Source: an uncultured Gemmatimonadales bacterium (GTDB lineage: Bacteria; Gemmatimonadota; Gemmatimonadetes; Gemmatimonadales; Gemmatimonadaceae). Taken from it: a DNA stretch of 64,000 nt. A program made the position numbers and the translations under genes. The notes beneath the pieces are model-generated. The model was not told where the DNA came from, did not search any database, and worked only from the letters and a program-made list of their open reading frames with translations. Position 1 is the stretch's first letter. The number at the start of each line of letters is the position of its first letter. The stretch covers positions 4,064,001 through 4,128,000 of the forward strand of contig OY969695.1 in the NCBI GenBank assembly GCA_963701965.1. Direction: 5' to 3'. Shown here in pieces: positions 1 to 64,000 of this stretch.

Positions 1-51
1 GATCACTCGCGAAGCACCGAACTACTCGGCGTAACCCTCTAAGGAGAACGC

Positions 52-1531
52 ATGGCCCTCGGGTCGACGAAAAGCATCGCGCAGCTGCAGACTGAAGCTG
101 CCGACGAAGGAAGCCACAGTCTCCAACGCGTCCTGACGGCCACCAACCTTACATTGTTGGGCATCGGCGCCATCATCGGCGCCGGTATTTTCGTGCTGAC
201 CGGTCACGCCGCCGCCGACAACGCCGGGAACGCGGTGGTCCTGTCGTTCGCCTTTGCCTTCTTTGGCTGCTTGTTCGCCGGCCTCTGCTACGCGGAGTTC
301 GCGTCGGTCGTGCCGATCGCTGGGAGCGCCTACACCTACGCCTACGCGACGCTCGGCGAGTTCATGGCGTTCGTCATCGGTTGGAACCTCGTGCTGGAGT
401 ATTTGTTCGGCGCGGCGACGGTCGGCGTGGGTTGGTCGGGCTACTTTGTCGATTTCATGAGCAAGATGGGCGTCCATTTGCCGGCGGCCTTTTCGCAGGC
501 TCCGGTCGCCTGGGACGACGCTGCTGGTCGGCTCATGGTGGTGCACGGGGGCATCATCAACTTGCCCGCGTTCCTGCTGGTCATGGCCATCACCGCGGTC
601 CTGTGTGTCGGCATCAAGGAGTCGGCGAAATTCAATAACATCGTCGTCTTCATCAAGCTCGCGATCGTCCTCCTCGTCATCGGCGTCGGCTTCTTCTTCG
701 TCAACACGGCGAATTGGCACCCGTTCATCGCGCCGAGCTCCGGCACGTTCGGCAAGTTCGGTTGGAGCGGTGTGGTGCGAGGCGCCGCGGTCGTGTTCTT
801 TGCGTATATCGGTTTCGACGCCGTCTCCACCGCCGCCCAGGAAGCGAAGAATCCCCAGCGCGATCTCCCGATCGCCATGCTGGCTTCTCTGGTCATCTGT
901 ACCGTGTTGTACGTGCTCATGTCCCTCGTCCTCACGGGACTTGTGCCGTACACCCAACTCGACGTTCCCCACCCGGTCGCCTACGCCCTGGGCCGGATCC
1001 CGCAACTCGCCTGGTTGGAGATCTTCACCGACGTCGGCGCCATTGCGGGCCTCGCGTCCGTCGTCCTCGTCATGCTCATGGGCCAGTCGCGGGTGTTCTA
1101 CTCCATGTCGCGCGACGGCCTCCTGCCGCCGGCGTTCGGTATGGTCCACCCCAAGTTCCGCACGCCATACGTGACGACCATCATCACCGGTACGGTCGCG
1201 GCGCTCGTCGCGGCCATCTTCCCCATCGACATCCTGGGCGAGCTGGTCTCGATCGGGACGCTGTTGGCGTTCACGATCGTGTGCGTAGGCGTGATCGTCC
1301 TGCGGGTACGCCGCCCGGACTTGCATCGGCCGTTCAAGACGCCACTCGTCCCGCTCGTCCCACTTCTCGGGATCGGGTGCTGCCTCGGCCTCATGGGCTT
1401 CCTGCCGCGCGCGACATGGCTCCGGCTGGTCATTCTGGATGCTGATCGGGTTCGTCGTGTACTTCGGGTATGGGCGCTATCATTCGAAAATGGCCATTGA
1501 ACGCGAACCCAGCCTGGCTCCCGCCGACTGA
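52..1531 (+). CDS. APC-family amino acid permease; apparent +1 frameshift near the C-terminus
   Basis: GAIIGAGIF, GSAYTY and FAYIGFD motifs, many TM segments. Removing one T at CATTC 1431-1435 restores a final TM helix WMLIGFVVYFGYG and a stop at 1529-1531. Confidence 0.9.
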
Positions 1532-1557
1532 CGGTTCTGACATCGACACCCGATCTC

Positions 1558-2616
1558 TTGGCGGTTCCTCCCAGGCGAGGAACCGCCGCCCGCGGGCTGG
1601 CGGCTGAGCTTCGCCCAGGCCGCACGGTCGCACTTTCGACCCATATCAATGCCGATGGCGATGGATGTGGGTCGGAGGTGGCGCTCGCGCACCTGCTGCG
1701 GCAGCTCGGCCTCAGCGTGCGTATCGTCAATCCCACGCCGTGGCCCTCGGCGTTTGACTTCTTGCTGGGCGCCGGTGTCGTAGATCGTTCCGCGGAGGGA
1801 CCGGCCGCCCTGGCGGGAGTGGATGTCATGCTGGTCGTCGACATCGGCGACGTGCGGCGGCTGGGCGTGCTCGCGGATACCGTACGATCGCTGGCGATTC
1901 CCAAGTTGGTGATCGACCATCACGAAGCCGGCGACGAGCCGCCTGGGCCGATCGCCATGATCGACGCCACCGCGTGCGCCACCGGAGAGCTCGTGTACGA
2001 CCTGGCGGTCACCCTCGGCCTCCCGATCTCCACGCCGGCGGCCGTGGCGCTGTACACGGCGATGCTCACGGATACGGGCGGGTTCCGCTTCAGCAACACG
2101 TCGCCCCGGTGCCACGCGATCGCCGGCCAGCTACTGGCGGCGGGCGTCAACCCCGAGGAGATGTATCGCCGCGTGTATGCGTCGGTGCCGCTTGGGCGCT
2201 TGCAGCTCCTGCGCGAAGCGCTGGATACCCTGGAGGTCGATCCCCAATACGCGATCGCCTGGATCTCCGTGAGCGCGGGCGCTATGGAGCGATACGCCCT
2301 CAAGTCCGAGGATCTCGACGGGATCGTCGAGCACCCGCGGTCGATCGCGGGCACCCGGCTCGCGGTCTTTTTTCGCGATCTCGGTCACGGGAAGATCAAA
2401 GTGTCGTTCCGGAGTACCGGCGCCGTCGACGTCAATCGCTTCGCGCGCGCGTTCGGCGGGGGCGGTCACGCCCGGGCGTCCGGGGCGTTGATCCCCGGCA
2501 GCCTGGACGATGTGCGGACGCGCGTCCTGGATGCGGCGCGGGCGTTCGTCCGCCAATATGATGATGGTGCCATCGGGCGCGAGGACGCCCCGGCGGATGG
2601 CGCGCTCTCGATTTAA
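1558..2616 (+). CDS. nrnA: DHH-family phosphoesterase (NrnA-like oligoribonuclease/pAp phosphatase)
   Basis: THINADGD, IDHH, TDTGGF and GGGGH motifs. Start may be the CTG at 1528 overlapping the upstream TGA. Confidence 0.88.
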   Translation: MAVPPRRGTAARGLAAELRPGRTVALSTHINADGDGCGSEVALAHLLRQLGLSVRIVNPTPWPSAFDFLLGAGVVDRSAEGPAALAGVDVMLVVDIGDVRRLGVLADTVRSLAIPKLVIDHHEAGDEPPGPIAMIDATACATGELVYDLAVTLGLPISTPAAVALYTAMLTDTGGFRFSNTSPRCHAIAGQLLAAGVNPEEMYRRVYASVPLGRLQLLREALDTLEVDPQYAIAWISVSAGAMERYALKSEDLDGIVEHPRSIAGTRLAVFFRDLGHGKIKVSFRSTGAVDVNRFARAFGGGGHARASGALIPGSLDDVRTRVLDAARAFVRQYDDGAIGREDAPADGALSI

Positions 2617-2628
2617 CTTTCCTGGTGT

Positions 2629-2886
2629 ATGCCGAAAGCCGGGAAAGTGGTCATCGAAACGCGCATTCGCGACGTCATCGCGACGCTCCAGCCGCTGCTG
2701 CGCGTCGAGCCGGAGTCCGGCTGCGTCGAGCTCGTCGGATTCGATGTCGCGTCCGGCGTTGCCCGCGTGCGGGTGTCCGGTGGCTGCCCCGACTGTGATA
2801 TGTCGGCCGCGGCACTCATCCGTGGCATCGAGGCGCACTTGATGCAGCGGATCCCCGAGATCCGCGCCGTCTTGGCCGAAAGCTGA
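2629..2886 (+). CDS. NifU/NfuA C-terminal domain protein
   Basis: 85 aa with GGCPDC (CxxC) and GIE..L...IP pattern. Confidence 0.8.
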   Translation: MPKAGKVVIETRIRDVIATLQPLLRVEPESGCVELVGFDVASGVARVRVSGGCPDCDMSAAALIRGIEAHLMQRIPEIRAVLAES

Positions 2887-2893
2887 CCCTGGA

Positions 2894-4009
2894 ATGAACG
2901 AAAATCTGCAGGACCGCCTTCGCGCCGCTTTGGCGCGTATTCATAACCCCCGTCTCGGCACCGACGTCCTCGCGGGCGAGATGGTGCGCGACATTGCCAT
3001 CACCACGGACGGGCGCGTACGCCTCACGCTGCTCTTGAGCGCGGAGGACGACGCGACGTTGGTCCGCGACGTCTACGCCGCCGTCGCCGGCGTCGAGGGA
3101 GTGACGGACGTGCGGGTCGATCCCAAGCCCGCCGCCACCGCGGCGCCGAGCCCATCGCGCCGCGCCCTTCCGGTGATGGATGCCGCGCCCAAGGCGCCGC
3201 CGCGCGCGGCCGCCCCGACGCCCAGTGAGTTCCCGGCCCTCGGCCGGATCATCGCCGTGTCGAGCGGCAAAGGCGGCGTCGGCAAGTCGACCGTCGCCGT
3301 CAATCTCGCCGTCGCGCTCTCCAACGGGGGCGCCCGCGTCGGGCTCATGGACGCCGACATCTACGGGCCGAACGTGCCGCGGATGCTCGGGGTCGGCGCC
3401 GCGCCGCCGGTGGTCGACCAGCGCATCATGCCGCTGGTCGCACACGGGATCAAGACGATCAGCCTCGGTCTCCTCATTCCCCGCGACCAGCCGGCCATCT
3501 GGCGGGGCCCGATCGTCATGAAGATCATTGGCCAATTTCTGCGCGACGTCGAGTGGGGCCAGCTCGACTATCTGATCGTCGACATGCCCCCGGGCACGGG
3601 CGACGCCCAGCTCTCGCTCGTGCAGTCGGCGCGTGTCGCCGGCGCGCTCATCGTCACGACGCCGCAGGAAGTCGCCGCGGGTGATGCGTTGCGCGGCGTG
3701 AAGATGTTCGAGCGTGTCAACGTGCCGGTCCTCGGCATTGTCGAGAACATGAGTTGGTTCGCCTGCCCGCATTGCGGCAAGCCGTCGCCGATCTTTGGCG
3801 AGGGCGGGGGCGAGCGCCTCGCGGCCGAAGTCGGTCTCCCGCTCCTGGCCCAGATCCCGCTCGACCCGCGGATCGTCATGGGAGGCGATACCGGCGTGCC
3901 CATCGTCGTCGCGGCGCCCGGATCCGGCGCCGCCACCGCGATCACCGCGCTCGCCGACCGCGTGAGGGCCGCCATTCGCGACATCGTTCCGACTGCTGTG
4001 CCGGCGTGA
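2894..4009 (+). CDS. apbC: Mrp/ApbC Fe-S cluster carrier ATPase
   Basis: SGKGGVGKST, DADIYGPN, DMPPGTGD and ENMS...CPHC motifs. Confidence 0.92.
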   Translation: MNENLQDRLRAALARIHNPRLGTDVLAGEMVRDIAITTDGRVRLTLLLSAEDDATLVRDVYAAVAGVEGVTDVRVDPKPAATAAPSPSRRALPVMDAAPKAPPRAAAPTPSEFPALGRIIAVSSGKGGVGKSTVAVNLAVALSNGGARVGLMDADIYGPNVPRMLGVGAAPPVVDQRIMPLVAHGIKTISLGLLIPRDQPAIWRGPIVMKIIGQFLRDVEWGQLDYLIVDMPPGTGDAQLSLVQSARVAGALIVTTPQEVAAGDALRGVKMFERVNVPVLGIVENMSWFACPHCGKPSPIFGEGGGERLAAEVGLPLLAQIPLDPRIVMGGDTGVPIVVAAPGSGAATAITALADRVRAAIRDIVPTAVPA

Positions 4010-5412
4010 CCCCGGGCGACGCCGCGCTGCCGGTCGATCTCTACGACGGCGCGGTCCCGGTCGCTGTCACCGGGGGCGCCGAGGCGGCGTCGCTCATCAC
4101 CGATCCGCTCCCCAGCGTCGTGTGGCGCGTCGGCGTTCCTGCCGTCGCGTCCAACCTCCTGATGATCGTATTCAGCGCCGTCGACGCGTTCTGGGTCGGA
4201 CGGCGCCTGGGCGCCACGGCGCTGGCCGCGGTCACGACGTCGCTGTTTTGGATCTGGCTGTTCATCTCGATCGCCGAGATGGTCGGCGTCGGGCTCACGG
4301 CGGTCGCCGCCCGCCGGCATGGTGAAGGTCGGCCCGCCGAAGCCGCGCAGGTTGTCGGCAATGCGCTGGGGTTTGCCTTAGGCCTCGGGCTCGCGGTCGC
4401 CGTCGCCGGCACGCTGGCCCTGCCGTGGTTGTTCGCCGCGATGCAGACGTCGCCATCGGTCACGGCCTTGGGCGAGACGTATCTCGGCACCTATCTCGTT
4501 GGCGCGCCGGGGATCTTTGGCTACTTCGCCGTCAATGCCGCGTTCCGCGCCCGCGGCGACACGCGCACGCCCTTCTTGCTCCTCGCGTCCTCGGTCGCCA
4601 TCACCCTCGTCCTCGATCCCATCTTGATCTTGGGCCTTGTCGGGGCGCCAAAGCTCGGCATCGCCGGCGCGGCCATCGCGACAGTCTCGGTGCGCGGGGC
4701 CGCGTGCGTCATGGGCATCATCCTGTTGCTCCGTCGCCGCCTCGTGGCGTATGGCGGTCTTGGACGCCGCGCCGCCCGCAACGTCGCCGCGATCGCCAGG
4801 ATCGGCGCGCCTACGGCGGCGACCGGTGTGTTGTTCAGTCTGATCTATGTCGCGGTCACCCGCACCGCGACCCGATTCGGCACACCGGCGCTGGCCGCTA
4901 TGGGCCTCGGGTTTCGCGTCGAGAGCTGGATCTACGTCATCGGCGTTGGCTTTGGCGCGGCGGCCGCCGCCATCGTCGGGCAGAATCTCGGCGCGGGCCG
5001 CATCGATCGCGCCGAGCGTGTGGGGTGGATCACCGTGCTCTTCGCCACGGCGCCCGCCTCGATCGCCGTCGCCGCCGAGCTTCTGTTTCCGGAGCGCCTC
5101 GCCGGGATCTTCACGCGAGATGCCGGCCTCATTGCCGAGACCGCCCACTATCTGCGCATCGCCGCGCTCTCGCAACTCTTCGTCGGCGCCGAGGTCGTGC
5201 TCGAGGGCGCGATGGGAGGGGCCGGGGATACAGTGCCGCCGATGGTCGTCTCGACCACGTTCACGGTCTCGCGCATTCCGCTCGCGGCCTGGGCCGCGGC
5301 GCATTGGGGGACCGGCGGTATCTGGGCGGTCATCTCGGCCACGGCGGCCGCGCGCGGCTTGGGGATGGCTACCCTCTGGCGCTTGGGCTGGTGGAAGCGT
5401 AAGTCGGTGTAG
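4006..5412 (+). CDS. MATE-family efflux transporter
   Basis: D..WVGRRLG, RGDTRTP, LDPILI...LGIAGAA and GQNLGAG motifs. GTG 4006 overlaps the mrp stop. Confidence 0.88.
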   Translation: MTPGDAALPVDLYDGAVPVAVTGGAEAASLITDPLPSVVWRVGVPAVASNLLMIVFSAVDAFWVGRRLGATALAAVTTSLFWIWLFISIAEMVGVGLTAVAARRHGEGRPAEAAQVVGNALGFALGLGLAVAVAGTLALPWLFAAMQTSPSVTALGETYLGTYLVGAPGIFGYFAVNAAFRARGDTRTPFLLLASSVAITLVLDPILILGLVGAPKLGIAGAAIATVSVRGAACVMGIILLLRRRLVAYGGLGRRAARNVAAIARIGAPTAATGVLFSLIYVAVTRTATRFGTPALAAMGLGFRVESWIYVIGVGFGAAAAAIVGQNLGAGRIDRAERVGWITVLFATAPASIAVAAELLFPERLAGIFTRDAGLIAETAHYLRIAALSQLFVGAEVVLEGAMGGAGDTVPPMVVSTTFTVSRIPLAAWAAAHWGTGGIWAVISATAAARGLGMATLWRLGWWKRKSV

Positions 5413-5413
5413 G

Positions 5414-6178
5414 ATGCGGCCCATCGTGACGTTGCTCACCGATTTCGGCACCGCCGATGGGTACGTCGGTGAGGTCAAGGGCGTGCTGGCGGCCCTGGTT
5501 CCCGACGTCGCGATCGTCGACATCACCCACGACGTGCCGCCGCAGGACATCGAGGCCGGCCGGTTGGCCATCGCCCGGTACTGGCGACGGTTTCCGGAGA
5601 ACACGGTGCACGTGGCGGTCGTCGATCCCGGTGTTGGCGGGCCGCGGGCTGCCCTCGCCGTGTCGGCCGCGGGGCGCTATCTCGTGGGGCCGGACAACGG
5701 GCTCTTGTCGCCCGCGCTACTCACCCCCGAGACACGAGCCGTCGCGTTGCCGATACCGCCGGGCGCGTCCGCGACTTTCCACGGTCGCGATGTCTTCGCG
5801 CCGGCGGCGGCGCGGCTGGCGTTGGGCGATGGCATCGGCATGCTCGGTGCGCCCGCATCGGCGCCCGTCACGCGGCGCACGCCGGAGCCTCGTCGGGGTG
5901 CCGACGGCGCGTTGCATGGGGTGGTCCTGACGATCGACCGATTCGGCAACGCCATCACGAACATTCTGCCGCTCGGTCGGCCGGGAATCATCGAGATCGG
6001 AGCCCGCGCGCTGGACATCGTGCGGTCCTACGCCGAGGCGCCGCGCGGCGGGGTCGTCGCCGTGTGCGGGTCGAGCGGCTTGATCGAGATCGCCGAGCGC
6101 GACGGCGACGCGGCCCGCGCGCTGGGACTCACGCGCGGGACGCCGGTGGTCTACCGGTTGGCGCCGCTGAACTTGTGA
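5414..6178 (+). CDS. SAM hydroxide adenosyltransferase (chlorinase/fluorinase family, DUF62)
   Basis: LLTDFG..D, VVDPGVG, GPDNG, TFHGRDVFAP and IDRFGN motifs. Confidence 0.9.
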   Translation: MRPIVTLLTDFGTADGYVGEVKGVLAALVPDVAIVDITHDVPPQDIEAGRLAIARYWRRFPENTVHVAVVDPGVGGPRAALAVSAAGRYLVGPDNGLLSPALLTPETRAVALPIPPGASATFHGRDVFAPAAARLALGDGIGMLGAPASAPVTRRTPEPRRGADGALHGVVLTIDRFGNAITNILPLGRPGIIEIGARALDIVRSYAEAPRGGVVAVCGSSGLIEIAERDGDAARALGLTRGTPVVYRLAPLNL

Positions 6179-7083
6179 TCGACTTGGATCGCGCCCAGCG
6201 TTGATCCACCCGCGATGTGCAGGGTGTACTTCGCGGGCACTGGCGCCGCTTTGGCGACCTTCGCGGCTTTCGCCCTGTGCGTCGCTGCCGCCGCGGCGCT
6301 GTCGTCTTCGTCGTCGTCGGACGAAGCGGAGTCGTCGGCGGTCGCCGTCTCATTGCTCTCGGTGACGGCACCGAGGAGCGCTTTGGCGTTCATCTCCACG
6401 CGGACGTCGTCCGGCACGTGGATGTCGAGTGAGCCCAGCGCGACCTTGGCGTCGAGCGTGATATCGCCGCTCCACTGGCCGTCGAAGCTCAGGTCGAAGT
6501 CGCCCACACCGGCGCGCAGCGAGATGTGATTCGTGCGCGCGTTCGCCAGTCCCTTGGCCTGGAATCCTGCCGCGCCCACTTCCAGCCGCATCTCATCCAT
6601 GTGCGTAGTGTTCGCGCTATCGAACTGAATCGTCGCGTCGGAGGCGCCGGTCTTGACCACCAGTTTCTGAATAGCCAGACCGCCCAGTCGCGCCTTGGCA
6701 TCCGCGGCGCCGATCTCCAGCGTCAGGTCCAGCGGCACGCCGCGCGCGAGCCCGACGCGAAGCTCGTTCTTGTCCGCGTTATCGCCGGGGATCGAGAAAG
6801 TGCGCGAGCCCATCCCCAGCTTGAGCGTGTGCGCCGTCGGATTGTAGGTCGCTTCCGGCGTCGTCGCGCCCGCGGGATAGCGCATCCACATGTGATAGAG
6901 GTCGGAGCCCGCGGCGGGTGCCAGCGTGAACGTCCCCGCGCCGTACACGATGCGCGTGTTCAGCGGGGCCGAGTCGCGTACCTGGCGTGCGACTTCGAAC
7001 GTGCGGAACTCCTGGGCGGCCAAAGAGCCCGAGACCCAGGTCACAGCCGCCAACGCCAGAGGCGCGAAGCGTACGGTCGCCAT
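6151..7083 (-). CDS. Exported beta-repeat protein (LiaF/DUF2154-like), last gene of ECF operon
   Basis: Signal peptide MATVRFAPLALAAV...AAQE; repeated GA/GxxxxxL beta-solenoid-like units; acidic low-complexity insert. Confidence 0.6.
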   Translation of the reverse strand: MATVRFAPLALAAVTWVSGSLAAQEFRTFEVARQVRDSAPLNTRIVYGAGTFTLAPAAGSDLYHMWMRYPAGATTPEATYNPTAHTLKLGMGSRTFSIPGDNADKNELRVGLARGVPLDLTLEIGAADAKARLGGLAIQKLVVKTGASDATIQFDSANTTHMDEMRLEVGAAGFQAKGLANARTNHISLRAGVGDFDLSFDGQWSGDITLDAKVALGSLDIHVPDDVRVEMNAKALLGAVTESNETATADDSASSDDDEDDSAAAAATHRAKAAKVAKAAPVPAKYTLHIAGGSTLGAIQVDHKFSGANR

Positions 7084-8564
7084 TATTGCACCAATGGTCC
7101 GGGTGGGGCCGGCGTCGGCCGGCGCGCGGCGGTGACGCCGGCGACCGGGGTCGGCGTCTGCCAGCCAATGTTGTCGCCCGCCGGACCAGTGGCCGGCGCC
7201 AACTGCCGCGACCGGCGCGCATCCTGCCGCGCCACGATGACCGCGCCAAACCCCGCCATGATCGCCGTGGCCGTCGCTGATGCCGCGATCCCGCGCAGGA
7301 TCGCTCCCGCGGCCGGGAGTCGGCCCAGCGCCGCGGCCAGAATCCACAGTCCCATGAAAATGCCGATGCCGGTCACGAGCCCCCGGAGCTTGGCGCCGCG
7401 ATCGGTGAGCAGGTTGGCGCGGTGCCGGTAGAGGGCGTGGCCCGTCGTCTCCGCCACCGCGGCGAATCCCAGCACGGCCATCCCGATCACCAGCAGCACA
7501 TACCCCACGATCGCCACGGGCACGACAATGATCCCGACGATCGTGACGCAGAGCAGTACGATCACGACCACGAGCGCCGGCAGGATCGCCAGCATGCTCG
7601 CGAAGCCGATCGCCAAGGAGCGGCCGAACTGTTCCGAGAGCGCCAACGACGTCGCTTCGAGCCGGTCGCCGGCGAACGTCAGGACGCCGATGCCCAACAC
7701 CAGTGCGAGGGCGGACCAGGCGATGGCGAGCTCCAACGAACGCCAGGCCGACCGGTGCCCCGGGGTCTTGGGCGTGGAGGCGACGGCCACGGGACCGACG
7801 GCGTCGGGGAGGGAGCGCATCTCCCCATCGACGCGTCCACCGGGGGCTACGCGCACGGTGCCGTGGGCGGCGAAGGCGTTGCCTTTGACATGCGCGCCAC
7901 TGCTGATGAGCACATCGCCGCCGACGGCGATCGCATCGCCATCGATCGTCCCGGCGACGGCCAGTGGTCCACCGACGGTGGCCACGGTCCCACTGACCTC
8001 GGTGCCGCCGCCAATCGCTCGGGCGCCCGTCGAGAACGTCGTCGTGCCGGGGAGTGGGAGCGCTGCCGGGTCATGCCGAACGCGGTCGATCAGCGTGCGT
8101 TGGGCGTCGGTCATGGGACTACCCGGGGCGCCGCTCTGGCTCTCGGCCGATGGCTGGTCGTCAGTCACGACCACGGTCGACGATTCGCCGCTCGCATGGT
8201 GCCGCCGATGGGCGTCGACCAGGGCGCGATGGAAGTCGCGCTTGGCCGACGCCACGTCGCCGCTATGCGTCGTCGCCGCCCGGAGGTAGCGCTGGAGCGC
8301 AGCCTTCACGGCCGGATCATCCATCGCCTGCGGATCGCGATTCAAGACATTCTTGAATGCCGTGTCATCGAACACGTGCTGAATCTGCGATCCGATCGAC
8401 TCGCCGATCCCGGCCCATTGCACGCTGTACTTGACCCATGGCGAGACGTCGGGCACCGCGGGCACCCCCGGTACTGCGGGGGCAGTGGATGGGGTCGGTG
8501 GCGTCGGAGGCTGCTGCGCGCCAGCCGCGCCGGCAAAGACCAGCGTGAGGATCAGTGCACGCAT
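7083..8564 (-). CDS. Membrane protein with bactofilin-like (polymer-forming cytoskeletal) repeats and about 5 C-terminal TM helices
   Basis: Signal peptide, G.V.G.....GG repeats, hydrophobic C-terminal half. Confidence 0.65.
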   Translation of the reverse strand: MRALILTLVFAGAAGAQQPPTPPTPSTAPAVPGVPAVPDVSPWVKYSVQWAGIGESIGSQIQHVFDDTAFKNVLNRDPQAMDDPAVKAALQRYLRAATTHSGDVASAKRDFHRALVDAHRRHHASGESSTVVVTDDQPSAESQSGAPGSPMTDAQRTLIDRVRHDPAALPLPGTTTFSTGARAIGGGTEVSGTVATVGGPLAVAGTIDGDAIAVGGDVLISSGAHVKGNAFAAHGTVRVAPGGRVDGEMRSLPDAVGPVAVASTPKTPGHRSAWRSLELAIAWSALALVLGIGVLTFAGDRLEATSLALSEQFGRSLAIGFASMLAILPALVVVIVLLCVTIVGIIVVPVAIVGYVLLVIGMAVLGFAAVAETTGHALYRHRANLLTDRGAKLRGLVTGIGIFMGLWILAAALGRLPAAGAILRGIAASATATAIMAGFGAVIVARQDARRSRQLAPATGPAGDNIGWQTPTPVAGVTAARRPTPAPPGPLVQ

Positions 8565-8566
8565 GA

Positions 8567-9166
8567 CTAGGCGCGCCTCCGCCGCGACACAGCCGCGGCC
8601 CGAATGGCGATTATGGCTATCGCGATAACGACAACATAGAGGCTTATAGACGCCAGTAACAGCACAGTAGTGCGCTGTCCGGCTTCCTGGGCGGCCGAGC
8701 CGCCGAGCATGGCTTGAACGAGGGCAACGCCACCCGTTTCCAGGACCCGGACGACATTGGTTCGAACCATGTCGGCGAAGAAGAGCACCCCGTCCAAGTG
8801 CCCGAGCAGCCAGATAGACGCCACGGACAGCACGGCGGCGACGGACAGCGCCGCACCCCCCATAACGACCCGCATGGGGCGGGAACGGGGCGCCAGGGGC
8901 CTGACCCAGGCCACAGCGGTGTCCCGGGCGGCCACGTGCCAGGGCTCGTATACCTGCACCTGGGCCATGACCCGAGACGTAAAGTCTCCATCGGGCGCCA
9001 GCCGCGGCAGCCGCTCCAGCGCGTCCACGATGACCCGACCGTCCTCATAGGCTGCCTGGCACTGCGCGCACTCGCGCAGGTGCGCCTGGAGCGGGGCGAC
9101 GCCGAAACCCACTTCGCCGTCCAGCAGCTGGTCGATCTCGTCGGGGAGAAGATGGCGGTGATTCAT
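8567..9166 (-). CDS. Zinc-binding membrane anti-sigma factor (zf-HC2)
   Basis: HL..CAQC (HxxxCxxC), two TM segments, start overlaps the ECF sigma stop. Confidence 0.85.
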   Translation of the reverse strand: MNHRHLLPDEIDQLLDGEVGFGVAPLQAHLRECAQCQAAYEDGRVIVDALERLPRLAPDGDFTSRVMAQVQVYEPWHVAARDTAVAWVRPLAPRSRPMRVVMGGAALSVAAVLSVASIWLLGHLDGVLFFADMVRTNVVRVLETGGVALVQAMLGGSAAQEAGQRTTVLLLASISLYVVVIAIAIIAIRAAAVSRRRRA

Positions 9167-9801
9167 GGCTCTGGAAGAAGTGTACGGGTCGTTGGTTCGT
9201 CAGGTTTCACTTCGTCGGCCAGGGCCCGCCGGAGTTCGTGCCGGGCCCTGTGGATGTAGGTCTTCACCGTCCCCAGCGGCAGGTCCAGGGTGGTCGCGAT
9301 CTCCTCGTACGACCGTCCCTCCACGTGCCGCATGAGTATGCAGGATCGGTACTCGGGGCGGAGGGCGGCGATCGCCCGCTCGATCGACGACCCCAACTCC
9401 CGCGACTCCAGGGCGTCGAGCGCGCTCGGGTTCGACGCCGCGATCTCGAACGACGTCGCTTCGATCTCGGCCGCCGTCGCGGCGTTCGGCGCGCCGGACA
9501 CGCTCACGGTCGCCAAGCGCCGTTTCCGCAGATGGTCGATCGCGACGTTGTTGCCGATCTTGAACAACCAACTGGAGAGCTTGAAGTCGGACCGGTACCG
9601 GTCGATGTGGTTGAGCGCCTTGAGAAACGTGTCCTGCGCCAACTCCTCGGCGGTTTCCCGGTCGCGGACCATCCGGAAAATCAGCGAGAACACCGGGCGC
9701 TCGTAGCGCCGGAGGATCTCGCGAAATGCGGACTCGCGTCCTTGCTGCGCGAGGGCGACAACATCCGCATCCGGGAGGTTGGCGAGATCGAACACGGCCA
9801 C
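9163..9801 (-). CDS. ECF sigma-70 factor (RpoE/SigW-like)
   Basis: AEELAQDTF, WLFKI..N...D and region 4 SYEEIA..L..PLGTVKT..HRAR. Confidence 0.93.
   Translation of the reverse strand: MAVFDLANLPDADVVALAQQGRESAFREILRRYERPVFSLIFRMVRDRETAEELAQDTFLKALNHIDRYRSDFKLSSWLFKIGNNVAIDHLRKRRLATVSVSGAPNAATAAEIEATSFEIAASNPSALDALESRELGSSIERAIAALRPEYRSCILMRHVEGRSYEEIATTLDLPLGTVKTYIHRARHELRRALADEVKPDEPTTRTLLPEP
9183..9209 (-). promoter_or_regulatory. Putative ECF promoter TGAAAC-N17-CGTA inside the 3' end of the sigma gene, facing the anti-sigma operon
   Basis: Matches the AAC...CGT ECF consensus; same spacing recurs at 18789-18815 and 60296-60322. Confidence 0.6.
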
Positions 9802-9835
9802 AGCGGGGAAGCTACCGCCCGCTTACTTTTCGCGC

Positions 9836-10570
9836 ATGTCGCTCGACGTCGAGATGGCCGACGCCGTAGCTGGCGGAGCCGGGAAGCGGCGCTATGTCCG
9901 CCGCATCTTCTCGGAGATCGCCCCCCGCTACGATCTGCTGAACCATCTCCTGAGCTTCAACATCGATCGCCACTGGCGCCGGCGCGCGATCGACGCACTC
10001 GCGTGGTCGCGGCGCCCCGACGGCCTCTATGTCGATCTTTGCGCGGGCACACTCGACGTCTCGGCTGCCCTCGTCGCGCGCCCCGGCTTCGCCGGGCGCG
10101 TCGTCGCCGCCGACTTCGCGGAAGCCATGCTGCGCGCCGGTGCGTCCAAAGTCGGTCCCGCGATTCACTCGTGCGTGTCTGACGCGACCGAGCTGCCGCT
10201 CCGCGACGAGAGCGCCGCGGGCGCGATCGTCGCTTTTGGCATCCGCAATGTCGACAACCTCGACACGGCACTTCAGGAGACCTATCGCGTGCTGGCACCC
10301 GGCGCGCGCTTCGTGATCCTGGAGTTTTCGACTCCGCCCTCGGCCGTAGTCCGCGCCGCCTACCACACCTACTTTCACCACGTGCTCCCCCTGCTCGGCG
10401 CCGCCATTAGCGGCAATGGCACGGCCTACCGCTACCTGCCGCGCTCCGTCGCCCACTTTCCGTCCGCCGATGCGCTGGCCGCGCGCATGCGCGGCGTGGG
10501 CTTCGCCCACGTGCGCTGGGAACCCCTCACGCTCGGCGTCGCGGCGCTCCACGTCGGCGAGCGACCCTGA
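9836..10570 (+). CDS. ubiE: Menaquinone biosynthesis methyltransferase UbiE/MenG
   Basis: IAPRYDLLNHLLS, DLCAGT, FGIRNV, LEFS and AYRYL motifs. Confidence 0.92.
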   Translation: MSLDVEMADAVAGGAGKRRYVRRIFSEIAPRYDLLNHLLSFNIDRHWRRRAIDALAWSRRPDGLYVDLCAGTLDVSAALVARPGFAGRVVAADFAEAMLRAGASKVGPAIHSCVSDATELPLRDESAAGAIVAFGIRNVDNLDTALQETYRVLAPGARFVILEFSTPPSAVVRAAYHTYFHHVLPLLGAAISGNGTAYRYLPRSVAHFPSADALAARMRGVGFAHVRWEPLTLGVAALHVGERP

Positions 10571-10572
10571 TC

Positions 10573-12045
10573 GTGGCCCTCGATACGATAGGAGAGCTCA
10601 TCGCGGCGCTCGATGCCGCGGGCGAGCTGCGCCGCATCCGACAGCCGGTGGCGGCGCGCCTCGAGCTGTGCGAGGTGGCGGACCGCGTCATGAAGCGCCC
10701 CGGGGGAGGGGAAGCGCTGCTCTTCGAGCACGTCGTGCTGGGCGATGGATCGCGCTCGCCGTATCCGGTCGCGATCAACCTCTTCGGCTCCGAACGCCGC
10801 ATGGCGCTCGCCCTCGGCGTCACCGCGCTCGACGAGATCGGCGCCCGCATTACCGACCTCTTGTCGACCACCGTCCCCGACGGTCTGGTCGCCAAGCTGG
10901 CGCTCCTGCCACGGCTCCTCGAGGTCGCGAAATTCCCGCCGCGCGCGCACGGCGGCCGTCCGCCGTGCCAGGAGATCGTGTGGCGCGGCGACGAGATCGA
11001 TCTCGGACGCCTCCCCATCATCACGTGCTGGCCCGAGGACGGCGGTCCCTATATCACGCTGCCGATGGTCATCTCCCGCGATCCGGTGCGCGGCATCCGG
11101 AACGTGGGCATGTACCGCGTCCAGCAGATCGGTCCCCGCACCGTCGCCATGCATTGGCAGCGGCACAAGGTGGGCGCCGCGCACTGGCGCGCGATGGCCG
11201 AGCGGGGAGAGACGATGCCGGTCTGCATCGCGGTGGGCGCCGATCCCGCGTCGGTCTACGCCGCGTCGGCGCCGCTGCCGCCGACGGTCGATGAATTCCT
11301 GTTCGCGGGCTTCCTGCGCCGGGCGCCGGTGCGCTTGGCCAAAGCGGTCACCTGCGCGCTCGATGTCCCGGCCGATGCCGAGCTCGTGCTCGAGGGCTAC
11401 ATCGATCCCCGCGAACCGCTGATCACCGAGGGGCCGTTTGGCGACCATACGGGATTCTACTCCGAGGCCGATCTCTATCCGGCGGTGCATCTCACGGCCG
11501 TCACCATGCGGCGAAATCCGGTGTATGCGACGACGATCGTGGGCCGGCCGCCGATGGAGGACTACTATCTCGGACACGCGACCGAGCGCATCTTTCTCCC
11601 GTTGCTCAAGCTGACGATCCCGGAGATCGTCGACTATCACATGCCGGCCGAGGGGATCTTCCACAACCTCGTGTTCGTCTCGATCGACAAACAGTACCCG
11701 GGCCAGGCGCACAAGGTGATGAACGCGCTGTGGGGGGCGGGGTTGATGTCGCTGGCGAAGATGATCATCGTGCTCGACAAGGATGTGAACGTGCGCGATG
11801 CGCGCGCCGCGTGGTGGATCGCCCTCAACAACATCGATCCCGAGCGCGACGCCCGGTTCACCATGGGGCCGGTCGACGTGCTGGACCACTCCAGCCGCGC
11901 CTTCACCTATGGGTCGAAGATCGGCTTCGACGCGACGCGGAAATGGCCGGAAGAGGGGTTCACGCGCCAATGGCCGCGGCTCATTGAGATGGACGCGGGC
12001 ACCAAGGCCCGCGTCGACGCGCTCTGGCCGTCGTTGGGCCTATGA
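10573..12045 (+). CDS. ubiD: UbiD-family decarboxylase (futalosine-pathway type)
   Basis: NVGMYR, EGPFGDHTGFY, GRPPMED and KIGFDAT motifs. Confidence 0.92.
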   Translation: MALDTIGELIAALDAAGELRRIRQPVAARLELCEVADRVMKRPGGGEALLFEHVVLGDGSRSPYPVAINLFGSERRMALALGVTALDEIGARITDLLSTTVPDGLVAKLALLPRLLEVAKFPPRAHGGRPPCQEIVWRGDEIDLGRLPIITCWPEDGGPYITLPMVISRDPVRGIRNVGMYRVQQIGPRTVAMHWQRHKVGAAHWRAMAERGETMPVCIAVGADPASVYAASAPLPPTVDEFLFAGFLRRAPVRLAKAVTCALDVPADAELVLEGYIDPREPLITEGPFGDHTGFYSEADLYPAVHLTAVTMRRNPVYATTIVGRPPMEDYYLGHATERIFLPLLKLTIPEIVDYHMPAEGIFHNLVFVSIDKQYPGQAHKVMNALWGAGLMSLAKMIIVLDKDVNVRDARAAWWIALNNIDPERDARFTMGPVDVLDHSSRAFTYGSKIGFDATRKWPEEGFTRQWPRLIEMDAGTKARVDALWPSLGL

Positions 12046-12951
12046 GCGACCACATGCGCGAAGGGCAGACGTTCAGCGGCGTCTCGCGCTGGATCACGTA
12101 CGCGAACTTCGTCAAGCTGCCGCACACGGTTTTCCTGCTGCCGTTCGCGCTGGTCGGGGTCACGTTCGCCAGCGCCGTCACGCCGGTGACCGGTCGCATC
12201 GTCGCTTGGGTCATCGTCGCCTTCACGGCCGCGCGCTTCGCGGCCATGGGATTCAATCGCGTCGTCGATCGCGAGATCGATGCCCGCAACCCGCGGACCG
12301 CGGGGCGCGAGTTGCCCCGCGGCGCGCTCCGTGTCGCCGAGGCCCGGTGGGCGGTCACCCTGGCCTCGCTCTTGTTCGTCGGCGCCGCGTGGATGCTCAA
12401 TCCGCTGTGCTTCGCCCTCTCGCCGTTGGCGCTGGCCTGGGTGTTCTTCTATAGCTACACCAAACGCTTCACGCGCTGGTCGCACCTGGTGCTGGGGTTT
12501 GGCCTGTCTATCGCGCCGGTCGGGGGATATCTGGCCGTGACCGGTCACTGGTCCCAGCCCTGGTGGATGCTGGTGACGCTGGCGTCCGCGGTCGCCGGCT
12601 GGTCCGGAGGCTTTGACATTCTGTACGCGCTCCAGGATGCGGCATTCGACCGGGCGCATGGACTGTATTCGCTGCCCGCGTCGCTCGGTGAGGCGGGAGC
12701 CCTGCGCGTGGCCCGCGCGCTCCACGTCATTGCCGTGGGCGCGCTGTTCCTGACCGGGATCGCGATCGCCCCGGGATGGCTCTACTGGGCCGGCTGGGTG
12801 ACGGTCGTCGTCCTGCTCGGCTACGAGCACTCGCTCGTCCGCGCCAACGACCTGTCCCGTCTGGACGCGGCGTTTTTCACGCTGAACGGGATCATTCTCG
12901 ATCCTGTTCCTGATCTTCGTCGTGGCCGACCGCGTCGCGCGCGCCTGGTGA
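12042..12951 (+). CDS. ubiA: UbiA-family prenyltransferase (MqnP-like); apparent +1 frameshift near the end
   Basis: KLPHTVF, NRVVDREID..NPRT..RELP, YSYTKRF and GFDILYALQD. Deleting one T at CATTC 12893-12897 gives ISILFLIFVVADRVARAW-stop at 12951. Confidence 0.88.
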
Positions 12952-12959
12952 CGCCCGAT

Positions 12960-13565
12960 ATGACCGCCCCACTCGTCTTCGGGATCACCGGCGCCTCCGG
13001 CGCCCCGTATGCCGTGCGCGCGCTCCAGGCGCTCGCGGCCGCGGGGCAGCCGGTCGCCCTGATCATTTCGAGTCATGGCGTACGGCTGCTCCATACGGAG
13101 ATGGGTATCCAGACACTGGATGCGCTGCGCGAAGCCGTCGGGGGCGCGGCATGGGACCAGTGGGTGACCGTGCACGACGATCGGGATCGCGGAGCGGGCC
13201 CGGCGTCGGGATCGTTCGCCAGCGCCGGCATGCTCGTCTGTCCCTGCTCCATGGGGACGTTGTCCGCGATCGCGGCGGGCAGCTCGCGTTCGTTGATCGA
13301 GCGCGCCGCCGATGTGACGCTCAAAGAGCGCCGCCGCCTCGTGCTCGTGCCGCGCGAGACGCCGCTCAGCGAGATTCACCTGCGCAACATGTTGCGGGTG
13401 ACCCGCGCGGGAGCCGTCGTGCTGCCGGCCGCACCCGGATTCTACCACCGCCCGTCCACCGTAGACGCGCTCGTCGACTTCGTCGTGGCGCGCATCCTGG
13501 ACCACGTCGGCGTGCCCCAGTCGCTCGTGCCCCGCTGGGCGGGAACGATGCCGCCGTCGCGTTGA
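12960..13565 (+). CDS. ubiX: Flavin prenyltransferase UbiX
   Basis: GITGASGA, ASGS, PCSMGTL, RAADVTLKERR..LVPRETP. Alternative GTG start at 12948. Confidence 0.92.
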   Translation: MTAPLVFGITGASGAPYAVRALQALAAAGQPVALIISSHGVRLLHTEMGIQTLDALREAVGGAAWDQWVTVHDDRDRGAGPASGSFASAGMLVCPCSMGTLSAIAAGSSRSLIERAADVTLKERRRLVLVPRETPLSEIHLRNMLRVTRAGAVVLPAAPGFYHRPSTVDALVDFVVARILDHVGVPQSLVPRWAGTMPPSR

Positions 13566-14065
13566 CGGTCCACTGGATCGGCCTCATCTCCGACACCCAC
13601 GGATTGGTCCGGGCGGAGGTGCACACGGCGCTCGCCGGGGTCGAACTGATCTTGCACGCGGGCGACGTCGGCGGCGCCGCGATCCTCGACGAACTGTCGC
13701 TCATCGCGCCGGTCAAGGCCGTCGCCGGCAACACGGACGCGCCTGACGATGTTCGCTTGCGAGACGTGCTCGTCGAGACGGTCGATGGCCTGACCATTCA
13801 CGTGTCGCACGGCCATGAGCTGGGAAGCCCCACGCCGGCGGCGCTGCTCGCCCGCTACCCGGACCAGATCATCGTGTATGGGCACACGCACATCGCGCGG
13901 GTGGAGCGCGCTGGCGACCGGTGGGTCGTGAACCCCGGCGCCGCCGGGCCGCGCCGGTTCGGCGCGCGCCCGAGTGTGGCAAAGCTGCGGTTGGAAGGTG
14001 GGACGGTGGCAGTGGAGGTAATTTCGCTGGCGCTCCGCGCAGCGGAGCGCAGTTCAACCGACTGA
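13562..14065 (+). CDS. YfcE-like metallophosphoesterase
   Basis: SDTHG, HAGD, GNTD, SHGH, YGHTH and NPG motifs; C-terminus runs into the first repeat unit. Confidence 0.88.
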   Translation: MTVHWIGLISDTHGLVRAEVHTALAGVELILHAGDVGGAAILDELSLIAPVKAVAGNTDAPDDVRLRDVLVETVDGLTIHVSHGHELGSPTPAALLARYPDQIIVYGHTHIARVERAGDRWVVNPGAAGPRRFGARPSVAKLRLEGGTVAVEVISLALRAAERSSTD

Positions 14066-14289
14066 TCGAGCAGGTGCGTTGTTAGCACCTGGCTGGCGCT
14101 CCGCGCAGCGGAGCGCAGTTCAACCGACTGATCGAGCAGGTGCGTTGTTAGCACCTGGCTGGCGCTCCGCGCAGCGGAGCGCAGTTCAACCGACTGATCT
14201 AGCAGGTGCGTTTTTAGCACCTGGCTGGCGCTCCGCGCAGCGGAGCGCAGTTCAACCGACTGATCTAGCAGGTGCGTTTTTAGCACCTG
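14026..14289. repeat. Tandem array of four 66-bp double-hairpin units
   Basis: Units start at 14026, 14092, 14158 and 14224: GCGCTCCGC-GCA-GCGGAGCGC, AGTTCAACCGACTGATC, then AGCAGGTGC-GTT(G/T)TTA-GCACCTG. Confidence 0.97.
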
Positions 14290-14290
14290 C

Positions 14291-14509
14291 CTAGATCACG
14301 CGAAAGTGTGACGATGGATAGAGAAAATCATCGTCCGAGTCGTCGTTGATGCGATAGAGTGCGCCATTCGCCTCGACGGCCAACAGCTCGTAGATCCGCC
14401 CCAGCGTCAGATCGTGACACCCGCCCGGCTCGTCCTCGCCCGGTATCTTGAGCCAAGGCTCGACGCTGATGCACTGGACCAGAGTCGTTGGCTCCCACGA
14501 AGTCGCCAT
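14291..14509 (-). CDS. Small acidic hypothetical protein (72 aa)
   Basis: GGGAG SD before the ATG; LTLGRIYE...YRINDDSDDDFLYP beta-rich pattern; stop TAG lies in the terminal CTAG of the repeat array. Confidence 0.6.
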   Translation of the reverse strand: MATSWEPTTLVQCISVEPWLKIPGEDEPGGCHDLTLGRIYELLAVEANGALYRINDDSDDDFLYPSSHFRVI

Positions 14510-14540
14510 CGGTTCCGCTCCCGTGTAGAAGAGATGGCGG

Positions 14541-15665
14541 TCATGGCGTGCAAGAGGCCGGCCACGCGGACCGGGCAAGCTCGGCCGGATTGCGGCGGAA
14601 CCACGACGACAACAGTTGCAACTCGTCGATTTCATGCGCGGGAACAGCCAGTGGCGCGCCCGCGCGTGGCGCGAACACATCCTGCACGACGGCGCGCCAG
14701 GCCCGGCGCTCCGCCGCCGAGCGCGGCGCCGCCCGTTCCGCGCGCACGCAACCACGCCGGATGGCGTACACATGCTCGGCGCCATCCCAGCCGGCGACGG
14801 AATACACGAAGGACAGTGTCTCGACGGCGAAGCGTAACTGGCTGAATTGTTCGCGCAGGCTTTCCAGTCGCTTGAGCTTGTCCCGGATCGCCGCGGCCCG
14901 CTCGAACTCGAGCCGTTCGCTCGCGGCCTCCATCGCGCTGGCCAGCGCGGCGAGCGGGCCCGCGTCCGTCCCGTCGAAGAACGCGCGTGCCGCGCGGACT
15001 TGGGACTGGTATTGGGCGACGGAGCAGCCGCCGACGCAGGGGCCGAGGCACTTCCCGATCTCGTGCCGGATGCAGCCGGGCGTGCGCAGCGGTACGGCGG
15101 TGACATCGAACAGCTCGCGCTGGTCGCTGAAATGCATCGGCACCGGGTTCGCGCAATCCCGGAGACCGAGCGCGTCACTGAGCTCGCGCACCGCCTCGCT
15201 CAACTGCCGGGCGCCCCGAAACGGCCCGTAGTAGACATCGGCCTCGTCGGCGCCGCTCGGCGTGCGCACGACGAGCAACTTGGGCGCGGGCGGGCCGCTG
15301 ATCTTGATGAACGCGTAGTGCCGGGCGTCCTGCTTCATCGCCACGTTGAACCGCGGGCGAAAGCGCTTGATCAACCGCAGCTCCGCGAGAAGCGCCGCGA
15401 ACTCGCTCGGCCAGTACTCCCAGTCGATCGTGCGCGCTTCCCGCAGAATCCGCGCTCCTTTGTCCGCGGGATAGGCGCACCGGAAATAACTGAGAAGGCG
15501 CGACCGGATATGCTTGGATTTTCCGACGTACAGAATCTCGCCATCGGCAGCCAGCATGCGATACGTGCCCGGCCGGTCCCTGGCGCCCCCGCGCACGGTG
15601 GCGCGCATGGCCTTGAGCTCATCGTCCGTGGCGACCGCGCGCTGCGACGCCGGAGAGCGGCGCAT
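14541..15665 (-). CDS. UvrC N-terminal-like (Cho-like) GIY-YIG nuclease with Cys cluster and UVR domain
   Basis: PGTY...LYVGKS..IRSRLLSYF, E..LIK...PRFN, CIRHEIGKCLGPC and FERAAAIRD; lacks the C-terminal RNase H/HhH half. Confidence 0.85.
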   Translation of the reverse strand: MRRSPASQRAVATDDELKAMRATVRGGARDRPGTYRMLAADGEILYVGKSKHIRSRLLSYFRCAYPADKGARILREARTIDWEYWPSEFAALLAELRLIKRFRPRFNVAMKQDARHYAFIKISGPPAPKLLVVRTPSGADEADVYYGPFRGARQLSEAVRELSDALGLRDCANPVPMHFSDQRELFDVTAVPLRTPGCIRHEIGKCLGPCVGGCSVAQYQSQVRAARAFFDGTDAGPLAALASAMEAASERLEFERAAAIRDKLKRLESLREQFSQLRFAVETLSFVYSVAGWDGAEHVYAIRRGCVRAERAAPRSAAERRAWRAVVQDVFAPRAGAPLAVPAHEIDELQLLSSWFRRNPAELARSAWPASCTP

Positions 15666-16492
15666 TACCGCTGGCAGTGGGCGCAGAATACCGTAGCGCG
15701 CCCGTCGATCGCGTGGGTGCCCACGAGCCGCGCCCCGCACCGGGTACACGGCCGTCCCGCGCGGCCGTAGGCGTCGAGACGCGCGGCGAACGCACCGCGG
15801 GCGCCGCTGGCGTCGCGATAGTCGCGAAAGCTCGTCCCGCGGGCCGCGACCGCCTCGTCGAGCACGGCCACCAGCGCATCCCGTAAGCGCGCGGCCTCGT
15901 CCGGCGCGATCCGCCGCGCTTCGCGCGATGGGTCGAGCCCGGCGCGCCACAGCGCTTCGTTCGCGTAGATGTTGCCGACGCCGGCTATGTGCCGCTGATC
16001 CATGAGCACCCGCTTTACCGCCTGCCGCGACCGCGAGAGGAGCGCAGAGAGATGCGCCGGCGTGAACGCGGAATCAAGGGGCTCGACGCCAAGCCGGCCG
16101 GAATACGCGTCGAACCGGGCGGGTGTCATCAACGCGACCGTGCCCAGTCGCCGCACATCGCGATACAGGAGTCGGCGCCCGTCGTCGAGCGTGAAAGCGA
16201 CGGCAATGTAGCGGCGCGCGCCTTCGTCGAGCGCGCCGTCGTCGATCAAGAGGGCGCCGGTGAATCGCGGTTGGACGGCGAGGCGGTCGCCCGTCGAGAG
16301 ATCGAGGACGACGAGCTTGGCGCGGCGCCAGGCCCGCACGATCGTCGCGCCGGTGACGCGGCGTCTCAAGCCGCGGGCGTCGACGTCCCGGAGGACATCG
16401 GGGTGCGGCACCGCGACCCCGGTGATGCGGTTCCCAACGATTGCCCGGTCGAGGTCCCGGGCGATCGTCTCGGTCTCAGGTAGCTCGGGAAT
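15665..16492 (-). CDS. mutM: Formamidopyrimidine-DNA glycosylase
   Basis: PELPE N-terminus, RRAK, GVGNIYANE and zinc finger C..CG...C..CQ. The codon before Pro is ATT, not ATG. Confidence 0.93.
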   Translation of the reverse strand: MPELPETETIARDLDRAIVGNRITGVAVPHPDVLRDVDARGLRRRVTGATIVRAWRRAKLVVLDLSTGDRLAVQPRFTGALLIDDGALDEGARRYIAVAFTLDDGRRLLYRDVRRLGTVALMTPARFDAYSGRLGVEPLDSAFTPAHLSALLSRSRQAVKRVLMDQRHIAGVGNIYANEALWRAGLDPSREARRIAPDEAARLRDALVAVLDEAVAARGTSFRDYRDASGARGAFAARLDAYGRAGRPCTRCGARLVGTHAIDGRATVFCAHCQR

Positions 16493-17765
16493 AGGCGCGC
16501 CAGCCAATGTCGGTGCGGTACTGCATGCCGTCGAACGCGATGCGCCCGACGAACGCGGCACTCTGCGCTTGCGCATCGGCCAGAGACGGCCCGACCGCCG
16601 TGACGCCGAGGACGCGGCCGCCGGCGGTGACGAGGCGTCCGGCTCCGTCGCGGGCCGTGCCGGCATGAAAGACGGTCACGCCGTCGGGCAGAACGTCGGG
16701 GATGGTGATGACATCGCCGAGTCGCGGTCGCTCGGGATACCCTGCGGCGGCGATGACGGTGGTCACGGCGTACGGCGATGGCGGGCCATCGCGGTCGAGC
16801 GAGGGCAGGGGCGCCCCGGTCGCCACCGCGCGCAATACTTCGCCCAGGCCACCGTGGGTCAACGGCATGATGGCTTGGGTCTCCGGATCGCCAAAGCGGC
16901 AGTTGAACTCGATGACCCTCGGGCCCTCCGCGGTCAACATCATGCCGGCGTAAAGGAGCCCGGTGAACGGCCGGCCGCGCTCCCGCATGGCATCGAGCGT
17001 GGGCCGCATGATGCTGGCCGCGATGTCGCGCGCGAACGCCATCGGGCTCTCGCCATCACTTCCATAAGGAGCGTACGCGCCCATGCCGCCCGTATTGGGT
17101 CCGCGATCCCCATCGAGCAGTCGCTTGTGATCCTGCGCCGGGATGAGCGGCACGATGCGCTCGCCATCGGTGATGCCAAAGACCGAGACCTCTTCGCCGC
17201 GCAGGAATTCTTCGACGAGGATCTCGACCCCGGCGGCGCCGAAGGCGCCACGCGTCAGCATGGCATCGATCGCGTCGTCCGCTTGCGCCAGATCCTCGGC
17301 GACGATGACGCCTTTGCCCGCCGCCAACCCGGACGCCTTGATCACCACGGGCGCGCCAAAGGACCGCGCAGCCCGCTTCGCGGCCGCGGCGTCGGTGTGA
17401 CGCTCGGCGCGGCCCGTGGGTACGCCCGCGTCGATCATCAACAGCTTGGCGAATGCTTTCGACGTCTCGATCTCGGCCGCCGCCCGGGTGGGCCCAAACA
17501 CGGGCAACTTTTCCTGGCGAAATCGATCAACCAACCCGGCGGCCAATGGTGCTTCCGGTCCCACCAGGGTGTAGGCCGGTCCCTCGGCGCGCGCGAGCGC
17601 TGCCAGCGCGTCGATGTCCGTCACCGCTACGGGGACGCAGCGCCCGAGAGTGGCCAGGCCAGGGTTGCCGGGCGCCGCGACAATCTCGATCGCCGGGTCA
17701 TCGCGGACGAACCGCCAGGCGAGCGCATGTTCGCGCCCGCCACCCCCGACGATGAGAACCTTCAC
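16476..17765 (-). CDS. purD: Phosphoribosylamine--glycine ligase
   Basis: GGGGREHAL, GPEAPL, KASGLAAGKGV, QDHKR, GPNTGGMG and EFNCRFGDPE. Confidence 0.96.
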   Translation of the reverse strand: MKVLIVGGGGREHALAWRFVRDDPAIEIVAAPGNPGLATLGRCVPVAVTDIDALAALARAEGPAYTLVGPEAPLAAGLVDRFRQEKLPVFGPTRAAAEIETSKAFAKLLMIDAGVPTGRAERHTDAAAAKRAARSFGAPVVIKASGLAAGKGVIVAEDLAQADDAIDAMLTRGAFGAAGVEILVEEFLRGEEVSVFGITDGERIVPLIPAQDHKRLLDGDRGPNTGGMGAYAPYGSDGESPMAFARDIAASIMRPTLDAMRERGRPFTGLLYAGMMLTAEGPRVIEFNCRFGDPETQAIMPLTHGGLGEVLRAVATGAPLPSLDRDGPPSPYAVTTVIAAAGYPERPRLGDVITIPDVLPDGVTVFHAGTARDGAGRLVTAGGRVLGVTAVGPSLADAQAQSAAFVGRIAFDGMQYRTDIGWRAYSRAT

Positions 17766-18766
17766 TTCTTGCGGAACGCCGACGAGAACGCGTCGCGCGC
17801 CCGATCGACGACACCTTCCAGTTCGCCGAGCGCGGACTTCGCGCGTTGGCCATAATATCCGGCCGCTTCGGCGTAGTCGGTCTTGAGATCCCGATCGTCT
17901 TCGGTGCCGCGGCGGGGATAGTCGCCGCCCAGGATCTTGGCGTAGGCGCCACTCGCCACCCAGCGTTGCAACTCCGCGACCCGGACGGTGGCGAAGGGAT
18001 GGTCGCGCCCGGCGGTATTCAGCATCTTGAGCACGCTGTCCCACACGCCGCCGGTCGCCTCGTATTCGGCGGCCTGTTTCAGAAACTCGTCGAGGCTGAT
18101 CTCGTCATCGCCCGCGTGCCCGCCGGCCATGAGGAAATACGTCATCATAGACTTCTCGACATCCTGCGAGCCGAGGAGGCCAGCGCGATCCGATGACAAC
18201 TCGGCCTTGCGATACCATTCGAGCAGAGCCAGTCGGAACGGAAGGAGCGCGATCTCGGCGAGAAAGGGCAAATTGGCCAGGCCGAACTGCAGCAGGATGA
18301 TCGCGATCGTGCTGTAGGTGACGTGTCCGCTGGCGATGTGCCCCAGCTCGTGCGCCAGCACCTCGCGTTGCTCCTCGCGATCCAGGAGCCGCAGCGTCGC
18401 CGAGTTGAGCACGACGAACGGATCGTCGAATCCGACCGCTGCCGCGTTCACGAATGGCGTCTGCGTGACATACAGCTGGGGGCGGGACGGCCAATCGAAC
18501 GTCGCCAGCACCTCGGTCCACAGTGCGTCGAGCTTGGGCCGCTGCCGTGGCCCCACGCGGACGGCGTTGGCCGTAAACAAATGCCGAATACCCCGCTCGC
18601 CAATGAGCCCCGCGATCTTGCGGACGATCTCGTCAAAGCCCGGCAGGGCCCGCAGCGTCTGCAGCGCCGCCCGATCCGCCGGGTGCTCCCAGGCGACGGA
18701 TGAAATCTGCGTCAACGTCACCCGTTTGCCGTTGGGCGTCGGGACCTGCACCGGTAAGTCGCTCAT
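17762..18766 (-). CDS. M48-family Zn metallopeptidase
   Basis: WEHPAD, AHELGH, AELSSDRAG and HPF...R. Confidence 0.9.
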   Translation of the reverse strand: MSDLPVQVPTPNGKRVTLTQISSVAWEHPADRAALQTLRALPGFDEIVRKIAGLIGERGIRHLFTANAVRVGPRQRPKLDALWTEVLATFDWPSRPQLYVTQTPFVNAAAVGFDDPFVVLNSATLRLLDREEQREVLAHELGHIASGHVTYSTIAIILLQFGLANLPFLAEIALLPFRLALLEWYRKAELSSDRAGLLGSQDVEKSMMTYFLMAGGHAGDDEISLDEFLKQAAEYEATGGVWDSVLKMLNTAGRDHPFATVRVAELQRWVASGAYAKILGGDYPRRGTEDDRDLKTDYAEAAGYYGQRAKSALGELEGVVDRARDAFSSAFRKK

Positions 18767-18788
18767 GAATACCTCCGTTAGCCCCCCT

Positions 18789-18815
18789 TACGGAGAGCCG
18801 TCGGCTCCGGTTACA
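18789..18815 (-). promoter_or_regulatory. Putative ECF promoter TGTAAC-N17-CGTA upstream of the M48 peptidase
   Basis: ECF consensus match, followed by a GGAGG SD and the ATG at 18766. Confidence 0.55.
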
Positions 18816-19986
18816 CCTGCCGGAATGCCTGTTCGAGATCCTCCAGCAGATCGTCGACGTCCTCGACCCCGCACGAGAGACGGACGAGGCCGTCACCCAG
18901 GCCAAGGTGCTCCCGGAATTCTCCGGGGACAGCGGCGTGCGTCATCGAGGCGGGATGGCTGATCAGGCTCTCGACGCCCCCCAGAGACTCGGCCAGGGAG
19001 AAGACGCGCACGCCTTCGAGCAGGCGCTGCGCGCAGTCGCGCGTGCCGAGATCGATGCTGATCATTCCGCCAAATCCGCTCATCTGCCGCGCGGCCAACT
19101 CATGCTGCGGATGCGACGGCAGCCCGGGATAGATCACCCGATCGGCGCCCAGACGGTCCGCGAGCCAGGCCGCGACTTGCCGACCGTTTGAGTCATGGCG
19201 CGGCATGCGCAAATGCAGCGTCTTGGTACCCCGGAGCGCGAGCCAGGAATCGAACGGTCCCGGCACGGCGCCGGAGGCGTTTTGCAGGAACGTGAGGCGC
19301 TCCCCCAGGGCATCGTCGCGGACGACCGCCAGACCGCCGACCATGTCGCTGTGGCCATTGAGATACTTGGTCGTCGAATGAAAGACGATGTCAGCGCCGC
19401 TCCCGATCTCAAACGGCCGTTGGAAAAACGGAGTCGCGAACGTATTGTCCACGATCAAGAGCGCGCCGGCGCGATGGGCGATCTCGGCAGTAGCGGCCAG
19501 ATCGGCGATCCGCATGAGCGGGTTGGTCGGGGTCTCCATGATGACCGCCACGGTGCCCGGCGTGCACGCATCGGCGATGCGTTGCGGGTCGCGGGCGTCG
19601 GCATAGCTGAACCGGAGTCCGAAATGGGACAAAACCCGCTCGAACAGCCGGAACGTGCCGCCGTAGACGTTGTCCCCGCACACGACGTGGTCGCCGGCAC
19701 GGAAGAGTTTCATGATCGTGTCCAAGCATCCCATACCGCTGGAGAACGCGAATCCGTGCCGCCCCCCTTCCAGGGCGGCCACATTTCGTTCGAGGGCCTC
19801 TCTGGTGGGATTCGTGCCCCGCGCGTATTCGTACCCCTTGTGCCGGCCGAGACCGTCCTGTACGTAAGTGGATGTTTGGTAAATCGGAGTCATGACAGCA
19901 CCGGACACAGGGTCGGGTCGCTGTCCCGCGTGGATCGCGCGAGTCGCGAAGCGCGCGGTTAGGTCGTCGTCAAAGACGCGAGTCAT
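18811..19986 (-). CDS. Cystathionine gamma-synthase/lyase family PLP enzyme
   Basis: PIYQTST, YAR..NPT, ETPTNP, DNTFATP, STTKYLNGHSD and AESLGGVESL. Confidence 0.92.
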   Translation of the reverse strand: MTRVFDDDLTARFATRAIHAGQRPDPVSGAVMTPIYQTSTYVQDGLGRHKGYEYARGTNPTREALERNVAALEGGRHGFAFSSGMGCLDTIMKLFRAGDHVVCGDNVYGGTFRLFERVLSHFGLRFSYADARDPQRIADACTPGTVAVIMETPTNPLMRIADLAATAEIAHRAGALLIVDNTFATPFFQRPFEIGSGADIVFHSTTKYLNGHSDMVGGLAVVRDDALGERLTFLQNASGAVPGPFDSWLALRGTKTLHLRMPRHDSNGRQVAAWLADRLGADRVIYPGLPSHPQHELAARQMSGFGGMISIDLGTRDCAQRLLEGVRVFSLAESLGGVESLISHPASMTHAAVPGEFREHLGLGDGLVRLSCGVEDVDDLLEDLEQAFRQV

Positions 19987-19992
19987 GGAGCG

Positions 19993-21091
19993 ATGAAGAT
20001 AATGGACGCGGTGGTGGCCGGCGAGACGAAGCGCCGCTGCCTCGTCGTCGACGACGAGCCGCGCTTGCGTCAGGTGCTGATGCGGCTCATGGAGGGTGAG
20101 GGCTTCGAGTGCCGGGAGGCCGCGTCAGGGGCCGAGGCGATCGAAGTGCTGCGCCATCACGACGTGACGCTGGTGCTGACCGATCTGCGCATGCCGCAGA
20201 TGGACGGCATTCGAGCTCCTGCGGCAGGTGCGCGCGCGCCACCCGGACACCGCGGTGGTGTTGATCACGGCCGTGGCCGATGTGGACATCGCGGTCAGCT
20301 GCTTGGGCGCTGGCGCGATGGACTATCTCATGAAGCCCTTCAATCTCGACGAGGTCCGCGCCCGCGTGGCGCAGGCGTTGGAGAAACGCCGCCTGCTAGT
20401 CGAGAATCGCGGCTATCAGGAGCGCCTCGAGGAGCGCGTGCAAGCCCAGGCGCGGCGCCTGGAGGAGCTCTTCCTGGCCAGTATGCAGGCCTTTGCCGAG
20501 GCGTTGGAGGTCAAAGACCGGTACACGCGCGGCCACTCGGTGCGCGTCAGCCAGTACTCGGCCGCCATCGCGCGGGTCATGGGATTGCCATCGGAGGTCG
20601 TGCGCCAGATCGAGATTGGCGGGCATGTGCACGACATCGGGAAGATCGGCGTGCGCGAGTCCGTGCTCAACAAGCCCGGGCCGCTCACGGACGAAGAGTA
20701 CGAGCACATCATGACGCACCCGATGGTCGGCTGGCGGATCCTGGCCCCCATCCTGGGCGATGCCCCGCTCGCGCTCAACATCGTGCGCTCCCACCACGAG
20801 CGCTTCGACGGCCGCGGGATCCCGGACGGTCTGGCGGGAACGGGCATCCCGCTCGAAGCGCGCATCGCCGCGGTGGCGGACGCGTTCGACGCGATGACGA
20901 GCGGCCGGGCGTATCGCCGGGGCGGACGGCTGGGCCTCGACGCCGCGCTCGGTGAAATGCGACGGTGTAACGGCACGCAGTTCGATCCCGAGGTGTTGGC
21001 GGCGTTCGTGACGGCGATCGATACCGGCGCGATCGCACTCGAGACGGTGACGTTGAGCGGCGACTACCCGGCGGTGGGCCGCGCCACCTAG
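19993..21091 (+). CDS. Response regulator with REC and HD-GYP-type phosphohydrolase domains; apparent +1 frameshift
   Basis: VVDDE, DLRMP.MDG then (other frame) KPF, HS.RV, HDIGK and HHERFDG.G.PDGL. One T removed at CATTC 20208-20212 joins the frames. Confidence 0.88.
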
Positions 21092-21100
21092 CTTTGAGGG

Positions 21101-22627
21101 ATGTCGACCGCCGGCCTCATGATCAGCGTGTCGGGTATCCGGGGCCGTGTCGGTGAAGCCCTGACGCCCGAGCTCGTCACGCAATATGCAGCAGGGTTTG
21201 CAACTTGGGCGTCAGCCCAAGTGCCAGCCCGAGCGGCGTCTGATGCAACTTGGGCGTCAGCCCAAGTGCCAGCCCGAGCGGCGTCTGATGCAACTTGGGC
21301 GTCAGCCCAAGTGCCAGCCCGAGCGGCGTCTGATGCAACTTGGGCGTCAGCCCAAGTGCCAGCCCGAGCGGCGTCTGAGCGAACAAACGCCATCGTCGTT
21401 GGTCGTGATAGCCGGGTGTCCGGTCCCATGTTTCACCGCGCGGTGCTCGCGGGAATCCAATCAGTCGGATGTGACGTGATCGACGTCGGCCTCGCGCCGA
21501 CGCCGACAATCCAACTGGCCGTGGAGCACCACCACGCCGCGGGCGGCCTGGCGATCACGGCAAGTCACAACCCGGTCGAGTGGAACGCGCTCAAGTTCAT
21601 TGGGCCGAGTGGGCTGTTCCTGTCGGGCGAGGACGGCGCGGCGATGCGCGAGGCGACCGCGCGCGGCATCGCGCGCGCCACGTGGGACCGCCTCGGCACG
21701 GTGCGCGTGGACGACCAGGCGATCGAGCGGCATCTCGCCCAGATCCTGGCGTTGCCGTACATCGATGTGGAGGCGCTCCGGCGCCGCCGCTTTCATGTGG
21801 CGCTGGACTGCGTGCGCGGCGCTGGCGCCACCATCATGCCGCGGCTCTTGGAGCGACTGGGCTGCACGGTCACGGCGATCAACTTGGAGACCGACGGACG
21901 TTTCCCGCGACCGCCCGAACCGATCGCCGAGAACCTGTCGGATCTGGAGCGCCTCGTTTGCGTTTCGGGGGCCGACATCGGTTTGGCCGTCGATCCCGAT
22001 GTTGACCGGTTGGCGCTCGTCGACGAGACGGGGAAGGCGGTGGGTGAGGATTATACGCTGGCGCTGGCCGCGGGCGCGGTCCTTCGCCGCCGCCGGGGGC
22101 CGGTTGTGACGAACTTGTCCACCAGCCGGGTCGTCGATGATGCGGCGGCGCTCGCGGGCGTCGAGGTGATCCGGGCGCCGGTGGGAGAGGTCAACGTCGC
22201 GATGCGCATGCGCGCGGTCGGATCCCCGGTGGGTGGTGAAGGAAACGGGGGCGTGATCGTCAGTGATCTGCACCTCGGCCGCGATGCGCCGGTCGGGGCG
22301 GCGCTGGTGTTGCAGCTGTTGGTGGACGATGGGGCGCGCCTTTCCGAAGTCGTCGCACGCCGTCCGCGGTACGCCATCGTCAAGGACAAGTTGGACCGTC
22401 CGCCGGGAGGCATTGATCTCGGAACGGTCTATGCTGCGTTACGGAGCACTTTTGCCGGGGCTGGGGTAGACACGGACGACGGCATTCGTTTCGCTTGGGC
22501 GGACCGGTGGGTCCACATTCGCCCCAGTGGGACGGAGCCCGTCGTCCGCGTGATCGCCGAAGCGCCAACGGTCGAGCAGGCGCGCGAGCTGGTCGCGCGT
22601 GCTCGCGTACCGCTTCAGCACACTTAG
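21101..22627 (+). CDS. glmM: Phosphoglucosamine mutase / phosphohexomutase
   Basis: SVSGIRG, GRDSR, TASHNP, DPDVDR, GGEGNGG and RPSGTEP; adjacent to glmS. Confidence 0.88.
21200..21379 (+). repeat. In-frame tandem repeat, four 45-bp units ([15 protein letters not shown]) inside glmM
   Basis: Units at 21200, 21245, 21290 and 21335, identical except the last base; each contains the hairpin ACTTGGGC-GTCA-GCCCAAGT. Confidence 0.97.
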
Positions 22628-22640
22628 ATCAGGATCAACG

Positions 22641-24466
22641 ATGTGTGGAATCGTCGGGTACATCGGGCCGCGGTCGGCCGCGCCGGTCCTCATTGATGGG
22701 CTGAAGCGCCTCGAATATCGCGGGTACGATTCCGCGGGGGTCGCGGTCATGAATGGGCGGCTGGAAACGCGGAAGCAAGCCGGCAAGATCTCGCGCCTGG
22801 AGCTGCTACTCGACGCCGAGCCGATCGAGGGTTCGGTCGGCATTGCGCATACCCGGTGGGCCACGCACGGCGCGCCCAACCAGTGCAACGCGCACCCGCA
22901 TCTGGACTGCAAGGCCCAGTTCGCCGTCGTCCACAACGGCATCATCGAAAACGCCACGCCGTTACGGCATATGCTCGAGGAGCACGGACATTCTGTTCGT
23001 CTCCGAGACCGATACCGAGGTCCTGGCGCACCTGATCGAGGCGGCGTTCGACGGCTCGCTCGAGGACGCGGTCATCGAGGCGCTGCATCAGGTGGAGGGG
23101 GCGTATGGCATCGCCGTCGTCTCCAGCTTGGACCCGGACAAGGTCGTCGCCGCCCGCAAAGGCAGCCCGTTGTTGATCGGCCTGGGCGAGGGCGAGTACT
23201 ACGTCGCCAGCGACGCGTCAGCGATCCTGGCCCACACGCGCGAGGTCGTCTATCTCGAGGATGGCGATCTGGCGGTGCTCGACCGCAATGGCTATCGCAT
23301 TCTCGATCTCAATGCGGCGACGCTGACGCGGCGGGTCAGCAAGATCGACTGGGATCTGGCCCAGATCGAGCGGGGCGGCTACGCGCACTTCATGCTCAAG
23401 GAGATCTTCGAGCAGCCGGACACGATCGCCAACACGATCGCGGGCCGGTTGCTGCTCGACGATGCCACGGCGAAGCTGACGGGCATGAACCTGACCGACG
23501 ATGAGTTGCTCACGGTCGACAACATCATCATTACGGCCTGCGGGACGAGCTGGCACTCGGCGCTGATCGGCGAGCAGATGATCGAGGAGGTCTGCCGGGT
23601 CCCGGTGGAAGTGGAGTACGCCTCGGAGTTCCGCTATCGCAATCCCATTGTCGGGCCGCGCACGTTGTGCATCGTCATCTCCCAGTCGGGTGAGACGGCG
23701 GACACGCTGGCCGCCATGCGGGAAGCGCAGCGCCGCGGCGCCCGCACGCTCGGTCTCGTGAACGTGGTCGGCTCCACGATCGCGCGCGAGGCGGGCGCCG
23801 GCATCTGATTTGCACGCGGGACCGGAGATCGGCGTGGCGTCGACCAAGGCGTTCACCAGCCAAGTGGTGGCGCTCGCCATGTTCACGCTCAAGCTCGGCC
23901 GCCTCAAGGCATTGTCGGTGCTTGGCGGCTCCGGGATCATCAAGGCCCTGGAGGCGCTGCCCGCGCAAGTGCGGCAGATCCTCGATCGGGCGCACGAGAT
24001 CGAAGAGTTGGCCGAAGAGTTCAAGCGGGCGCAGAATTTCCTGTATCTGGGGCGCGGGTACAATTTCCCGACGGCGTTGGAAGGCGCGCTCAAGCTGAAG
24101 GAAATCAGCTACATCCACGCCGAGGGCTACCCGGCGGCGGAAATGAAGCACGGTCCGATCGCGCTCATCGACGAGATGATGCCGGTCGTCTTCATCGCGC
24201 CACACGATTCGGTATTCGACAAGGTCGTCTCCAACGTGCAAGAAGTGAAAGCCCGCCGCGGGACGGTCATCGCCATCACGAGCCGCGACGAGCCGTCGCT
24301 CAAGGGCAAGCTGAACTACGAGTTCCGCATCCCGGAGACGATCGACATGCTGACGCCCGTGCTGGCGTCGGTGCCGCTGCAGCTGCTGGCGTACTACGTC
24401 GCCGTGAAGCGCGGCGCGAACGTCGACCAGCCGCGCAACCTGGCCAAGTCCGTCACCGTCGAATAG
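22641..24466 (+). CDS. glmS: Glutamine--fructose-6-phosphate transaminase; two apparent +1 frameshifts
   Basis: [47 protein letters not shown] and [11 protein letters not shown]. Frame breaks at 22989-22993 (CATTC) and about 23807. Confidence 0.95.
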
Positions 24467-24467
24467 C

Positions 24468-24905
24468 CTGCGCGTCCTCGTCCAGCGCGTCTCGCGCGCC
24501 GAGGTCCGCGTCGGCGTCCGCGTGACGGGGCGCATCGGCCGCGGATTTCTGCTCCTCGTCGGCTTCACGCACAGCGACGCCGAAGCGCAAGTGATGTGGA
24601 TGGCCGAAAAAATCGCCGGCCTCAGGGTGTTCTCGGACGCCGACGACAAGATGAACTTGTCGCTCGCCGACGTCGGTGGCGCGCTCCTCGTCGTCTCCCA
24701 ATTCACGCTCTACGGCGACGCCGTCAAAGGCCGCCGACCCAGCTTCATCGACGCCGCGCGCCCCGAAGTCGCGATCCCGTTATACGAACGTTTTCTCGCA
24801 CTCCTGCGAGCCCAGAACATCACCGTCGAGACGGGCGAGTTCGGCGCCATGATGGACGTCGAGCTTGTAAACGACGGCCCCGTCACGCTTTGGCTAGAGC
24901 GCTAA
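24468..24905 (+). CDS. dtd: D-aminoacyl-tRNA deacylase
   Basis: (L)[19 protein letters not shown] and NDGPVT. The conserved N-terminus begins at CTG 24468. Confidence 0.93.
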
Positions 24906-24940
24906 CCGTTTAGCTGACGCGGCGGTATATTCGGCGCCAT

Positions 24941-25564
24941 ATGTCGCGCCGACTATTAATGTTTTTCGCGTTGTCGACGCTCGGCTGCGCTGGCAGCACG
25001 AGCCCAATTTCGACGGCCGCGGAGCTCGCGGCGCTTCAGCTGGACAGCATCGCGAAGGCCTCTTGCTCGGGCGGATCGGGTTACCGGTGTCAGATGATGG
25101 CGATCGCCATCCAGGCCGAAGCCTTAGGCGCCGCGCCGGTCCCAATTCGGCTCAATACCGTCGGGGCCCCGCAGACGTGGTACGCGGTTGGTTTCGACAA
25201 CGCCACCTCAGGGTTCGTGACGCATCTGTACTACGTGATCGTGTACAGCGACCCGCAATTCACCAACGCGATCGAGTTAGTCATCCTCGTGAACCAGGAC
25301 ACGGTGCTCGGGCAGGCCAACACCGCGTTCAACGGAATCCTCGCGCAACCGACGACTAGTCAGGCGGGATTGACCGCGGGGAGTTTCGGCACGCCATGTC
25401 ACGCGACGCCCGGGATCAATGTCCGACCGCTGGCTGATTGCCACATCGGTACCGCCACGGTCTCAGCGATGGTTGTCTCGCAACCGGTGGTGAACAGCCA
25501 AACCGTACTAGACTCCATCTCGATCGCACCGCAAGTCGTCGCCGTCGCTCGAGAAGAACCGTAA
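24941..25564 (+). CDS. Hypothetical lipoprotein (paralog 1)
   Basis: Lipobox LGC; Cys pairs; ends LDSISIAPQVV like the neighbouring gene. Confidence 0.7.
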   Translation: MSRRLLMFFALSTLGCAGSTSPISTAAELAALQLDSIAKASCSGGSGYRCQMMAIAIQAEALGAAPVPIRLNTVGAPQTWYAVGFDNATSGFVTHLYYVIVYSDPQFTNAIELVILVNQDTVLGQANTAFNGILAQPTTSQAGLTAGSFGTPCHATPGINVRPLADCHIGTATVSAMVVSQPVVNSQTVLDSISIAPQVVAVAREEP

Positions 25565-25566
25565 CG

Positions 25567-26232
25567 GTGTCGCGTGGTCGCGCTTCGTTGTTCATTGTTT
25601 GCGCGGCCACAACGCTTGCCGCATGCGACAGCGGCACGAGCCCCAACGAACTGCGCGCAGCGGCTGCGGCCCGACAGTTCAATGAGCTCGCGCATGAGGT
25701 CTGCGCCGCTAACCTACAGGACCCGTCGTTCCCGGTCTCAGGGCGGTGCACCCTGATCGAGAGCGTACTGACCGCCACCGGCATGGGCGCCGGGCCAGTG
25801 CTGATTCCCGTCCAGACACGCGCCGGCACGCAGATGTGGGGAGCGGTGGGTTTTGCCCTGATCTCCGGGCCGGTGACATCGTTGGAGACGACGTACCAGG
25901 CGTTCGTATACAGCGACACCGGCCTCACAGACGTCATCAATCCGATACAGATCCTCACGCCCGGCAATGGAGTCACGGGCGCCTACTTGTTTGTGTCGGA
26001 TTCTCTCGCGGCTCTATCGACGGGCGTTCAGTTGACGCCTGGCCAATTCGGCGGCGCATGCCACCCAATGCCGGGCATCGCGCTGCCCGCTGCTCTCGGT
26101 GCCTCGTCGTGTGCGCTCGGCACGCTGACGTTCTCCATGGCCGCCGTGTCCGGAGGCCATGGGGTTCCCGCATCGCTCGACTCAGTCACGATCGCGCCCC
26201 AGGTGGTCAGCGCCCTTCTACTCCATCGATAA
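25567..26232 (+). CDS. Hypothetical lipoprotein (paralog 2)
   Basis: Lipobox LAAC; shares W.AVGF, VYSD, G.FG..CH..PGI and LDS..IAPQVV with paralog 1. Confidence 0.7.
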   Translation: MSRGRASLFIVCAATTLAACDSGTSPNELRAAAAARQFNELAHEVCAANLQDPSFPVSGRCTLIESVLTATGMGAGPVLIPVQTRAGTQMWGAVGFALISGPVTSLETTYQAFVYSDTGLTDVINPIQILTPGNGVTGAYLFVSDSLAALSTGVQLTPGQFGGACHPMPGIALPAALGASSCALGTLTFSMAAVSGGHGVPASLDSVTIAPQVVSALLLHR

Positions 26233-26404
26233 CCGCCCGCGGCCACCGCGGCTCGACAGCTCTACGCCGACGGGCAGGCCATTTGTGCTGCGAACTTGCA
26301 GGACCCGCGAAACGTGGTTTCCGAGCAGTGCGTGCTACTCGATGGCATTCGGCTCGATCACGATCGCGCCCCAGGTGGTAGGCGCCGTTCGTCTGCAGCG
26401 ATAA
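26233..26404 (+). pseudogene. Internally deleted third lipoprotein paralog without a start codon
   Basis: Encodes AATAARQL...ICAANLQDP...QCVLLD joined to SITIAPQVVGAVRLQR-stop. Confidence 0.7.
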
Positions 26405-26427
26405 CGGCGCCTACTCCGAGTCAGCGT

Positions 26428-26826
26428 TCAGCTGCCCATGTCGTAGAAGAACTCTTCCTGCACGATCTTGCCCTGCTGAACGGTGTACAGCGCCGTCTCG
26501 TCCAACGTCATGCGCTGCCCGGCCATCGGCCCGCTCTTCGCGGTGACGTCGAACTTGTAGTGCACGATGAACCGGTCGCCGTGCGGCCAGGGACCGTCGA
26601 CGGAGGCGCCGTGCACTTCGTGGTTCTTCTCCCACCACTCGTTCTTGCCGCGAACGGCATCGAGCCCTTCCACGCGCGCGGGCATCGCCGGACTCGCCGC
26701 CGCTTCGACGCTCACGATCGTGGGGCTGTAGAGCTCATCGATCGCCTGCGTGTTCTTGCCGCTGCGACAGAAATCCACCAGCTCATGTCCGACCCGCATC
26801 GTATCCGCCACTACCGTTTCGCTCAT
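26428..26826 (-). CDS. SnoaL/NTF2-like protein
   Basis: ELYSP.IVSVE, GPWPHGDRF and KIVQEEFFY; GGAG SD. Confidence 0.85.
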   Translation of the reverse strand: MSETVVADTMRVGHELVDFCRSGKNTQAIDELYSPTIVSVEAAASPAMPARVEGLDAVRGKNEWWEKNHEVHGASVDGPWPHGDRFIVHYKFDVTAKSGPMAGQRMTLDETALYTVQQGKIVQEEFFYDMGS

Positions 26827-26882
26827 CGGTGACACTCCTGCAAGTGTTGACGTCGAGTGAATCGCTAATGATAATCGGCCGC

Positions 26883-29800
26883 TCAACCCGGGAAGTCCAC
26901 CTCACGCACGTTATCCTCCGGCGTGCGATCGATGAGCTTGTTGTACGGGTCGACGCCCGCTTTCACTGGACGTTCCGGTACGACGAAATCGACCGACATC
27001 GACGGATTCGTGACGTGGACTTTACGGACCGCGAGCGGCTTCCCCAGCTTGTTTCCTTTTTCCCGCGCCCCGAACACACCGACATCAATGTAGTCGTTGA
27101 TCGGTATCTCGCTCTCCGTCCCCAGACTGTCGGCCCGCAGCTTCTTCGCGGCCAGCGTCAAATGGACGGCATACTGGCCGTCCGGCCGCTTCGTCGCCGT
27201 CGCCGTCACCGCCTTGTTGTCGTACAGCGTGATCGTCTCGAACAGATCATGGATGACGTACTGGAGCGAGTCCGGGGTCACCGCCCGGATGTACTTGAGG
27301 AACTCCACCGTGTTGGTGTACGGCGGCTGCTGGAACGCCTTGTCGTGCAGGAAGCGGTGCAGGGCCGAGTTCAGCGAGTCCTCCCCGATGTAGTCCCGCA
27401 GGGCATAGAACGCCAGCGAGCCCTTGTTATAGTGGATGTAGGCCTGACCCTCGACCAACATGAGGGGCAGCTCTTTCTTGCGCTCGCTACTACGCCCGCG
27501 CAGATAACGGTCCAGCTCGTATCGGAGAAACTTCTGCGCGCTCGCCGCGCCGTACTTCTTCTCCATGACCGTCAGCGCCGAGTACTCGGCCAGCGACTCG
27601 ATCAGCATCGTGGCGCCTTGCTGGTTTGCCCCCACGACCTGATGGCCCCACCATTGATGCGCCAGCTCATGCGCCGTCACGAACAGTGGCCAGTCGAGAT
27701 CGTCATCCTCGTCATTGACGCGCGCCACGAACCCGATCCCCTCGGAGAAGGGGACGGTGTTCGGGAACGATTGGGCGAAGGTCCCATATCGCGGAAACTC
27801 AATGATACGGTACTGGCGGAACTGGTACGGGCTGAAATGCGTCGTGTAGTACGCGAGTCCGCGCTTTGTCCCCTCGATCATCCGGGGGATGTCGAACTCG
27901 TGCCCCGGCTGATAGTACACCTCGATCGCCGTCCCCAACGCGCTGTCACGCCAAACCAGATAGCGCGCCGATTGGATCGAGTAGAAATCGAGGATCGGCG
28001 TGTCCATGTGATAGGCGAACACGCGCCGTCCATTCTCGGTCCACTCCCGCTGCAGATACCCAGGCGCGATCGCGATCTGATCCGGCGCCGTACTGACCTC
28101 GGCGTCGAACGTCACCCAATCCGCGTCGGTCGACAACAAGTTGTTCGCCCGGGCCGACTCGTCGTGAATCGACGGCATCCGCTCCTTGGGCGCGAGCTTC
28201 TCGCCCTTTCGCTTGTCGTCGTCGCTCAACTCGACCTGATCGTCGTACGCCAACGTCGGGAAGTACGTCCAATTCAAGAACGTCCCGTTGGCGACGATGT
28301 TATCGTTGGGAGTGCCGTTGGGAAATCCCGCTGCCGTGAAATGTCCGCCGAATGCCAACGCGATCGAGTCGCCGGACGCGAGCGGCGTCGCCAGGCGGTA
28401 GAGATAGACGCCCTGCGCCGAATCGGCCAACAGCACCTGTGTCGGGCGACTCCAGACGAGGGAATCGACCCGATACCCCTGCGCCAACACCACGGCGCCG
28501 CCGATCGCCGTGTTGGAGACGCTGACGTACAGACTGTCGAGCGCCCGGGGTTGCTTGTTCACGATCCGGTACACGCTGCTCAACGCGAACGCGCGTCGCT
28601 CGGGCACCAGGTCCGCCCGGATGCGGACTCCGACGATTCGCGGACTCGCCATCGACTTGAAACGCCGATAGGTGCGCTCGTACTCCGCCTGCGCGTGCTC
28701 CGTCGTCTTGGTATTCGAGTACCGGTTGAGAATAGCCGTGTTGTACCAAAGCCATCCACCAGTCGTCACCGCGGCCAGCGCGGTCGTGCCGCCGAGCCAC
28801 TGCGTCGCTGACGACCGCCAGCGGGAAAGAACTGCCGATTGTCGGATACGGCGCGTGTCATCGGCGCCCCGCACCCACACCAGATACGCCAGGACGAGCA
28901 ACACCAGCGCGACGGCCGTATAGTAGATCTCGATACCCGCGATCGACCGCGCGTAGTGGCCGAAGCCGTTCATGTCCGAATATGTGTAGCTCGGCAGGAC
29001 CCCGTACTGGTAGATCACCCGCTGCAGACCCAGATTGGTGAGCACGAGCGTGCCCACAAAAAGCAGGATCATGATGAAATGCCCAACGAACTTCTCGTTG
29101 ACCAGCGCATGCACAAAGAAGGCGAGCGCCGCGAGCTGGATGATGTTGGGGAACGCGATTCCGAAGACGGTCCGGGCGTAGAGACCCAGCTCGTAATGGT
29201 GGTAGCCCTTCAGCGTTTGCACGGCGATCGTGGCGACGACCGACACGAGCTCGGCGACCGTCATGGCGCCCAGAAATGCCAGCAGCTTTCCTGCGAGCGT
29301 GATGCCGGTGGGCACAGGGAGGGCGTCGGTGGTGCCGGACAACCGCAGTTGGCGCTCGCGCCACACCAGTTCGCCGGCGTAGATCGTCGTCAGGATGATC
29401 ACGAACAGGTACATGCCGCTGACGACGACCGTGAGCATCTCGCCGGTCACCGGCCAGATGGTCGTGCCGTACTGCGTGTCCGTCGCCCACGCCAAGAGCC
29501 CGACGTTCACGAGGCTGACGCACACGATCGTCAGGAAGATCGGCTCCCGTACAATCCCGACGAAAAAGAATCGCGCTTGGCTGAACAGCTGGCGGAACCG
29601 CGCGCCGAAATCGAAATGCAGTGACACGGCGGGCAGGCGGAGCACGGCGGCCGTGAGTGGCGCCGGCGCCGGAAGAGGCGCCGCGGCCGACTTACGGCGC
29701 CAACCCCGCCACGTGAGCGATCGGGCCTCGACCTCGAGGCGGACCGTGGTCAACGTGAACGCCACCAGCAGCGCCGAGATGCCCAACCAGATGAGGCGAT

Positions 29801-30524
29801 TCCACAGCAACTCCCCGGTGAGCGTGATCGGGAGCGTATTCCGCTCGGCGACCGTCCAGTACCGCGTCAGCAAGCTCAGCGCCGAGTTGCCAAACGGATC
29901 GATCCGCGCCGCCAGCGTCAGGCGGTCGAGATTGCTGACGATCTGCTGCGAGACGCTCCAAGCGACCAGCAACGCGATGCCCTGCGTGTAGATCGCGAAC
30001 AAGTTGCGCGTCAATGCGCCGATCGCGAAGAACAGGGCGCTGACGAACAGGACGTCGGGGACCACGATGAACAGGAACGGCCGCACGTAGCTCGCCAAAT
30101 GGAACGCCTGGAGCTTGTCGTGATTGGCCCAGGGCATCAGGGTGCCCACGAAGGCGCCGATCGGCAGCGCGGAATAGATCGCGATCATCACGATCGCCGC
30201 GCCGGCAAAGCGTCCCCCCAGGTACCCGAGCCGCGTCACGCGGGTGGTGAACACCAGCTCGTGCGACTTGATCTGCACATCGCGGAGAATGGCCGTGCCC
30301 ACGACCCCCGTCGTGATCACCTGCCCGAGGAACGTCATGATCACGAAGACCGTGGCCAGCGACGAGGGCGCGTTCCGCATGACGCTGTCGTTGGCGCCCT
30401 GGACCGAGACCGAATCGGACGAGGTCAGGAAGAACGCCATCAAGAACAGGATGGCGAAGTACAGGTAGGTCGTTGCCTGGCGGCGTAAGAATGCCAGCTC
30501 GAGGCGCAGGATCGTCCAGAACAT
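26883..30524 (-). CDS. ABC-2 type permease fused to an M1 aminopeptidase domain
   Basis: Two multi-TM permease halves, then FAQSF, HELAHQWW, ESLAEYS and YNKG. Confidence 0.88.
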   Translation of the reverse strand: MFWTILRLELAFLRRQATTYLYFAILFLMAFFLTSSDSVSVQGANDSVMRNAPSSLATVFVIMTFLGQVITTGVVGTAILRDVQIKSHELVFTTRVTRLGYLGGRFAGAAIVMIAIYSALPIGAFVGTLMPWANHDKLQAFHLASYVRPFLFIVVPDVLFVSALFFAIGALTRNLFAIYTQGIALLVAWSVSQQIVSNLDRLTLAARIDPFGNSALSLLTRYWTVAERNTLPITLTGELLWNRLIWLGISALLVAFTLTTVRLEVEARSLTWRGWRRKSAAAPLPAPAPLTAAVLRLPAVSLHFDFGARFRQLFSQARFFFVGIVREPIFLTIVCVSLVNVGLLAWATDTQYGTTIWPVTGEMLTVVVSGMYLFVIILTTIYAGELVWRERQLRLSGTTDALPVPTGITLAGKLLAFLGAMTVAELVSVVATIAVQTLKGYHHYELGLYARTVFGIAFPNIIQLAALAFFVHALVNEKFVGHFIMILLFVGTLVLTNLGLQRVIYQYGVLPSYTYSDMNGFGHYARSIAGIEIYYTAVALVLLVLAYLVWVRGADDTRRIRQSAVLSRWRSSATQWLGGTTALAAVTTGGWLWYNTAILNRYSNTKTTEHAQAEYERTYRRFKSMASPRIVGVRIRADLVPERRAFALSSVYRIVNKQPRALDSLYVSVSNTAIGGAVVLAQGYRVDSLVWSRPTQVLLADSAQGVYLYRLATPLASGDSIALAFGGHFTAAGFPNGTPNDNIVANGTFLNWTYFPTLAYDDQVELSDDDKRKGEKLAPKERMPSIHDESARANNLLSTDADWVTFDAEVSTAPDQIAIAPGYLQREWTENGRRVFAYHMDTPILDFYSIQSARYLVWRDSALGTAIEVYYQPGHEFDIPRMIEGTKRGLAYYTTHFSPYQFRQYRIIEFPRYGTFAQSFPNTVPFSEGIGFVARVNDEDDDLDWPLFVTAHELAHQWWGHQVVGANQQGATMLIESLAEYSALTVMEKKYGAASAQKFLRYELDRYLRGRSSERKKELPLMLVEGQAYIHYNKGSLAFYALRDYIGEDSLNSALHRFLHDKAFQQPPYTNTVEFLKYIRAVTPDSLQYVIHDLFETITLYDNKAVTATATKRPDGQYAVHLTLAAKKLRADSLGTESEIPINDYIDVGVFGAREKGNKLGKPLAVRKVHVTNPSMSVDFVVPERPVKAGVDPYNKLIDRTPEDNVREVDFPG

Positions 30525-30526
30525 GG

Positions 30527-31411
<885 letters not shown>

Positions 31412-31646
31412 GGGGAGGGGTAAGGGTCGGTGGCGTGAAGAACGTGAGCCGGTACCCGTGACGGGTCAACGTACGGCGTGCGAGATACAAAAGTTTCGTG
31501 CGGTTGTTAAGTGTCCACGTCCGATCGGTTTGGGACAATGGCACGGTTACTGGGGGGCGGCCCGTTACCACGTGTTCAGCGGTTCGTCACGAAGACAGCG
31601 GGTTGTCAAGAAACGAGTCACTGGTCGGCACAATAGCAGCGGAGCG

Positions 31647-32183
31647 ATGATGCGCGGAAGATTCGCCGGTTCATTCGCCGTGGCACTGGTCGGACTAGGG
31701 ATGCCGGCGGCACGCCAGGTCGGGGCGCAGGTCACCTGCACCACGAACCCTTGCACGATTACGGACAATGTCAGTCTGACCATCAGTTCCACCATCCAAC
31801 TGACCCTGTCGGAGAACGCGACCGTTCTCACGTCGCCGCTGACGGCGAACTTCGGGACGGTGGCCAGTCCGGGGACGACCGGCACGACGGGACCGAATAT
31901 CAGCGTCCAGGCGAACATCCCCTGGTCACTCAACGTCAAGGCCAATGCGGCCACGTTCACCCCGAGCGGTGGGTCCACGTATAACAAACCCGCGTCCGAT
32001 GTGAGCGTCACATTGGATGGCACCACCAAGACGTTGTCGACCACCAACCAAGCGCTGGAGACCGCGCAGGCGGCCACCAGCTCCTACACGCAAACGGCCA
32101 GCTACACGACGGCGTTCGTCTGGACGCTCGATACGCCCGGGAACTATGCCCTGGGCGTCGCCTACACGATCTCGGCGCCATGA
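31647..32183 (+). CDS. Putative major pilin-like secreted subunit
   Basis: Signal peptide, N-terminal Cys pair, Thr/Ser-rich beta protein ending WTLDTPGNYALGVAYTISAP. Confidence 0.65.
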   Translation: MMRGRFAGSFAVALVGLGMPAARQVGAQVTCTTNPCTITDNVSLTISSTIQLTLSENATVLTSPLTANFGTVASPGTTGTTGPNISVQANIPWSLNVKANAATFTPSGGSTYNKPASDVSVTLDGTTKTLSTTNQALETAQAATSSYTQTASYTTAFVWTLDTPGNYALGVAYTISAP

Positions 32184-32983
32184 CGCGGTGCGCGACGGCG
32201 GCCCTCGCGGCCCTCGCCTGGGCCACACACGCGGCCGGGGCGCAACTGGTCGTGACGCAGATGGAGCTGTTCTTCACGCCCGACAGTGGCCGCCTCTCGA
32301 CCGCGACGTTCACGGTGACGAACGGCGCGGATCATCCGGTGCAAGCCACCCTCGCCATCGAGGACTGGGATCGCACCGATCGCGGCGACAACGTCTTTCG
32401 CCCGCTCGGCGCCTCGCCCGCTTCCTGTCACGATCGGCTGAGCGTGTTCCCGGAGGGGCTCTTCCTGGCGCCGAAGGAAGTGCAGACGGTCCGCGTGCGA
32501 TACGCCGGCGCCGAGCCGGAAGACCCCGGCTGCTGGGGCGTCGTCTTCGTCGAGACCGTCCCTCCCGCCAGCCCGCAGGCGGGCCGCGCCATCATGTACG
32601 TGTTGCGCACCGGCGTCAAAGTGTACGTCCAACCCCGGCACGCCACGCGCGATGGGACGATCGACGCGATGACCGTCCAGCCGCACATGCACGACCCGAC
32701 GGGCGCCGTGCCCGATACCGTCGCGCGCGATCTGGTGGTGTCGTTTCGCAACACGGGCAGCGGCCAGATCATCGACGGGGCGGGTACCGTCGAGCTGCGT
32801 CGCCCCGACAACTCGCTCGCTGCGACGCTCCGCGTGCCGCACTATTGGGTGACGCCCGGCGCGCGCCGGGTCCTGACACTCGGCCTGCCGCATCTCGAGC
32901 CCGGCACCTACGTCGCGCTCGCGCTGCTCGACTTCGGCGGTCCCGAGGTGGCCGCGGGCCAACTCGCCCTGCACGGACCATGA
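32180..32983 (+). CDS. Putative periplasmic pilus chaperone (PapD-like)
   Basis: Signal peptide; TVTN, VFP..F.LAP.E.QTVRV, GVKVYVQP and FRNTG, a two-Ig-domain chaperone pattern. Confidence 0.7.
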   Translation: MTRCATAALAALAWATHAAGAQLVVTQMELFFTPDSGRLSTATFTVTNGADHPVQATLAIEDWDRTDRGDNVFRPLGASPASCHDRLSVFPEGLFLAPKEVQTVRVRYAGAEPEDPGCWGVVFVETVPPASPQAGRAIMYVLRTGVKVYVQPRHATRDGTIDAMTVQPHMHDPTGAVPDTVARDLVVSFRNTGSGQIIDGAGTVELRRPDNSLAATLRVPHYWVTPGARRVLTLGLPHLEPGTYVALALLDFGGPEVAAGQLALHGP

Positions 32984-33507
32984 CCCCGCCGCGCGGTCTG
33001 CGCGGAACGCTCCTGCTGCTTTTGTCAGTGATCCCCACAGCGACGGCCCGCCCGCAGAACATCGTCACGCTCACCGCGACCGGCGCGCCGGCGTTCGGAA
33101 CGCCGACCGGGACGGACTACGCGGCGGGCGCCGTGTTCAATACGGGATTTCCCGCGTCGGGCGTGGCGTACACGGTGCAGATCACCGGCCTGGGGCTCAT
33201 CACGCATACCGCGACGGTGAGCATCTACTCGACGACGTCGACCCTCGGCAACGGCAAGCCGATCAGCGATCTCCAGTGGGCCTGCGTGGCCGCCTGCGCC
33301 ACGGGGACGGGATTCTCCGGCCTCACGTGCTGTGGACCGCCGGGCACCACGATCCAATCCCAGCAGATTCAAGTCGCCTCCAATCCGACGGCGGGGAACA
33401 CACTCGTCTTCCGGACTCTGTTGAGCTACGCGCTGGACGCGCCGGGTCGAACGTACACCACCGGCGCGGCGGGAATCGTCCTCCTGCTCTCGGTGACCGC
33501 GCCGTAG
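32980..33507 (+). CDS. Putative minor pilin-like subunit
   Basis: Signal peptide; KPISDLQW and ...YALDAPG.Y....SVTAP shared with the other two subunits. Confidence 0.6.
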   Translation: MTPPRGLRGTLLLLLSVIPTATARPQNIVTLTATGAPAFGTPTGTDYAAGAVFNTGFPASGVAYTVQITGLGLITHTATVSIYSTTSTLGNGKPISDLQWACVAACATGTGFSGLTCCGPPGTTIQSQQIQVASNPTAGNTLVFRTLLSYALDAPGRTYTTGAAGIVLLLSVTAP

Positions 33508-33519
33508 TGCCGGGTGGCC

Positions 33520-36219
33520 ATGCGGATCATCCGTGGCGTGATGGCCGCGTCAGTCCTGCTCGTGGAAACGGCGCCCCTCGCGGCGCAGGTGGTCACGCCG
33601 TCGAGTGACACGATCACCGTCGCCGGCGCACCCCGCACGTTTCAGGTGGTGGCGGTGCCGGTGCCCGCTGCGGCGGGACGGGGCGTCCGCTATCGCGTCA
33701 CGCCAATGCCGGGCGCGCGGGCGATCGGCGCCGAATCCGGCGTCGTGGATCCGACCAACGCGCTGGATGGCCGGTTGCTCGTCACCCTCGCCATCGCGCC
33801 GTCGGCGCGCGCGGGCCGCTCCGGCGCCGGCGCTGTCGTGTTTTTCTGGTCGTCGTCGGACTCGGGTATTACGGTGCCGATCGTGCTCGACGTGACGCGC
33901 GTGCGGCGCATCGTCGTCCAGCCGGTCCGGATCCAAACGGGCGCCCGCGCCGACAGCCGCGTGCGGGTGGCGTTCGTGGTGACGAACGCGGGCAACGCAC
34001 CCGACACCGTGCGCGCAGGATCGGACCAGCCGTCGGGATGGCGCGTGATCGAAGGCGCGCGGTCGGCCATCCTCGATGCCGGCGCATCCACGACCGACAC
34101 CTGTACGCTCGCGATTCCGCCGTCGACGAGCGGCGACATCACCGTCACGTTGCGGGCCTCCACAACGGCGGGCGTCGAGCTGGCGCGGGCTGGCGCGAAT
34201 ATCGAGGTGATCGATGACGGAGGAAGCCGCGCCCGCGCCTTCGGCGTCGGGCCGGTCGTGACCGTGGGAGCCGCGGCCGCCGCCGGCGGGGGCCCCATCG
34301 GCACCGGCGGAGGCGTCACGGTCTCCGGACTCCTCACCGATGATGTTGCGCTCACGGGTCGCTGGGTCTCGACGTCGACGCACGACGTGCTCTCCAACAT
34401 CGCCTACGCCGATCTGGGATACGTCACGACGCCGCCCTATCTCATCGCCACGGCGCCCCGCTGGTCGCTCGGCGCGGGCGCGACCAGCCTGACGCTCTCT
34501 CCGCTCGCCGGCACCTCCATGTGGGGTCTGGGCGCCAGTGGGATCTGGCACGACACCACGTGGCACGTACGCGCCGTGGCGGCGCGGCCGGGCGAGGTCA
34601 CCGGCGTCTCGCACTACGGGGCGATCGCCGGTCTCGGTGTCGAACGCCGGTTCGGCGCCGTCTCGGTCTTTGTGGATGCGGCGCATCTGCTGGACAGTCT
34701 GGCCGGCCGGCGCCGCCTCGACGCCGCCAATGTCGGCGCGACGATCGAGGGACCCGCCGGATTTGTCTCGACGGCCGACGTCGGGGCGCGCGAGACGGAC
34801 GCTGGCACCGCGCTCGGGTACGCCGTGGGCATCGACCGGTCGACCCGAACGTCGGACTTGAGCCTCCGGGAGATCCACGCGCCGGGCGGGTCCCAAGCGT
34901 TCGCCGTGGCCAGCGATCAGCAAATGGCCAGCGGCTACGCGCAACTGACCGGCGCGGTGACGATGATCGGCGCGGCGTGGCGCGCCGCCGACGCCAATGC
35001 GATCTTCGCGCGGGCCGTGAGCGACGGGTGGACGGTCGGGCCGCAGTTTCGAGTGACGGGCAGCACGAGCGCCCGGATCGACTACCGGATGAGCGCATCG
35101 ACCGAGACCGGATCGTTGGGGGGATTCGCCGATCGCGACCAGGCGGGCGAGTTGACGCTGAGCACCTTTTGGGGACGGCTGACCGCGACCGCCACGGCGA
35201 GCGCCGGAGTCACGACGCAGAGCACCATCGCGCCTGCCGGAGCATCCGACGACGCGACGGGTCCCCGGGTGTTGGTCAGCGCGTTGGTGACCCATCCCGT
35301 CGGCGGCGGCGCATGGAGCGTGTTCGGGACCGTCGACCACGCCGGCATCCCGGGCGCTATCACCGATCAGAGCGTGTTCGGCGCCCGCGTCAATGAGCTC
35401 CATCCATTGCCCACCGCGCGCCAGCTGACGATCGGCGCCATGCTGGCCCGGTCCGGCCTCTTTGGTACCGGCCCGCGCTACACGACCTTCGAGTGGACCA
35501 CCCACTATCGGCCATCGGACGCGTACGATCTCGCGGTCGCGGTCGAGCATTACCCGGTCGCCGTCCTGGTCATGCCGTCGACGTGGGCCGTCGCGCTGCG
35601 GATCCAACGGAGCTTTCGCCTGCCGGGCATTCCCCGGCCCGGTGCCAGCGGCACGGTGTTCACCGCCGGCATTGCGCCTGGCAACAACACCGGGCTGCAG
35701 GGCGTGCTGCTGCGCCGCAATGGGGAAACGGTCATCACGAACGCGCTCGGCGTCTATCACTTTCACAGCGCCTCGGCCGACGCGCCGGTGCTCGATCCCG
35801 CGTCGCTGCCGGTCGGCCTGCTCTCGGCCGGCCCGGTCTCGACGGGCGGCGCCGCCGGCCGATTCGACTTTCCCATCGTCGCGACGGGAGACGTGACCGT
35901 GCGGCTCGTCGTCGTGCGCGATGCGCTCTCCAGCGCGCCGCCGTTGGCGGTGTGGCGCGGCGCGGCGATCACGGCGATCGACGAAGTGGGACGGGTGTGG
36001 ACCGCGCGACCGGATGCGGACGGCGTGGCGACGTTCAAGGCGCTGCCCATCGCGACCTACCATCTGGACGTGGACTTGAGCCGGACGGCCGAGCCGATGC
36101 GCGTGAGCGAGACGCTGCCGGCGGTGGTCGTCACCCGCTCGCCCGATCCGCAGGACATCACGGTCCACGTGCGACGGCGCGCGATCAAGCTGCATCGCTT
36201 CGACGTCACGGCCAGCTAA
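33520..36219 (+). CDS. Putative usher-like outer-membrane protein
   Basis: About 900 aa, signal peptide, N-terminal Ig-like domains (VTNAGNAPDT), long amphipathic beta region, C-terminal G.VF / T...G.Y.F Ig-like domains. Confidence 0.6.
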   Translation: MRIIRGVMAASVLLVETAPLAAQVVTPSSDTITVAGAPRTFQVVAVPVPAAAGRGVRYRVTPMPGARAIGAESGVVDPTNALDGRLLVTLAIAPSARAGRSGAGAVVFFWSSSDSGITVPIVLDVTRVRRIVVQPVRIQTGARADSRVRVAFVVTNAGNAPDTVRAGSDQPSGWRVIEGARSAILDAGASTTDTCTLAIPPSTSGDITVTLRASTTAGVELARAGANIEVIDDGGSRARAFGVGPVVTVGAAAAAGGGPIGTGGGVTVSGLLTDDVALTGRWVSTSTHDVLSNIAYADLGYVTTPPYLIATAPRWSLGAGATSLTLSPLAGTSMWGLGASGIWHDTTWHVRAVAARPGEVTGVSHYGAIAGLGVERRFGAVSVFVDAAHLLDSLAGRRRLDAANVGATIEGPAGFVSTADVGARETDAGTALGYAVGIDRSTRTSDLSLREIHAPGGSQAFAVASDQQMASGYAQLTGAVTMIGAAWRAADANAIFARAVSDGWTVGPQFRVTGSTSARIDYRMSASTETGSLGGFADRDQAGELTLSTFWGRLTATATASAGVTTQSTIAPAGASDDATGPRVLVSALVTHPVGGGAWSVFGTVDHAGIPGAITDQSVFGARVNELHPLPTARQLTIGAMLARSGLFGTGPRYTTFEWTTHYRPSDAYDLAVAVEHYPVAVLVMPSTWAVALRIQRSFRLPGIPRPGASGTVFTAGIAPGNNTGLQGVLLRRNGETVITNALGVYHFHSASADAPVLDPASLPVGLLSAGPVSTGGAAGRFDFPIVATGDVTVRLVVVRDALSSAPPLAVWRGAAITAIDEVGRVWTARPDADGVATFKALPIATYHLDVDLSRTAEPMRVSETLPAVVVTRSPDPQDITVHVRRRAIKLHRFDVTAS

Positions 36220-36647
36220 TGCGTTCGCGACTCTACGGGCTCGTCGCGATGGTGGTCGCCGGGTGTACATCGAGCACCAGCCCGTCCCGCATCGCGCTCG
36301 ATATTGCCGGCACCTGGCAGTACGTGGGCCACGAGGCCAGCCCGACGCCGGCGACGATCGACGGGCACGTGGCCTTCACGGTAGACAGCACGGGCACGTT
36401 CACCGGGGACTTTGCGGCGACCGTCACCGTCGCGGGAGATCCGGGGACGACCCTCGAAGGTCCATTGACCGGCCAGTCGCTGGATCGCCAGTCGTTGTCA
36501 TGGGACGTCGCCCTCTCGCCGCAGGTCGTGCGCCGGCATGTCGGCACCGTGGCCGGTGACTCGATGACGGGCAGCTGGGTCGACGAGACAGGATCCGGTC
36601 CCGGCGCCAGCGGGGACTTCACGGCCGTTCGCCAGCACGGGAACTAG
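36219..36647 (+). CDS. Hypothetical lipoprotein in the pilus locus
   Basis: Lipobox VAGC; IAGTW...MTGSW...GDFTAVR small beta-barrel-like pattern; TAATG coupling to the upstream gene. Confidence 0.7.
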   Translation: MRSRLYGLVAMVVAGCTSSTSPSRIALDIAGTWQYVGHEASPTPATIDGHVAFTVDSTGTFTGDFAATVTVAGDPGTTLEGPLTGQSLDRQSLSWDVALSPQVVRRHVGTVAGDSMTGSWVDETGSGPGASGDFTAVRQHGN

Positions 36648-36651
36648 CGGC

Positions 36652-37206
36652 ATGTTCGCGGCGAAACCACGGGTCTGGACGTTGGCGTGCGCGAGCGCCG
36701 CGCTGGCACTCGCCGGAGCGCCGAACGCCCGCGCGCAGGGCAACTGTTCGCTCACGATCGTGACGGGAACGTGCACCGTGACGACCGGCGCCACGATCCA
36801 GACCAGTCCGTCGGGCATCGTCGCGCTGACGGTGTCGCCCACCGCGACGACGCTGGCCCCGCCAAGCGCCGCCGATTTCAACAGCGGCACCACGCCGGCC
36901 GCGAGCGTCATGATCACGGTCGCCACGAACAACAGCGCCACCGTGACGGCGGCGTGTGGCCAGCCCACCTGGGCGGCCATCGGCAGCGGCGCCAGCGCCT
37001 CCAAGGCGTGCGCCGATCTGGAATGGAGCGCCGACGCCAATACCGGCTTCACGGCGCTCACCACCAGTGGCCAGACGGTCGTTTCGGCGGCCTCCCCGAC
37101 CAACGGGACCAGTGTGTCGATATTTCTCCGCGCGCGCCTCACATGGACGGCGGACACACCAGGGACCTACAGCATGCCGGTGAAGCTGTCGATCGCCGCT
37201 CCGTAG
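36652..37206 (+). CDS. Second major-type pilin-like subunit
   Basis: Signal peptide, N-terminal Cys pair, KACADLEW and WTADTPGTYSMPVKLSIAAP; paralog of 31647-32183. Confidence 0.65.
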   Translation: MFAAKPRVWTLACASAALALAGAPNARAQGNCSLTIVTGTCTVTTGATIQTSPSGIVALTVSPTATTLAPPSAADFNSGTTPAASVMITVATNNSATVTAACGQPTWAAIGSGASASKACADLEWSADANTGFTALTTSGQTVVSAASPTNGTSVSIFLRARLTWTADTPGTYSMPVKLSIAAP

Positions 37207-37222
37207 CCGCTTAGCTTCCCGC

Positions 37223-37810
37223 ATGCCGTCCGTCATTCTCGCGTCACAGTCGCCGCGCCGGCGCGACCTCCTGAATCTCATTGGCATCGCGCACACGGTC
37301 CGGCCGGCGGATATCGACGAGTCCCTGTTGCCCGGCGAGACGCCGGTCGCCTGCGTCGAGCGTCTCGCCCGCGCCAAGGCCCACCGCGTTGCGCCGGAGG
37401 CACCGCACGCGGTGGTCATTGCCGCTGACACGATCGTCGTCGTTGATGACCGCATTTTGAACAAGCCGGTGGACGTGGCGGACGCGACCGCAATGCTGAT
37501 GGGACTCGAGGGGCGCGCCCACGCGGTGTATACCGCCGTCTGCGTCATCCGGGGCGCCCGCGAGGCCGCCGGCGTCGAGCGCGCGGACGTGTGGTTTCGT
37601 TCGATGACGCGGAGCGAGATCGCGGCCTACATCGCCACCGGCGAGCCAATGGACAAGGCCGGCGCCTACGGCATCCAGGGATACGGCGCGACGATCGTGG
37701 AGCGGGTGGACGGGGATTTCTTTGCCGTCGTCGGCCTTCCGCTGGTGCGCTTGACGCGCCTGCTGCGCGAGATCGGGCTCGAGTACGACTTCGGGACCCT
37801 GAGGGGATAG
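37223..37810 (+). CDS. maf: Maf-family nucleoside triphosphate pyrophosphatase
   Basis: ILASQSPRR, AADTIV, KP and DKAGAYGIQG. Confidence 0.93.
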   Translation: MPSVILASQSPRRRDLLNLIGIAHTVRPADIDESLLPGETPVACVERLARAKAHRVAPEAPHAVVIAADTIVVVDDRILNKPVDVADATAMLMGLEGRAHAVYTAVCVIRGAREAAGVERADVWFRSMTRSEIAAYIATGEPMDKAGAYGIQGYGATIVERVDGDFFAVVGLPLVRLTRLLREIGLEYDFGTLRG

Positions 37811-37895
37811 CGCGCGACGGCTTCGGCCCGTGGCGGCCGCGTCTCACCCGGCTGCTCACACACCGCCGGCACCGCCGATAGTACTTTCCAGGGCC

Positions 37896-38990
37896 ATGAA
37901 AACCATCGCCCTTCTGATACTCGCCGGCATGGCCGCCCAGGCGGGGGCGCAGCCGAGCGATGCCGCCGCGCGCGAGTTTCACGTGGACTCTTTTGCCTTC
38001 GAGAGCGGTGTCACGGTCAACGATATCGAGATCGTGTATGCCACCTATGGACACCTCGATGCGGCGCGGAGCAATGCGGTCCTGGCCCCCTCGCATTACA
38101 TGGCCGACCACCATGGCTACGACTGGCTGCTGGGCCCCGGACAGGCCCTCGACACGGCGCGGTATTTCGTGGTGGCGACCGAGATGTTCGGCAACGGACA
38201 TTCTTCGAGCCCCAGCAATACCCCGGAGCCGTTTCATGGACCGCGCTTTCCCATGGTGTCGATCCGGGACAACGTGCGGATCGTGCATGCGCTGCTGACT
38301 GATGGGCTCGGGATCTCACATGTGCGGGCCGTCGTCGGCTTTTCGATGGGGGCCGAGCAAGCGTTCCAGTGGGCGCTCTCCTATCCTGACTTCGCCGACC
38401 GGATCGTCGCCACGTCCGGCACCGCGAAGTGTTATCCCCACGGCGTCGTCCGCCTGGAAGGGCAGATCGCGGCTTTGGAAGCGGACGCCGCGTTCCAGGC
38501 CGGCGACTATACGAGTGAACCAATGCGGGGCATCCGCGCCTTCGGCACGGTATGGGCGGCGTGGCTCTTCTCCCAAGAATGGTGGCGCACCGGGTTGTGG
38601 CGCGCCGATACATCGAACGGTCGCACGTTCGAGGAGGTCTTGTCGCGGATTGTCGACAGCTTCACGCAAAACGACGCCAACGACATGATCCTCCAGGCCC
38701 GCATGTGGGAGCACCACGACATCGGCACCACGCCCGGCTACGGCGGCGACATCGAACGCGCCTTGCGCGGCATCCGCGTCCCCGTGTTGTACATGCCGTC
38801 GGCGACCGATCTCTATTTTCCGCTTGGCGACGCCGAGTACGAGGCGCGGTTCATCCCGCGCGTCACGTTCGCGCCGATCCGGTCGCTGTGGGGCCACCCG
38901 GCGGGCGCCGGCGCCAGTCCGGCCGACCTGGCGTTCTTGAATCAGACGATCGGCACCTTCCTACGCGGACCGGTAGCGCTCGGCCCATAG
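37896..38990 (+). CDS. MetX/homoserine acetyltransferase-like alpha/beta hydrolase with N-terminal signal peptide
   Basis: Y.TYG.L, GNG.SSSPSN, GFSMG, TDLYF and WGH. Confidence 0.8.
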   Translation: MKTIALLILAGMAAQAGAQPSDAAAREFHVDSFAFESGVTVNDIEIVYATYGHLDAARSNAVLAPSHYMADHHGYDWLLGPGQALDTARYFVVATEMFGNGHSSSPSNTPEPFHGPRFPMVSIRDNVRIVHALLTDGLGISHVRAVVGFSMGAEQAFQWALSYPDFADRIVATSGTAKCYPHGVVRLEGQIAALEADAAFQAGDYTSEPMRGIRAFGTVWAAWLFSQEWWRTGLWRADTSNGRTFEEVLSRIVDSFTQNDANDMILQARMWEHHDIGTTPGYGGDIERALRGIRVPVLYMPSATDLYFPLGDAEYEARFIPRVTFAPIRSLWGHPAGAGASPADLAFLNQTIGTFLRGPVALGP

Positions 38991-39992
38991 GGCGATCTTC
39001 GACAGCACATCGCCCACTCCGATCCGCGGCATGCGGCCCCGCCGGCGCGTCCAGATGACCGCGTCGCCGTCGCGCGGCTCGCGAAACGCGTCGACAATGA
39101 GATCCTGAAATTTGCGATAGGGACCGGTGCGCTTGGGGTCGGCGTTCGCCATCAGACTGACCACGGGGCGGTTGAGCGCGGCAGCAATGTGCATCGGACC
39201 GGTGTCCAACGACACCACCAGCGCGGCGCCATCGAGGATGGACACGAGGTTGCGCAAGCCCGACCCCAAGGCATTGCGCACGGGATACCGGGCCAGCATC
39301 TGGATGGTGTGCCCGGTCTCCTGTTCCCGCGCGGACGCCCCGCCGACGAGCACGGGCTCGAGGTCGTACGTCGCCGACAGCGTATCCGCCACCGCGGCCC
39401 ATCGGTCCGGCATCCATTCGCGGTCGGGATCGCCGGCGCCGATCACCAGCGCGGCCGCCGGGCGCTCGAACGGCGCGAAGAATCGCTGCTGCCACGCCCG
39501 CTCGGTGGGCCGCGGGCCGATGGACCACACGACGGGCTCGATCGGGATCTTGAGCGCGTTCAGAAACTCGAAGTATTGATCCTGCACGTGTTGGCGGCCG
39601 GCGTGCGGCGGGATCTGCGCGGTCGTGAACAGCCAATTGAGATCGCGCGCCCGCGCCCGGTCGAAGCCCAACTTCACGGTGGCGGGCGTCAGCGCGGTGA
39701 CCACACCCGCCTTGAACGCCACCTGGAGGTCGAGTACCACGTCGAACCGGCGGCCGCGCAAGCCGAGCCGGTAGGCGGCGAGCGCCGGCGCCCCGCGGCG
39801 CGGGTCGACTTCGATCAGCTCATCGATCGCCGGGTGACCACGCACGAGCGCGGCCGGGCCGGGCTGGATGACCCACGTGACCCAGGCCATCGGGTACTCG
39901 CGCTTGATGGCGTTGACGACGGGGAGGACGTGCACGCTGTCGCCGACGGCGCTCAGCATGACGACGCAGATACGATCGAACGGCGATCTCAT
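38961..39992 (-). CDS. GT9 LPS heptosyltransferase
   Basis: LSAVGD.VH, DLQ and DTGPMHIAAA. Confidence 0.9.
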   Translation of the reverse strand: MRSPFDRICVVMLSAVGDSVHVLPVVNAIKREYPMAWVTWVIQPGPAALVRGHPAIDELIEVDPRRGAPALAAYRLGLRGRRFDVVLDLQVAFKAGVVTALTPATVKLGFDRARARDLNWLFTTAQIPPHAGRQHVQDQYFEFLNALKIPIEPVVWSIGPRPTERAWQQRFFAPFERPAAALVIGAGDPDREWMPDRWAAVADTLSATYDLEPVLVGGASAREQETGHTIQMLARYPVRNALGSGLRNLVSILDGAALVVSLDTGPMHIAAALNRPVVSLMANADPKRTGPYRKFQDLIVDAFREPRDGDAVIWTRRRGRMPRIGVGDVLSKIALWAERYRSA

Positions 39993-41017
39993 GGCGCGTA
40001 CCGCTGGTATCGGTCGCGCCACCGCTCCACGCGCTCCAGCACATCACGCACCGTGATCCGCGCCATGCCTGCGGGGCGCCGTTCCTTTGGGCGGCGCGAG
40101 GGTTCGCCGAAGCCGTTGACGATGAGATCGTGGAACTTGGCGTACGGGCCGTACACCGCGGGGTCGTTGTATCCAATGAGACTCACGACAGGCCGGTCGA
40201 GCGCGACGGCAATGTGCAAGGGACCCGTGTCCAGCGACACCGTGAGCGCGGCGCCATCGAGGATCGCGACCAGTCCGCGGAATCCGGATCCGAGCGCGTT
40301 GCGCACCGGGTAGCGAGCCAACGTCTGGATCTCCCGCGCCGTGTCCATCTCGCGCGGCGAATTGCCGCCGACCATCACCGGCACGAGACCATAGTCGGCC
40401 GAGAGCGCGTCGGCCACCGCCGCCCACCGGTCGCTCGGCCAGTTCTTCGGCTCGCGGCTCGATCCGATGACGAGGGCGGCCGCCGGCCGATCCAGCGCGG
40501 CGAAGAATTCCTGTTGCCACGGCCGTTCTTCGGCCCGGGGCGCCAGGTCCCAGATCACCGGCTCGGCCGGCACGCCGATCGGCGCCAAGAACTCGAAGTA
40601 CTGGTCCTGCATGTGTCGGCGCCATTCGCGCGCCGGGATCCGGGTATTGGTAAAGAGCCAGTTGAGGTCCCGGCTTCGCTTCCAATCAAATCCCAATTTC
40701 ACCGTCGCCGGTATCGCGGCCGTGACCAATCCGGCCTTGAAATACGGTTGCAGGTCGAGCAGGACATCGAACGCGCGCCCGTGCGCCGCGCGCCGCGCGG
40801 CGCCGAGCGCCGGCACCAACCGGGCCCGATCGAAGATCACCAACTCGTCGATCGCCGGGTGGCCGGCGACGAGACTGGCCGGTCCGGACTGGACAATCCA
40901 CGTCGTGCGCGTGCCCGGCGAGTGGCGCTTGATCGCGTTCAGCACTGGCAGGACGTGCACCGCATCGCCCACCGCGCTCAGCATGACGACGCACACCCGC
41001 GATCCGAGGGCGATCAT
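39989..41017 (-). CDS. GT9 LPS heptosyltransferase (tandem paralog)
   Basis: LSAVGDAVH and DTGPLHIAVA; closely similar to its neighbour. Confidence 0.9.
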   Translation of the reverse strand: MIALGSRVCVVMLSAVGDAVHVLPVLNAIKRHSPGTRTTWIVQSGPASLVAGHPAIDELVIFDRARLVPALGAARRAAHGRAFDVLLDLQPYFKAGLVTAAIPATVKLGFDWKRSRDLNWLFTNTRIPAREWRRHMQDQYFEFLAPIGVPAEPVIWDLAPRAEERPWQQEFFAALDRPAAALVIGSSREPKNWPSDRWAAVADALSADYGLVPVMVGGNSPREMDTAREIQTLARYPVRNALGSGFRGLVAILDGAALTVSLDTGPLHIAVALDRPVVSLIGYNDPAVYGPYAKFHDLIVNGFGEPSRRPKERRPAGMARITVRDVLERVERWRDRYQRYAP

Positions 41018-41703
41018 TGCACGGCCTTGGCGAAGCTCGCCAGATCCCGCTCCGTGATCGCGCCGAGCTTGCGCGCGGAGCGCGCCAATCGCCCGAGGTT
41101 CGCGTTCAGGACCTTGGCGTCACCAGGTCTGGCAAACCGCACCCGGTCGACATCGATCACGTACGCGGTCTCGCCGCTCACCAGGACGTTCGCCAGGTTG
41201 AGATCGGCGTGGATCGCGCCCGCGCGCGTCAGCGCGCGGAGCAGTTTCGCCGTCAGCGCCAGATCATGCGGTGTGAGAGGGCCCGCGGCCAGATCGCGGG
41301 CATCGGGAATTTCCCGCGTGAGGACATCGACGCGCCGGATCGCCGGGCCGACGCGATAAATGGCATAGCCGATCATCTCCGGCGTCGGGACACCCGCGCT
41401 CGCCAATCGTCGGGACGCCGCCAGCTCGTACGGTGCCCGCGTCGGCGCCAAAAACCAATCTTGGGTCAGGGGAGCCAACAGGCCGCCATGCCAAGAGTGC
41501 CGCACGACGACGCGCGCGTTGCCGAGTGGCACGGCGTACGCGGGGCGACGCCCGCGAAGCGGGCGGGCGCCAGGATGCCGCGATGCCCAGTCATGGATCG
41601 TCGTATCCGCCGCCAAGATCGCGTCCAGCGCCTCGGCGCACGTCGCGAGCACGACCGCCTCGGCCATACCACGCGCCAGGCGCCGGTAGCCATCGGGCGG
41701 CAC
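41014..41703 (-). CDS. Kdo kinase / lipopolysaccharide kinase family
   Basis: GRR, VVRH..HGG, HADLN..NVL and IDVD. Start is GTG 41703 or CTG 41715. Confidence 0.8.
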   Translation of the reverse strand: MPPDGYRRLARGMAEAVVLATCAEALDAILAADTTIHDWASRHPGARPLRGRRPAYAVPLGNARVVVRHSWHGGLLAPLTQDWFLAPTRAPYELAASRRLASAGVPTPEMIGYAIYRVGPAIRRVDVLTREIPDARDLAAGPLTPHDLALTAKLLRALTRAGAIHADLNLANVLVSGETAYVIDVDRVRFARPGDAKVLNANLGRLARSARKLGAITERDLASFAKAVQ

Positions 41704-41711
41704 GCGACGCG

Positions 41712-43283
41712 TCAGGTGGCCACTCGAAACACCGGGATCGCGTGCGCTTTGCCCTTGAGATCCATGGGCGGGCGCTCGTCGAGTGGCGGCGGGGCCCGCA
41801 TGGCGCGCCGCATGGCGTCGGACAGCAGGATCTCGCCGGCCTCGGCCGCCGCGCACAGGCGGCTCGCGGTATTCACCGTGTCGCCGATGACGGTGAACTC
41901 GAGCCGGCGTTCGGAGCCGATGTTCCCGGCGAAGGCCTCGCCGAAATTGAGTCCGATCCCGATGCCGAGCGCGGGCCGGCCTTGTCCGCGCCACTTGATG
42001 TTGAGTTGCTCCAGCGCCCGCATCATGTCGATCGCGGCGCGCATCGCCCGGTCGGCATCGTCGCTGGTGCCGATCGGCGCCCCCCATTGGGCCATGACCG
42101 CGTCGCCCATGAACTTGTCGAGCGTGCCGCCGTGGCGGAACACGCAATCGACCATCTCTGTGAAGTACTCGGAGAGGAGCGTGGCCATGTCGTCGGGCCG
42201 CATAGTCTCCGACAAGGCCGTGAACCCGCGGATGTCGCTGAAGAGCACCGCGATCGGTCGTTTGTCGCCGCCGAGGCGCACGGCGTCGGCTGAAGTCGCG
42301 ATGCGGGCGGCGAGGCTCGGCGCGAAGTAACGCTCGAAGTTGCTGCGGACGATCAGCTCCTGCCGAATGCGCTCGGAGAACTGTCCGTTCTCGATCGCCG
42401 CGGCCGCGATCGAGGCGAACGCGATCAGGAAGTCGAGGTCATCCTCTTGGAACCGGTGCGTCGACGTGACATTGTCGGCGTACAGGACGCCCAGCACCTT
42501 GCCCTCGTTGCCGACGAACGGCGCGCACATGGTCGATCGCACGCGCTGCATGAGAATCGACTGGCCGCCGAACCGCAAATCCTCCGGGGCATTGTCGGAC
42601 AGGATCCCGACTTTGTCCTGCACGGCCGTCCGCACGATGGACTGGGGCACGGTGCGCTGCGCGGCCGTCCCGTGGCGATCCCGGGAGACTTTGGGAACGT
42701 GTTCTCCCTTCGCGTCGGTCAGGAGGATCGACACGTAGTCGACATCGAAGATCTGGAGGCAGAATCCCGCGATCGTGTCCAGCAGCGCGCCGGTATCCAC
42801 GGTGCGGGTCAGTCCCTTGGACACTTCCAGCAGCAGGGCGAGCTTCTTCGCCGCCTGCGGCTCGGTGCCGGGCTCTCCCGGCGGATGCGTGGTCGCCAGC
42901 GGCACGCCATCGGATGGCAGTTGGCGCACGATCGTCGCACCGCGCGGCGGTGTCGCGGGCGCCGGCGGGGGGACCACGTGCTCCAGCGAGGGCGTGAGTT
43001 GCATCACGCGGAACGGGACTTTGCCAAACGACACCACGTCGCCCGACGTGAGGCGCGCCGCGTCGATCCGCGCGCCGTTCACGTAGGTGCCGTTGCTCGA
43101 GCCCAGGTCCTTGACATCGACGCCGTCGTCCGTCGCCACGAGCTCCGCATGGCGGCGCGAGATCGTCGGGTCGAACACCGGGATGTCACTGGTCAGCGCG
43201 CGCCCGACGACCAACGTCGAGCCGGCCGGCAAATCGAACGTCTGCTCGCCTTCGCCGGCGACGCTGGTCAGCTTGTACGGCAT
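41712..43283 (-). CDS. FHA-GAF-class III adenylate/guanylate cyclase
   Basis: GR...SRRHA...DLGSSNGT (FHA); FSDIRGFT, DKFMGDA and IGDTVNTASRL. Confidence 0.92.
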   Translation of the reverse strand: MPYKLTSVAGEGEQTFDLPAGSTLVVGRALTSDIPVFDPTISRRHAELVATDDGVDVKDLGSSNGTYVNGARIDAARLTSGDVVSFGKVPFRVMQLTPSLEHVVPPPAPATPPRGATIVRQLPSDGVPLATTHPPGEPGTEPQAAKKLALLLEVSKGLTRTVDTGALLDTIAGFCLQIFDVDYVSILLTDAKGEHVPKVSRDRHGTAAQRTVPQSIVRTAVQDKVGILSDNAPEDLRFGGQSILMQRVRSTMCAPFVGNEGKVLGVLYADNVTSTHRFQEDDLDFLIAFASIAAAAIENGQFSERIRQELIVRSNFERYFAPSLAARIATSADAVRLGGDKRPIAVLFSDIRGFTALSETMRPDDMATLLSEYFTEMVDCVFRHGGTLDKFMGDAVMAQWGAPIGTSDDADRAMRAAIDMMRALEQLNIKWRGQGRPALGIGIGLNFGEAFAGNIGSERRLEFTVIGDTVNTASRLCAAAEAGEILLSDAMRRAMRAPPPLDERPPMDLKGKAHAIPVFRVAT

Positions 43284-44800
43284 GCGGCCCGTACTTGTCC
43301 GATCGCCGTGAGCAGCGCCCGCAGCTTGTTCGCCGTCTCATCCCACTCGCGCGCCGGGTCGGAGTCGGCGACGATGCCCGCCGCGGCTTGCACGGACGCC
43401 GTGCCATTGGCGATGATGCAGGTCCGGATCGTGATCGCGAGATCCATGCGCCGGTTGCCGGCCGCGATGTAGCCCACGGCTCCGCCGTACGGGCCGCGCC
43501 GCTGGCGCTCCAGCTCGTCGATGATCTCCATGGCCCGCACTTTCGGCGCTCCCGTGAGCGTCCCGGCCGGAAAGGTGGCGCGGAAGACGCCAAGGGCCGT
43601 CCCGTCGCCGGCGACCGTGCCCTCGACCTGACTCACGATATGGAGCACGTGGGAATAGCGCTCGATCCGCATCAGCTCCGTCACCTCGACGGTGCCGAAT
43701 TCGGCGATCCGGCCAATGTCGTTGCGGCACAGATCGACGAGCATCACGTGCTCGGCCCTCTCTTTCTCGTCGGCGAGCAGTTCGGCGCTCAGCGCCTCGT
43801 CCTCGGCCGGCGTCTTTCCCCGCGGGCGCGTGCCGGCGATGGGCCGGAGCGTCACCCGTCCGTCCGCCACGCGCACCAGCACCTCGGGCGAGCTGCCCAC
43901 CAACTCCACGCCGTCGAGCACCAAGTGGTACATGTACGGCGACGGATTGATCGCGCGCAGCGCGCGGTACAGTGCCGCCGAAGAGAAATCGTGCGGCACA
44001 TCGATCCGCCGGCCGAACTCGGCCTGAAAGCAATCGCCGGCGTAGATGTACTCGCGGAGCTTCTCGACCCCGGCCATGTACTCATCGCGCTCAATCGTCG
44101 TCGTGCCGACGGCCGGGGGGGCGTCGAAGTCGAGGTCCAACGGCGCGAGCGCCTCCGGCGCTCGCAACCGTTCCATGGTCGACTCGATATCGGCGATGGC
44201 CCGGTCATATTCGCGGGCCACATCGCAGTCCGGTGCAACGGGCACACTGACGACGACGCGCGCGCGCGCGCGCAGGTTGTCGATGATGACCACGGCCCGC
44301 GTGAAGACGAACACCGCGTCGGGGACGTCGACGCCGCGGGGTGGTGGAGAGGGCAGGTGCTCCAGATAGCGCACGACGTCGTAGCCGAAGTAGCCCACGG
44401 CTCCGCCCCAGAACGCCCCGAGCTCGGGATCGAGATCGGCCATCGGCGGCGGTGCGTCACGCGCGATCAGGGATTCGAGATCGGCCAGCGGGTCGGCGGG
44501 CCGCCGGGCGCCGTGCCATCCGCGTCGAGGCGTCCAGTCCTCGACACGCCCGTCCGTGAGCCGCCAGGCGGCGCGCGGCTCGGTGCCCATGAACGTGTAG
44601 CGCGACCACATCTCCCCGCCGGCCGGGGCCGACTCCAGCAGGAACGCGAACGGCCCGCGCCGGAGCTTCGCGAATGCCGAGACCGCCGTGTCGGTATCCA
44701 GGAGACAATCGCGCCACACCGGCACGATGCCGCCGCCATTGGCGGCCGCCGACGCCGCCAACGCGCGAAAGCGCTCGAACCCGGGACGATCTGCGCTCAT
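43268..44800 (-). CDS. trpE: Anthranilate synthase component I
   Basis: LLES, NPSPYMY, PIAGTRPRG, EHVMLVDL.RND and PAGTLTGAPK.RAM. Confidence 0.92.
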   Translation of the reverse strand: MSADRPGFERFRALAASAAANGGGIVPVWRDCLLDTDTAVSAFAKLRRGPFAFLLESAPAGGEMWSRYTFMGTEPRAAWRLTDGRVEDWTPRRGWHGARRPADPLADLESLIARDAPPPMADLDPELGAFWGGAVGYFGYDVVRYLEHLPSPPPRGVDVPDAVFVFTRAVVIIDNLRARARVVVSVPVAPDCDVAREYDRAIADIESTMERLRAPEALAPLDLDFDAPPAVGTTTIERDEYMAGVEKLREYIYAGDCFQAEFGRRIDVPHDFSSAALYRALRAINPSPYMYHLVLDGVELVGSSPEVLVRVADGRVTLRPIAGTRPRGKTPAEDEALSAELLADEKERAEHVMLVDLCRNDIGRIAEFGTVEVTELMRIERYSHVLHIVSQVEGTVAGDGTALGVFRATFPAGTLTGAPKVRAMEIIDELERQRRGPYGGAVGYIAAGNRRMDLAITIRTCIIANGTASVQAAAGIVADSDPAREWDETANKLRALLTAIGQVRAACRTS

Positions 44801-44830
44801 GGCTTGGATGGAGGCGTATATTTGCGCGTC

Positions 44831-46888
44831 ATGGTCGCGAAGGTGCTGGTCGCCGGCGCATGCGTGTGCGCATCCGCGGCGGGCCTACTCGCCGGCGCGG
44901 CGCCGGCTGCCGCGCAGGTTTGGAACAGCGCATCGGCGCGCGCCCTCATGCAACGCGCCACCGATCTCCGGGCCCGCCAGCTGGCCGATACAGGACTCGT
45001 CGACTATCACGCGACGGCCCACGGCTACGTGATGTTTCTGGCGCAGCTTGGACTTGGCCTCAGTGAGCCGCCGAAGATCGTCAAAGCCGACCAGCTCGCG
45101 CTCGAAGTTTATTGGCACGCGCCCAATTTCAGCAAGCAGATCATCCAGGGCCGGCGCGACACCCTGCTGCTGCCGACCGACATCGTGTACCACCGCGACC
45201 ATCTGGGCATCGTCCAGAATAATTTCCCGAGTGCGATCCGTCTTGGGGAAGGGGACGAGGTCCGCGACGTGCCGCATCCGCTGTCCGTCCCCGGACTGGC
45301 GCTGTACGATGCGGCCATCGCCGATTCCGTGCGCGTGACCTTGCCGCCGCCGGCGGCGCCGATCACCGTCTACCGCGTGCTCGTGCGGCCGCGCGACGAC
45401 CGGCGCCCGGGCATCGTGGGGGCCATCTATATTGAGCCGCACGGCGGACAAGTCGTGCGCATGGCCTTCAGCTTCACACGCGCGTCGTTCCTGGACGCCG
45501 ATCTGGAAGACATCTCGGTCGTGCTGGAGAACGGCCTGGTCGAAGGGCGATTTTGGCTCCCGCTCCGCCAGGAGATCGAGATCCGGCGCACCGGCACGTG
45601 GTTCGACCTGCCGGCCCGGGGCATCATCCGCGCGCGCTGGGCGATCTGCTGCTACACGATCAACCACGGGCTCGACCCGCTGGTCATGGTCGGCGGCCCG
45701 GAGATCGTCTCGATGGACTCCGCCGCCCTGCGGCGATACCCGTGGCACGGCGATATCCTCGACTCGCTCCCCTCCGACGTGCGCGTGGCGACCGATGCGG
45801 ACGTCGCCAAGGTGCGCGACTACGCGCGGACGCTGGTGCGCGGCGAAGCGCTGGCTCGATCGCACGAGACGGCCCTCTCAGTGCGGTCGATCTCCGACTT
45901 CGTCCGGGTCGACCGGGTGGAGGGACTGGCGCTGGGCGCCGGCGCCACGCAGCGACTGGGCGAGGGGTTCGCGGTGACGGGCCGGGGACGGTATGGCCTC
46001 TCCGATCACCAGGCCAAGGGAGAGGCCGACGTCGCCTGGCACCGCGCGGACGGCGGTGGCCTCACCCTGTCCGCCTACCGGGCCTTTCGCGAGGCGGGCA
46101 ATGTCCCCGAGGTGTCGGGTTTCGTGAATAGCCTGGCCACCCAGGAGTTTGGCGCCGATCACACCGATCCCTACGACACGAGAGGCTTTGGGCTGGCGCT
46201 GGATGCGCCCCGGTGGGGCGGCCTCGTGTGGCGGTTGGGCGTCTGGCGCGAAGCCAACGACGCGTTGCGGGTCCACGCCAGTCCGACCTTCGGAGCCTTT
46301 GCCCCCACGATCCCGGCGGTGTCGCTCTGGCAGACTCTCCTGTCATTGGATGTGTCCCGTCCCACCGCACCCGGTCCCTTTGGGACCGAAGTGCGCTGGG
46401 ATGCCGACCTGCGTGGCGGCTGGTACTCGGCCACGGCACCTGGGAGCTACGCTCGGGCCAGTGTGGGCCTCACGGTCGAGCGCCCGGAAGGCGCCGATCG
46501 GCTGGTGACCAGGACGACCCTCGCGGGCATCACTGCCGGCGACGTGCCGATCCAAGACAACGTGTACCTCGGCGGTCCGGTGACGGGGCCCGGATACGCC
46601 TTCCACGAGTTCGTGGGCCGTGCTGGGGCGTCCGAACACGTGGAGTGGCAGTTTCCCATCCCGGCGCCTGGCCTCGTTCTGGGGCGCTACGGAACGTCGC
46701 CGCGCTCGGCCACCGTGGCGCCGTTCGCGCACCTCGTCTACACCAGCCCGTCCGGCTGGTACCCATCGGTCGGCCTCGGGCTCGCGGGCCTGTTCGATTT
46801 GGTCCGCTTCAATGTTGCCCGTGGTCTCCGCGGGGGATCGTGGACGTTCGCCTTTGATCTGGGCCGCGAGCTGTGGCCTGTCCTGTAA
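44831..46888 (+). CDS. Hypothetical exported/outer-membrane beta-barrel protein
   Basis: Signal peptide, RVDRVEGL, C-terminal amphipathic strands. Confidence 0.65.
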   Translation: MVAKVLVAGACVCASAAGLLAGAAPAAAQVWNSASARALMQRATDLRARQLADTGLVDYHATAHGYVMFLAQLGLGLSEPPKIVKADQLALEVYWHAPNFSKQIIQGRRDTLLLPTDIVYHRDHLGIVQNNFPSAIRLGEGDEVRDVPHPLSVPGLALYDAAIADSVRVTLPPPAAPITVYRVLVRPRDDRRPGIVGAIYIEPHGGQVVRMAFSFTRASFLDADLEDISVVLENGLVEGRFWLPLRQEIEIRRTGTWFDLPARGIIRARWAICCYTINHGLDPLVMVGGPEIVSMDSAALRRYPWHGDILDSLPSDVRVATDADVAKVRDYARTLVRGEALARSHETALSVRSISDFVRVDRVEGLALGAGATQRLGEGFAVTGRGRYGLSDHQAKGEADVAWHRADGGGLTLSAYRAFREAGNVPEVSGFVNSLATQEFGADHTDPYDTRGFGLALDAPRWGGLVWRLGVWREANDALRVHASPTFGAFAPTIPAVSLWQTLLSLDVSRPTAPGPFGTEVRWDADLRGGWYSATAPGSYARASVGLTVERPEGADRLVTRTTLAGITAGDVPIQDNVYLGGPVTGPGYAFHEFVGRAGASEHVEWQFPIPAPGLVLGRYGTSPRSATVAPFAHLVYTSPSGWYPSVGLGLAGLFDLVRFNVARGLRGGSWTFAFDLGRELWPVL

Positions 46889-46915
46889 ACAAGCGAGTCC
46901 CTTAGCTTTGGTCCC

Positions 46916-47309
46916 ATGACGCCGGCTCCGCGCGCCGTCCCGCTAGTGCTCCTCGTCGAAGACGAAGAGACGCTGCGCCGTGTGCTGCGCAGCCTGCTGG
47001 AGCGCGACGGCTTCGATGTCGCCGAAGCCGGGGACGGTGTGCAGGCGCTCGAATGCGGTCGACCGCTTGTCGCCCGACGCGGTCGTGCTCGATCTCAACC
47101 TGCCGGTTCTCGACGGATTCGCGGTGCTCTCGCGGATTCGGACGCGCACGACGAGCGCGTCGCTCCCGGTCCTCGTGCTCACGGCCAACGCCAATGCCGC
47201 GTCCGAGGTGCGCGCCCTCAAGCTGGGCGCGAATGAGTTTCTCACCAAGCCTTTTCGGCCGCGCGCGCTGGGCGCCCGGCTCAAGGCCATTCTCTCCGGC
47301 GCGGAATGA
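46916..47309 (+). CDS. Single-domain response regulator; apparent +1 frameshift
   Basis: LVEDE, LDLNLP..DG and KPF. Removing one A at GAATG 47051-47055 joins the two frames. Confidence 0.85.
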
Positions 47310-47770
47310 CCGATCTGGCCGTCGGGGTCGTCGACGTGTATCTCATCCGGCCCTACGCCGGCCCGTGGCAGGTGCTCGCGCTGCAAAGGGCGCGCGACAC
47401 GCGATGCCCTGCCAGTTGGGAGACGGTGCACGGGCATATCGAACCGGGCGAGCGCCCCGAGGTTGCCGCCGTCCGCGAGGTGCGCGAAGAAACGGGCCTC
47501 GTCGTCGACCGCCTCTACAACGTCACCGTGCAGCCTTTCTATCTGCACCGCTACGGCGCGGTGCAGTTGGCCGTGGTCTTTGCCGCTTTTGTGCGGGAGC
47601 CGGGCGCGGTGACGCTGGGCCCGGAGCACCAGCGGGCCGAGTGGCTCAGCGTCGACGAAGCCCGTACCCGATTCATCTGGCCGCGCTCGCGCGCGGCCCT
47701 GGAGGACATCGTGGTGCTCCTCGGCGCCGGCAATGCGGGCCCCGTCGAGGATGTGCTGAGAGTGCTTTAG
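47306..47770 (+). CDS. NUDIX hydrolase (NudB-like)
   Basis: Nudix box G.IEPGE....AAVREVREETG and EH...EW. Confidence 0.88.
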   Translation: MTDLAVGVVDVYLIRPYAGPWQVLALQRARDTRCPASWETVHGHIEPGERPEVAAVREVREETGLVVDRLYNVTVQPFYLHRYGAVQLAVVFAAFVREPGAVTLGPEHQRAEWLSVDEARTRFIWPRSRAALEDIVVLLGAGNAGPVEDVLRVL

Positions 47771-48609
47771 GAGCGCTTCCGCGCCGTCGGCAGGCAGTCC
47801 TCGCCGGTGAAGTCCGGCGGGACATTGGGTTTGACCCGCACACTCTTGGCCGGGATCCCCACGTTGACGTGGTATGGCCGCACGTCCTTCGTAGCCACGG
47901 CCAGGGCGCCGACCATGCCTTGGCAGTTCACATGCACGCCGGCCAGAACCGTCGCGTGATACGTGATGCGCACGCCGTCATCGAGGCGGGTCACGGCGTT
48001 GGTGACGTCGCGGCCATCGACGATGCTGTGGGTGTGCGAATAGATGTTCGCATAATCGCTGATCGACACGTTGTTCCCGAGGATGATCCCCCCGCGATCA
48101 TCGAGGAGCACGTGCCGGTGGACGACGACGTTGTCGCCGATCTCCAGGTTGTAACCGAACGTGAACTCGACGTGCTGAAACGCCTTGAAGTTCTCTCCTA
48201 CGCGCTTGAAGATGTACGGCGCCAGCAATCGCCGGAGCCGGATACCGAGGTCCACGTTCTGGCCGCCGAGCGGGGTGCGGTCGAACGAATACCACAGCCA
48301 CAGCAGCGGCTTCACGGCGTTGAACCGGATCTCATCGCACTCGGCGTAGTACTCGGGTTCCAGCGTGACGTTGCGCGGATCGCACACCGAGAGCGCCAGC
48401 CGGGTCGCCAGCGGCACCGTCACATCCTGAACGGCCGTGTCGTAGTTATCCGAGTATGCCGGATACAGGAGATCGACCAGCGTGCGGCGGCACAGCACGT
48501 TCCGATCGGTGGACGGCTCGCTCAGCATCGCCGCGATCGCGCCGAGCCAAGTCTCTACGAGCTGTTTCGACGGGCGATCGGGGAGCGTACGCAGGGGGAG
48601 GAACGCCAT
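47767..48609 (-). CDS. Hexapeptide-repeat acyltransferase
   Basis: IGDNVVV / LGNNVSI repeats, ATKDV and GIPAK. Confidence 0.85.
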   Translation of the reverse strand: MAFLPLRTLPDRPSKQLVETWLGAIAAMLSEPSTDRNVLCRRTLVDLLYPAYSDNYDTAVQDVTVPLATRLALSVCDPRNVTLEPEYYAECDEIRFNAVKPLLWLWYSFDRTPLGGQNVDLGIRLRRLLAPYIFKRVGENFKAFQHVEFTFGYNLEIGDNVVVHRHVLLDDRGGIILGNNVSISDYANIYSHTHSIVDGRDVTNAVTRLDDGVRITYHATVLAGVHVNCQGMVGALAVATKDVRPYHVNVGIPAKSVRVKPNVPPDFTGEDCLPTARKRS

Positions 48610-48624
48610 CCCGCAAGATAACGG

Positions 48625-49236
48625 CTAGCGTTCGACCAGGGCGACGATGGCCTCGGCCAGCTCGTGCCGTCCCGATCCGGTCACGGCGCTGAAAGAAATC
48701 ACCTGGTCGGCGTCCAGCGCCAAGTCGCGGGCCAGCGCCGCGACGCGCGCCGCGGCGGCGGTCGCGCTCAGCTTGTCGATCTTGGTCACGACGATGATCG
48801 TGGGGAAGGCGCCTTCGGCCAGGAAGTCGAGCATCTGGCGGTCGTCGTCGCTGGGCTCGCGCCGGACGTCGAGCAGCTGGACGACGCCGGCCGGCGCCGG
48901 GCTGCCCCGCAGGTAGCCTTCAATGAGCGGCCGCCACGACGACCGTTGCTCCTTGGAGACCCGGGCGTAGCCGTAGCCGGGCAGGTCCGCCACCACGAAT
49001 TGGCCGTTGACGCGAAAGAAGTTGATCTCCCGCGTCCGGCCCGGCGTGTTGCTGGTGCGCGCCAGTTTCTTGCGCCGCACGAGGCGATTGAGGAGCGACG
49101 ATTTGCCGACATTGGACCGCCCGGCGAAGGCGATCTCCGGCAGTTCGGGCGGCGGTCGCCACCCGCCGGGGGAAGCCATCCCGCCAATGAATTCGAGCGC
49201 GCGGATCGGGAGCGGGTCGCTCCCCGAATCGCTCAG
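48625..49236 (-). CDS. engB: Ribosome biogenesis GTPase EngB/YihA/YsxC
   Basis: [19 protein letters not shown] and TKIDK. Start uncertain: first ATG is 49179, CTG at 49236 overlaps the lon stop. Confidence 0.92.
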
Positions 49237-51638
49237 TGGGTCACCGTGCCCGGCGCCGGCAGCGCGACCGCCCGCCGCGGAGCGGGTTGCCGCGCCGCCG
49301 GCGGCTCCGGCGCCGGACGCAAGGCCACGTGCAACACCTCGTCCATCGACTTGACCGTGTGAAACGTCGCCGCGGCCCGCACTTCCGCCGGCAACTCCTC
49401 GATCTCGCGCGCATTGCCGTGGGGCACGATCAGGTGGCGGACGCCGGCGCGGTGGGCGGCGACGGATTTCTCCTTGAGGCCGCCAATGGGCAGCACGCGG
49501 CCGCGCAACGTGATCTCGCCGGTCATGGCGAGATCGCCGCGCACGGGGCGGCGGGTGAGCGCACTCACGATCGCGGTCGCGATGGCGATGCCGGCGCTGG
49601 GGCCGTCCTTGGGCGTGGCGCCCGCGGGAATGTGAACGTGGATGTCCCGGGTCCGATAGAAGTCACGGTCGAGACCCAGTTCCCGGGCGCGGCGCCGCGC
49701 ATAGCTCAACGCCGCCGACGCCGACTCCTTCATGACGTCCCCAAGGGTGCCGGTGAGCTGCAGCTTGCCGCGTCCCCGCACGACGGTGACCTCGATATCG
49801 AGCGTCTCGCCGCCCACCGACGTATAGGCGAGCCCCCGGGCGACACCCACGACGTCCTCGAAGGAGAGATCGTCCGGATCGAAAGGCGCGGGGCCCAACA
49901 GCGCTTTCAGCTCGGTGCCGCGCACCGTGACGGGCGCGGTCGAATGGGTCTCGGCGCGGCGCCGGGCCAGCTTGCGCGCCACGCGCGCGATGCGCCGGTC
50001 GAGGTCGCGCACGCCGGCTTCGCGCGTGTATCCGCGCAGAATGCCCGGCAGCGCATCGGGTTCCCACGTCACGGCGTCGGCCGGCAGGCCGTTGCGCGAC
50101 AGCTGGCGCGGCACGAGGAACTGACGCGCGATGGCCAGCTTCTCGTGGTCCAGATACCCGGAGAGGCGCAACACTTCCATCCGATCGCGCAGCGGCTCGG
50201 GAATGGTGGCCAGCGAGTTCGCGGTCGTGATGAACAACACCTGCGACAGATCGTAGTCGAGCTCGAGGTAGTGATCGTTGAAGGCGCGGTTCTGCTCGGG
50301 ATCGAGCACCTCGAGCAGCGCCGCCGCCGGATCTCCGCGATAGTCGGCCCCGAGCTTGTCGATCTCGTCGAGCAGGATGACGGGGTTCACGACTTCGGCG
50401 CGTTTCATGGCCTGCAGGATCCGCCCGGGGAGCGCGCCAATGTACGTGCGCCGGTGACCGCGAATCTCGGCCTCGTCGCGCACGCCGCCCAGCGACATCC
50501 GGACGAATTTCCGGCCCAATGCCCGGGCGACGGACTGGCCCAGCAATGTCTTGCCAACGCCGGGAGGTCCGACGAGACAGAGAATGGGACCGTCCAGTCG
50601 TCCGACGAGCGCCAACACGGCGATGTAGTCCAGAATGCGGTCCTTGACGTCGTCGAGACCGTAGTGATCCACATCGAGCACCGCCCGGGCGTGCTCGACG
50701 TCGAGCACATCGTCCGTGCGCGCCGTCCACGGGAGCGCCATGAGCCAGTCGAGGTAGTTGCGCCCCACGGTCGACTCGGGCGACATCGGCGCCGTGCGCC
50801 GCAGCTTCCGGAGCTCGCGCCGCGCGCGCGCCGCCACCGGCTCGGGCAATCCGCGGCGCGTGATCTCGGTGTCGAGCTCGGCGAGATCGTCGCCTTCCTC
50901 TTGTCCGAGCTCACGGTTGATGGCCCGGAGCTGCTCCTGCAGGTAGAACTCGCGCTGGTTCTGGAACAGCGAGCCGCGGACGTCGTCGTCGATCTTCCGC
51001 TCCAGGCGCAGCAGCTCGATCTCGGCGCCGAGGACGCGAATCAACGCGGCCCACAGATCCCCGACGGCCGGGATCTCGAGGAGCGCTTGTTTGGCGTCGT
51101 GCCGCAGGATGAGGTGCGCCGCGATCGCCATCGCGCGCCGCTCGTCGGAGTCGATGGCCTGGACCAGCGCGACGACTTCGTCCGGAATGCGGCAATGCAG
51201 CGAGACGTACTCCTCGAAGCGCCCCATGGCTTGCCGGCTCTCGGCCTCCGGCGTGACGCCGATCAGCGGGGCCGGGGCGACAATGGCGCGCAGCAAACGC
51301 GCGGTCGGCATGTAGCGCGTCACGCGGGCGCGGGCGATGCCCTCGACGAGGACCTTGGCCGTGCCGCTGGGCAGGCGCGCGAACTGGAGAATGCGCGCGA
51401 CGATGCCGACCCGATAGAGGTCCGCCGCCGTGGGATCCTGGATCTCGCCGTTCTCCTGCGCGACCAGCAGGACGAAGTGATCCTTGGCCACCGCCGCTTC
51501 GACCGCCGCCAACGAGGCGGGCCGGCCGACCAGCAGCGGGATCACCACATGGGGAAAGACGACGACTTCACGCAACGGGAGTACGGGAAGCCGATCCTCG
51601 GTTGTGACGGGCTCGCCGTCACGCGCGAAGGTGGGAAC
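49233..51638 (-). CDS. lon: Lon protease
   Basis: [26 protein letters not shown] and PKDGPSAG. Start uncertain (GTT 51638 or TTG 51575). Confidence 0.96.
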
Positions 51639-52894
51639 TACGCCTCCTTCTTCTGCCGCTTGGGTGCGATCTCCAGCAGCGGCGGTGCAGCGTTGGTCAC
51701 CGTGGACTCGATGACCTTGACCTCGACGACGTCATCGCGACTCGGCAGGTCGAACATGATCTCGGTCAGCATCTCCTCGAGGATCGCCCGCAAGCCCCGG
51801 GCGCCGGTGCCGCGCTTGAGCGCTTTGTTGGCGATCGCCTTGAGCGCGCTCTCCTCGAACGTGAGCTTGACCTCCTCGAGGTCGAACAGCTTGGCGTACT
51901 GTTTCGTGAGCGCGTTCTTCGGCTCTTTCAGAATGCGGACGAGGGACTCTTCGTCGAGGGCTTCGAGCGGCACCGACACGGGGAGCCGGCCGACGAGCTC
52001 GGGGATGAGTCCGTACCGCAGGAGATCGTCGGGCTCGACGTCGGCGAACGGATTCTTGATCACGCGCTTGGCGTGAAGACCCAACGCGTCTTCCTTCGCG
52101 AATCCGATCTGCTTCCGGCCCGTGCGGGCCTCGATGATCTTCTCCAACCCGTCGAACGCGCCACCGCAGATAAACAGGATGTCCTTGGTGTTGATCTGGA
52201 TGTATTCCTGTTGCGGATGCTTCCGGCCGCCCTGCGGCGGGACGGAGGCCACGGTGCCTTCGAGGATCTTGAGGAGCGCCTGCTGCACGCCTTCGCCGGA
52301 GACGTCCCGCGTGATGCTGGGGTTCTCCGATTTGCGGGCGATCTTGTCGATCTCGTCAATGTAAACGATTCCGCGCTCACACTCGGCGACGTTGAAGTCG
52401 CCGGCCTGCAGCAACCGCACGAGAATGTTCTCGACGTCTTCACCGACGTACCCGGCCTCGGTGAGCGTCGTGGCGTCGGCGATCGTGAACGGCACATCCA
52501 GTATGCGGGCCAACGTCTGCGCCAGCAGGGTCTTCCCCACGCCGGTCGGCCCGATCAACAGGATGTTGGACTTGTCCAGCTCGACCTCGTCATCGCGCAA
52601 CGAGGCGGAATTGATGCGCTTATAGTGATTGTAGACGGCAACGGCCAGCGCTTTCTTCGCCCGCTCCTGCCCGATCACATATTGGTCCAGAACGTCCTTT
52701 ATTTCCTGGGGCGACGGGACCTGGGTGATCGCCTCCGCGACTTCGCGCTCCTCGTCCTCGGCGAGAATCTCGTTGCAGAGCGCAATGCACTCGTTGCAAA
52801 TGTAGACGGACGGTCCGGAAATGAACTTCCGCACCGAATCCTTGGACTTTCCGCAGAACGAGCAACGGAGGTGTTTGTCGTGGGACATGGGCAT
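51638..52894 (-). CDS. clpX: ATP-dependent Clp protease ATP-binding subunit
   Basis: CSFCGK zinc finger, [14 protein letters not shown] and IGF loop. Confidence 0.98.
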
Positions 52895-52991
52895 CCAATG
52901 GAGGCTGCCGAGAACTAACAGCCGTGCCGGAACGGGTCAAGCAGAGCGCAACCTGGCGTTTTCCTATAATAACAGTGCGGCGCCCGCGGCT

Positions 52992-53009
52992 ATGTGAATC
53001 CCTTCACAA
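52992..53009. promoter_or_regulatory. Palindromic operator ATGTGAA-TCCC-TTCACAA (Rex-like or CRP-like) upstream of clpX
   Basis: Perfect TGTGA-N6-TCACA, and one mismatch from TTGTGAA-N4-TTCACAA; lies in an AT-rich intergenic stretch. Confidence 0.55.
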
Positions 53010-53034
53010 ACACCGTGTGCGCCGCATCACGTAA

Positions 53035-53306
53035 AGCTCCGCGTCGCGGAGCTCAGTTCAACCGACTGCGACTAGCGGGTGCGTTTTTCAGCACCCTGCT
53101 AGAGCTCCGCGTCGCGGAGCTCAGTTCAACCGAGTGCGACTAGCGGGTGCGTTTTTCAGCACCCTGCTAGAGCTCCGCCCAGCGGAGCTCAGTTCAACCG
53201 AGTGCGACTAGCGGGTGCGTTTTTCAGCACCCTGCTAGAGCTCCGCCCAGCGGAGCTCAGTTCAACCGACTGCGACTAGCGGGTGCGTTTTTCAGCACCC
53301 TGCTAG
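53035..53306. repeat. Tandem array of four 68-bp double-hairpin units, same family as 14026-14289
   Basis: Units at 53035, 53103, 53171 and 53239: AGCTCCGC-(GTC/CCA)-GCGGAGCT, CAGTTCAACCGA(C/G)TGCGA, CTAGCGGGTGC-GTTTTTCA-GCACCCTGCTAG. Confidence 0.97.
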
Positions 53307-53314
53307 TGGCTAAG

Positions 53315-53944
53315 TCATGCTGTGACGGTGGGTTGTTTCGACGTTTCGACGACTTCGCCGCGTTGCGCGACGATATTGTCGATCAGTCCGTACGACTTGG
53401 CTTCCTCGGCGGACATGTGGTAGTCGCGCACGATGTCCCGCTCGATCTGCTCGACCGGACGGCCCGTGTGCTTCGACATGAGATCGTTCATCTTGGAGCG
53501 AAGGTACAGGATCTCCCGCGCCTGGATCTCGATATCGGCCGCCGTGCCCTGCGCGCCGCCCGAAGGCTGGTGGATCATGATGCGCGAGTGCGGCAGCGCC
53601 GAGCGGCGGCCCTTGCGGCCCGCTGCCAGCAGGAAGGCGCCCATGCTGGCCGCGATGCCCATGCACGTGGTATTCACCGGACTCCGGAGATACTGCATCG
53701 TATCGTAGATCGCGAGCCCGGCCGAGACGCTCCCGCCAGGGGAATTGATGTACAGATAGATGTCGCGGTCCGGATTGTCCGCGTCCAGAAACAGCAGCTG
53801 CGCGATGATGATGTTCGCGACGTCGTCGTTGATCGGCGTCCCGAGGAAAACAATGCGGTCCATGAGGAGCCGCGAGAAGATGTCGTACGTGCGCTCGCCG
53901 CGGCTGGACCGCTCAATGACGTACGGAGGATAGATCGTTGCCAT
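53315..53944 (-). CDS. clpP: ATP-dependent Clp protease proteolytic subunit
   Basis: DIFSRL..DRI, YINSPGG, AASMG and MIHQP. Confidence 0.97.
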
Positions 53945-54025
53945 ACTGGCCTCGGTTGGACTAGGCAATGCTGTGTGTAAATCTACGTGCCGGGTCAGGT
54001 GCTCTTGCTCCCAGGTGCTCACGCC

Positions 54026-55276
54026 TCAGGCGCCGTCGCTGACGGTATTCCGCTCCAGCAGCCACTTAAAGACCTTGTCCTCCGTAATGGCGCGCTCGAT
54101 TTCGCGGAGCCGCCCCGCTTTCTGGAGCGAGGCGTACACTTCGCCCGGGCTCGCCTTGCGCTTGCTGGCCGTCTCGGCGATCCGATCGTCGAGCTCCGCT
54201 TCCGTCGCCGAGAGTTTCTCCCGCTCGGCGACCGTATCAATGATGAGATCGCGGCGCACCTGCCGCTCGGCCATCGCCTTGAACTCGGTCGAGAAGCGTC
54301 CCCGATCTTCCTCGGGAATCTGATACGCGCTGGCATAGGCATCGACGAGCTGCGCGACCCAGCTCGGCGGCACGTCGAACGGATTGGCGCTGGCGATCTC
54401 ATCGAGCAGCTTCTGCCGCACGGCCGCGTCCGCGTCGCGCACGGCGTGCTCCTCGAGGTCGTTGCGCACGGTCTGCCGCAGGGCGCCGAGCGAGTCGAAA
54501 TCGCCGACTTCCCGCGCGAAGGCATCGTCGAGTGGTGGCAATGCTTTGCGCTTGACGTCCTGCAGGGTCACGCGCACGGGCTTCGTCTTGCCGCGCTGGG
54601 CCTCGTCGGGGAAATCGTCCGGCCACTTGACCGGGCGCTCGACCGTCTGTCCAGGCCGGGCTTCCATGATGAGCTCTTCGATACCCGCAATGGCCTGGGA
54701 GCCGCCCAGCACGAGCCGATATTCCTTGCCGGCGTCGACAATGGCGCCCGAATCGTCGGCGGTCGCCAGCAGCACGGTCACCATGTCGCCGGGCTTGGGC
54801 AGATCCTCGACCGGCGACCACGAGGCGCGCTGGTCGCGCATCTGCTCGATCTGCTCCGTGACATCATCGTCCCGGATGGGGCGCGAGGGCCGGTCCACGC
54901 GGAATCCGGACACACGGGGCAGGGGAATCTCCGGCCGAACCTCCAGGTGCAGCTCGAACGTCAGGGGCTGCCCCTCGGCGAACTTGACGTCATGCACGTG
55001 GGGCTGAGCGGCGGGCTTGAGCTGCTCGCGCTCCAGGGCCTGCTTCGCCGCCTCCTGGACCAACGTCTCGATCGCCTGCTGGCGGATGGCGTCGCCAAAT
55101 CGCTTCCGCACCATGGCGGCGGGTGCCTTTCCGGGCCGGAATCCCGGCAGCCGCACCTTGGTGGCGTATTGCTGCGCGGCCGATTGCTCGGCGACCCGGA
55201 CGTCGTCGGCGGGTACCGAGACTTCCAGCAGCCGCTCCACTCCGGTCGTTTTCTTCGCCGTGACCTGGATGTTCAT
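54026..55276 (-). CDS. tig: Trigger factor
   Basis: PGFRPGKAP signature; lies upstream of clpP-clpX-lon. Confidence 0.95.
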   Translation of the reverse strand: MNIQVTAKKTTGVERLLEVSVPADDVRVAEQSAAQQYATKVRLPGFRPGKAPAAMVRKRFGDAIRQQAIETLVQEAAKQALEREQLKPAAQPHVHDVKFAEGQPLTFELHLEVRPEIPLPRVSGFRVDRPSRPIRDDDVTEQIEQMRDQRASWSPVEDLPKPGDMVTVLLATADDSGAIVDAGKEYRLVLGGSQAIAGIEELIMEARPGQTVERPVKWPDDFPDEAQRGKTKPVRVTLQDVKRKALPPLDDAFAREVGDFDSLGALRQTVRNDLEEHAVRDADAAVRQKLLDEIASANPFDVPPSWVAQLVDAYASAYQIPEEDRGRFSTEFKAMAERQVRRDLIIDTVAEREKLSATEAELDDRIAETASKRKASPGEVYASLQKAGRLREIERAITEDKVFKWLLERNTVSDGA

Positions 55277-55285
55277 AGGGGAATA

Positions 55286-57278
55286 TTAATTGGGCGCAAT
55301 GCCCAGCGCCCGATACACATCGGTCGCGCGGTACAAGACGCCGCCCCGGACGGTCAGTTCGACTTTTCGAATGTCTCCAATGTGCGCCAAGGGGTTGCCG
55401 TCGACCAAGAATGACGTCCGCTTGCTTGCCTTCGGTGATGGACCCGCGTTCCGCGTCGTGATGCATGATGCGGGCGGATCCGATCGTCGCCAGTTGGAGA
55501 ATGGCCGGTGCCGGAATGCCGGCCTCGGCGTACAGCTCGAGCTCGCAATGATACAGGAATCCGGCGAGGCCATCGGTACCGGCGACAATGGGGATACCGG
55601 CGCGGTACGCTTCTCCCACCATCCGAACCATGGCCGCGTAGGACTGGCGATAGCGCTCATCCAGCCCCGGTGGGACCGGGAGTCCGCCGCCGTACAGGCC
55701 GCGACGCACCTGGGCTGGCAGTCGCGCCGCGATGGGCGAGAAGCTCCGGGAGAGCACCCGTGGCCGGCCGACGAACATGTCCTCGAAGGCGCCGAGGGTC
55801 GGATCGAGATCGGTGCCTCGTGCTTTGAGTAATCGCAGGAAGCTTTGGACGCGCTCGGACTGCAAGTCGAGGGCGGCGCCGCTGGCGGCGACCGCGGTAA
55901 ATCGCGACATCGCGCGGGTGTCACGGACGGTGTCCATGAAGTTGAGCATCAGGAAATTCGCGTGCTGCAGCTCGTCGAATCCCAGCCGCACGACTTGCTC
56001 GGCGGTCATGAAGGCGGGCACGTGGCCGCTGACGCGCAGGCCATGGCAATGTGCTTCATCGATGATGGCGGGGACGAGCTCGGGCTTCATCGAGCTATAG
56101 ATCTTGATCTGCTCGAACCCGAGCGCGGCGTACCGGTCGACTGCGGCACGCCCCTCGGCTTCCGTGGACGCCAACATACCGATGGGTACCTGATACGGGC
56201 CGGGCGAGTCAATGAGGCCGGCCAGCACCACGCGCGGGCCGATCAACTCACCCGCATCGAACTGGCGGCGTAGGCGCAGCACGTTCGCGGTGTCGTTGCC
56301 CATGTCGCGACCAGTCGTGACGCCGGCCGCGATATCCAGCATGCCTTCCGTGCCCGGCTGAATGTGGACGTGCATGTCCCACAGGCCCGGTAGCAGCATC
56401 TTGCCGGTCGCGTCGATCACGGTGGCGCCCGGCGGCGCGACCACCGCTCCGTCCTCTCCCACGCGCTCGATGCGGTCGCCGCGGATGACGACCGTGGTCC
56501 GAGGGCGCGCCTGCGCGGTGATGGCGTCGAACAGGGCCGCGTGCTGGAACACGAGGATCGCGGGATGCTGGGCCAGCGATCGCGCGACGCGCGTCAGGCG
56601 CGCCGACTCCACGCTGTCCTGCGCGGCGATCATGGCCGGCACGGCCTTCTCCCATCCCGTCCGGATCGTGCTCGACCACGAGGACACGGTCCCGAAGAAC
56701 CGCTCCTCTTCGTCGAGCCAGATCGGCGCGGGGTCAAACCCGAGTCCCGTGACGGTCCACAGCACGACCGTCTGGGAACGCCCTTTCGCCTCCACGGCGA
56801 GCGACCGCACGCGCTCGATGTGCGCCTCACCAGCCGGCAGCAGCGGCAGGGTATGCGCGGGTGCCGCCACGAGCGCCTGAGCCAAGGCGGCCGAGGGCGC
56901 GCCGGCAACGTCAATGTAGTAGCCGGGCCGCGCCGGTTGTTCCTGGTCGCCTTCCACGTTGTTCGACCAGCGCATCGTCCGGCCGTCCGTCGAGAATCGT
57001 TCGTCGACGGTGTCCTTGAGATAGTCGTGCCCTTCGATGGCCACCAGGCGCGGAGTGCCACCGGCGCCGGCGATCACATGCTCGCGCACCTGGGGCCCCC
57101 GCCCCCGATCGTTGAACTGGTAATCCGCCCACCATTCCGCGCGCGTGCCCCAGATCGAGAGGGCGCCGGCCGGCCGGTCCGAGAACAGGACGGTGTAACG
57201 CAGGGTGTCGCCGGTCGACTGGGCGGACAGGCGCGCCGCGAGACTCAGGAGGCTTAGGAGGAGCGACAGACGGGTCAT
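55286..57278 (-). CDS. Secreted amidohydrolase-family protein; apparent +1 frameshift near the C-terminus
   Basis: Signal peptide, PGLWDMHVH, IKIY, GHVP, AGTD and GK.AD; after removing one base at GAATG 55409-55413 it continues LVDGNPL to the stop at 55286. Confidence 0.88.
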
Positions 57279-57279
57279 A

Positions 57280-57307
57280 TGCTCGGGGGAAGGATTCGAA
57301 CCTGCAC
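57280..57307 (-). other. Diverged copy of the tRNA-Leu 3' end (att-like scar)
   Basis: GTGCAGGTTCGAATCCTTCCCCCGAGCA versus GTGCGGGTTCGAGTCCCGCCCCGAGCA in the tRNA at 58520-58546, same orientation. Confidence 0.75.
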
Positions 57308-57413
57308 TGGGTGACAGGTCGCTGACGCCGCGTGGCACATATCTATAAGGCGAGCGCGACATCTGCCATCATGCGGTGATCGGGCGAAAGGACCACGGAT
57401 TGATGGGTGCTTC

Positions 57414-58256
57414 ATGACGATTGCTGTCGTACTCAAGGTTGGCGACGGGCTGATACTCGGTGCTGACAGCGCGGTGACTCTTACTGGCAGCAAGGGAGTA
57501 ACGAACGGCTACTTCAACGCTGAAAAGATCTTCCGTCTTGGGCGAGACTTAAGGGTCGGGGGCGTGACGTACGGCCTCGGTCAACTTGGCGGGCGGTCCA
57601 TCACGAGCTTGGCGAAGGATCTTAAGGCTCTGATGTCCGCGAACGAGCAGCCCTGGAGTGCATCGCCGACCACGTACACGATTGAGGAAATCGCCACCAA
57701 GCTTCGCCGCTTCTACTACGAGGACCGCTATCGAGCGGAGTACGCGCCAAGGTCGCTCGATACGGGCAAGTACCCCGGCCTGGGATTTTTCATCGGAGGC
57801 TATTCAGCGAATGCCGAACATCCGGAGGTTTGGCGGGTCGAGGTTGACGAGAACGGTAACTGCGACGCACCTGTCCGGGTTATCGATAGTGACAAAGTCG
57901 GTGCCCTGTGGGCCGGTCAGCCGGAAGCGCTGAACAGACTGATGAATGGGTATTCGGGTGCGGTTCTCGAGGGGCTCGTCCAATCGGGCGCGCCGCTGGA
58001 TGAAGCGTTTAAGTTTCTAAGGTCTCTGCCCGTGACCCACCTTTCAGCCGCTGCGATGCCGATACAAGATGCGATCGACCTCGTCAAATACATGGTCGAG
58101 GTGACGGCCGGTTTTGTTAGGTTTGCGCCCGGACCTAAGACCGTGCATCCTCCTACGGACGTAGCGGCCATCACGCGACACGAGGGGTTCTGTTGGGTGC
58201 AGCGCAAGCATTATTTCAACCGCGAACTCAACCCGAGCTTTGGAACTCAATGGTGA
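57414..58256 (+). CDS. Stand-alone proteasome beta-subunit-like (Ntn-hydrolase fold) protein
   Basis: M-T1...GLILGA-D17-S, EKIF and GVTYG; A/T-richer codon usage than flanking genes. Confidence 0.7.
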   Translation: MTIAVVLKVGDGLILGADSAVTLTGSKGVTNGYFNAEKIFRLGRDLRVGGVTYGLGQLGGRSITSLAKDLKALMSANEQPWSASPTTYTIEEIATKLRRFYYEDRYRAEYAPRSLDTGKYPGLGFFIGGYSANAEHPEVWRVEVDENGNCDAPVRVIDSDKVGALWAGQPEALNRLMNGYSGAVLEGLVQSGAPLDEAFKFLRSLPVTHLSAAAMPIQDAIDLVKYMVEVTAGFVRFAPGPKTVHPPTDVAAITRHEGFCWVQRKHYFNRELNPSFGTQW

Positions 58257-58431
58257 AATGACAGTCACCGTGCACAGCATTCCCACGGATACACCGAACC
58301 TGCCGGGATACACATATCCCCCGCCGAGCATCGATCGAGGACAGACGGGCCCGGAACTTCATCCGACCCCAGCGCCGCTTTCGCGCGAAACGGTCGAACG
58401 GTTGCGCGAATCCCTCCGGCAGCGCGCCTAG
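58240..58431 (+). CDS. Small Pro-rich hypothetical protein (57-63 aa)
   Basis: ATG at 58258 follows the upstream TGA by 1 nt; short ORF with no recognisable motif. Confidence 0.4.
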   Translation: MELNGEMTVTVHSIPTDTPNLPGYTYPPPSIDRGQTGPELHPTPAPLSRETVERLRESLRQRA

Positions 58432-58519
58432 GCGATCTCCTAGCCTGACTGGTTAGGGCTGCGCGGCCACGCCGATGGGCCGCGGTGGCGCGGCGGTGCA
58501 AAGCGTTGCGGCACAACAA

Positions 58520-58601
58520 TGCTCGGGGCGGGACTCGAACCCGCACGTCTTGCGACACGGGATCCTAAGTCCCGCGCGTCTACCAATTCCGCCACCCGAG
58601 C
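58520..58601 (-). tRNA. tRNA-Leu (anticodon TAG), CCA not encoded
   Basis: GCTCGGG acceptor stem, GGCGGAATTGGTAGACGC D-arm, CGGGA-CTTAGGA-TCCCG anticodon arm, long variable arm, GGTTCGAGTCC. Confidence 0.97.
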
Positions 58602-58604
58602 GAC

Positions 58605-58635
58605 AAAAAAGGGGCGCTGCCGAAGCAGCGCCCCT
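58605..58635 (-). terminator. Intrinsic terminator downstream of htrA
   Basis: GGGGCGCTGC-TTCG-GCAGCGCCCC followed by TTTTTT on the minus strand. Confidence 0.85.
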
Positions 58636-58665
58636 GAATACTAGCGAAATCGGGCTGGACCCGCG

Positions 58666-60207
58666 CTACTCACCAATGCGCAGGCTCACCACGTGGCCGA
58701 TCGGCCCCTGTTGGGTCGGGGAGTAGACGAGCAGGGACACGTAGTCGCCGTTCTTGGTGTTGGACAACGCGGCCTGCAGGTCGCTCAAGGTGTGCACCAC
58801 CTTCTTTGGCTGCGGATACAGCACCTGGGCGATGATGTCGTTCGGGTTGAGCTTCCCGCGCGCCGGGCCATTGACGTTCACCTCCGTCACCTGCAGCCCA
58901 CGGTCCTCGCTCGGCAGGTTGTTATCCTGCGCGAACTGCGCGCTCACCGGCTCGACGGAAACGCCCAGCTTTTCGGTGCTCTCACCCGCTGACGGTTTGC
59001 TGCCGGCCGGACTGTTGTCCGCGACCTGCTCCTCCTGCGGCGCCTCCATGAGCTTGACCGTGAACGTCTTCTTCTGGCCAAAGCGCATGACCTCCAGCGT
59101 CACCGTCTGTCCGGGCTCGTGCGACCGAATGATCCGCTGCAACGCGCTGACCCGGTCCACCGGCTTCCCATCGGCCCCGACGATGATGTCGCCGACTTCC
59201 AGGCCCGCCTTCTGCGCGGGGCTCGAACCATCGGACGGCGTGAAGCCGTTGACCTTGGCCCCACCGATCGTCTTGAGGCCCGCCGCGCCGGCGTCGTCCG
59301 GCTCCACGGGATTGATCGCGATGCCGATCACCGCACGGCGCACCTTGCCGTACTTGATGATGTCCTCCATCACGCTCTTGGCCAGCGTGATCGGAATGGC
59401 GAATCCGTACCCCGAGTAGTAGCCCGTCGGGCTCGCGATCGCGCTGTTGATGCCGATCACGTTGCCCTGGCCATCGACCAGCGGACCACCAGAGTTGCCC
59501 GGATTGATCGCCGCATCGGTCTGCAGGAAATCCGACACCGCGTACGCCGACGGCAGCAACCCTTGCAGGTCCGCCCCGCCGCGCCCCTTGGCGCTCAGGA
59601 TGCCCGCCGTGACCGTCTCCCGCAGGCCCAGCGGATTGCCGATCGCCAGCACCCACTCGCCAACTTTCGCGGCGTTATCATCGCCTAGCGCAACGGTGGG
59701 AAGATCCGTCGCGTCGATCTTGATCACCGCGACGTCCGTCGTCGGGTCGCGACCCACCACGTGCGCCTTGAAGACCCGCTGGTCGTCGAGCGCCACCGTC
59801 ACCCGGTCCGCATCGGCGACGACGTGATTGTTGGTCAGGATGTAGCCGTCTTTCGTGACAATGAACCCCGACCCGCTCGCTTCCTGCGGCTCGACACGCT
59901 GCGGGCCAAACTGCTGAAAGAAATCCTCGAGTCCGGGCGGCACCCGGCCCCGCTGCCGTGGCCCGGTCATGAGCTTCGCGTCGCGCTGCGTCGTGATCGA
60001 CACGACCGCCGGCGTCACGTGCTCGGAGATGGAGACGAACGAGTTACTGAAGTCCGCGACCGGACGCGTGTCCTGGGCCGGTGGCTTCGAAGGAGTCTGC
60101 GCGAAGCTCTTGTGCGTCAGGTCGAAGGCAGAGGCGAAGATGAGGCCGCCGGCAAACGCCCCGACGATCGCACCGCCAATCCGCGCTCGGGCGATCAATG
60201 GTGGCAT
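58666..60207 (-). CDS. HtrA/DegP serine protease with PDZ domains
   Basis: GSGF, TNNHV, D.AVIK and TDAAINPGNSGGPL, plus two PDZ-like regions. Confidence 0.95.
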   Translation of the reverse strand: MPPLIARARIGGAIVGAFAGGLIFASAFDLTHKSFAQTPSKPPAQDTRPVADFSNSFVSISEHVTPAVVSITTQRDAKLMTGPRQRGRVPPGLEDFFQQFGPQRVEPQEASGSGFIVTKDGYILTNNHVVADADRVTVALDDQRVFKAHVVGRDPTTDVAVIKIDATDLPTVALGDDNAAKVGEWVLAIGNPLGLRETVTAGILSAKGRGGADLQGLLPSAYAVSDFLQTDAAINPGNSGGPLVDGQGNVIGINSAIASPTGYYSGYGFAIPITLAKSVMEDIIKYGKVRRAVIGIAINPVEPDDAGAAGLKTIGGAKVNGFTPSDGSSPAQKAGLEVGDIIVGADGKPVDRVSALQRIIRSHEPGQTVTLEVMRFGQKKTFTVKLMEAPQEEQVADNSPAGSKPSAGESTEKLGVSVEPVSAQFAQDNNLPSEDRGLQVTEVNVNGPARGKLNPNDIIAQVLYPQPKKVVHTLSDLQAALSNTKNGDYVSLLVYSPTQQGPIGHVVSLRIGE

Positions 60208-60295
60208 GCAGTCTAATCCATGGTCTGAGGGTTACTCTAATCTACACTTCCCGGACGCGCGTGTTTCGCGTCCGGGAAGCACACCGTATTCATGA

Positions 60296-60322
60296 GACGC
60301 GTCAGACGCGCCAGCGGTTTAC
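60296..60322 (-). promoter_or_regulatory. Putative ECF promoter GTAAAC-N17-CGTC upstream of htrA
   Basis: Same AAC-N17-CGT geometry as the other two sites. Confidence 0.45.
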
Positions 60323-60329
60323 CAATTTC

Positions 60330-62267
60330 TTACTTCTTGTCGTCCACGATCTCATAGTCCGCCTCGACAACGTCGTCGGGCTTGCCGCCAGTGCCCGCCG
60401 CCGGCTCCTGAGCGCCCGTGGTCGGGCCACCCGTCGGACCGCCGCTCGCGGCACCCTGCTGCTGGTACAGCGACTGGCCCGCCTCGCTGTACGCCTTCGA
60501 GAGCTCTTCCTGCGCCGACCGGATCTCGGCCGCGTCCGAGCCCCGCAACGCTTTCCGCGAGCGCTCGATGGAACTCTCGAGCCTCGTCTTGAGCTCCGGC
60601 GAGAGACGGTCTGACCACTCCTTGGCGTTCTTCTCCACCTCGTAGGTCATCCCATCCAACCGGTTCCGTGCGTCGATCTCCTCGCGCCGCTTCTTGTCAT
60701 CGGCCGCGTTCGACGCCGCGTCCTTCACCATCCGGTCGATCTCGGCGTCCGACAACCCACTCGACGCCTCGATCCGGATCTTCTGTTCTTTGCCCGTGGT
60801 CTTGTCGCGAGCCGCCACGTGCAAAATGCCGTTGGCGTCGATGTCGAACGTCACCTCGACCTGCGGCATCCCCCGCGGAGCGGGCGGAATGCCCGTCAGC
60901 TGGAACTTGCCGATCGTCTTGTTGTACTGCGCCAACTCGCGCTCGCCCTGCAATACGTGAATCTCGACCGTCGTCTGGTTGTCATCGGCCGTCGAGAACG
61001 TCTCCGTCTTCTTGGTCGGAATCGTCGTGTTCTTGGGGATGAGCACGGTCGTCACACCGCCCAACGTCTCGATGCCCAGCGACAGCGGCGTCACGTCGAG
61101 GAGCAGCACGTCCTTCTGCTCGCCCGTGAGCACCGCGCCCTGGACTGCCGCGCCGATGGCCACGACTTCGTCCGGGTTGACGCTCCGGTTCGGCTCCTTC
61201 CCGAAGAACCCCTTCACGACCTCCTGCACCTTGGGCATGCGCGTCTGGCCGCCGACGAGGATGACTTCGTCGATCTCGTTCGGCTTGAGCCCGGCGTCTT
61301 TCAACGCCTGCTCCATCGGCGCGAGCGTGCGCTTGATCAGGTCATCGACCAACTGCTCCAGCTTGGCCCGGCTCAACGTGTAGTTGAGGTGCTTCGGGCC
61401 GCTCTGGTCGGCCGTGATGAACGGCAAATTGATGTCGGTCGACGGCGCCGAGGACAGCTCCATCTTGGCCTTTTCCGCGGCCTCTTTGAGCCGCTGCAGC
61501 GCCATGGGGTCCTTCGACAGGTCGATCGCCTGGTCGCGCTTGAACTCACCCACGAGCCAGTCGATCACGCGCTGGTCGAAGTCGTCGCCACCCAGGTGCG
61601 TGTCGCCATTCGTCGACTTGACCTCGAACTGCCGCGACCCGTCGACGTCATACAACTCCAACACCGAGATGTCGTACGTGCCGCCGCCCAGGTCGAACAC
61701 CGCGACTTTTTCGTCCTTTTTCTTGTCGAGACCGTAGGCCAACGCCGCCGCCGTGGGCTCGTTGATAATGCGCAGCACATCGAGCCCGGCGATCTTGCCC
61801 GCGTCCTTCGTCGCCTGCCGCTGCGAATCATTGAAGTAGGCCGGTACCGTGACCACGGCCTTCTCCACCTTGTGACCCAGATAGTCCTCAGCGGTCTGCT
61901 TCATCTTTTGCAGGATCATCGCTGAGATTTCAGGGGGCGTATACCGCTTGCCCTGCACCTCGACCACGCCCATGTCGTTGGGACCGGCGACGACCTTGTA
62001 CGGGACACGCTTAATCTCATCCTGCACTTCGGACAGCTTGCGCCCCATGAAGCGCTTGATCGAGAATACGGTGTTCTGCGGGTTCGTCACCGCCTGCCGC
62101 TTCGCGATCTGGCCGACGAGCCGCTCGCCGTCCTTGGTAAAGGCGACGACCGACGGCGTCGTCCGGCCGCCTTCCGCGTTTGGAATTACGACGGGGTCGC
62201 CGCCTTCCATGACCGCCACCACGGAATTCGTCGTCCCGAGGTCAATCCCAATAACTTTGTCTGCCAT
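60330..62267 (-). CDS. dnaK: Chaperone DnaK
   Basis: [31 protein letters not shown] and acidic tail. Confidence 0.98.
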
Positions 62268-62309
62268 TGAACCCCTCTGATGTTGTCTGGATACTGACGT
62301 CGACCCCAA

Positions 62310-62325
62310 AGCAAACGAGAGGCCG
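62310..62325 (-). promoter_or_regulatory. Possible sigma-54-type promoter for dnaK (CGGC-N7-TTGCT)
   Basis: GG-N10-GC spacing with a consensus TTGCT -12 element; GCCA-N3-TGGC palindrome at 62335-62345 just upstream. Confidence 0.35.
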
Positions 62326-62360
62326 GGGATTTCGGCCAATCTGGCAGCTATCGAGGCAGT

Positions 62361-63113
62361 ATGATCCCGCTAGGGGATGACACTCCGACAGTGCGCACGC
62401 CGATCGCGACCTACACCCTGATCGCGATCTGCTTTCTCGTATGGATCCTCTACCAGGGAGCCGGTTTCGATCCCGTCCGCCTGGCGACGACGGTGTGCAA
62501 TACGGGCATGGTTCCGGGCGAGTTGACCCACCTAGCCCCACTAGGAAAGTCCGTGCCGCTTGGCCACGGAATGACCTGCCTCGTTGACAACGACCGCATC
62601 AATATCCTGACGCCCTTCATCTCGATGTTCCTGCACGGCAGTTGGCTGCACATCCTCGCCAACATGCTGTACCTGCTGGTGTTCGGCCGGGCGGTCGAAG
62701 ACAGCATGGGTCGTCTCCGGTTCATCGTCTTCTATTTGATCTGCGGTCTGGTGGCGGCCGCGACCCACATTCTGTTCAACGCCGAGTCGGCGGTCCCCAC
62801 TGTCGGGGCATCAGGCGCGATCTCCGGCGTGATGGGCGCCTACCTCGTGCTCTACCCGCGCGCCTGGGTCCGGATGTTTTTCATCATCTTCGTTGTCCGG
62901 TTCCCGGCCTGGCTGGTGCTCTTGTGGTGGTTCCTGACCGAAGCCTTGGGGGGCCTCGCCCAGCTCAACGAAATCAACCCCGGCGCCTCCAGCGGGGTGG
63001 CCGTGTGGGCCCATATCGGGGGGTTCATCGCCGGCGCCGCGCTGGCCAAATTCTTCGTAAAGGCTTCGCTAGTTCGCACCCGGACCGATCGCGTCCGGCT
63101 GCGGACTATATAG
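62361..63113 (+). CDS. Rhomboid intramembrane serine protease
   Basis: SMFLHG..LH...[10 protein letters not shown] and AHIGGF. Confidence 0.93.
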
Positions 63114-63117
63114 ATTC

Positions 63118-63858
63118 GTGCCCGTGCCTGACCTTCCGCGAGGGGTCGTCTTCCGCGCCGAGGCGGGCCGACTCGGCGACTGGATCGACCACACACTGCT
63201 CCGGGCGGAAGCGACCGCCTCGGATATCGACCGGCTTTGCGCCGAGGCCGCGACGCACCGGCTCGCCGCGGTCTGCGTAAACCCCCAATGGGTCGCCCGA
63301 TGTCGAGAGGCGCTCGACCGTACGGGGGTTGCCGTCGCGACCGTCGTCGGGTTTCCCCTCGGCGCCAGCGCCACCGCGGCAAAAGCCGCCGAGGCGGCCG
63401 ATGCGGTCGATCATGGTGCGGATGAGCTCGATATGGTTGTATCGATCGGGGCGATCCGCGACGCCGATTGGCAATACGTCGAGCACGATATACATGAGGT
63501 CGTTGAAGCGGCATCGGGCGCCCTCATGAAAGTTATTGTAGAGTCCGCAGTCCTGACGCCGACCGAGATCGTGCGGACCTGCCGTGCCGCCCGCGACGCC
63601 GGTGCACACTACGTAAAGACAAGTACCGGCATGCACGCCGCGGGCGGCGCCACGACGGCGGCCGTTGCGCTCATGCGCCTCGCCGTCGGCGACGCCATGG
63701 GCGTCAAGGCATCCGGCGGGATACGGGACTGTACGGCGGCATTCGCGCTCATCGAGAGCGGCGCGACGCGCATTGGCACATCGAACGGCGTTGCGTTGGC
63801 GGACTGTGTCGGGCCGGCGCCCAAGCCGGTCTGCGAACTATTTGGGAGATGGCAATGA
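63118..63858 (+). CDS. deoC: Deoxyribose-phosphate aldolase
   Basis: IDHTLL, GFPLG, ELDMV, KVIVE, VKTSTG, KASGGIR and RIGTS. Confidence 0.95.
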
Positions 63859-64000
63859 CCACCGTGGACACCGCGACAGCGCAGCCCACTCATTTTCTGA
63901 ACCGCGAGCTGAGCTGGCTCGAGTTCAACGCCCGTGTACTCAGCGAAGCGTTCGACGAGCGCAATCCCCTGCTCGAGCGGCTCAAGTTCCTGGCGATCTT
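63855..64000 (+). CDS. ppk1: Polyphosphate kinase 1, 5' part (runs off the window)
   Basis: Manual translation gives [31 protein letters not shown]. Confidence 0.93.

What the first reader, a model, noticed from the sequence alone, without database searches (positions are those of the whole stretch)
53035..53306. Second array of the same family, 39 kb away, with compensatory stem changes
Seen: hairpin 1 is GAGCTCCGC/GCGGAGCTC here versus GCGCTCCGC/GCGGAGCGC at 14 kb (paired A-T versus C-G change) with a free 3-nt loop (GTC, CCA, GCA); hairpin 2 is GGGTGC/GCACCC versus AGGTGC/GCACCT (paired change); the linker CAGTTCAACCGA is invariant. Hairpin 2 is bracketed by CTAG...CTAG and has one bulged base. 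Both arrays start with hairpin 1 and end at hairpin 2 + CTAG. Inference: selection on single-stranded structure plus a sequence-specific linker, as expected for a HUH/Y1 nuclease substrate (hairpin followed by TTCAA recalls IS200/IS605 right ends) or a functional RNA. The reverse strand CTAG-CAGGGTGCTGAAAAA also recalls IS5/IS1182-type termini; that resemblance is from memory and unverified. It splits clpP from clpX and could uncouple their expression.
Basis: partly seen in the sequence, partly recalled or inferred. Interest (0 to 1): 0.7.

Follow-up and report, generated by a model that had tools for sequence, protein, structure and literature searches.

The report
Mobile repeat copies its own target
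This array is one of over 60 insertions of a 60-70-base two-hairpin repeat in a soil-type bacterial genus, and at most sites the repeat carries an inverted copy of the host DNA next to it, likely written by fold-back copying when it inserts, a behaviour I found described for no other small mobile repeat.

Summary
The array is real (4 x 68 bp between clpP and clpX) and belongs to a genus-restricted family in Gemmatimonadaceae: 107 copies at 62 loci in this genome, 17 of them in-frame inside genes. Three relatives have the clpP-clpX site empty. Hairpin 1 covaries strongly and keeps DNA-type GNA triloops on one strand. At 19 loci it repeats the last 6-13 bases of a host gene, stop codon included; orthologous empty sites show that partner is host DNA. 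Pairing stops at the linker edge, and arrays were amplified after the arm was set. No Y1, integron, IS5, TnpB or RT enzyme fits. The IS5-type end is real but limited to one subfamily; there is no CTAG duplication at this site. Best reading: a REP/BIME-like single-stranded-DNA element whose arm is templated from the target at insertion (0.45); passive template switching afterwards is the close rival (0.3).

The parts
53035..53306 (+). Tandem array, 4 x 68 bp, of the two-hairpin element, between clpP and clpX
   Evidence: site empty in G001, G003, G005
53238..53258 (+). Hairpin 1 of unit 4: 9-bp stem, 3-nt loop; the family-wide covarying hairpin
53259..53270 (+). Unpaired conserved linker (AGTTCAACCGAC) of unit 4; likely protein-recognition or joining site (inferred)
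53271..53279 (+). Locus-specific arm (TGCGACTAG), complementary at 7 of 8 positions to the host flank 53303-53310
53280..53306 (+). Inner hairpin 2; 53288-53306 equals an IS5-family terminal repeat plus CTAG
53303..53310 (+). Partner of the arm, CTAGTGGC; aligns with the empty site of relatives (9 of 14 identical to G005 over 53301-53314), so largely host-derived
53315..53944 (-). clpP (PF00574); stop codon 8 bases from the array
51638..52894 (-). clpX (zf-C4_ClpX + AAA)
52966..53008 (-). Promoter-like module for clpX between array and clpX: TGTGA-N6-TCACA (52993-53008) and a -10-like hexamer (52966-52971), conserved in G001, G003, G005; CRP/FNR reading is recalled knowledge
14026..14294 (+). 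Sister array, 4 x 66 bp; the metallophosphoesterase gene 13562-14065 now ends inside unit 1
14261..14268 (+). Arm of the last 14-kb unit, TGATCTAG: identical to the last 8 bases of the converging ORF 14291-14509 including its TAG
14291..14509 (-). 72-aa ORF with no Pfam match, present in G003 without the array; its stop lies in the CTAG that closes the array

Best explanation
The array is a local four-fold amplification of one insertion of a 60-70-base non-coding mobile repeat whose last hairpin pairs with the host DNA beside it, and that arm was likely copied from the target during insertion of a single-stranded DNA intermediate by an as yet unidentified, inferred nicking enzyme. Shown: dispersed copies with empty sites in relatives; a covarying hairpin 1 and conserved linker; an arm that differs at each locus and matches its own host flank; amplification after the arm was set. 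Inferred steps: hairpin 1 plus linker is what an enzyme in trans binds on one strand; the target is captured at a short palindromic core (CTAG, mostly TAG stop codons, or GATC) by 4-7 base pairs with the donor arm; the host end is extended through the inner hairpin, folds back, copies 6-15 of its own bases, and rejoins the donor at the 3' edge of the linker; repeated nick-primed copying at the same site gives tandem arrays. Copies inside genes survive only when they keep the frame.
For: Arm (positions +8 to +15 after the first A of AACCGAC) matches its own downstream DNA at 7 or 8 of 8 in 34 of 62 loci, against 4.1% of 3782 cross-locus pairs; within one subfamily of 11 loci permutation p 1e-5. 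At 19 loci with a converging TAG the arm repeats the gene's last bases (mean local score 7.6 against 4.2, p 5e-6; own gene best or tied in 16 of 19). Arms match even the orthologous empty site of another species (n = 21 of 27 alignments, p 0.003); clearest at G000 3857226, 4780717, the 14-kb array, 2695870 and L036. With the register fixed on +10 to +15, pairing is 70% at +9, 52% at +8, and background (14-36%) at +7 and over the whole linker (50 of 62 loci), while arm length runs from 8 to 15. The loop between arm and host can be 0, 5, about 20 or about 27 bases. In 13 loci of one subfamily hairpin 1 and linker are 9-13 of 13 identical per position while the arm is 4-7 of 13. Of 45 internal array units, 34 fit the final host flank better than their own junction, 6 the reverse, 5 tie. 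GNA triloops on one strand: hairpin 1 38 of 62, hairpin 2 30 of 62, reverse-complement type once; these are the extra-stable DNA mini-hairpins (PMC13037366, passages).
Against: No mobilising enzyme found: Y1 0 of 6 genomes of the genus, family-trained Y1 profile nothing below E 0.069 in G000, no integron integrase over cut-off, no TnpB, RT, IS5 and IS110 hits in G000 only in an element-free stretch that looks foreign. In the GATC subfamily several loci keep a shared donor-type arm whose outer bases do not match the flank (1035586, 2261601, 2569732, 3435910), and the subfamily signal is weaker (mean 5.96 against 5.38, p 2e-4). Matches are usually 7 of 9, not perfect, and fall off over four positions. 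At two loci (2695870, 2078731) changed linker bases also match the flank, as passive switching would give (seen by eye, not tested). No replication-strand bias (24 against 19 intergenic loci, on an assembly with patchy skew). All relatives are other species (about 70-85% DNA identity), so junctions are not resolved to the base.
Confidence: 0.45

Rival explanations
1. Ordinary REP/BIME-like repeat that inserts with the donor's arm; afterwards replication template switching at the quasi-palindrome rewrites the arm to match the flank and also keeps hairpin 1 paired. No special insertion chemistry.
For: Template switching is known to perfect inverted repeats in bacteria (PMC5941160, abstract and Introduction) and to make multi-base compensatory changes (PMC8794818, abstract). 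Donor-type arms persist at several GATC loci; pairing declines gradually from +11 to +7; degenerate copies still have clean stems; two linkers look patched from the flank.
Against: Internal array units are equally good substrates yet 34 of 45 keep the arm for the final flank; the linker is not overwritten and the flank is not converted to pair with it; no hairpin 2 of the IS5-end subfamily was found without its linker; long arms (12-15 bases) still end within 0-3 bases of the linker.
Confidence: 0.3
2. The arm is a DNA guide that only selects targets by base pairing (IS608-like guide, but longer); it is not rewritten, and guides diversify by mutation in donors.
For: GATC subfamily copies share an arm and land at GAGATC(C) sites, often the codons for Glu-Ile; loci 415529 and 4117060 have similar arms and the same CTAGTGG flank; IS200/IS605 choose cleavage sites by DNA-DNA pairing (PMC3201880, passages).
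Against: Most arms are unique in sequence and length while hairpin 1 and linker hardly vary; arms of 13 matching bases to a gene end (2249788, 5094868) have no sister donor in the genome.
Confidence: 0.12
3. The stems are kept by selection at RNA level: the hairpin protects or terminates the mRNA of the gene whose stop it overlaps, here clpP, and tunes clpP-clpX read-through.
For: 23 loci have a converging gene's stop within 52 bases of the linker and 6 a stop at the left edge; REPs are thought to act on transcripts (PMC3733652, passages).
Against: 17 loci lie inside coding sequence; loops are DNA-type GNA; no terminator pattern at this array; no Rfam match; sites are not shared between species; CTAG target choice explains the stop-codon link.
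Confidence: 0.08
4. A miniature IS5-family element moved by a DDE transposase with CTAG duplication.
For: 53288-53306 equals the terminal repeat plus CTAG of 1.3-kb IS5-family elements (NF033581, 239.7 bits over cut-off 140) and of 139- and 159-bp miniature elements in other Gemmatimonadota; CTAG flanks both ends at some loci (3926895).
Against: Only about 13-17 of 62 loci have this end; the left end is hairpin 1, not a terminal repeat; no CTAG at the left of this array; no intact IS5 in 5 genomes of the genus searched.
Confidence: 0.05

Closest known systems
REP / BIME / REPIN with TnpA-REP (RAYT)
   Same: Short palindromic repeats at high copy, two hairpins with a linker, tandem copies nearly identical within a locus, overlap with TAG stops, some in-frame in genes, strand-specific ssDNA structure; spread followed by local amplification (PMC3333891, PMC3733652, PMC3116915 passages; PMC8266576 Introduction).
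   Different: No conserved GTAG tag (the NTAG is often the host stop); the two hairpins are unrelated, not inverted copies of one REP; the conserved motif is 3' of hairpin 1; no tnpA-REP in the genus; the terminal stem is formed with host DNA through a locus-specific arm, which none of the passages read describes.
IS200/IS605 family and their non-autonomous derivatives
   Same: Hairpin followed by TCAA/CCAA, one active strand, possible DNA-DNA pairing with the target (PMC3201880, PMC3333891 passages).
   Different: TCAA lies inside the element, so the insert looks like a right-end/left-end junction turned inside out; no fixed target tetranucleotide 5' of the insert; short direct repeats occur; no TnpA or TnpB.
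Rickettsia palindromic elements (RPE)
   Same: Palindromic repeats inserted in-frame in functional genes (as cited in PMC3733652; the primary paper was not held).
   Different: Half the length, tandem arrays, free-living GC-rich host, host-matched arm.
IS5-family elements and their MITEs in Gemmatimonadota
   Same: Identical terminal repeat and CTAG at the right end of one subfamily.
   Different: One end only, one subfamily only; the second repeat is a 7-8-base internal stub.
Integron attC sites (consensus recalled)
   Same: An RYYYAAC-type heptamer, 5 unpaired bases, then a bulged stem with GNA loop; placed at gene stops.
   Different: No matching GTT box after the stem, neighbours are core genes, no integron integrase over cut-off.
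Template-switch mutation at quasi-palindromes
   Same: Produces reverse-complement copies of neighbouring DNA and compensatory changes (PMC5941160, PMC8794818).
   Different: Known as a sporadic mutation process, not as a step repeated at most insertions of a mobile family with a fixed boundary.

Membership tests
REP/BIME/REPIN | Short palindromic repeat, dispersed at high copy number, mostly near gene ends | tested here: met
   107 copies at 62 loci; 45 loci outside gene interiors
REP/BIME/REPIN | Conserved GTAG (or CGTC) tetranucleotide 5' of the hairpin | tested here: not met
   Positions before hairpin 1 are T/G/A then A/G then G; GTAG at only a few loci; TAG is the host stop at 6 loci
REP/BIME/REPIN | Doublet of the same or related REP in inverted orientation | tested here: not met
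   Hairpins 1 and 2 are unrelated in most loci and fold separately
REP/BIME/REPIN | Cognate tnpA-REP flanked by the repeats | tested here: not met
   PF01797 0 of 6 genus genomes (67-95% complete); 30 Y1 loci from the family lack the element
REP/BIME/REPIN | Cleavage and strand transfer of the ssDNA by the enzyme | not testable with these tools
   needs biochemistry
IS200/IS605 non-autonomous element | Element ends at the TCAA-type right cleavage site | tested here: not met
   Empty sites show inserts start at hairpin 1 and run about 40 bases past TYCAA
IS200/IS605 non-autonomous element | Guide tetranucleotide covarying with the cleavage site; fixed 5' target | tested here: inconclusive
   No pair between bases 5' of hairpin 1 and the TYCAA position among the top covarying pairs; left flanks vary
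IS200/IS605 non-autonomous element | TnpA (Y1), with or without TnpB, in the genome | tested here: not met
IS5-family MITE | Terminal inverted repeats at both ends | tested here: not met
   Right end only, one subfamily
IS5-family MITE | CTAG target duplication | tested here: inconclusive
   Absent at clpP-clpX; present at 3926895; GATC repeated at 3435910 and 1035586
IS5-family MITE | Cognate transposase in the genome | tested here: not met
   One broken IS5 in the element-free stretch of G000, none in the other genomes searched
Integron attC | Paired R'' and R' boxes around the L stem; cassette array; IntI | tested here: not met
   No GTT box 5 bases after the stem at the loci inspected by eye; flanks are core genes; TIGR02249 under cut-off in 6 of 6
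Known structured RNA | Rfam match | tested here: not met
   Best E 0.067, far under gathering score

The most novel reading that the evidence does not exclude
A new kind of minimal mobile DNA that writes an inverted copy of its target into itself as part of insertion, so that each copy ends in a hairpin half made of host sequence and gains a site-specific guide that lets it re-insert at, and amplify in, the same site; it is moved by an enzyme outside the transposase families searched and is a current source of 20-23-residue inserts in proteins.
Probability: 0.35. Interest if true: 0.85.

Novelty: new variant of a known kind. Interest (0 to 1): 0.62.

Why it matters
How REP-like repeats insert at new sites is still open (PMC8266576, Introduction). 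This family leaves a readable footprint of the step, a target-derived inverted copy with a fixed boundary, at dozens of loci with empty orthologous sites, so the mechanism can be tested. If the copying is part of insertion it is a self-programming form of target recognition with an unknown enzyme. If it is passive, the family is an unusually clean natural record of template switching and a warning that compensatory changes in repeats need not mean selection. Either way it is adding short peptides to at least 17 proteins of this genome.

Tried and rejected
Enzyme searches that found no partner: PF01797, TIGR02249 and PF00589 (XerC/D and phage-type integrases only), PF05598, PF01609, PF13751, PF01548 (hits in 3 of 6 genomes, the G000 ones in the element-free stretch; ends not compared with the element), PF00078, PF07282. 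PF04986 rang nowhere, controls included, so it says nothing. Genes flanking the 43 intergenic loci look like core genes by their N-termini; I did not scan them against Pfam. Viral contigs: 6 pattern matches, none with the hairpin-1 stem, taken as chance. One search used a pattern one base out of register; it returned 6 longer variants and is no count. Replication-strand bias: none seen. Folding with the linker included gave an unclear boundary (19 of 61 folds reached into the linker through alternative helices), so the fixed-register test replaced it. Public runs held at most 0.10 of the words and did not cover the array: no evidence on expression, copy-number variation or assembly accuracy. 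Simple promoter and terminator scan found nothing. Earlier scan notes: nothing. Literature searches for a target-copying repeat or for repeats in Gemmatimonadota returned nothing relevant (open-access library only). R-scape was not available.

Full report
Observation. The array is as described: four 68-bp units at 53035-53306 and a sister array of four 66-bp units at 14026-14289. The last unit folds into two hairpins, better than all 200 shuffles on either strand. It lies 8 bases past the clpP stop and 141 bases before the clpX start in the tig-clpP-clpX-lon cluster.

The family. In the window's genome (G000, 5.12 Mb, 67% GC) a profile and hairpin search gave 107 copies at 62 loci; the hairpin filter passed 69 of 873 linker-like motifs against 2-23 of 830-1817 for five control motifs. 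Seven further degenerate loci were seen later and are not in the counts. Seventeen loci are tandem arrays of 2-8 units. A strict pattern occurs in 4 of 5 other genomes of the genus (16 matches in G003, one each in three, none in G001) and in 0 of 35 other relatives; a looser one gives 57 matches in G000 and at most one, like the control, in each of 300 genomes of the order. All 13 matches in the GTDB collection carry Gemmatimonadaceae or Gemmatimonadales titles; 8 metagenome contigs add the same kind of element. The clpP-clpX site is empty in G001, G003 and G005, and most G003 elements with a syntenic G000 region sit at sites empty in G000. This is a mobile repeat.

Genes. By my own gene calls, 19 loci overlap coding sequence; 17 are internal and in frame, 15 of them on the sense strand. 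Eight of the 19 had a two-sided orthologue in the 1.6 Mb of G003 fetched, and all eight show a clean gap, four of exactly 21 residues. A converging gene's stop lies within 52 bases of the linker at 23 loci, 19 of them TAG, and a TAG abuts hairpin 1 at 6 loci; TAG is 29% of stops genome-wide and CTAG is under-represented, 1914 against 4204 expected.

Hairpin 1 and linker. In 52 of 62 loci in register, each of nine pairs is Watson-Crick in 49-52. In 79 distinct sequences chosen only on loop closure and linker, the six highest APC-corrected pairs are all stem pairs and 69 loops are GNA. d(GCGNAGC) is an extra-stable DNA mini-hairpin, much weaker as RNA (PMC13037366, passages). So one strand folds, as DNA. 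Covariation is real, but template switching can create it without selection (PMC8794818, abstract).

The host-matched arm. One base after AACCGAC begins an arm that differs between loci and pairs with the DNA after the element. It matches its own flank at 7 or more of 8 in 34 of 62 loci against 4.1% of cross-locus pairs. At the 19 TAG loci it repeats the gene's last bases (p 5e-6), 13 bases at two loci; at 14 kb the arm is the last 8 bases of ORF 14291-14509. The partner is host DNA: it is conserved at empty sites (3857226, 4780717, 2695870, the 14-kb site, L036), and arms match the other species' empty site above chance (21 of 27 alignments kept, 6 dropped for own match under 6; p 0.003; a few rows may be paralogous, which would weaken the signal). 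Here the arm GCGACTAG pairs with CTAGTGGC, which aligns with the empty spacer. Pairing falls to background at the linker edge whatever the arm length, 8-15 bases. The loop between arm and host can be absent (4780717), five bases (5094868) or a 20-27-base inner hairpin. In G003 a three-hairpin form has a fixed hairpin 2 and a third hairpin that plays the terminal part (by eye). Within arrays, 34 of 45 internal units fit the final flank better than their own junction, so amplification came after the arm was set.

Results against a simple reading. Several GATC-subfamily loci keep a shared arm whose outer bases do not match; matches are typically 7 of 9; two linkers look patched from the flank; relatives are too distant for base-exact junctions; some CTAG variants may be consensus errors, which could not be checked because no public run covered the array.

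Enzyme. None found. The RT, IS5, IS110 and broken integron integrase of G000 lie in the first 300 kb, which has no element and looks like foreign sequence (inference from gene content). It is confined to one subfamily and one end, so it is best read as a captured remnant. There is no CTAG at the left of this array.

Mechanism. I favour copying at insertion (0.45): the host end is extended through the inner hairpin, folds back, copies its own last bases and rejoins the donor at the linker. The fixed boundary, variable arm and loop length, and unconverted internal units favour it. Passive template switching after insertion (0.3; PMC5941160, abstract and Introduction) explains the unmatched GATC copies and needs no new chemistry. 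Target choice by pairing alone (0.12), RNA-level selection (0.08) and an IS5 miniature element (0.05) fit less. The first three are not exclusive.

clpP-clpX. Between array and clpX lie TGTGA-N6-TCACA (15 such sites in the genome) and a -10-like hexamer, conserved with spacing within one base in four genomes. By recalled consensus this is an activator-dependent clpX promoter, so clpX probably does not depend on read-through across the array. No terminator pattern was found. An effect on read-through is untested.

Comparison. It works like a REP/BIME: dispersed, two hairpins, locally amplified, often at TAG stops, sometimes in genes (PMC3333891, PMC3733652, PMC3116915, PMC3201880: passages; PMC8266576: abstract and Introduction; supplements not read, and the list of intragenic REPs in PMC3733652's additional files may bear on the comparison). 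It fails the membership tests for REP, IS200/IS605, IS5 MITE and attC. Searches of the open-access library for a target-copying repeat or for such repeats in this phylum found nothing relevant; subscription journals are not covered. Verdict: real, a new variant of REP-like mobile repeats, with a mechanistic footprint that may be new.

Noticed in passing
window 21199-21378: Unrelated 4 x 45-bp in-frame repeat in the phosphomannomutase gene; each unit has a hairpin whose 5' arm is host coding sequence. The G003 orthologue has a different short-repeat insert at the same place.
   Followed up: partly
window 52966-53008: Conserved TGTGA-N6-TCACA site and -10-like hexamer upstream of clpX in four genomes; spacing fits a class II CRP/FNR-type promoter (recalled consensus).
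   Followed up: partly
G000:C1:1-300000: Element-free stretch with a run of short same-strand genes, decayed attC-like sites, a truncated integron integrase next to a group II intron RT, IS110, IS3 and broken IS5; looks like a degenerate integron from another organism joined into the assembly.
   Followed up: partly
G000:C1:340740-340830: A three-hairpin copy sits directly at the 3' end of what reads as a 23S rRNA gene, between it and 5S (rRNA identity by eye).
   Followed up: no
L159 (G003), site orthologous to window 14026-14294: G003 has a hairpin-1-like remnant after the phosphoesterase stop, joined directly to the end of the converging ORF, whose sequence resembles the linker: possibly an older insertion partly deleted.
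   Followed up: no
G000:C1:4812817 and L143 (G003): Both genomes carry an element at the same intergenic site but of different subtypes, suggesting independent insertions at a hotspot.
   Followed up: no
G000:C1:410329, 1035586, 2607112: Insertions near the N-terminus of a DUF58-like protein, inside pyruvate kinase, and a 7-unit array at a gene junction; protein names by eye from sequence.
   Followed up: no
L202, L223: 139- and 159-bp miniature IS5-type elements with both terminal repeats in other Gemmatimonadota.
   Followed up: no
L173-L194: A group of 200-300-residue Y1 proteins without flanking palindromes is common in the family (37 of 151 genomes have a PF01797 match) but missing from this genus.
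   Followed up: partly
window 14291-14509: Conserved 72-residue ORF with no Pfam family, downstream of a UvrC-like gene.
   Followed up: no

Follow-up and report, generated by a model that had tools for sequence, protein, structure and literature searches.

Identity of the enzyme at the tRNA-Leu gene

What is the protein encoded by a gene next to a tRNA-Leu gene in the window (the whole stretch of 64,000 nt analysed here), and does it work alone? An earlier note on this DNA had proposed an orphan protein of the Ntn (proteasome-beta) fold, horizontally acquired and a candidate for an undescribed system. The 280-aa ORF it pointed to, starting with MTIAV, is real; it spans 57414–58256 (+) and has no propeptide, and its Thr2, Asp18 and Lys38 correspond to positions 1, 17 and 37 of the mature protein. 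The Asp of the GADS motif is where it had been placed, at mature position 17. The catalytic Lys had been expected at 33; it is the Lys of EKIF, at mature position 37 in all 144 rows of the alignment. Across these rows the first catalytic position is Thr in 140 and Ser in 4, the second is Asp in 143 and Glu in one, and the third is always Lys. Given this invariant triad we take the enzyme to be active, as far as sequence can tell.

The predicted fold was borne out by an AlphaFold (AF2) model computed from the 144 rows (pLDDT 94, pTM 0.90), which shows the sandwich with an N-terminal nucleophile of the proteasome-like (Ntn) family. Foldseek gave 500 matches to this model at E ≤ 0.001, the best being a proteasome beta subunit (1PMA, E 3.5e-9). 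Anbu and proteasome beta subunits came out best in structural alignments, tied within 1 Z (20.2–19.3), with residue 2 of the model aligned to chain residue 1 of both, and from the fold match the triad residues would be expected to cluster in space. The likeness to Anbu (PDB 5LOY; Z 20.2, rmsd 3.3, 200 residues aligned) extends to the lack of a propeptide and of an ATPase partner, whereas sequence identity is 14%, a conserved larger operon is missing and the model has no long C-terminal coiled-coil helix H5, with no helix of four or more residues after strand 258–263. The 20S beta subunit and HslV (Z 14.1) share the fold and the catalytic centre; unlike them, the enzyme matches no family model, lacks a propeptide and has no alpha subunit or HslU at hand. 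Neither of these, nor a Pup ligase or an Anbu partner, was recognised among the ORFs at 48000–64000 of the window, and no alpha subunit or HslU recurred among 211 genes neighbouring the homologs.

Family assignment and distribution

At E ≤ 1 the enzyme matched no Pfam or NCBIfam family, PADLOC gave no match, and the single protein found no PDB entry by sequence, while a profile of the enzyme reached proteasome beta1 at E 0.055. Among the PHROGs only phrog_5990 (427 positions, function not annotated) matched, over residues 214–276 (E 7e-17), and in a protein-cluster atlas the enzyme falls only into unnamed clusters, one of which has PF00227 in 15% of its members. The family is in fact already catalogued in silico as PMI, a name that stands for a proteasome homolog carrying multiple insertions, in a survey that lists 22 new prokaryotic proteasome homologs without function (Fuchs, Alva and Lupas, 2021; PMC8665760, cited here from the available part of its text). 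There, PMI-3 and PMI-4 are defined by a long insertion after H2, PMI-5 and PMI-6 by an S3/S4 insertion and PMI-2 by an H3/H4 insertion. In our model H1 and H2 are kept (63–75 and 90–109), the loop after H2 has only 13 residues (110–122), and the S3/S4 region is only about 4 residues longer and non-helical. Two extra helices (182–190 and 195–204) lie between helices 171–178 and 217–237 and make up an H3/H4 insertion at about residues 180–215. With this insertion present and the other two absent, the enzyme is most likely a PMI-2, an assignment made from the architecture of the model and by elimination rather than with the authors' profiles. PMI-2 as catalogued likewise has a proteasome core with Thr1/Asp17/Lys, no propeptide and a patchy occurrence in bacteria and Euryarchaeota.

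Searches yielded 572 homologs of near-equal length and, by profile, 5184 representatives at E ≤ 0.001; plasmid and phage collections held 5 and 2 weak partial matches, respectively. The 80 genome loci that were kept out of 291 come from many bacterial phyla and from archaea, including, by record titles, Proteobacteria, Firmicutes, Actinobacteria, Bacteroidetes, PVC and Euryarchaeota. The enzyme also matched 102 viral stretches, many of which encode a form of ~430 aa, that of phrog_5990, which is probably PMI-4. This long form (L098–L160) is common in prophage contigs and has its own partners of 45–70 aa, without the aromatic motif described below; no toxin gene was seen among the listed third-gene candidates behind it. 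At L032 (likely identical to G386) and L090 the enzyme gene is apparently split into two frames, and the partner at L032 is intact. Among proteins of 546–2000 aa we found no fusions of the enzyme, which we regard as weak evidence.

The islet and its insertion site

Distribution and context agree with the horizontal acquisition that had been suggested. The enzyme occurs in 4 of 61 relatives and, at E ≤ 1e-5, in 20 of 401 genomes of the phylum, five of them close. Its gene has a GC content of 0.58 and a GC3 of 0.675, compared with 0.84–0.89 in six flanking genes, and it stands on the strand opposite to the amidohydrolase gene (55286–57278, −), the tRNA-Leu(TAG) gene (58520–58601, −) and degP, so that both the A/T-richer codons and the reversed orientation had been read correctly. 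In the genus relatives G001 and G005, tig directly follows tRNA-Leu, leaving an empty site, and in G003 the same tRNA-Leu(TAG) harbours an integrase element of ~5 kb with two HTH genes and its own att copy of 64 bp (86%) (L254, G003:C5:314500-323500). The empty and the occupied sites together indicate that this tRNA gene is an integration hotspot and that the islet was acquired; no integrase remains in the islet of the window. The reported duplication of the tRNA's 3′ end does exist, at 57279–57307 (−), directly abutting the start of the amidohydrolase gene, as a degenerate copy with 24 of 29 positions identical; no other non-self match within the window scores better (E 0.027), and the repeat search of the window did not list it. 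It is probably a decayed att site marking the boundary of the islet.

The amidohydrolase gene lies outside this copy. It is absent from the tRNA-Leu site in G001, G003 and G005 and found elsewhere in four of five genus relatives, which points to a separate arrival, and we rejected it as a member of the module since it is native elsewhere in the genus and has a GC3 of 0.84. Its frame is shifted between about 55407 and 55510, possibly by an assembly error or by decay; in G003 and G005 the frame is intact (664–666 aa), and G001 and G004 have long frames (764 and 798 aa). A functional link to tig-clpPX-lon was likewise rejected, because the site is empty in G001 and G005 and no such neighbours recur. 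A promoter search at the locus found no sigma-70-like promoter, and the sole terminator-like match on the plus strand falls within the ORF.

A small partner gene behind the enzyme

Contrary to the earlier note, the enzyme gene is not an orphan. One nucleotide behind its stop, inside the islet, begins an ORF of 57 aa (58258–58431, +) with a GC3 of 0.68, like that of the enzyme gene, and this partner is conserved in relatives. The 88 nt between it and tRNA-Leu hold no toxin gene; an 83-aa ORF at 58475 was rejected as a third gene because it overlaps the tRNA. The partner in the window has a Pro-rich N-terminal half with a G-Y-x-Y-P-x-P-S motif, followed by a PLS...ERLRE segment, which looks helical, and a basic tail.

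Taking as partner a same-strand ORF of 40–115 aa with a start score of at least 4, and counting distinct loci with at least 420 nt downstream (L090 and L165 omitted), we found one after the enzyme at 132 of 153 loci with the short form and 41 of 45 with the long form. Applied to other long ORFs, this rule was satisfied behind 65 of 486 at the same loci and behind 77 of 1086 across the window's own genome. The partner is under purifying selection (pooled pS 0.66, pN 0.18 over 30 close pairs). A profile built on 35 Gemmatimonadota-type partners had five matches at E < 1e-4 in the 401 genomes, all directly behind the enzyme and several of them members of the training alignment; four others, weaker at E 5e-4 to 7e-4, fall within long frames and seem to be chance hits. 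The profile was not found as a tail within stored proteins, and of the 36 partners scanned not one reached the cut-off of an antitoxin family, although a single partner gave a sub-threshold match to VapB (E 0.011). Near-obligate and fast-evolving as it is, the partner would be the likeliest substrate or inhibitor of the enzyme.

A [YF]x[YF] motif occurs in 34 of 145 partners, compared with a mean of 12 in shuffled sequences, and in none of the 39 long-form partners. At residues 25–30, a range chosen after looking at the data, it is present in 7 of 25 partners linked to a toxin gene (see below) and 13 of 58 without one, compared with about 1 in shuffles; in the clade of the window it stands nearer the start, at residue 18 in the window's partner. 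The partners are Pro-rich beside this motif, as might suit a ligase that cleaves the partner in front of a Pro and attaches the N-terminal fragment to another protein as a tag. Such a reaction would resemble that of connectase, a proteasome homolog reported, in the part of the paper available, to act on one cognate substrate, at an Asp-Pro bond and without hydrolysing it (PMC7980362). Like connectase, our enzyme stands alone and, by analogy, would have a single cognate substrate. The residue after G168 is Gln or Glu in 113 of 144 rows; proteasome beta has Ser129 at the corresponding position. We nevertheless regard a ligase as improbable: the enzyme retains H1 and H2 and lacks the two-helix S3/S4 insertion, both unlike connectase, which is also a weaker structural match than the best ones (Z 12.2 vs 19–20), and a ligase would leave the coupling to toxin genes unexplained.

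At L219 (L219:1349-2266) and L245 (L245:2542-3549) the partner carries a fused domain of ~110 aa that contains a GWNxY motif, and behind it comes an unannotated gene of 119–137 aa; neither the fused partner nor the next gene matched Pfam or NCBIfam. At L234, which has no separate partner, a basic 47-aa tail of the enzyme might be a fused partner, but it scores no better than shuffles (47 vs a maximum of 51).

Toxin-like third genes in relatives

In 46 of 135 relatives a toxin-like third gene is coupled directly behind the partner, and the other 89 have the two-gene form. These figures derive from 142 distinct partners, of which 135 had at least 350 nt behind them, with 20 loci carrying a truncated or non-credible small ORF dropped. 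Twelve third genes scored above the Pfam cut-off, as PIN (L034, L190), PemK (L048, L051, L060, L069, L211), ParE-type (L057, L058) and Fic/Doc (L095, L097, L230). Seven more (five RelE-like, one PIN-like and one HEPN-like) are weak matches or were judged by eye, by motifs that we take to be typical of these toxins; the third gene of L071 matched at E about 0.002–0.003. A further 24 have a MazF fold and three have no class. The MazF-fold genes form an unannotated family whose member at L045 (L045:9140-9676) was modelled at pLDDT 91.7, and all listed Foldseek matches to this model are MazF/PemK (best E 3.4e-4). The family (111 homologs) shows the motifs LxQGD and SQSCDL; its predicted fold is that of MazF/PemK with insertions, and it corresponds to no named atlas cluster. 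Acidobacteria-type genes were placed in it by an alignment at about 20% identity, not by folding.

As a control, 469 other long ORFs of the same loci yielded 34 candidate third genes and no Pfam toxin family, a comparison that applies directly only to the 12 Pfam-confirmed genes, since there may be shadow frames among the control ORFs and Pfam has no model for the MazF-fold family. On a FastTree phylogeny of 141 enzymes, toxin-linked and unlinked loci interleave with 15 changes, sister tips carry different toxins, and 22 MazF-fold loci form one clade. None of 35 loci in the window's own clade (36 tips) has a third gene, so the toxin arm of the argument comes from relatives; as the window holds the minimal two-gene form, the strongest evidence lies with them too. 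Toxin-linked partners are longer than toxin-less ones (median 88 vs 61 aa) and have acidic rather than basic tails (mean charge −1.3 vs +1.7), and these acidic tails presumably resemble antitoxin C-termini. Since such tails recur before unrelated toxins, the fate of the partner seems to be what matters.

A possible protease-gated switch

The triad, the near-obligate partner and the repeated antitoxin-like tails lead us to favour, tentatively, a reading in which the enzyme cuts the antitoxin-like partner and the pair is a protease-gated switch of the toxin-antitoxin type, with a dedicated protease where toxin-antitoxin-chaperone systems have a chaperone. Removal of Met would free Thr1 as the nucleophile, and the aromatic-Pro module at the N-terminus of the partner would be seated in the active-site cleft. 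Upon a phage or stress cue the enzyme would cut and destroy the partner. In three-gene relatives the additional acidic C-terminal segment may be the antitoxin that neutralises the toxin encoded behind it (PIN, MazF, RelE/ParE or Doc), so that cutting would free the toxin and arrest the cell; in the two-gene form, with no toxin in cis, what is freed might be the enzyme itself or the basic C-terminal piece of the partner. By analogy and from gene context, anti-phage defence would be the likeliest purpose. Several observations sit poorly with this model: the aromatic motif is confined to a minority of partners, no scanned partner reached an antitoxin-family cut-off, the 22 MazF-fold loci amount to one clade, the clade of the window has no toxin, PADLOC has no match, and an entire enzyme clade with an intact triad has no partner.

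That clade (L068, L072, L079, L080, L235, L238, L243) comprises seven Alphaproteobacteria-type tips with support of 0.995, which keep Thr, Asp and Lys and have no credible partner; the enzyme can hence do without a partner and is not necessarily toxic, and the clade is a natural control for the partner's role. This would fit an accessory pair on mobile DNA, that is, a general peptidase working without ATP and a small protein that inhibits it or helps it assemble, to which toxin-antitoxin pairs became attached by tail fusion and over which the enzyme has no control. Most loci have no toxin, and other toxin-antitoxin genes lie near L025, L041, L051 and L076, as would also be expected from such attachment. 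We think it unlikely, however, because at least four Pfam toxin families and the MazF fold keep a constant position and orientation behind the partner, compared with none in the 469-ORF control, and the tree shows repeated gain or loss.

To return to the gated switch, a gene that stands in the enzyme's place at other loci tells both for and against it. MazF-fold genes without the enzyme had a TIGR04255 gene and a small ORF in front at six of nine loci inspected, five of them distinct, so the first slot appears to be an exchangeable module. These operons (L257, L258, L259/L260, L262, L265) are themselves candidates for a toxin-antitoxin system of three parts that is undescribed; literature searches on TIGR04255 gave no match. 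With a non-protease at this position, a chaperone role is as good a fit as cutting, and we presume that TIGR04255 may be SecB-like, a likeness unsupported by its profile, which matched nothing in the PDB.

The enzyme could then be a guardian, which binds or trims a destabilising N-terminal module of the partner and so keeps the antitoxin alive until a competitor or inhibitor from a phage causes antitoxin loss and toxin release. The pair in the window would be a toxin-less remnant, or would act on a toxin in trans. Toxin-antitoxin-chaperone systems (TACs: HigBAC, CmdTAC, MqsRAC) offer a precedent: in the available part of the report, they have three genes and exchangeable toxins, and a third protein handles a modular disordered extension of the antitoxin through aromatic residues (10.1101/2024.02.24.581848). 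The three-gene architecture with exchangeable toxins is shared by our relatives, and a frameshifted RelE-like gene at L070 looks like decay from three genes to two. Unlike in TACs, the first gene here encodes a Thr hydrolase of proteasome fold and not a SecB-like protein, the order is enzyme-partner-toxin, the extension is N-terminal whereas ChAD is C-terminal in described TACs, and most loci, the window included, have no toxin. The invariant triad also speaks against mere guarding, as does a two-gene majority whose partners are under purifying selection, unlike a remnant, and we give the guardian little credence.

The protease-gated switch can be stated more broadly: PMI proteins would serve as sensor-proteases in a class of toxin-antitoxin-protease defence systems that is widespread in bacteria, archaea and prophages but undescribed. 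They would recognise a portable N-terminal tag on the partner; this tag would have been grafted onto antitoxins that belong to five or more unrelated toxin families, with the two-gene form as the minimal switch. We consider this extension rather doubtful. If it held, one of the 22 families of proteasome homologs catalogued in 2021 would for the first time have a function and a natural substrate.

The feature is thus real and its family known in silico; the undescribed part is the operon of protease and small partner, with or without a toxin. In its available part, the text of PMC8665760 contains neither the small partner nor a toxin third gene, and it states that genomic contexts and co-occurrence patterns were not found for PMI. 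A search that lay outside most subscription journals and bioRxiv supplements turned up no publication in which PMI or proteasome-like proteins are connected with a small partner, with toxin-antitoxin genes or with phage defence; the words 'proteasome' and 'Ntn' do not occur in PMC13069673. With the partner as candidate substrate and a known toxin type as growth read-out, PMI function becomes directly testable. Known toxin-antitoxin systems use the housekeeping proteases ClpXP or Lon, or a SecB-like chaperone. If the enzyme gates an antitoxin, this would be a dedicated protease within a toxin-antitoxin operon, and the proteasome family would gain a connection to bacterial immunity. As happened with connectase, a protease or ligase that recognises a short portable tag might also become a tool.

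Genomic neighbourhoods of the homologs

The earlier note had called for a survey of the neighbourhoods of homologs for defence-island enrichment. Among the 211 neighbours scanned at loci L001–L080, defence and mobile-element genes were indeed common, as were many housekeeping genes; these are raw occurrences, not set against a background rate. Apart from the third genes, no large partner recurred, and a tRNA gene lies somewhere in 13 of 60 loci scanned. The neighbours include type I and other restriction-modification genes (L008, L009, L027, L030, L047, L073), integrases (L013, L022, L032, L035), prophage lysis genes (L015, L016, L024) and further conflict-type genes. At L030, from Archaeoglobaceae, the enzyme-partner pair lies inside a type I restriction-modification locus, between hsdR and hsdS and on the opposite strand.
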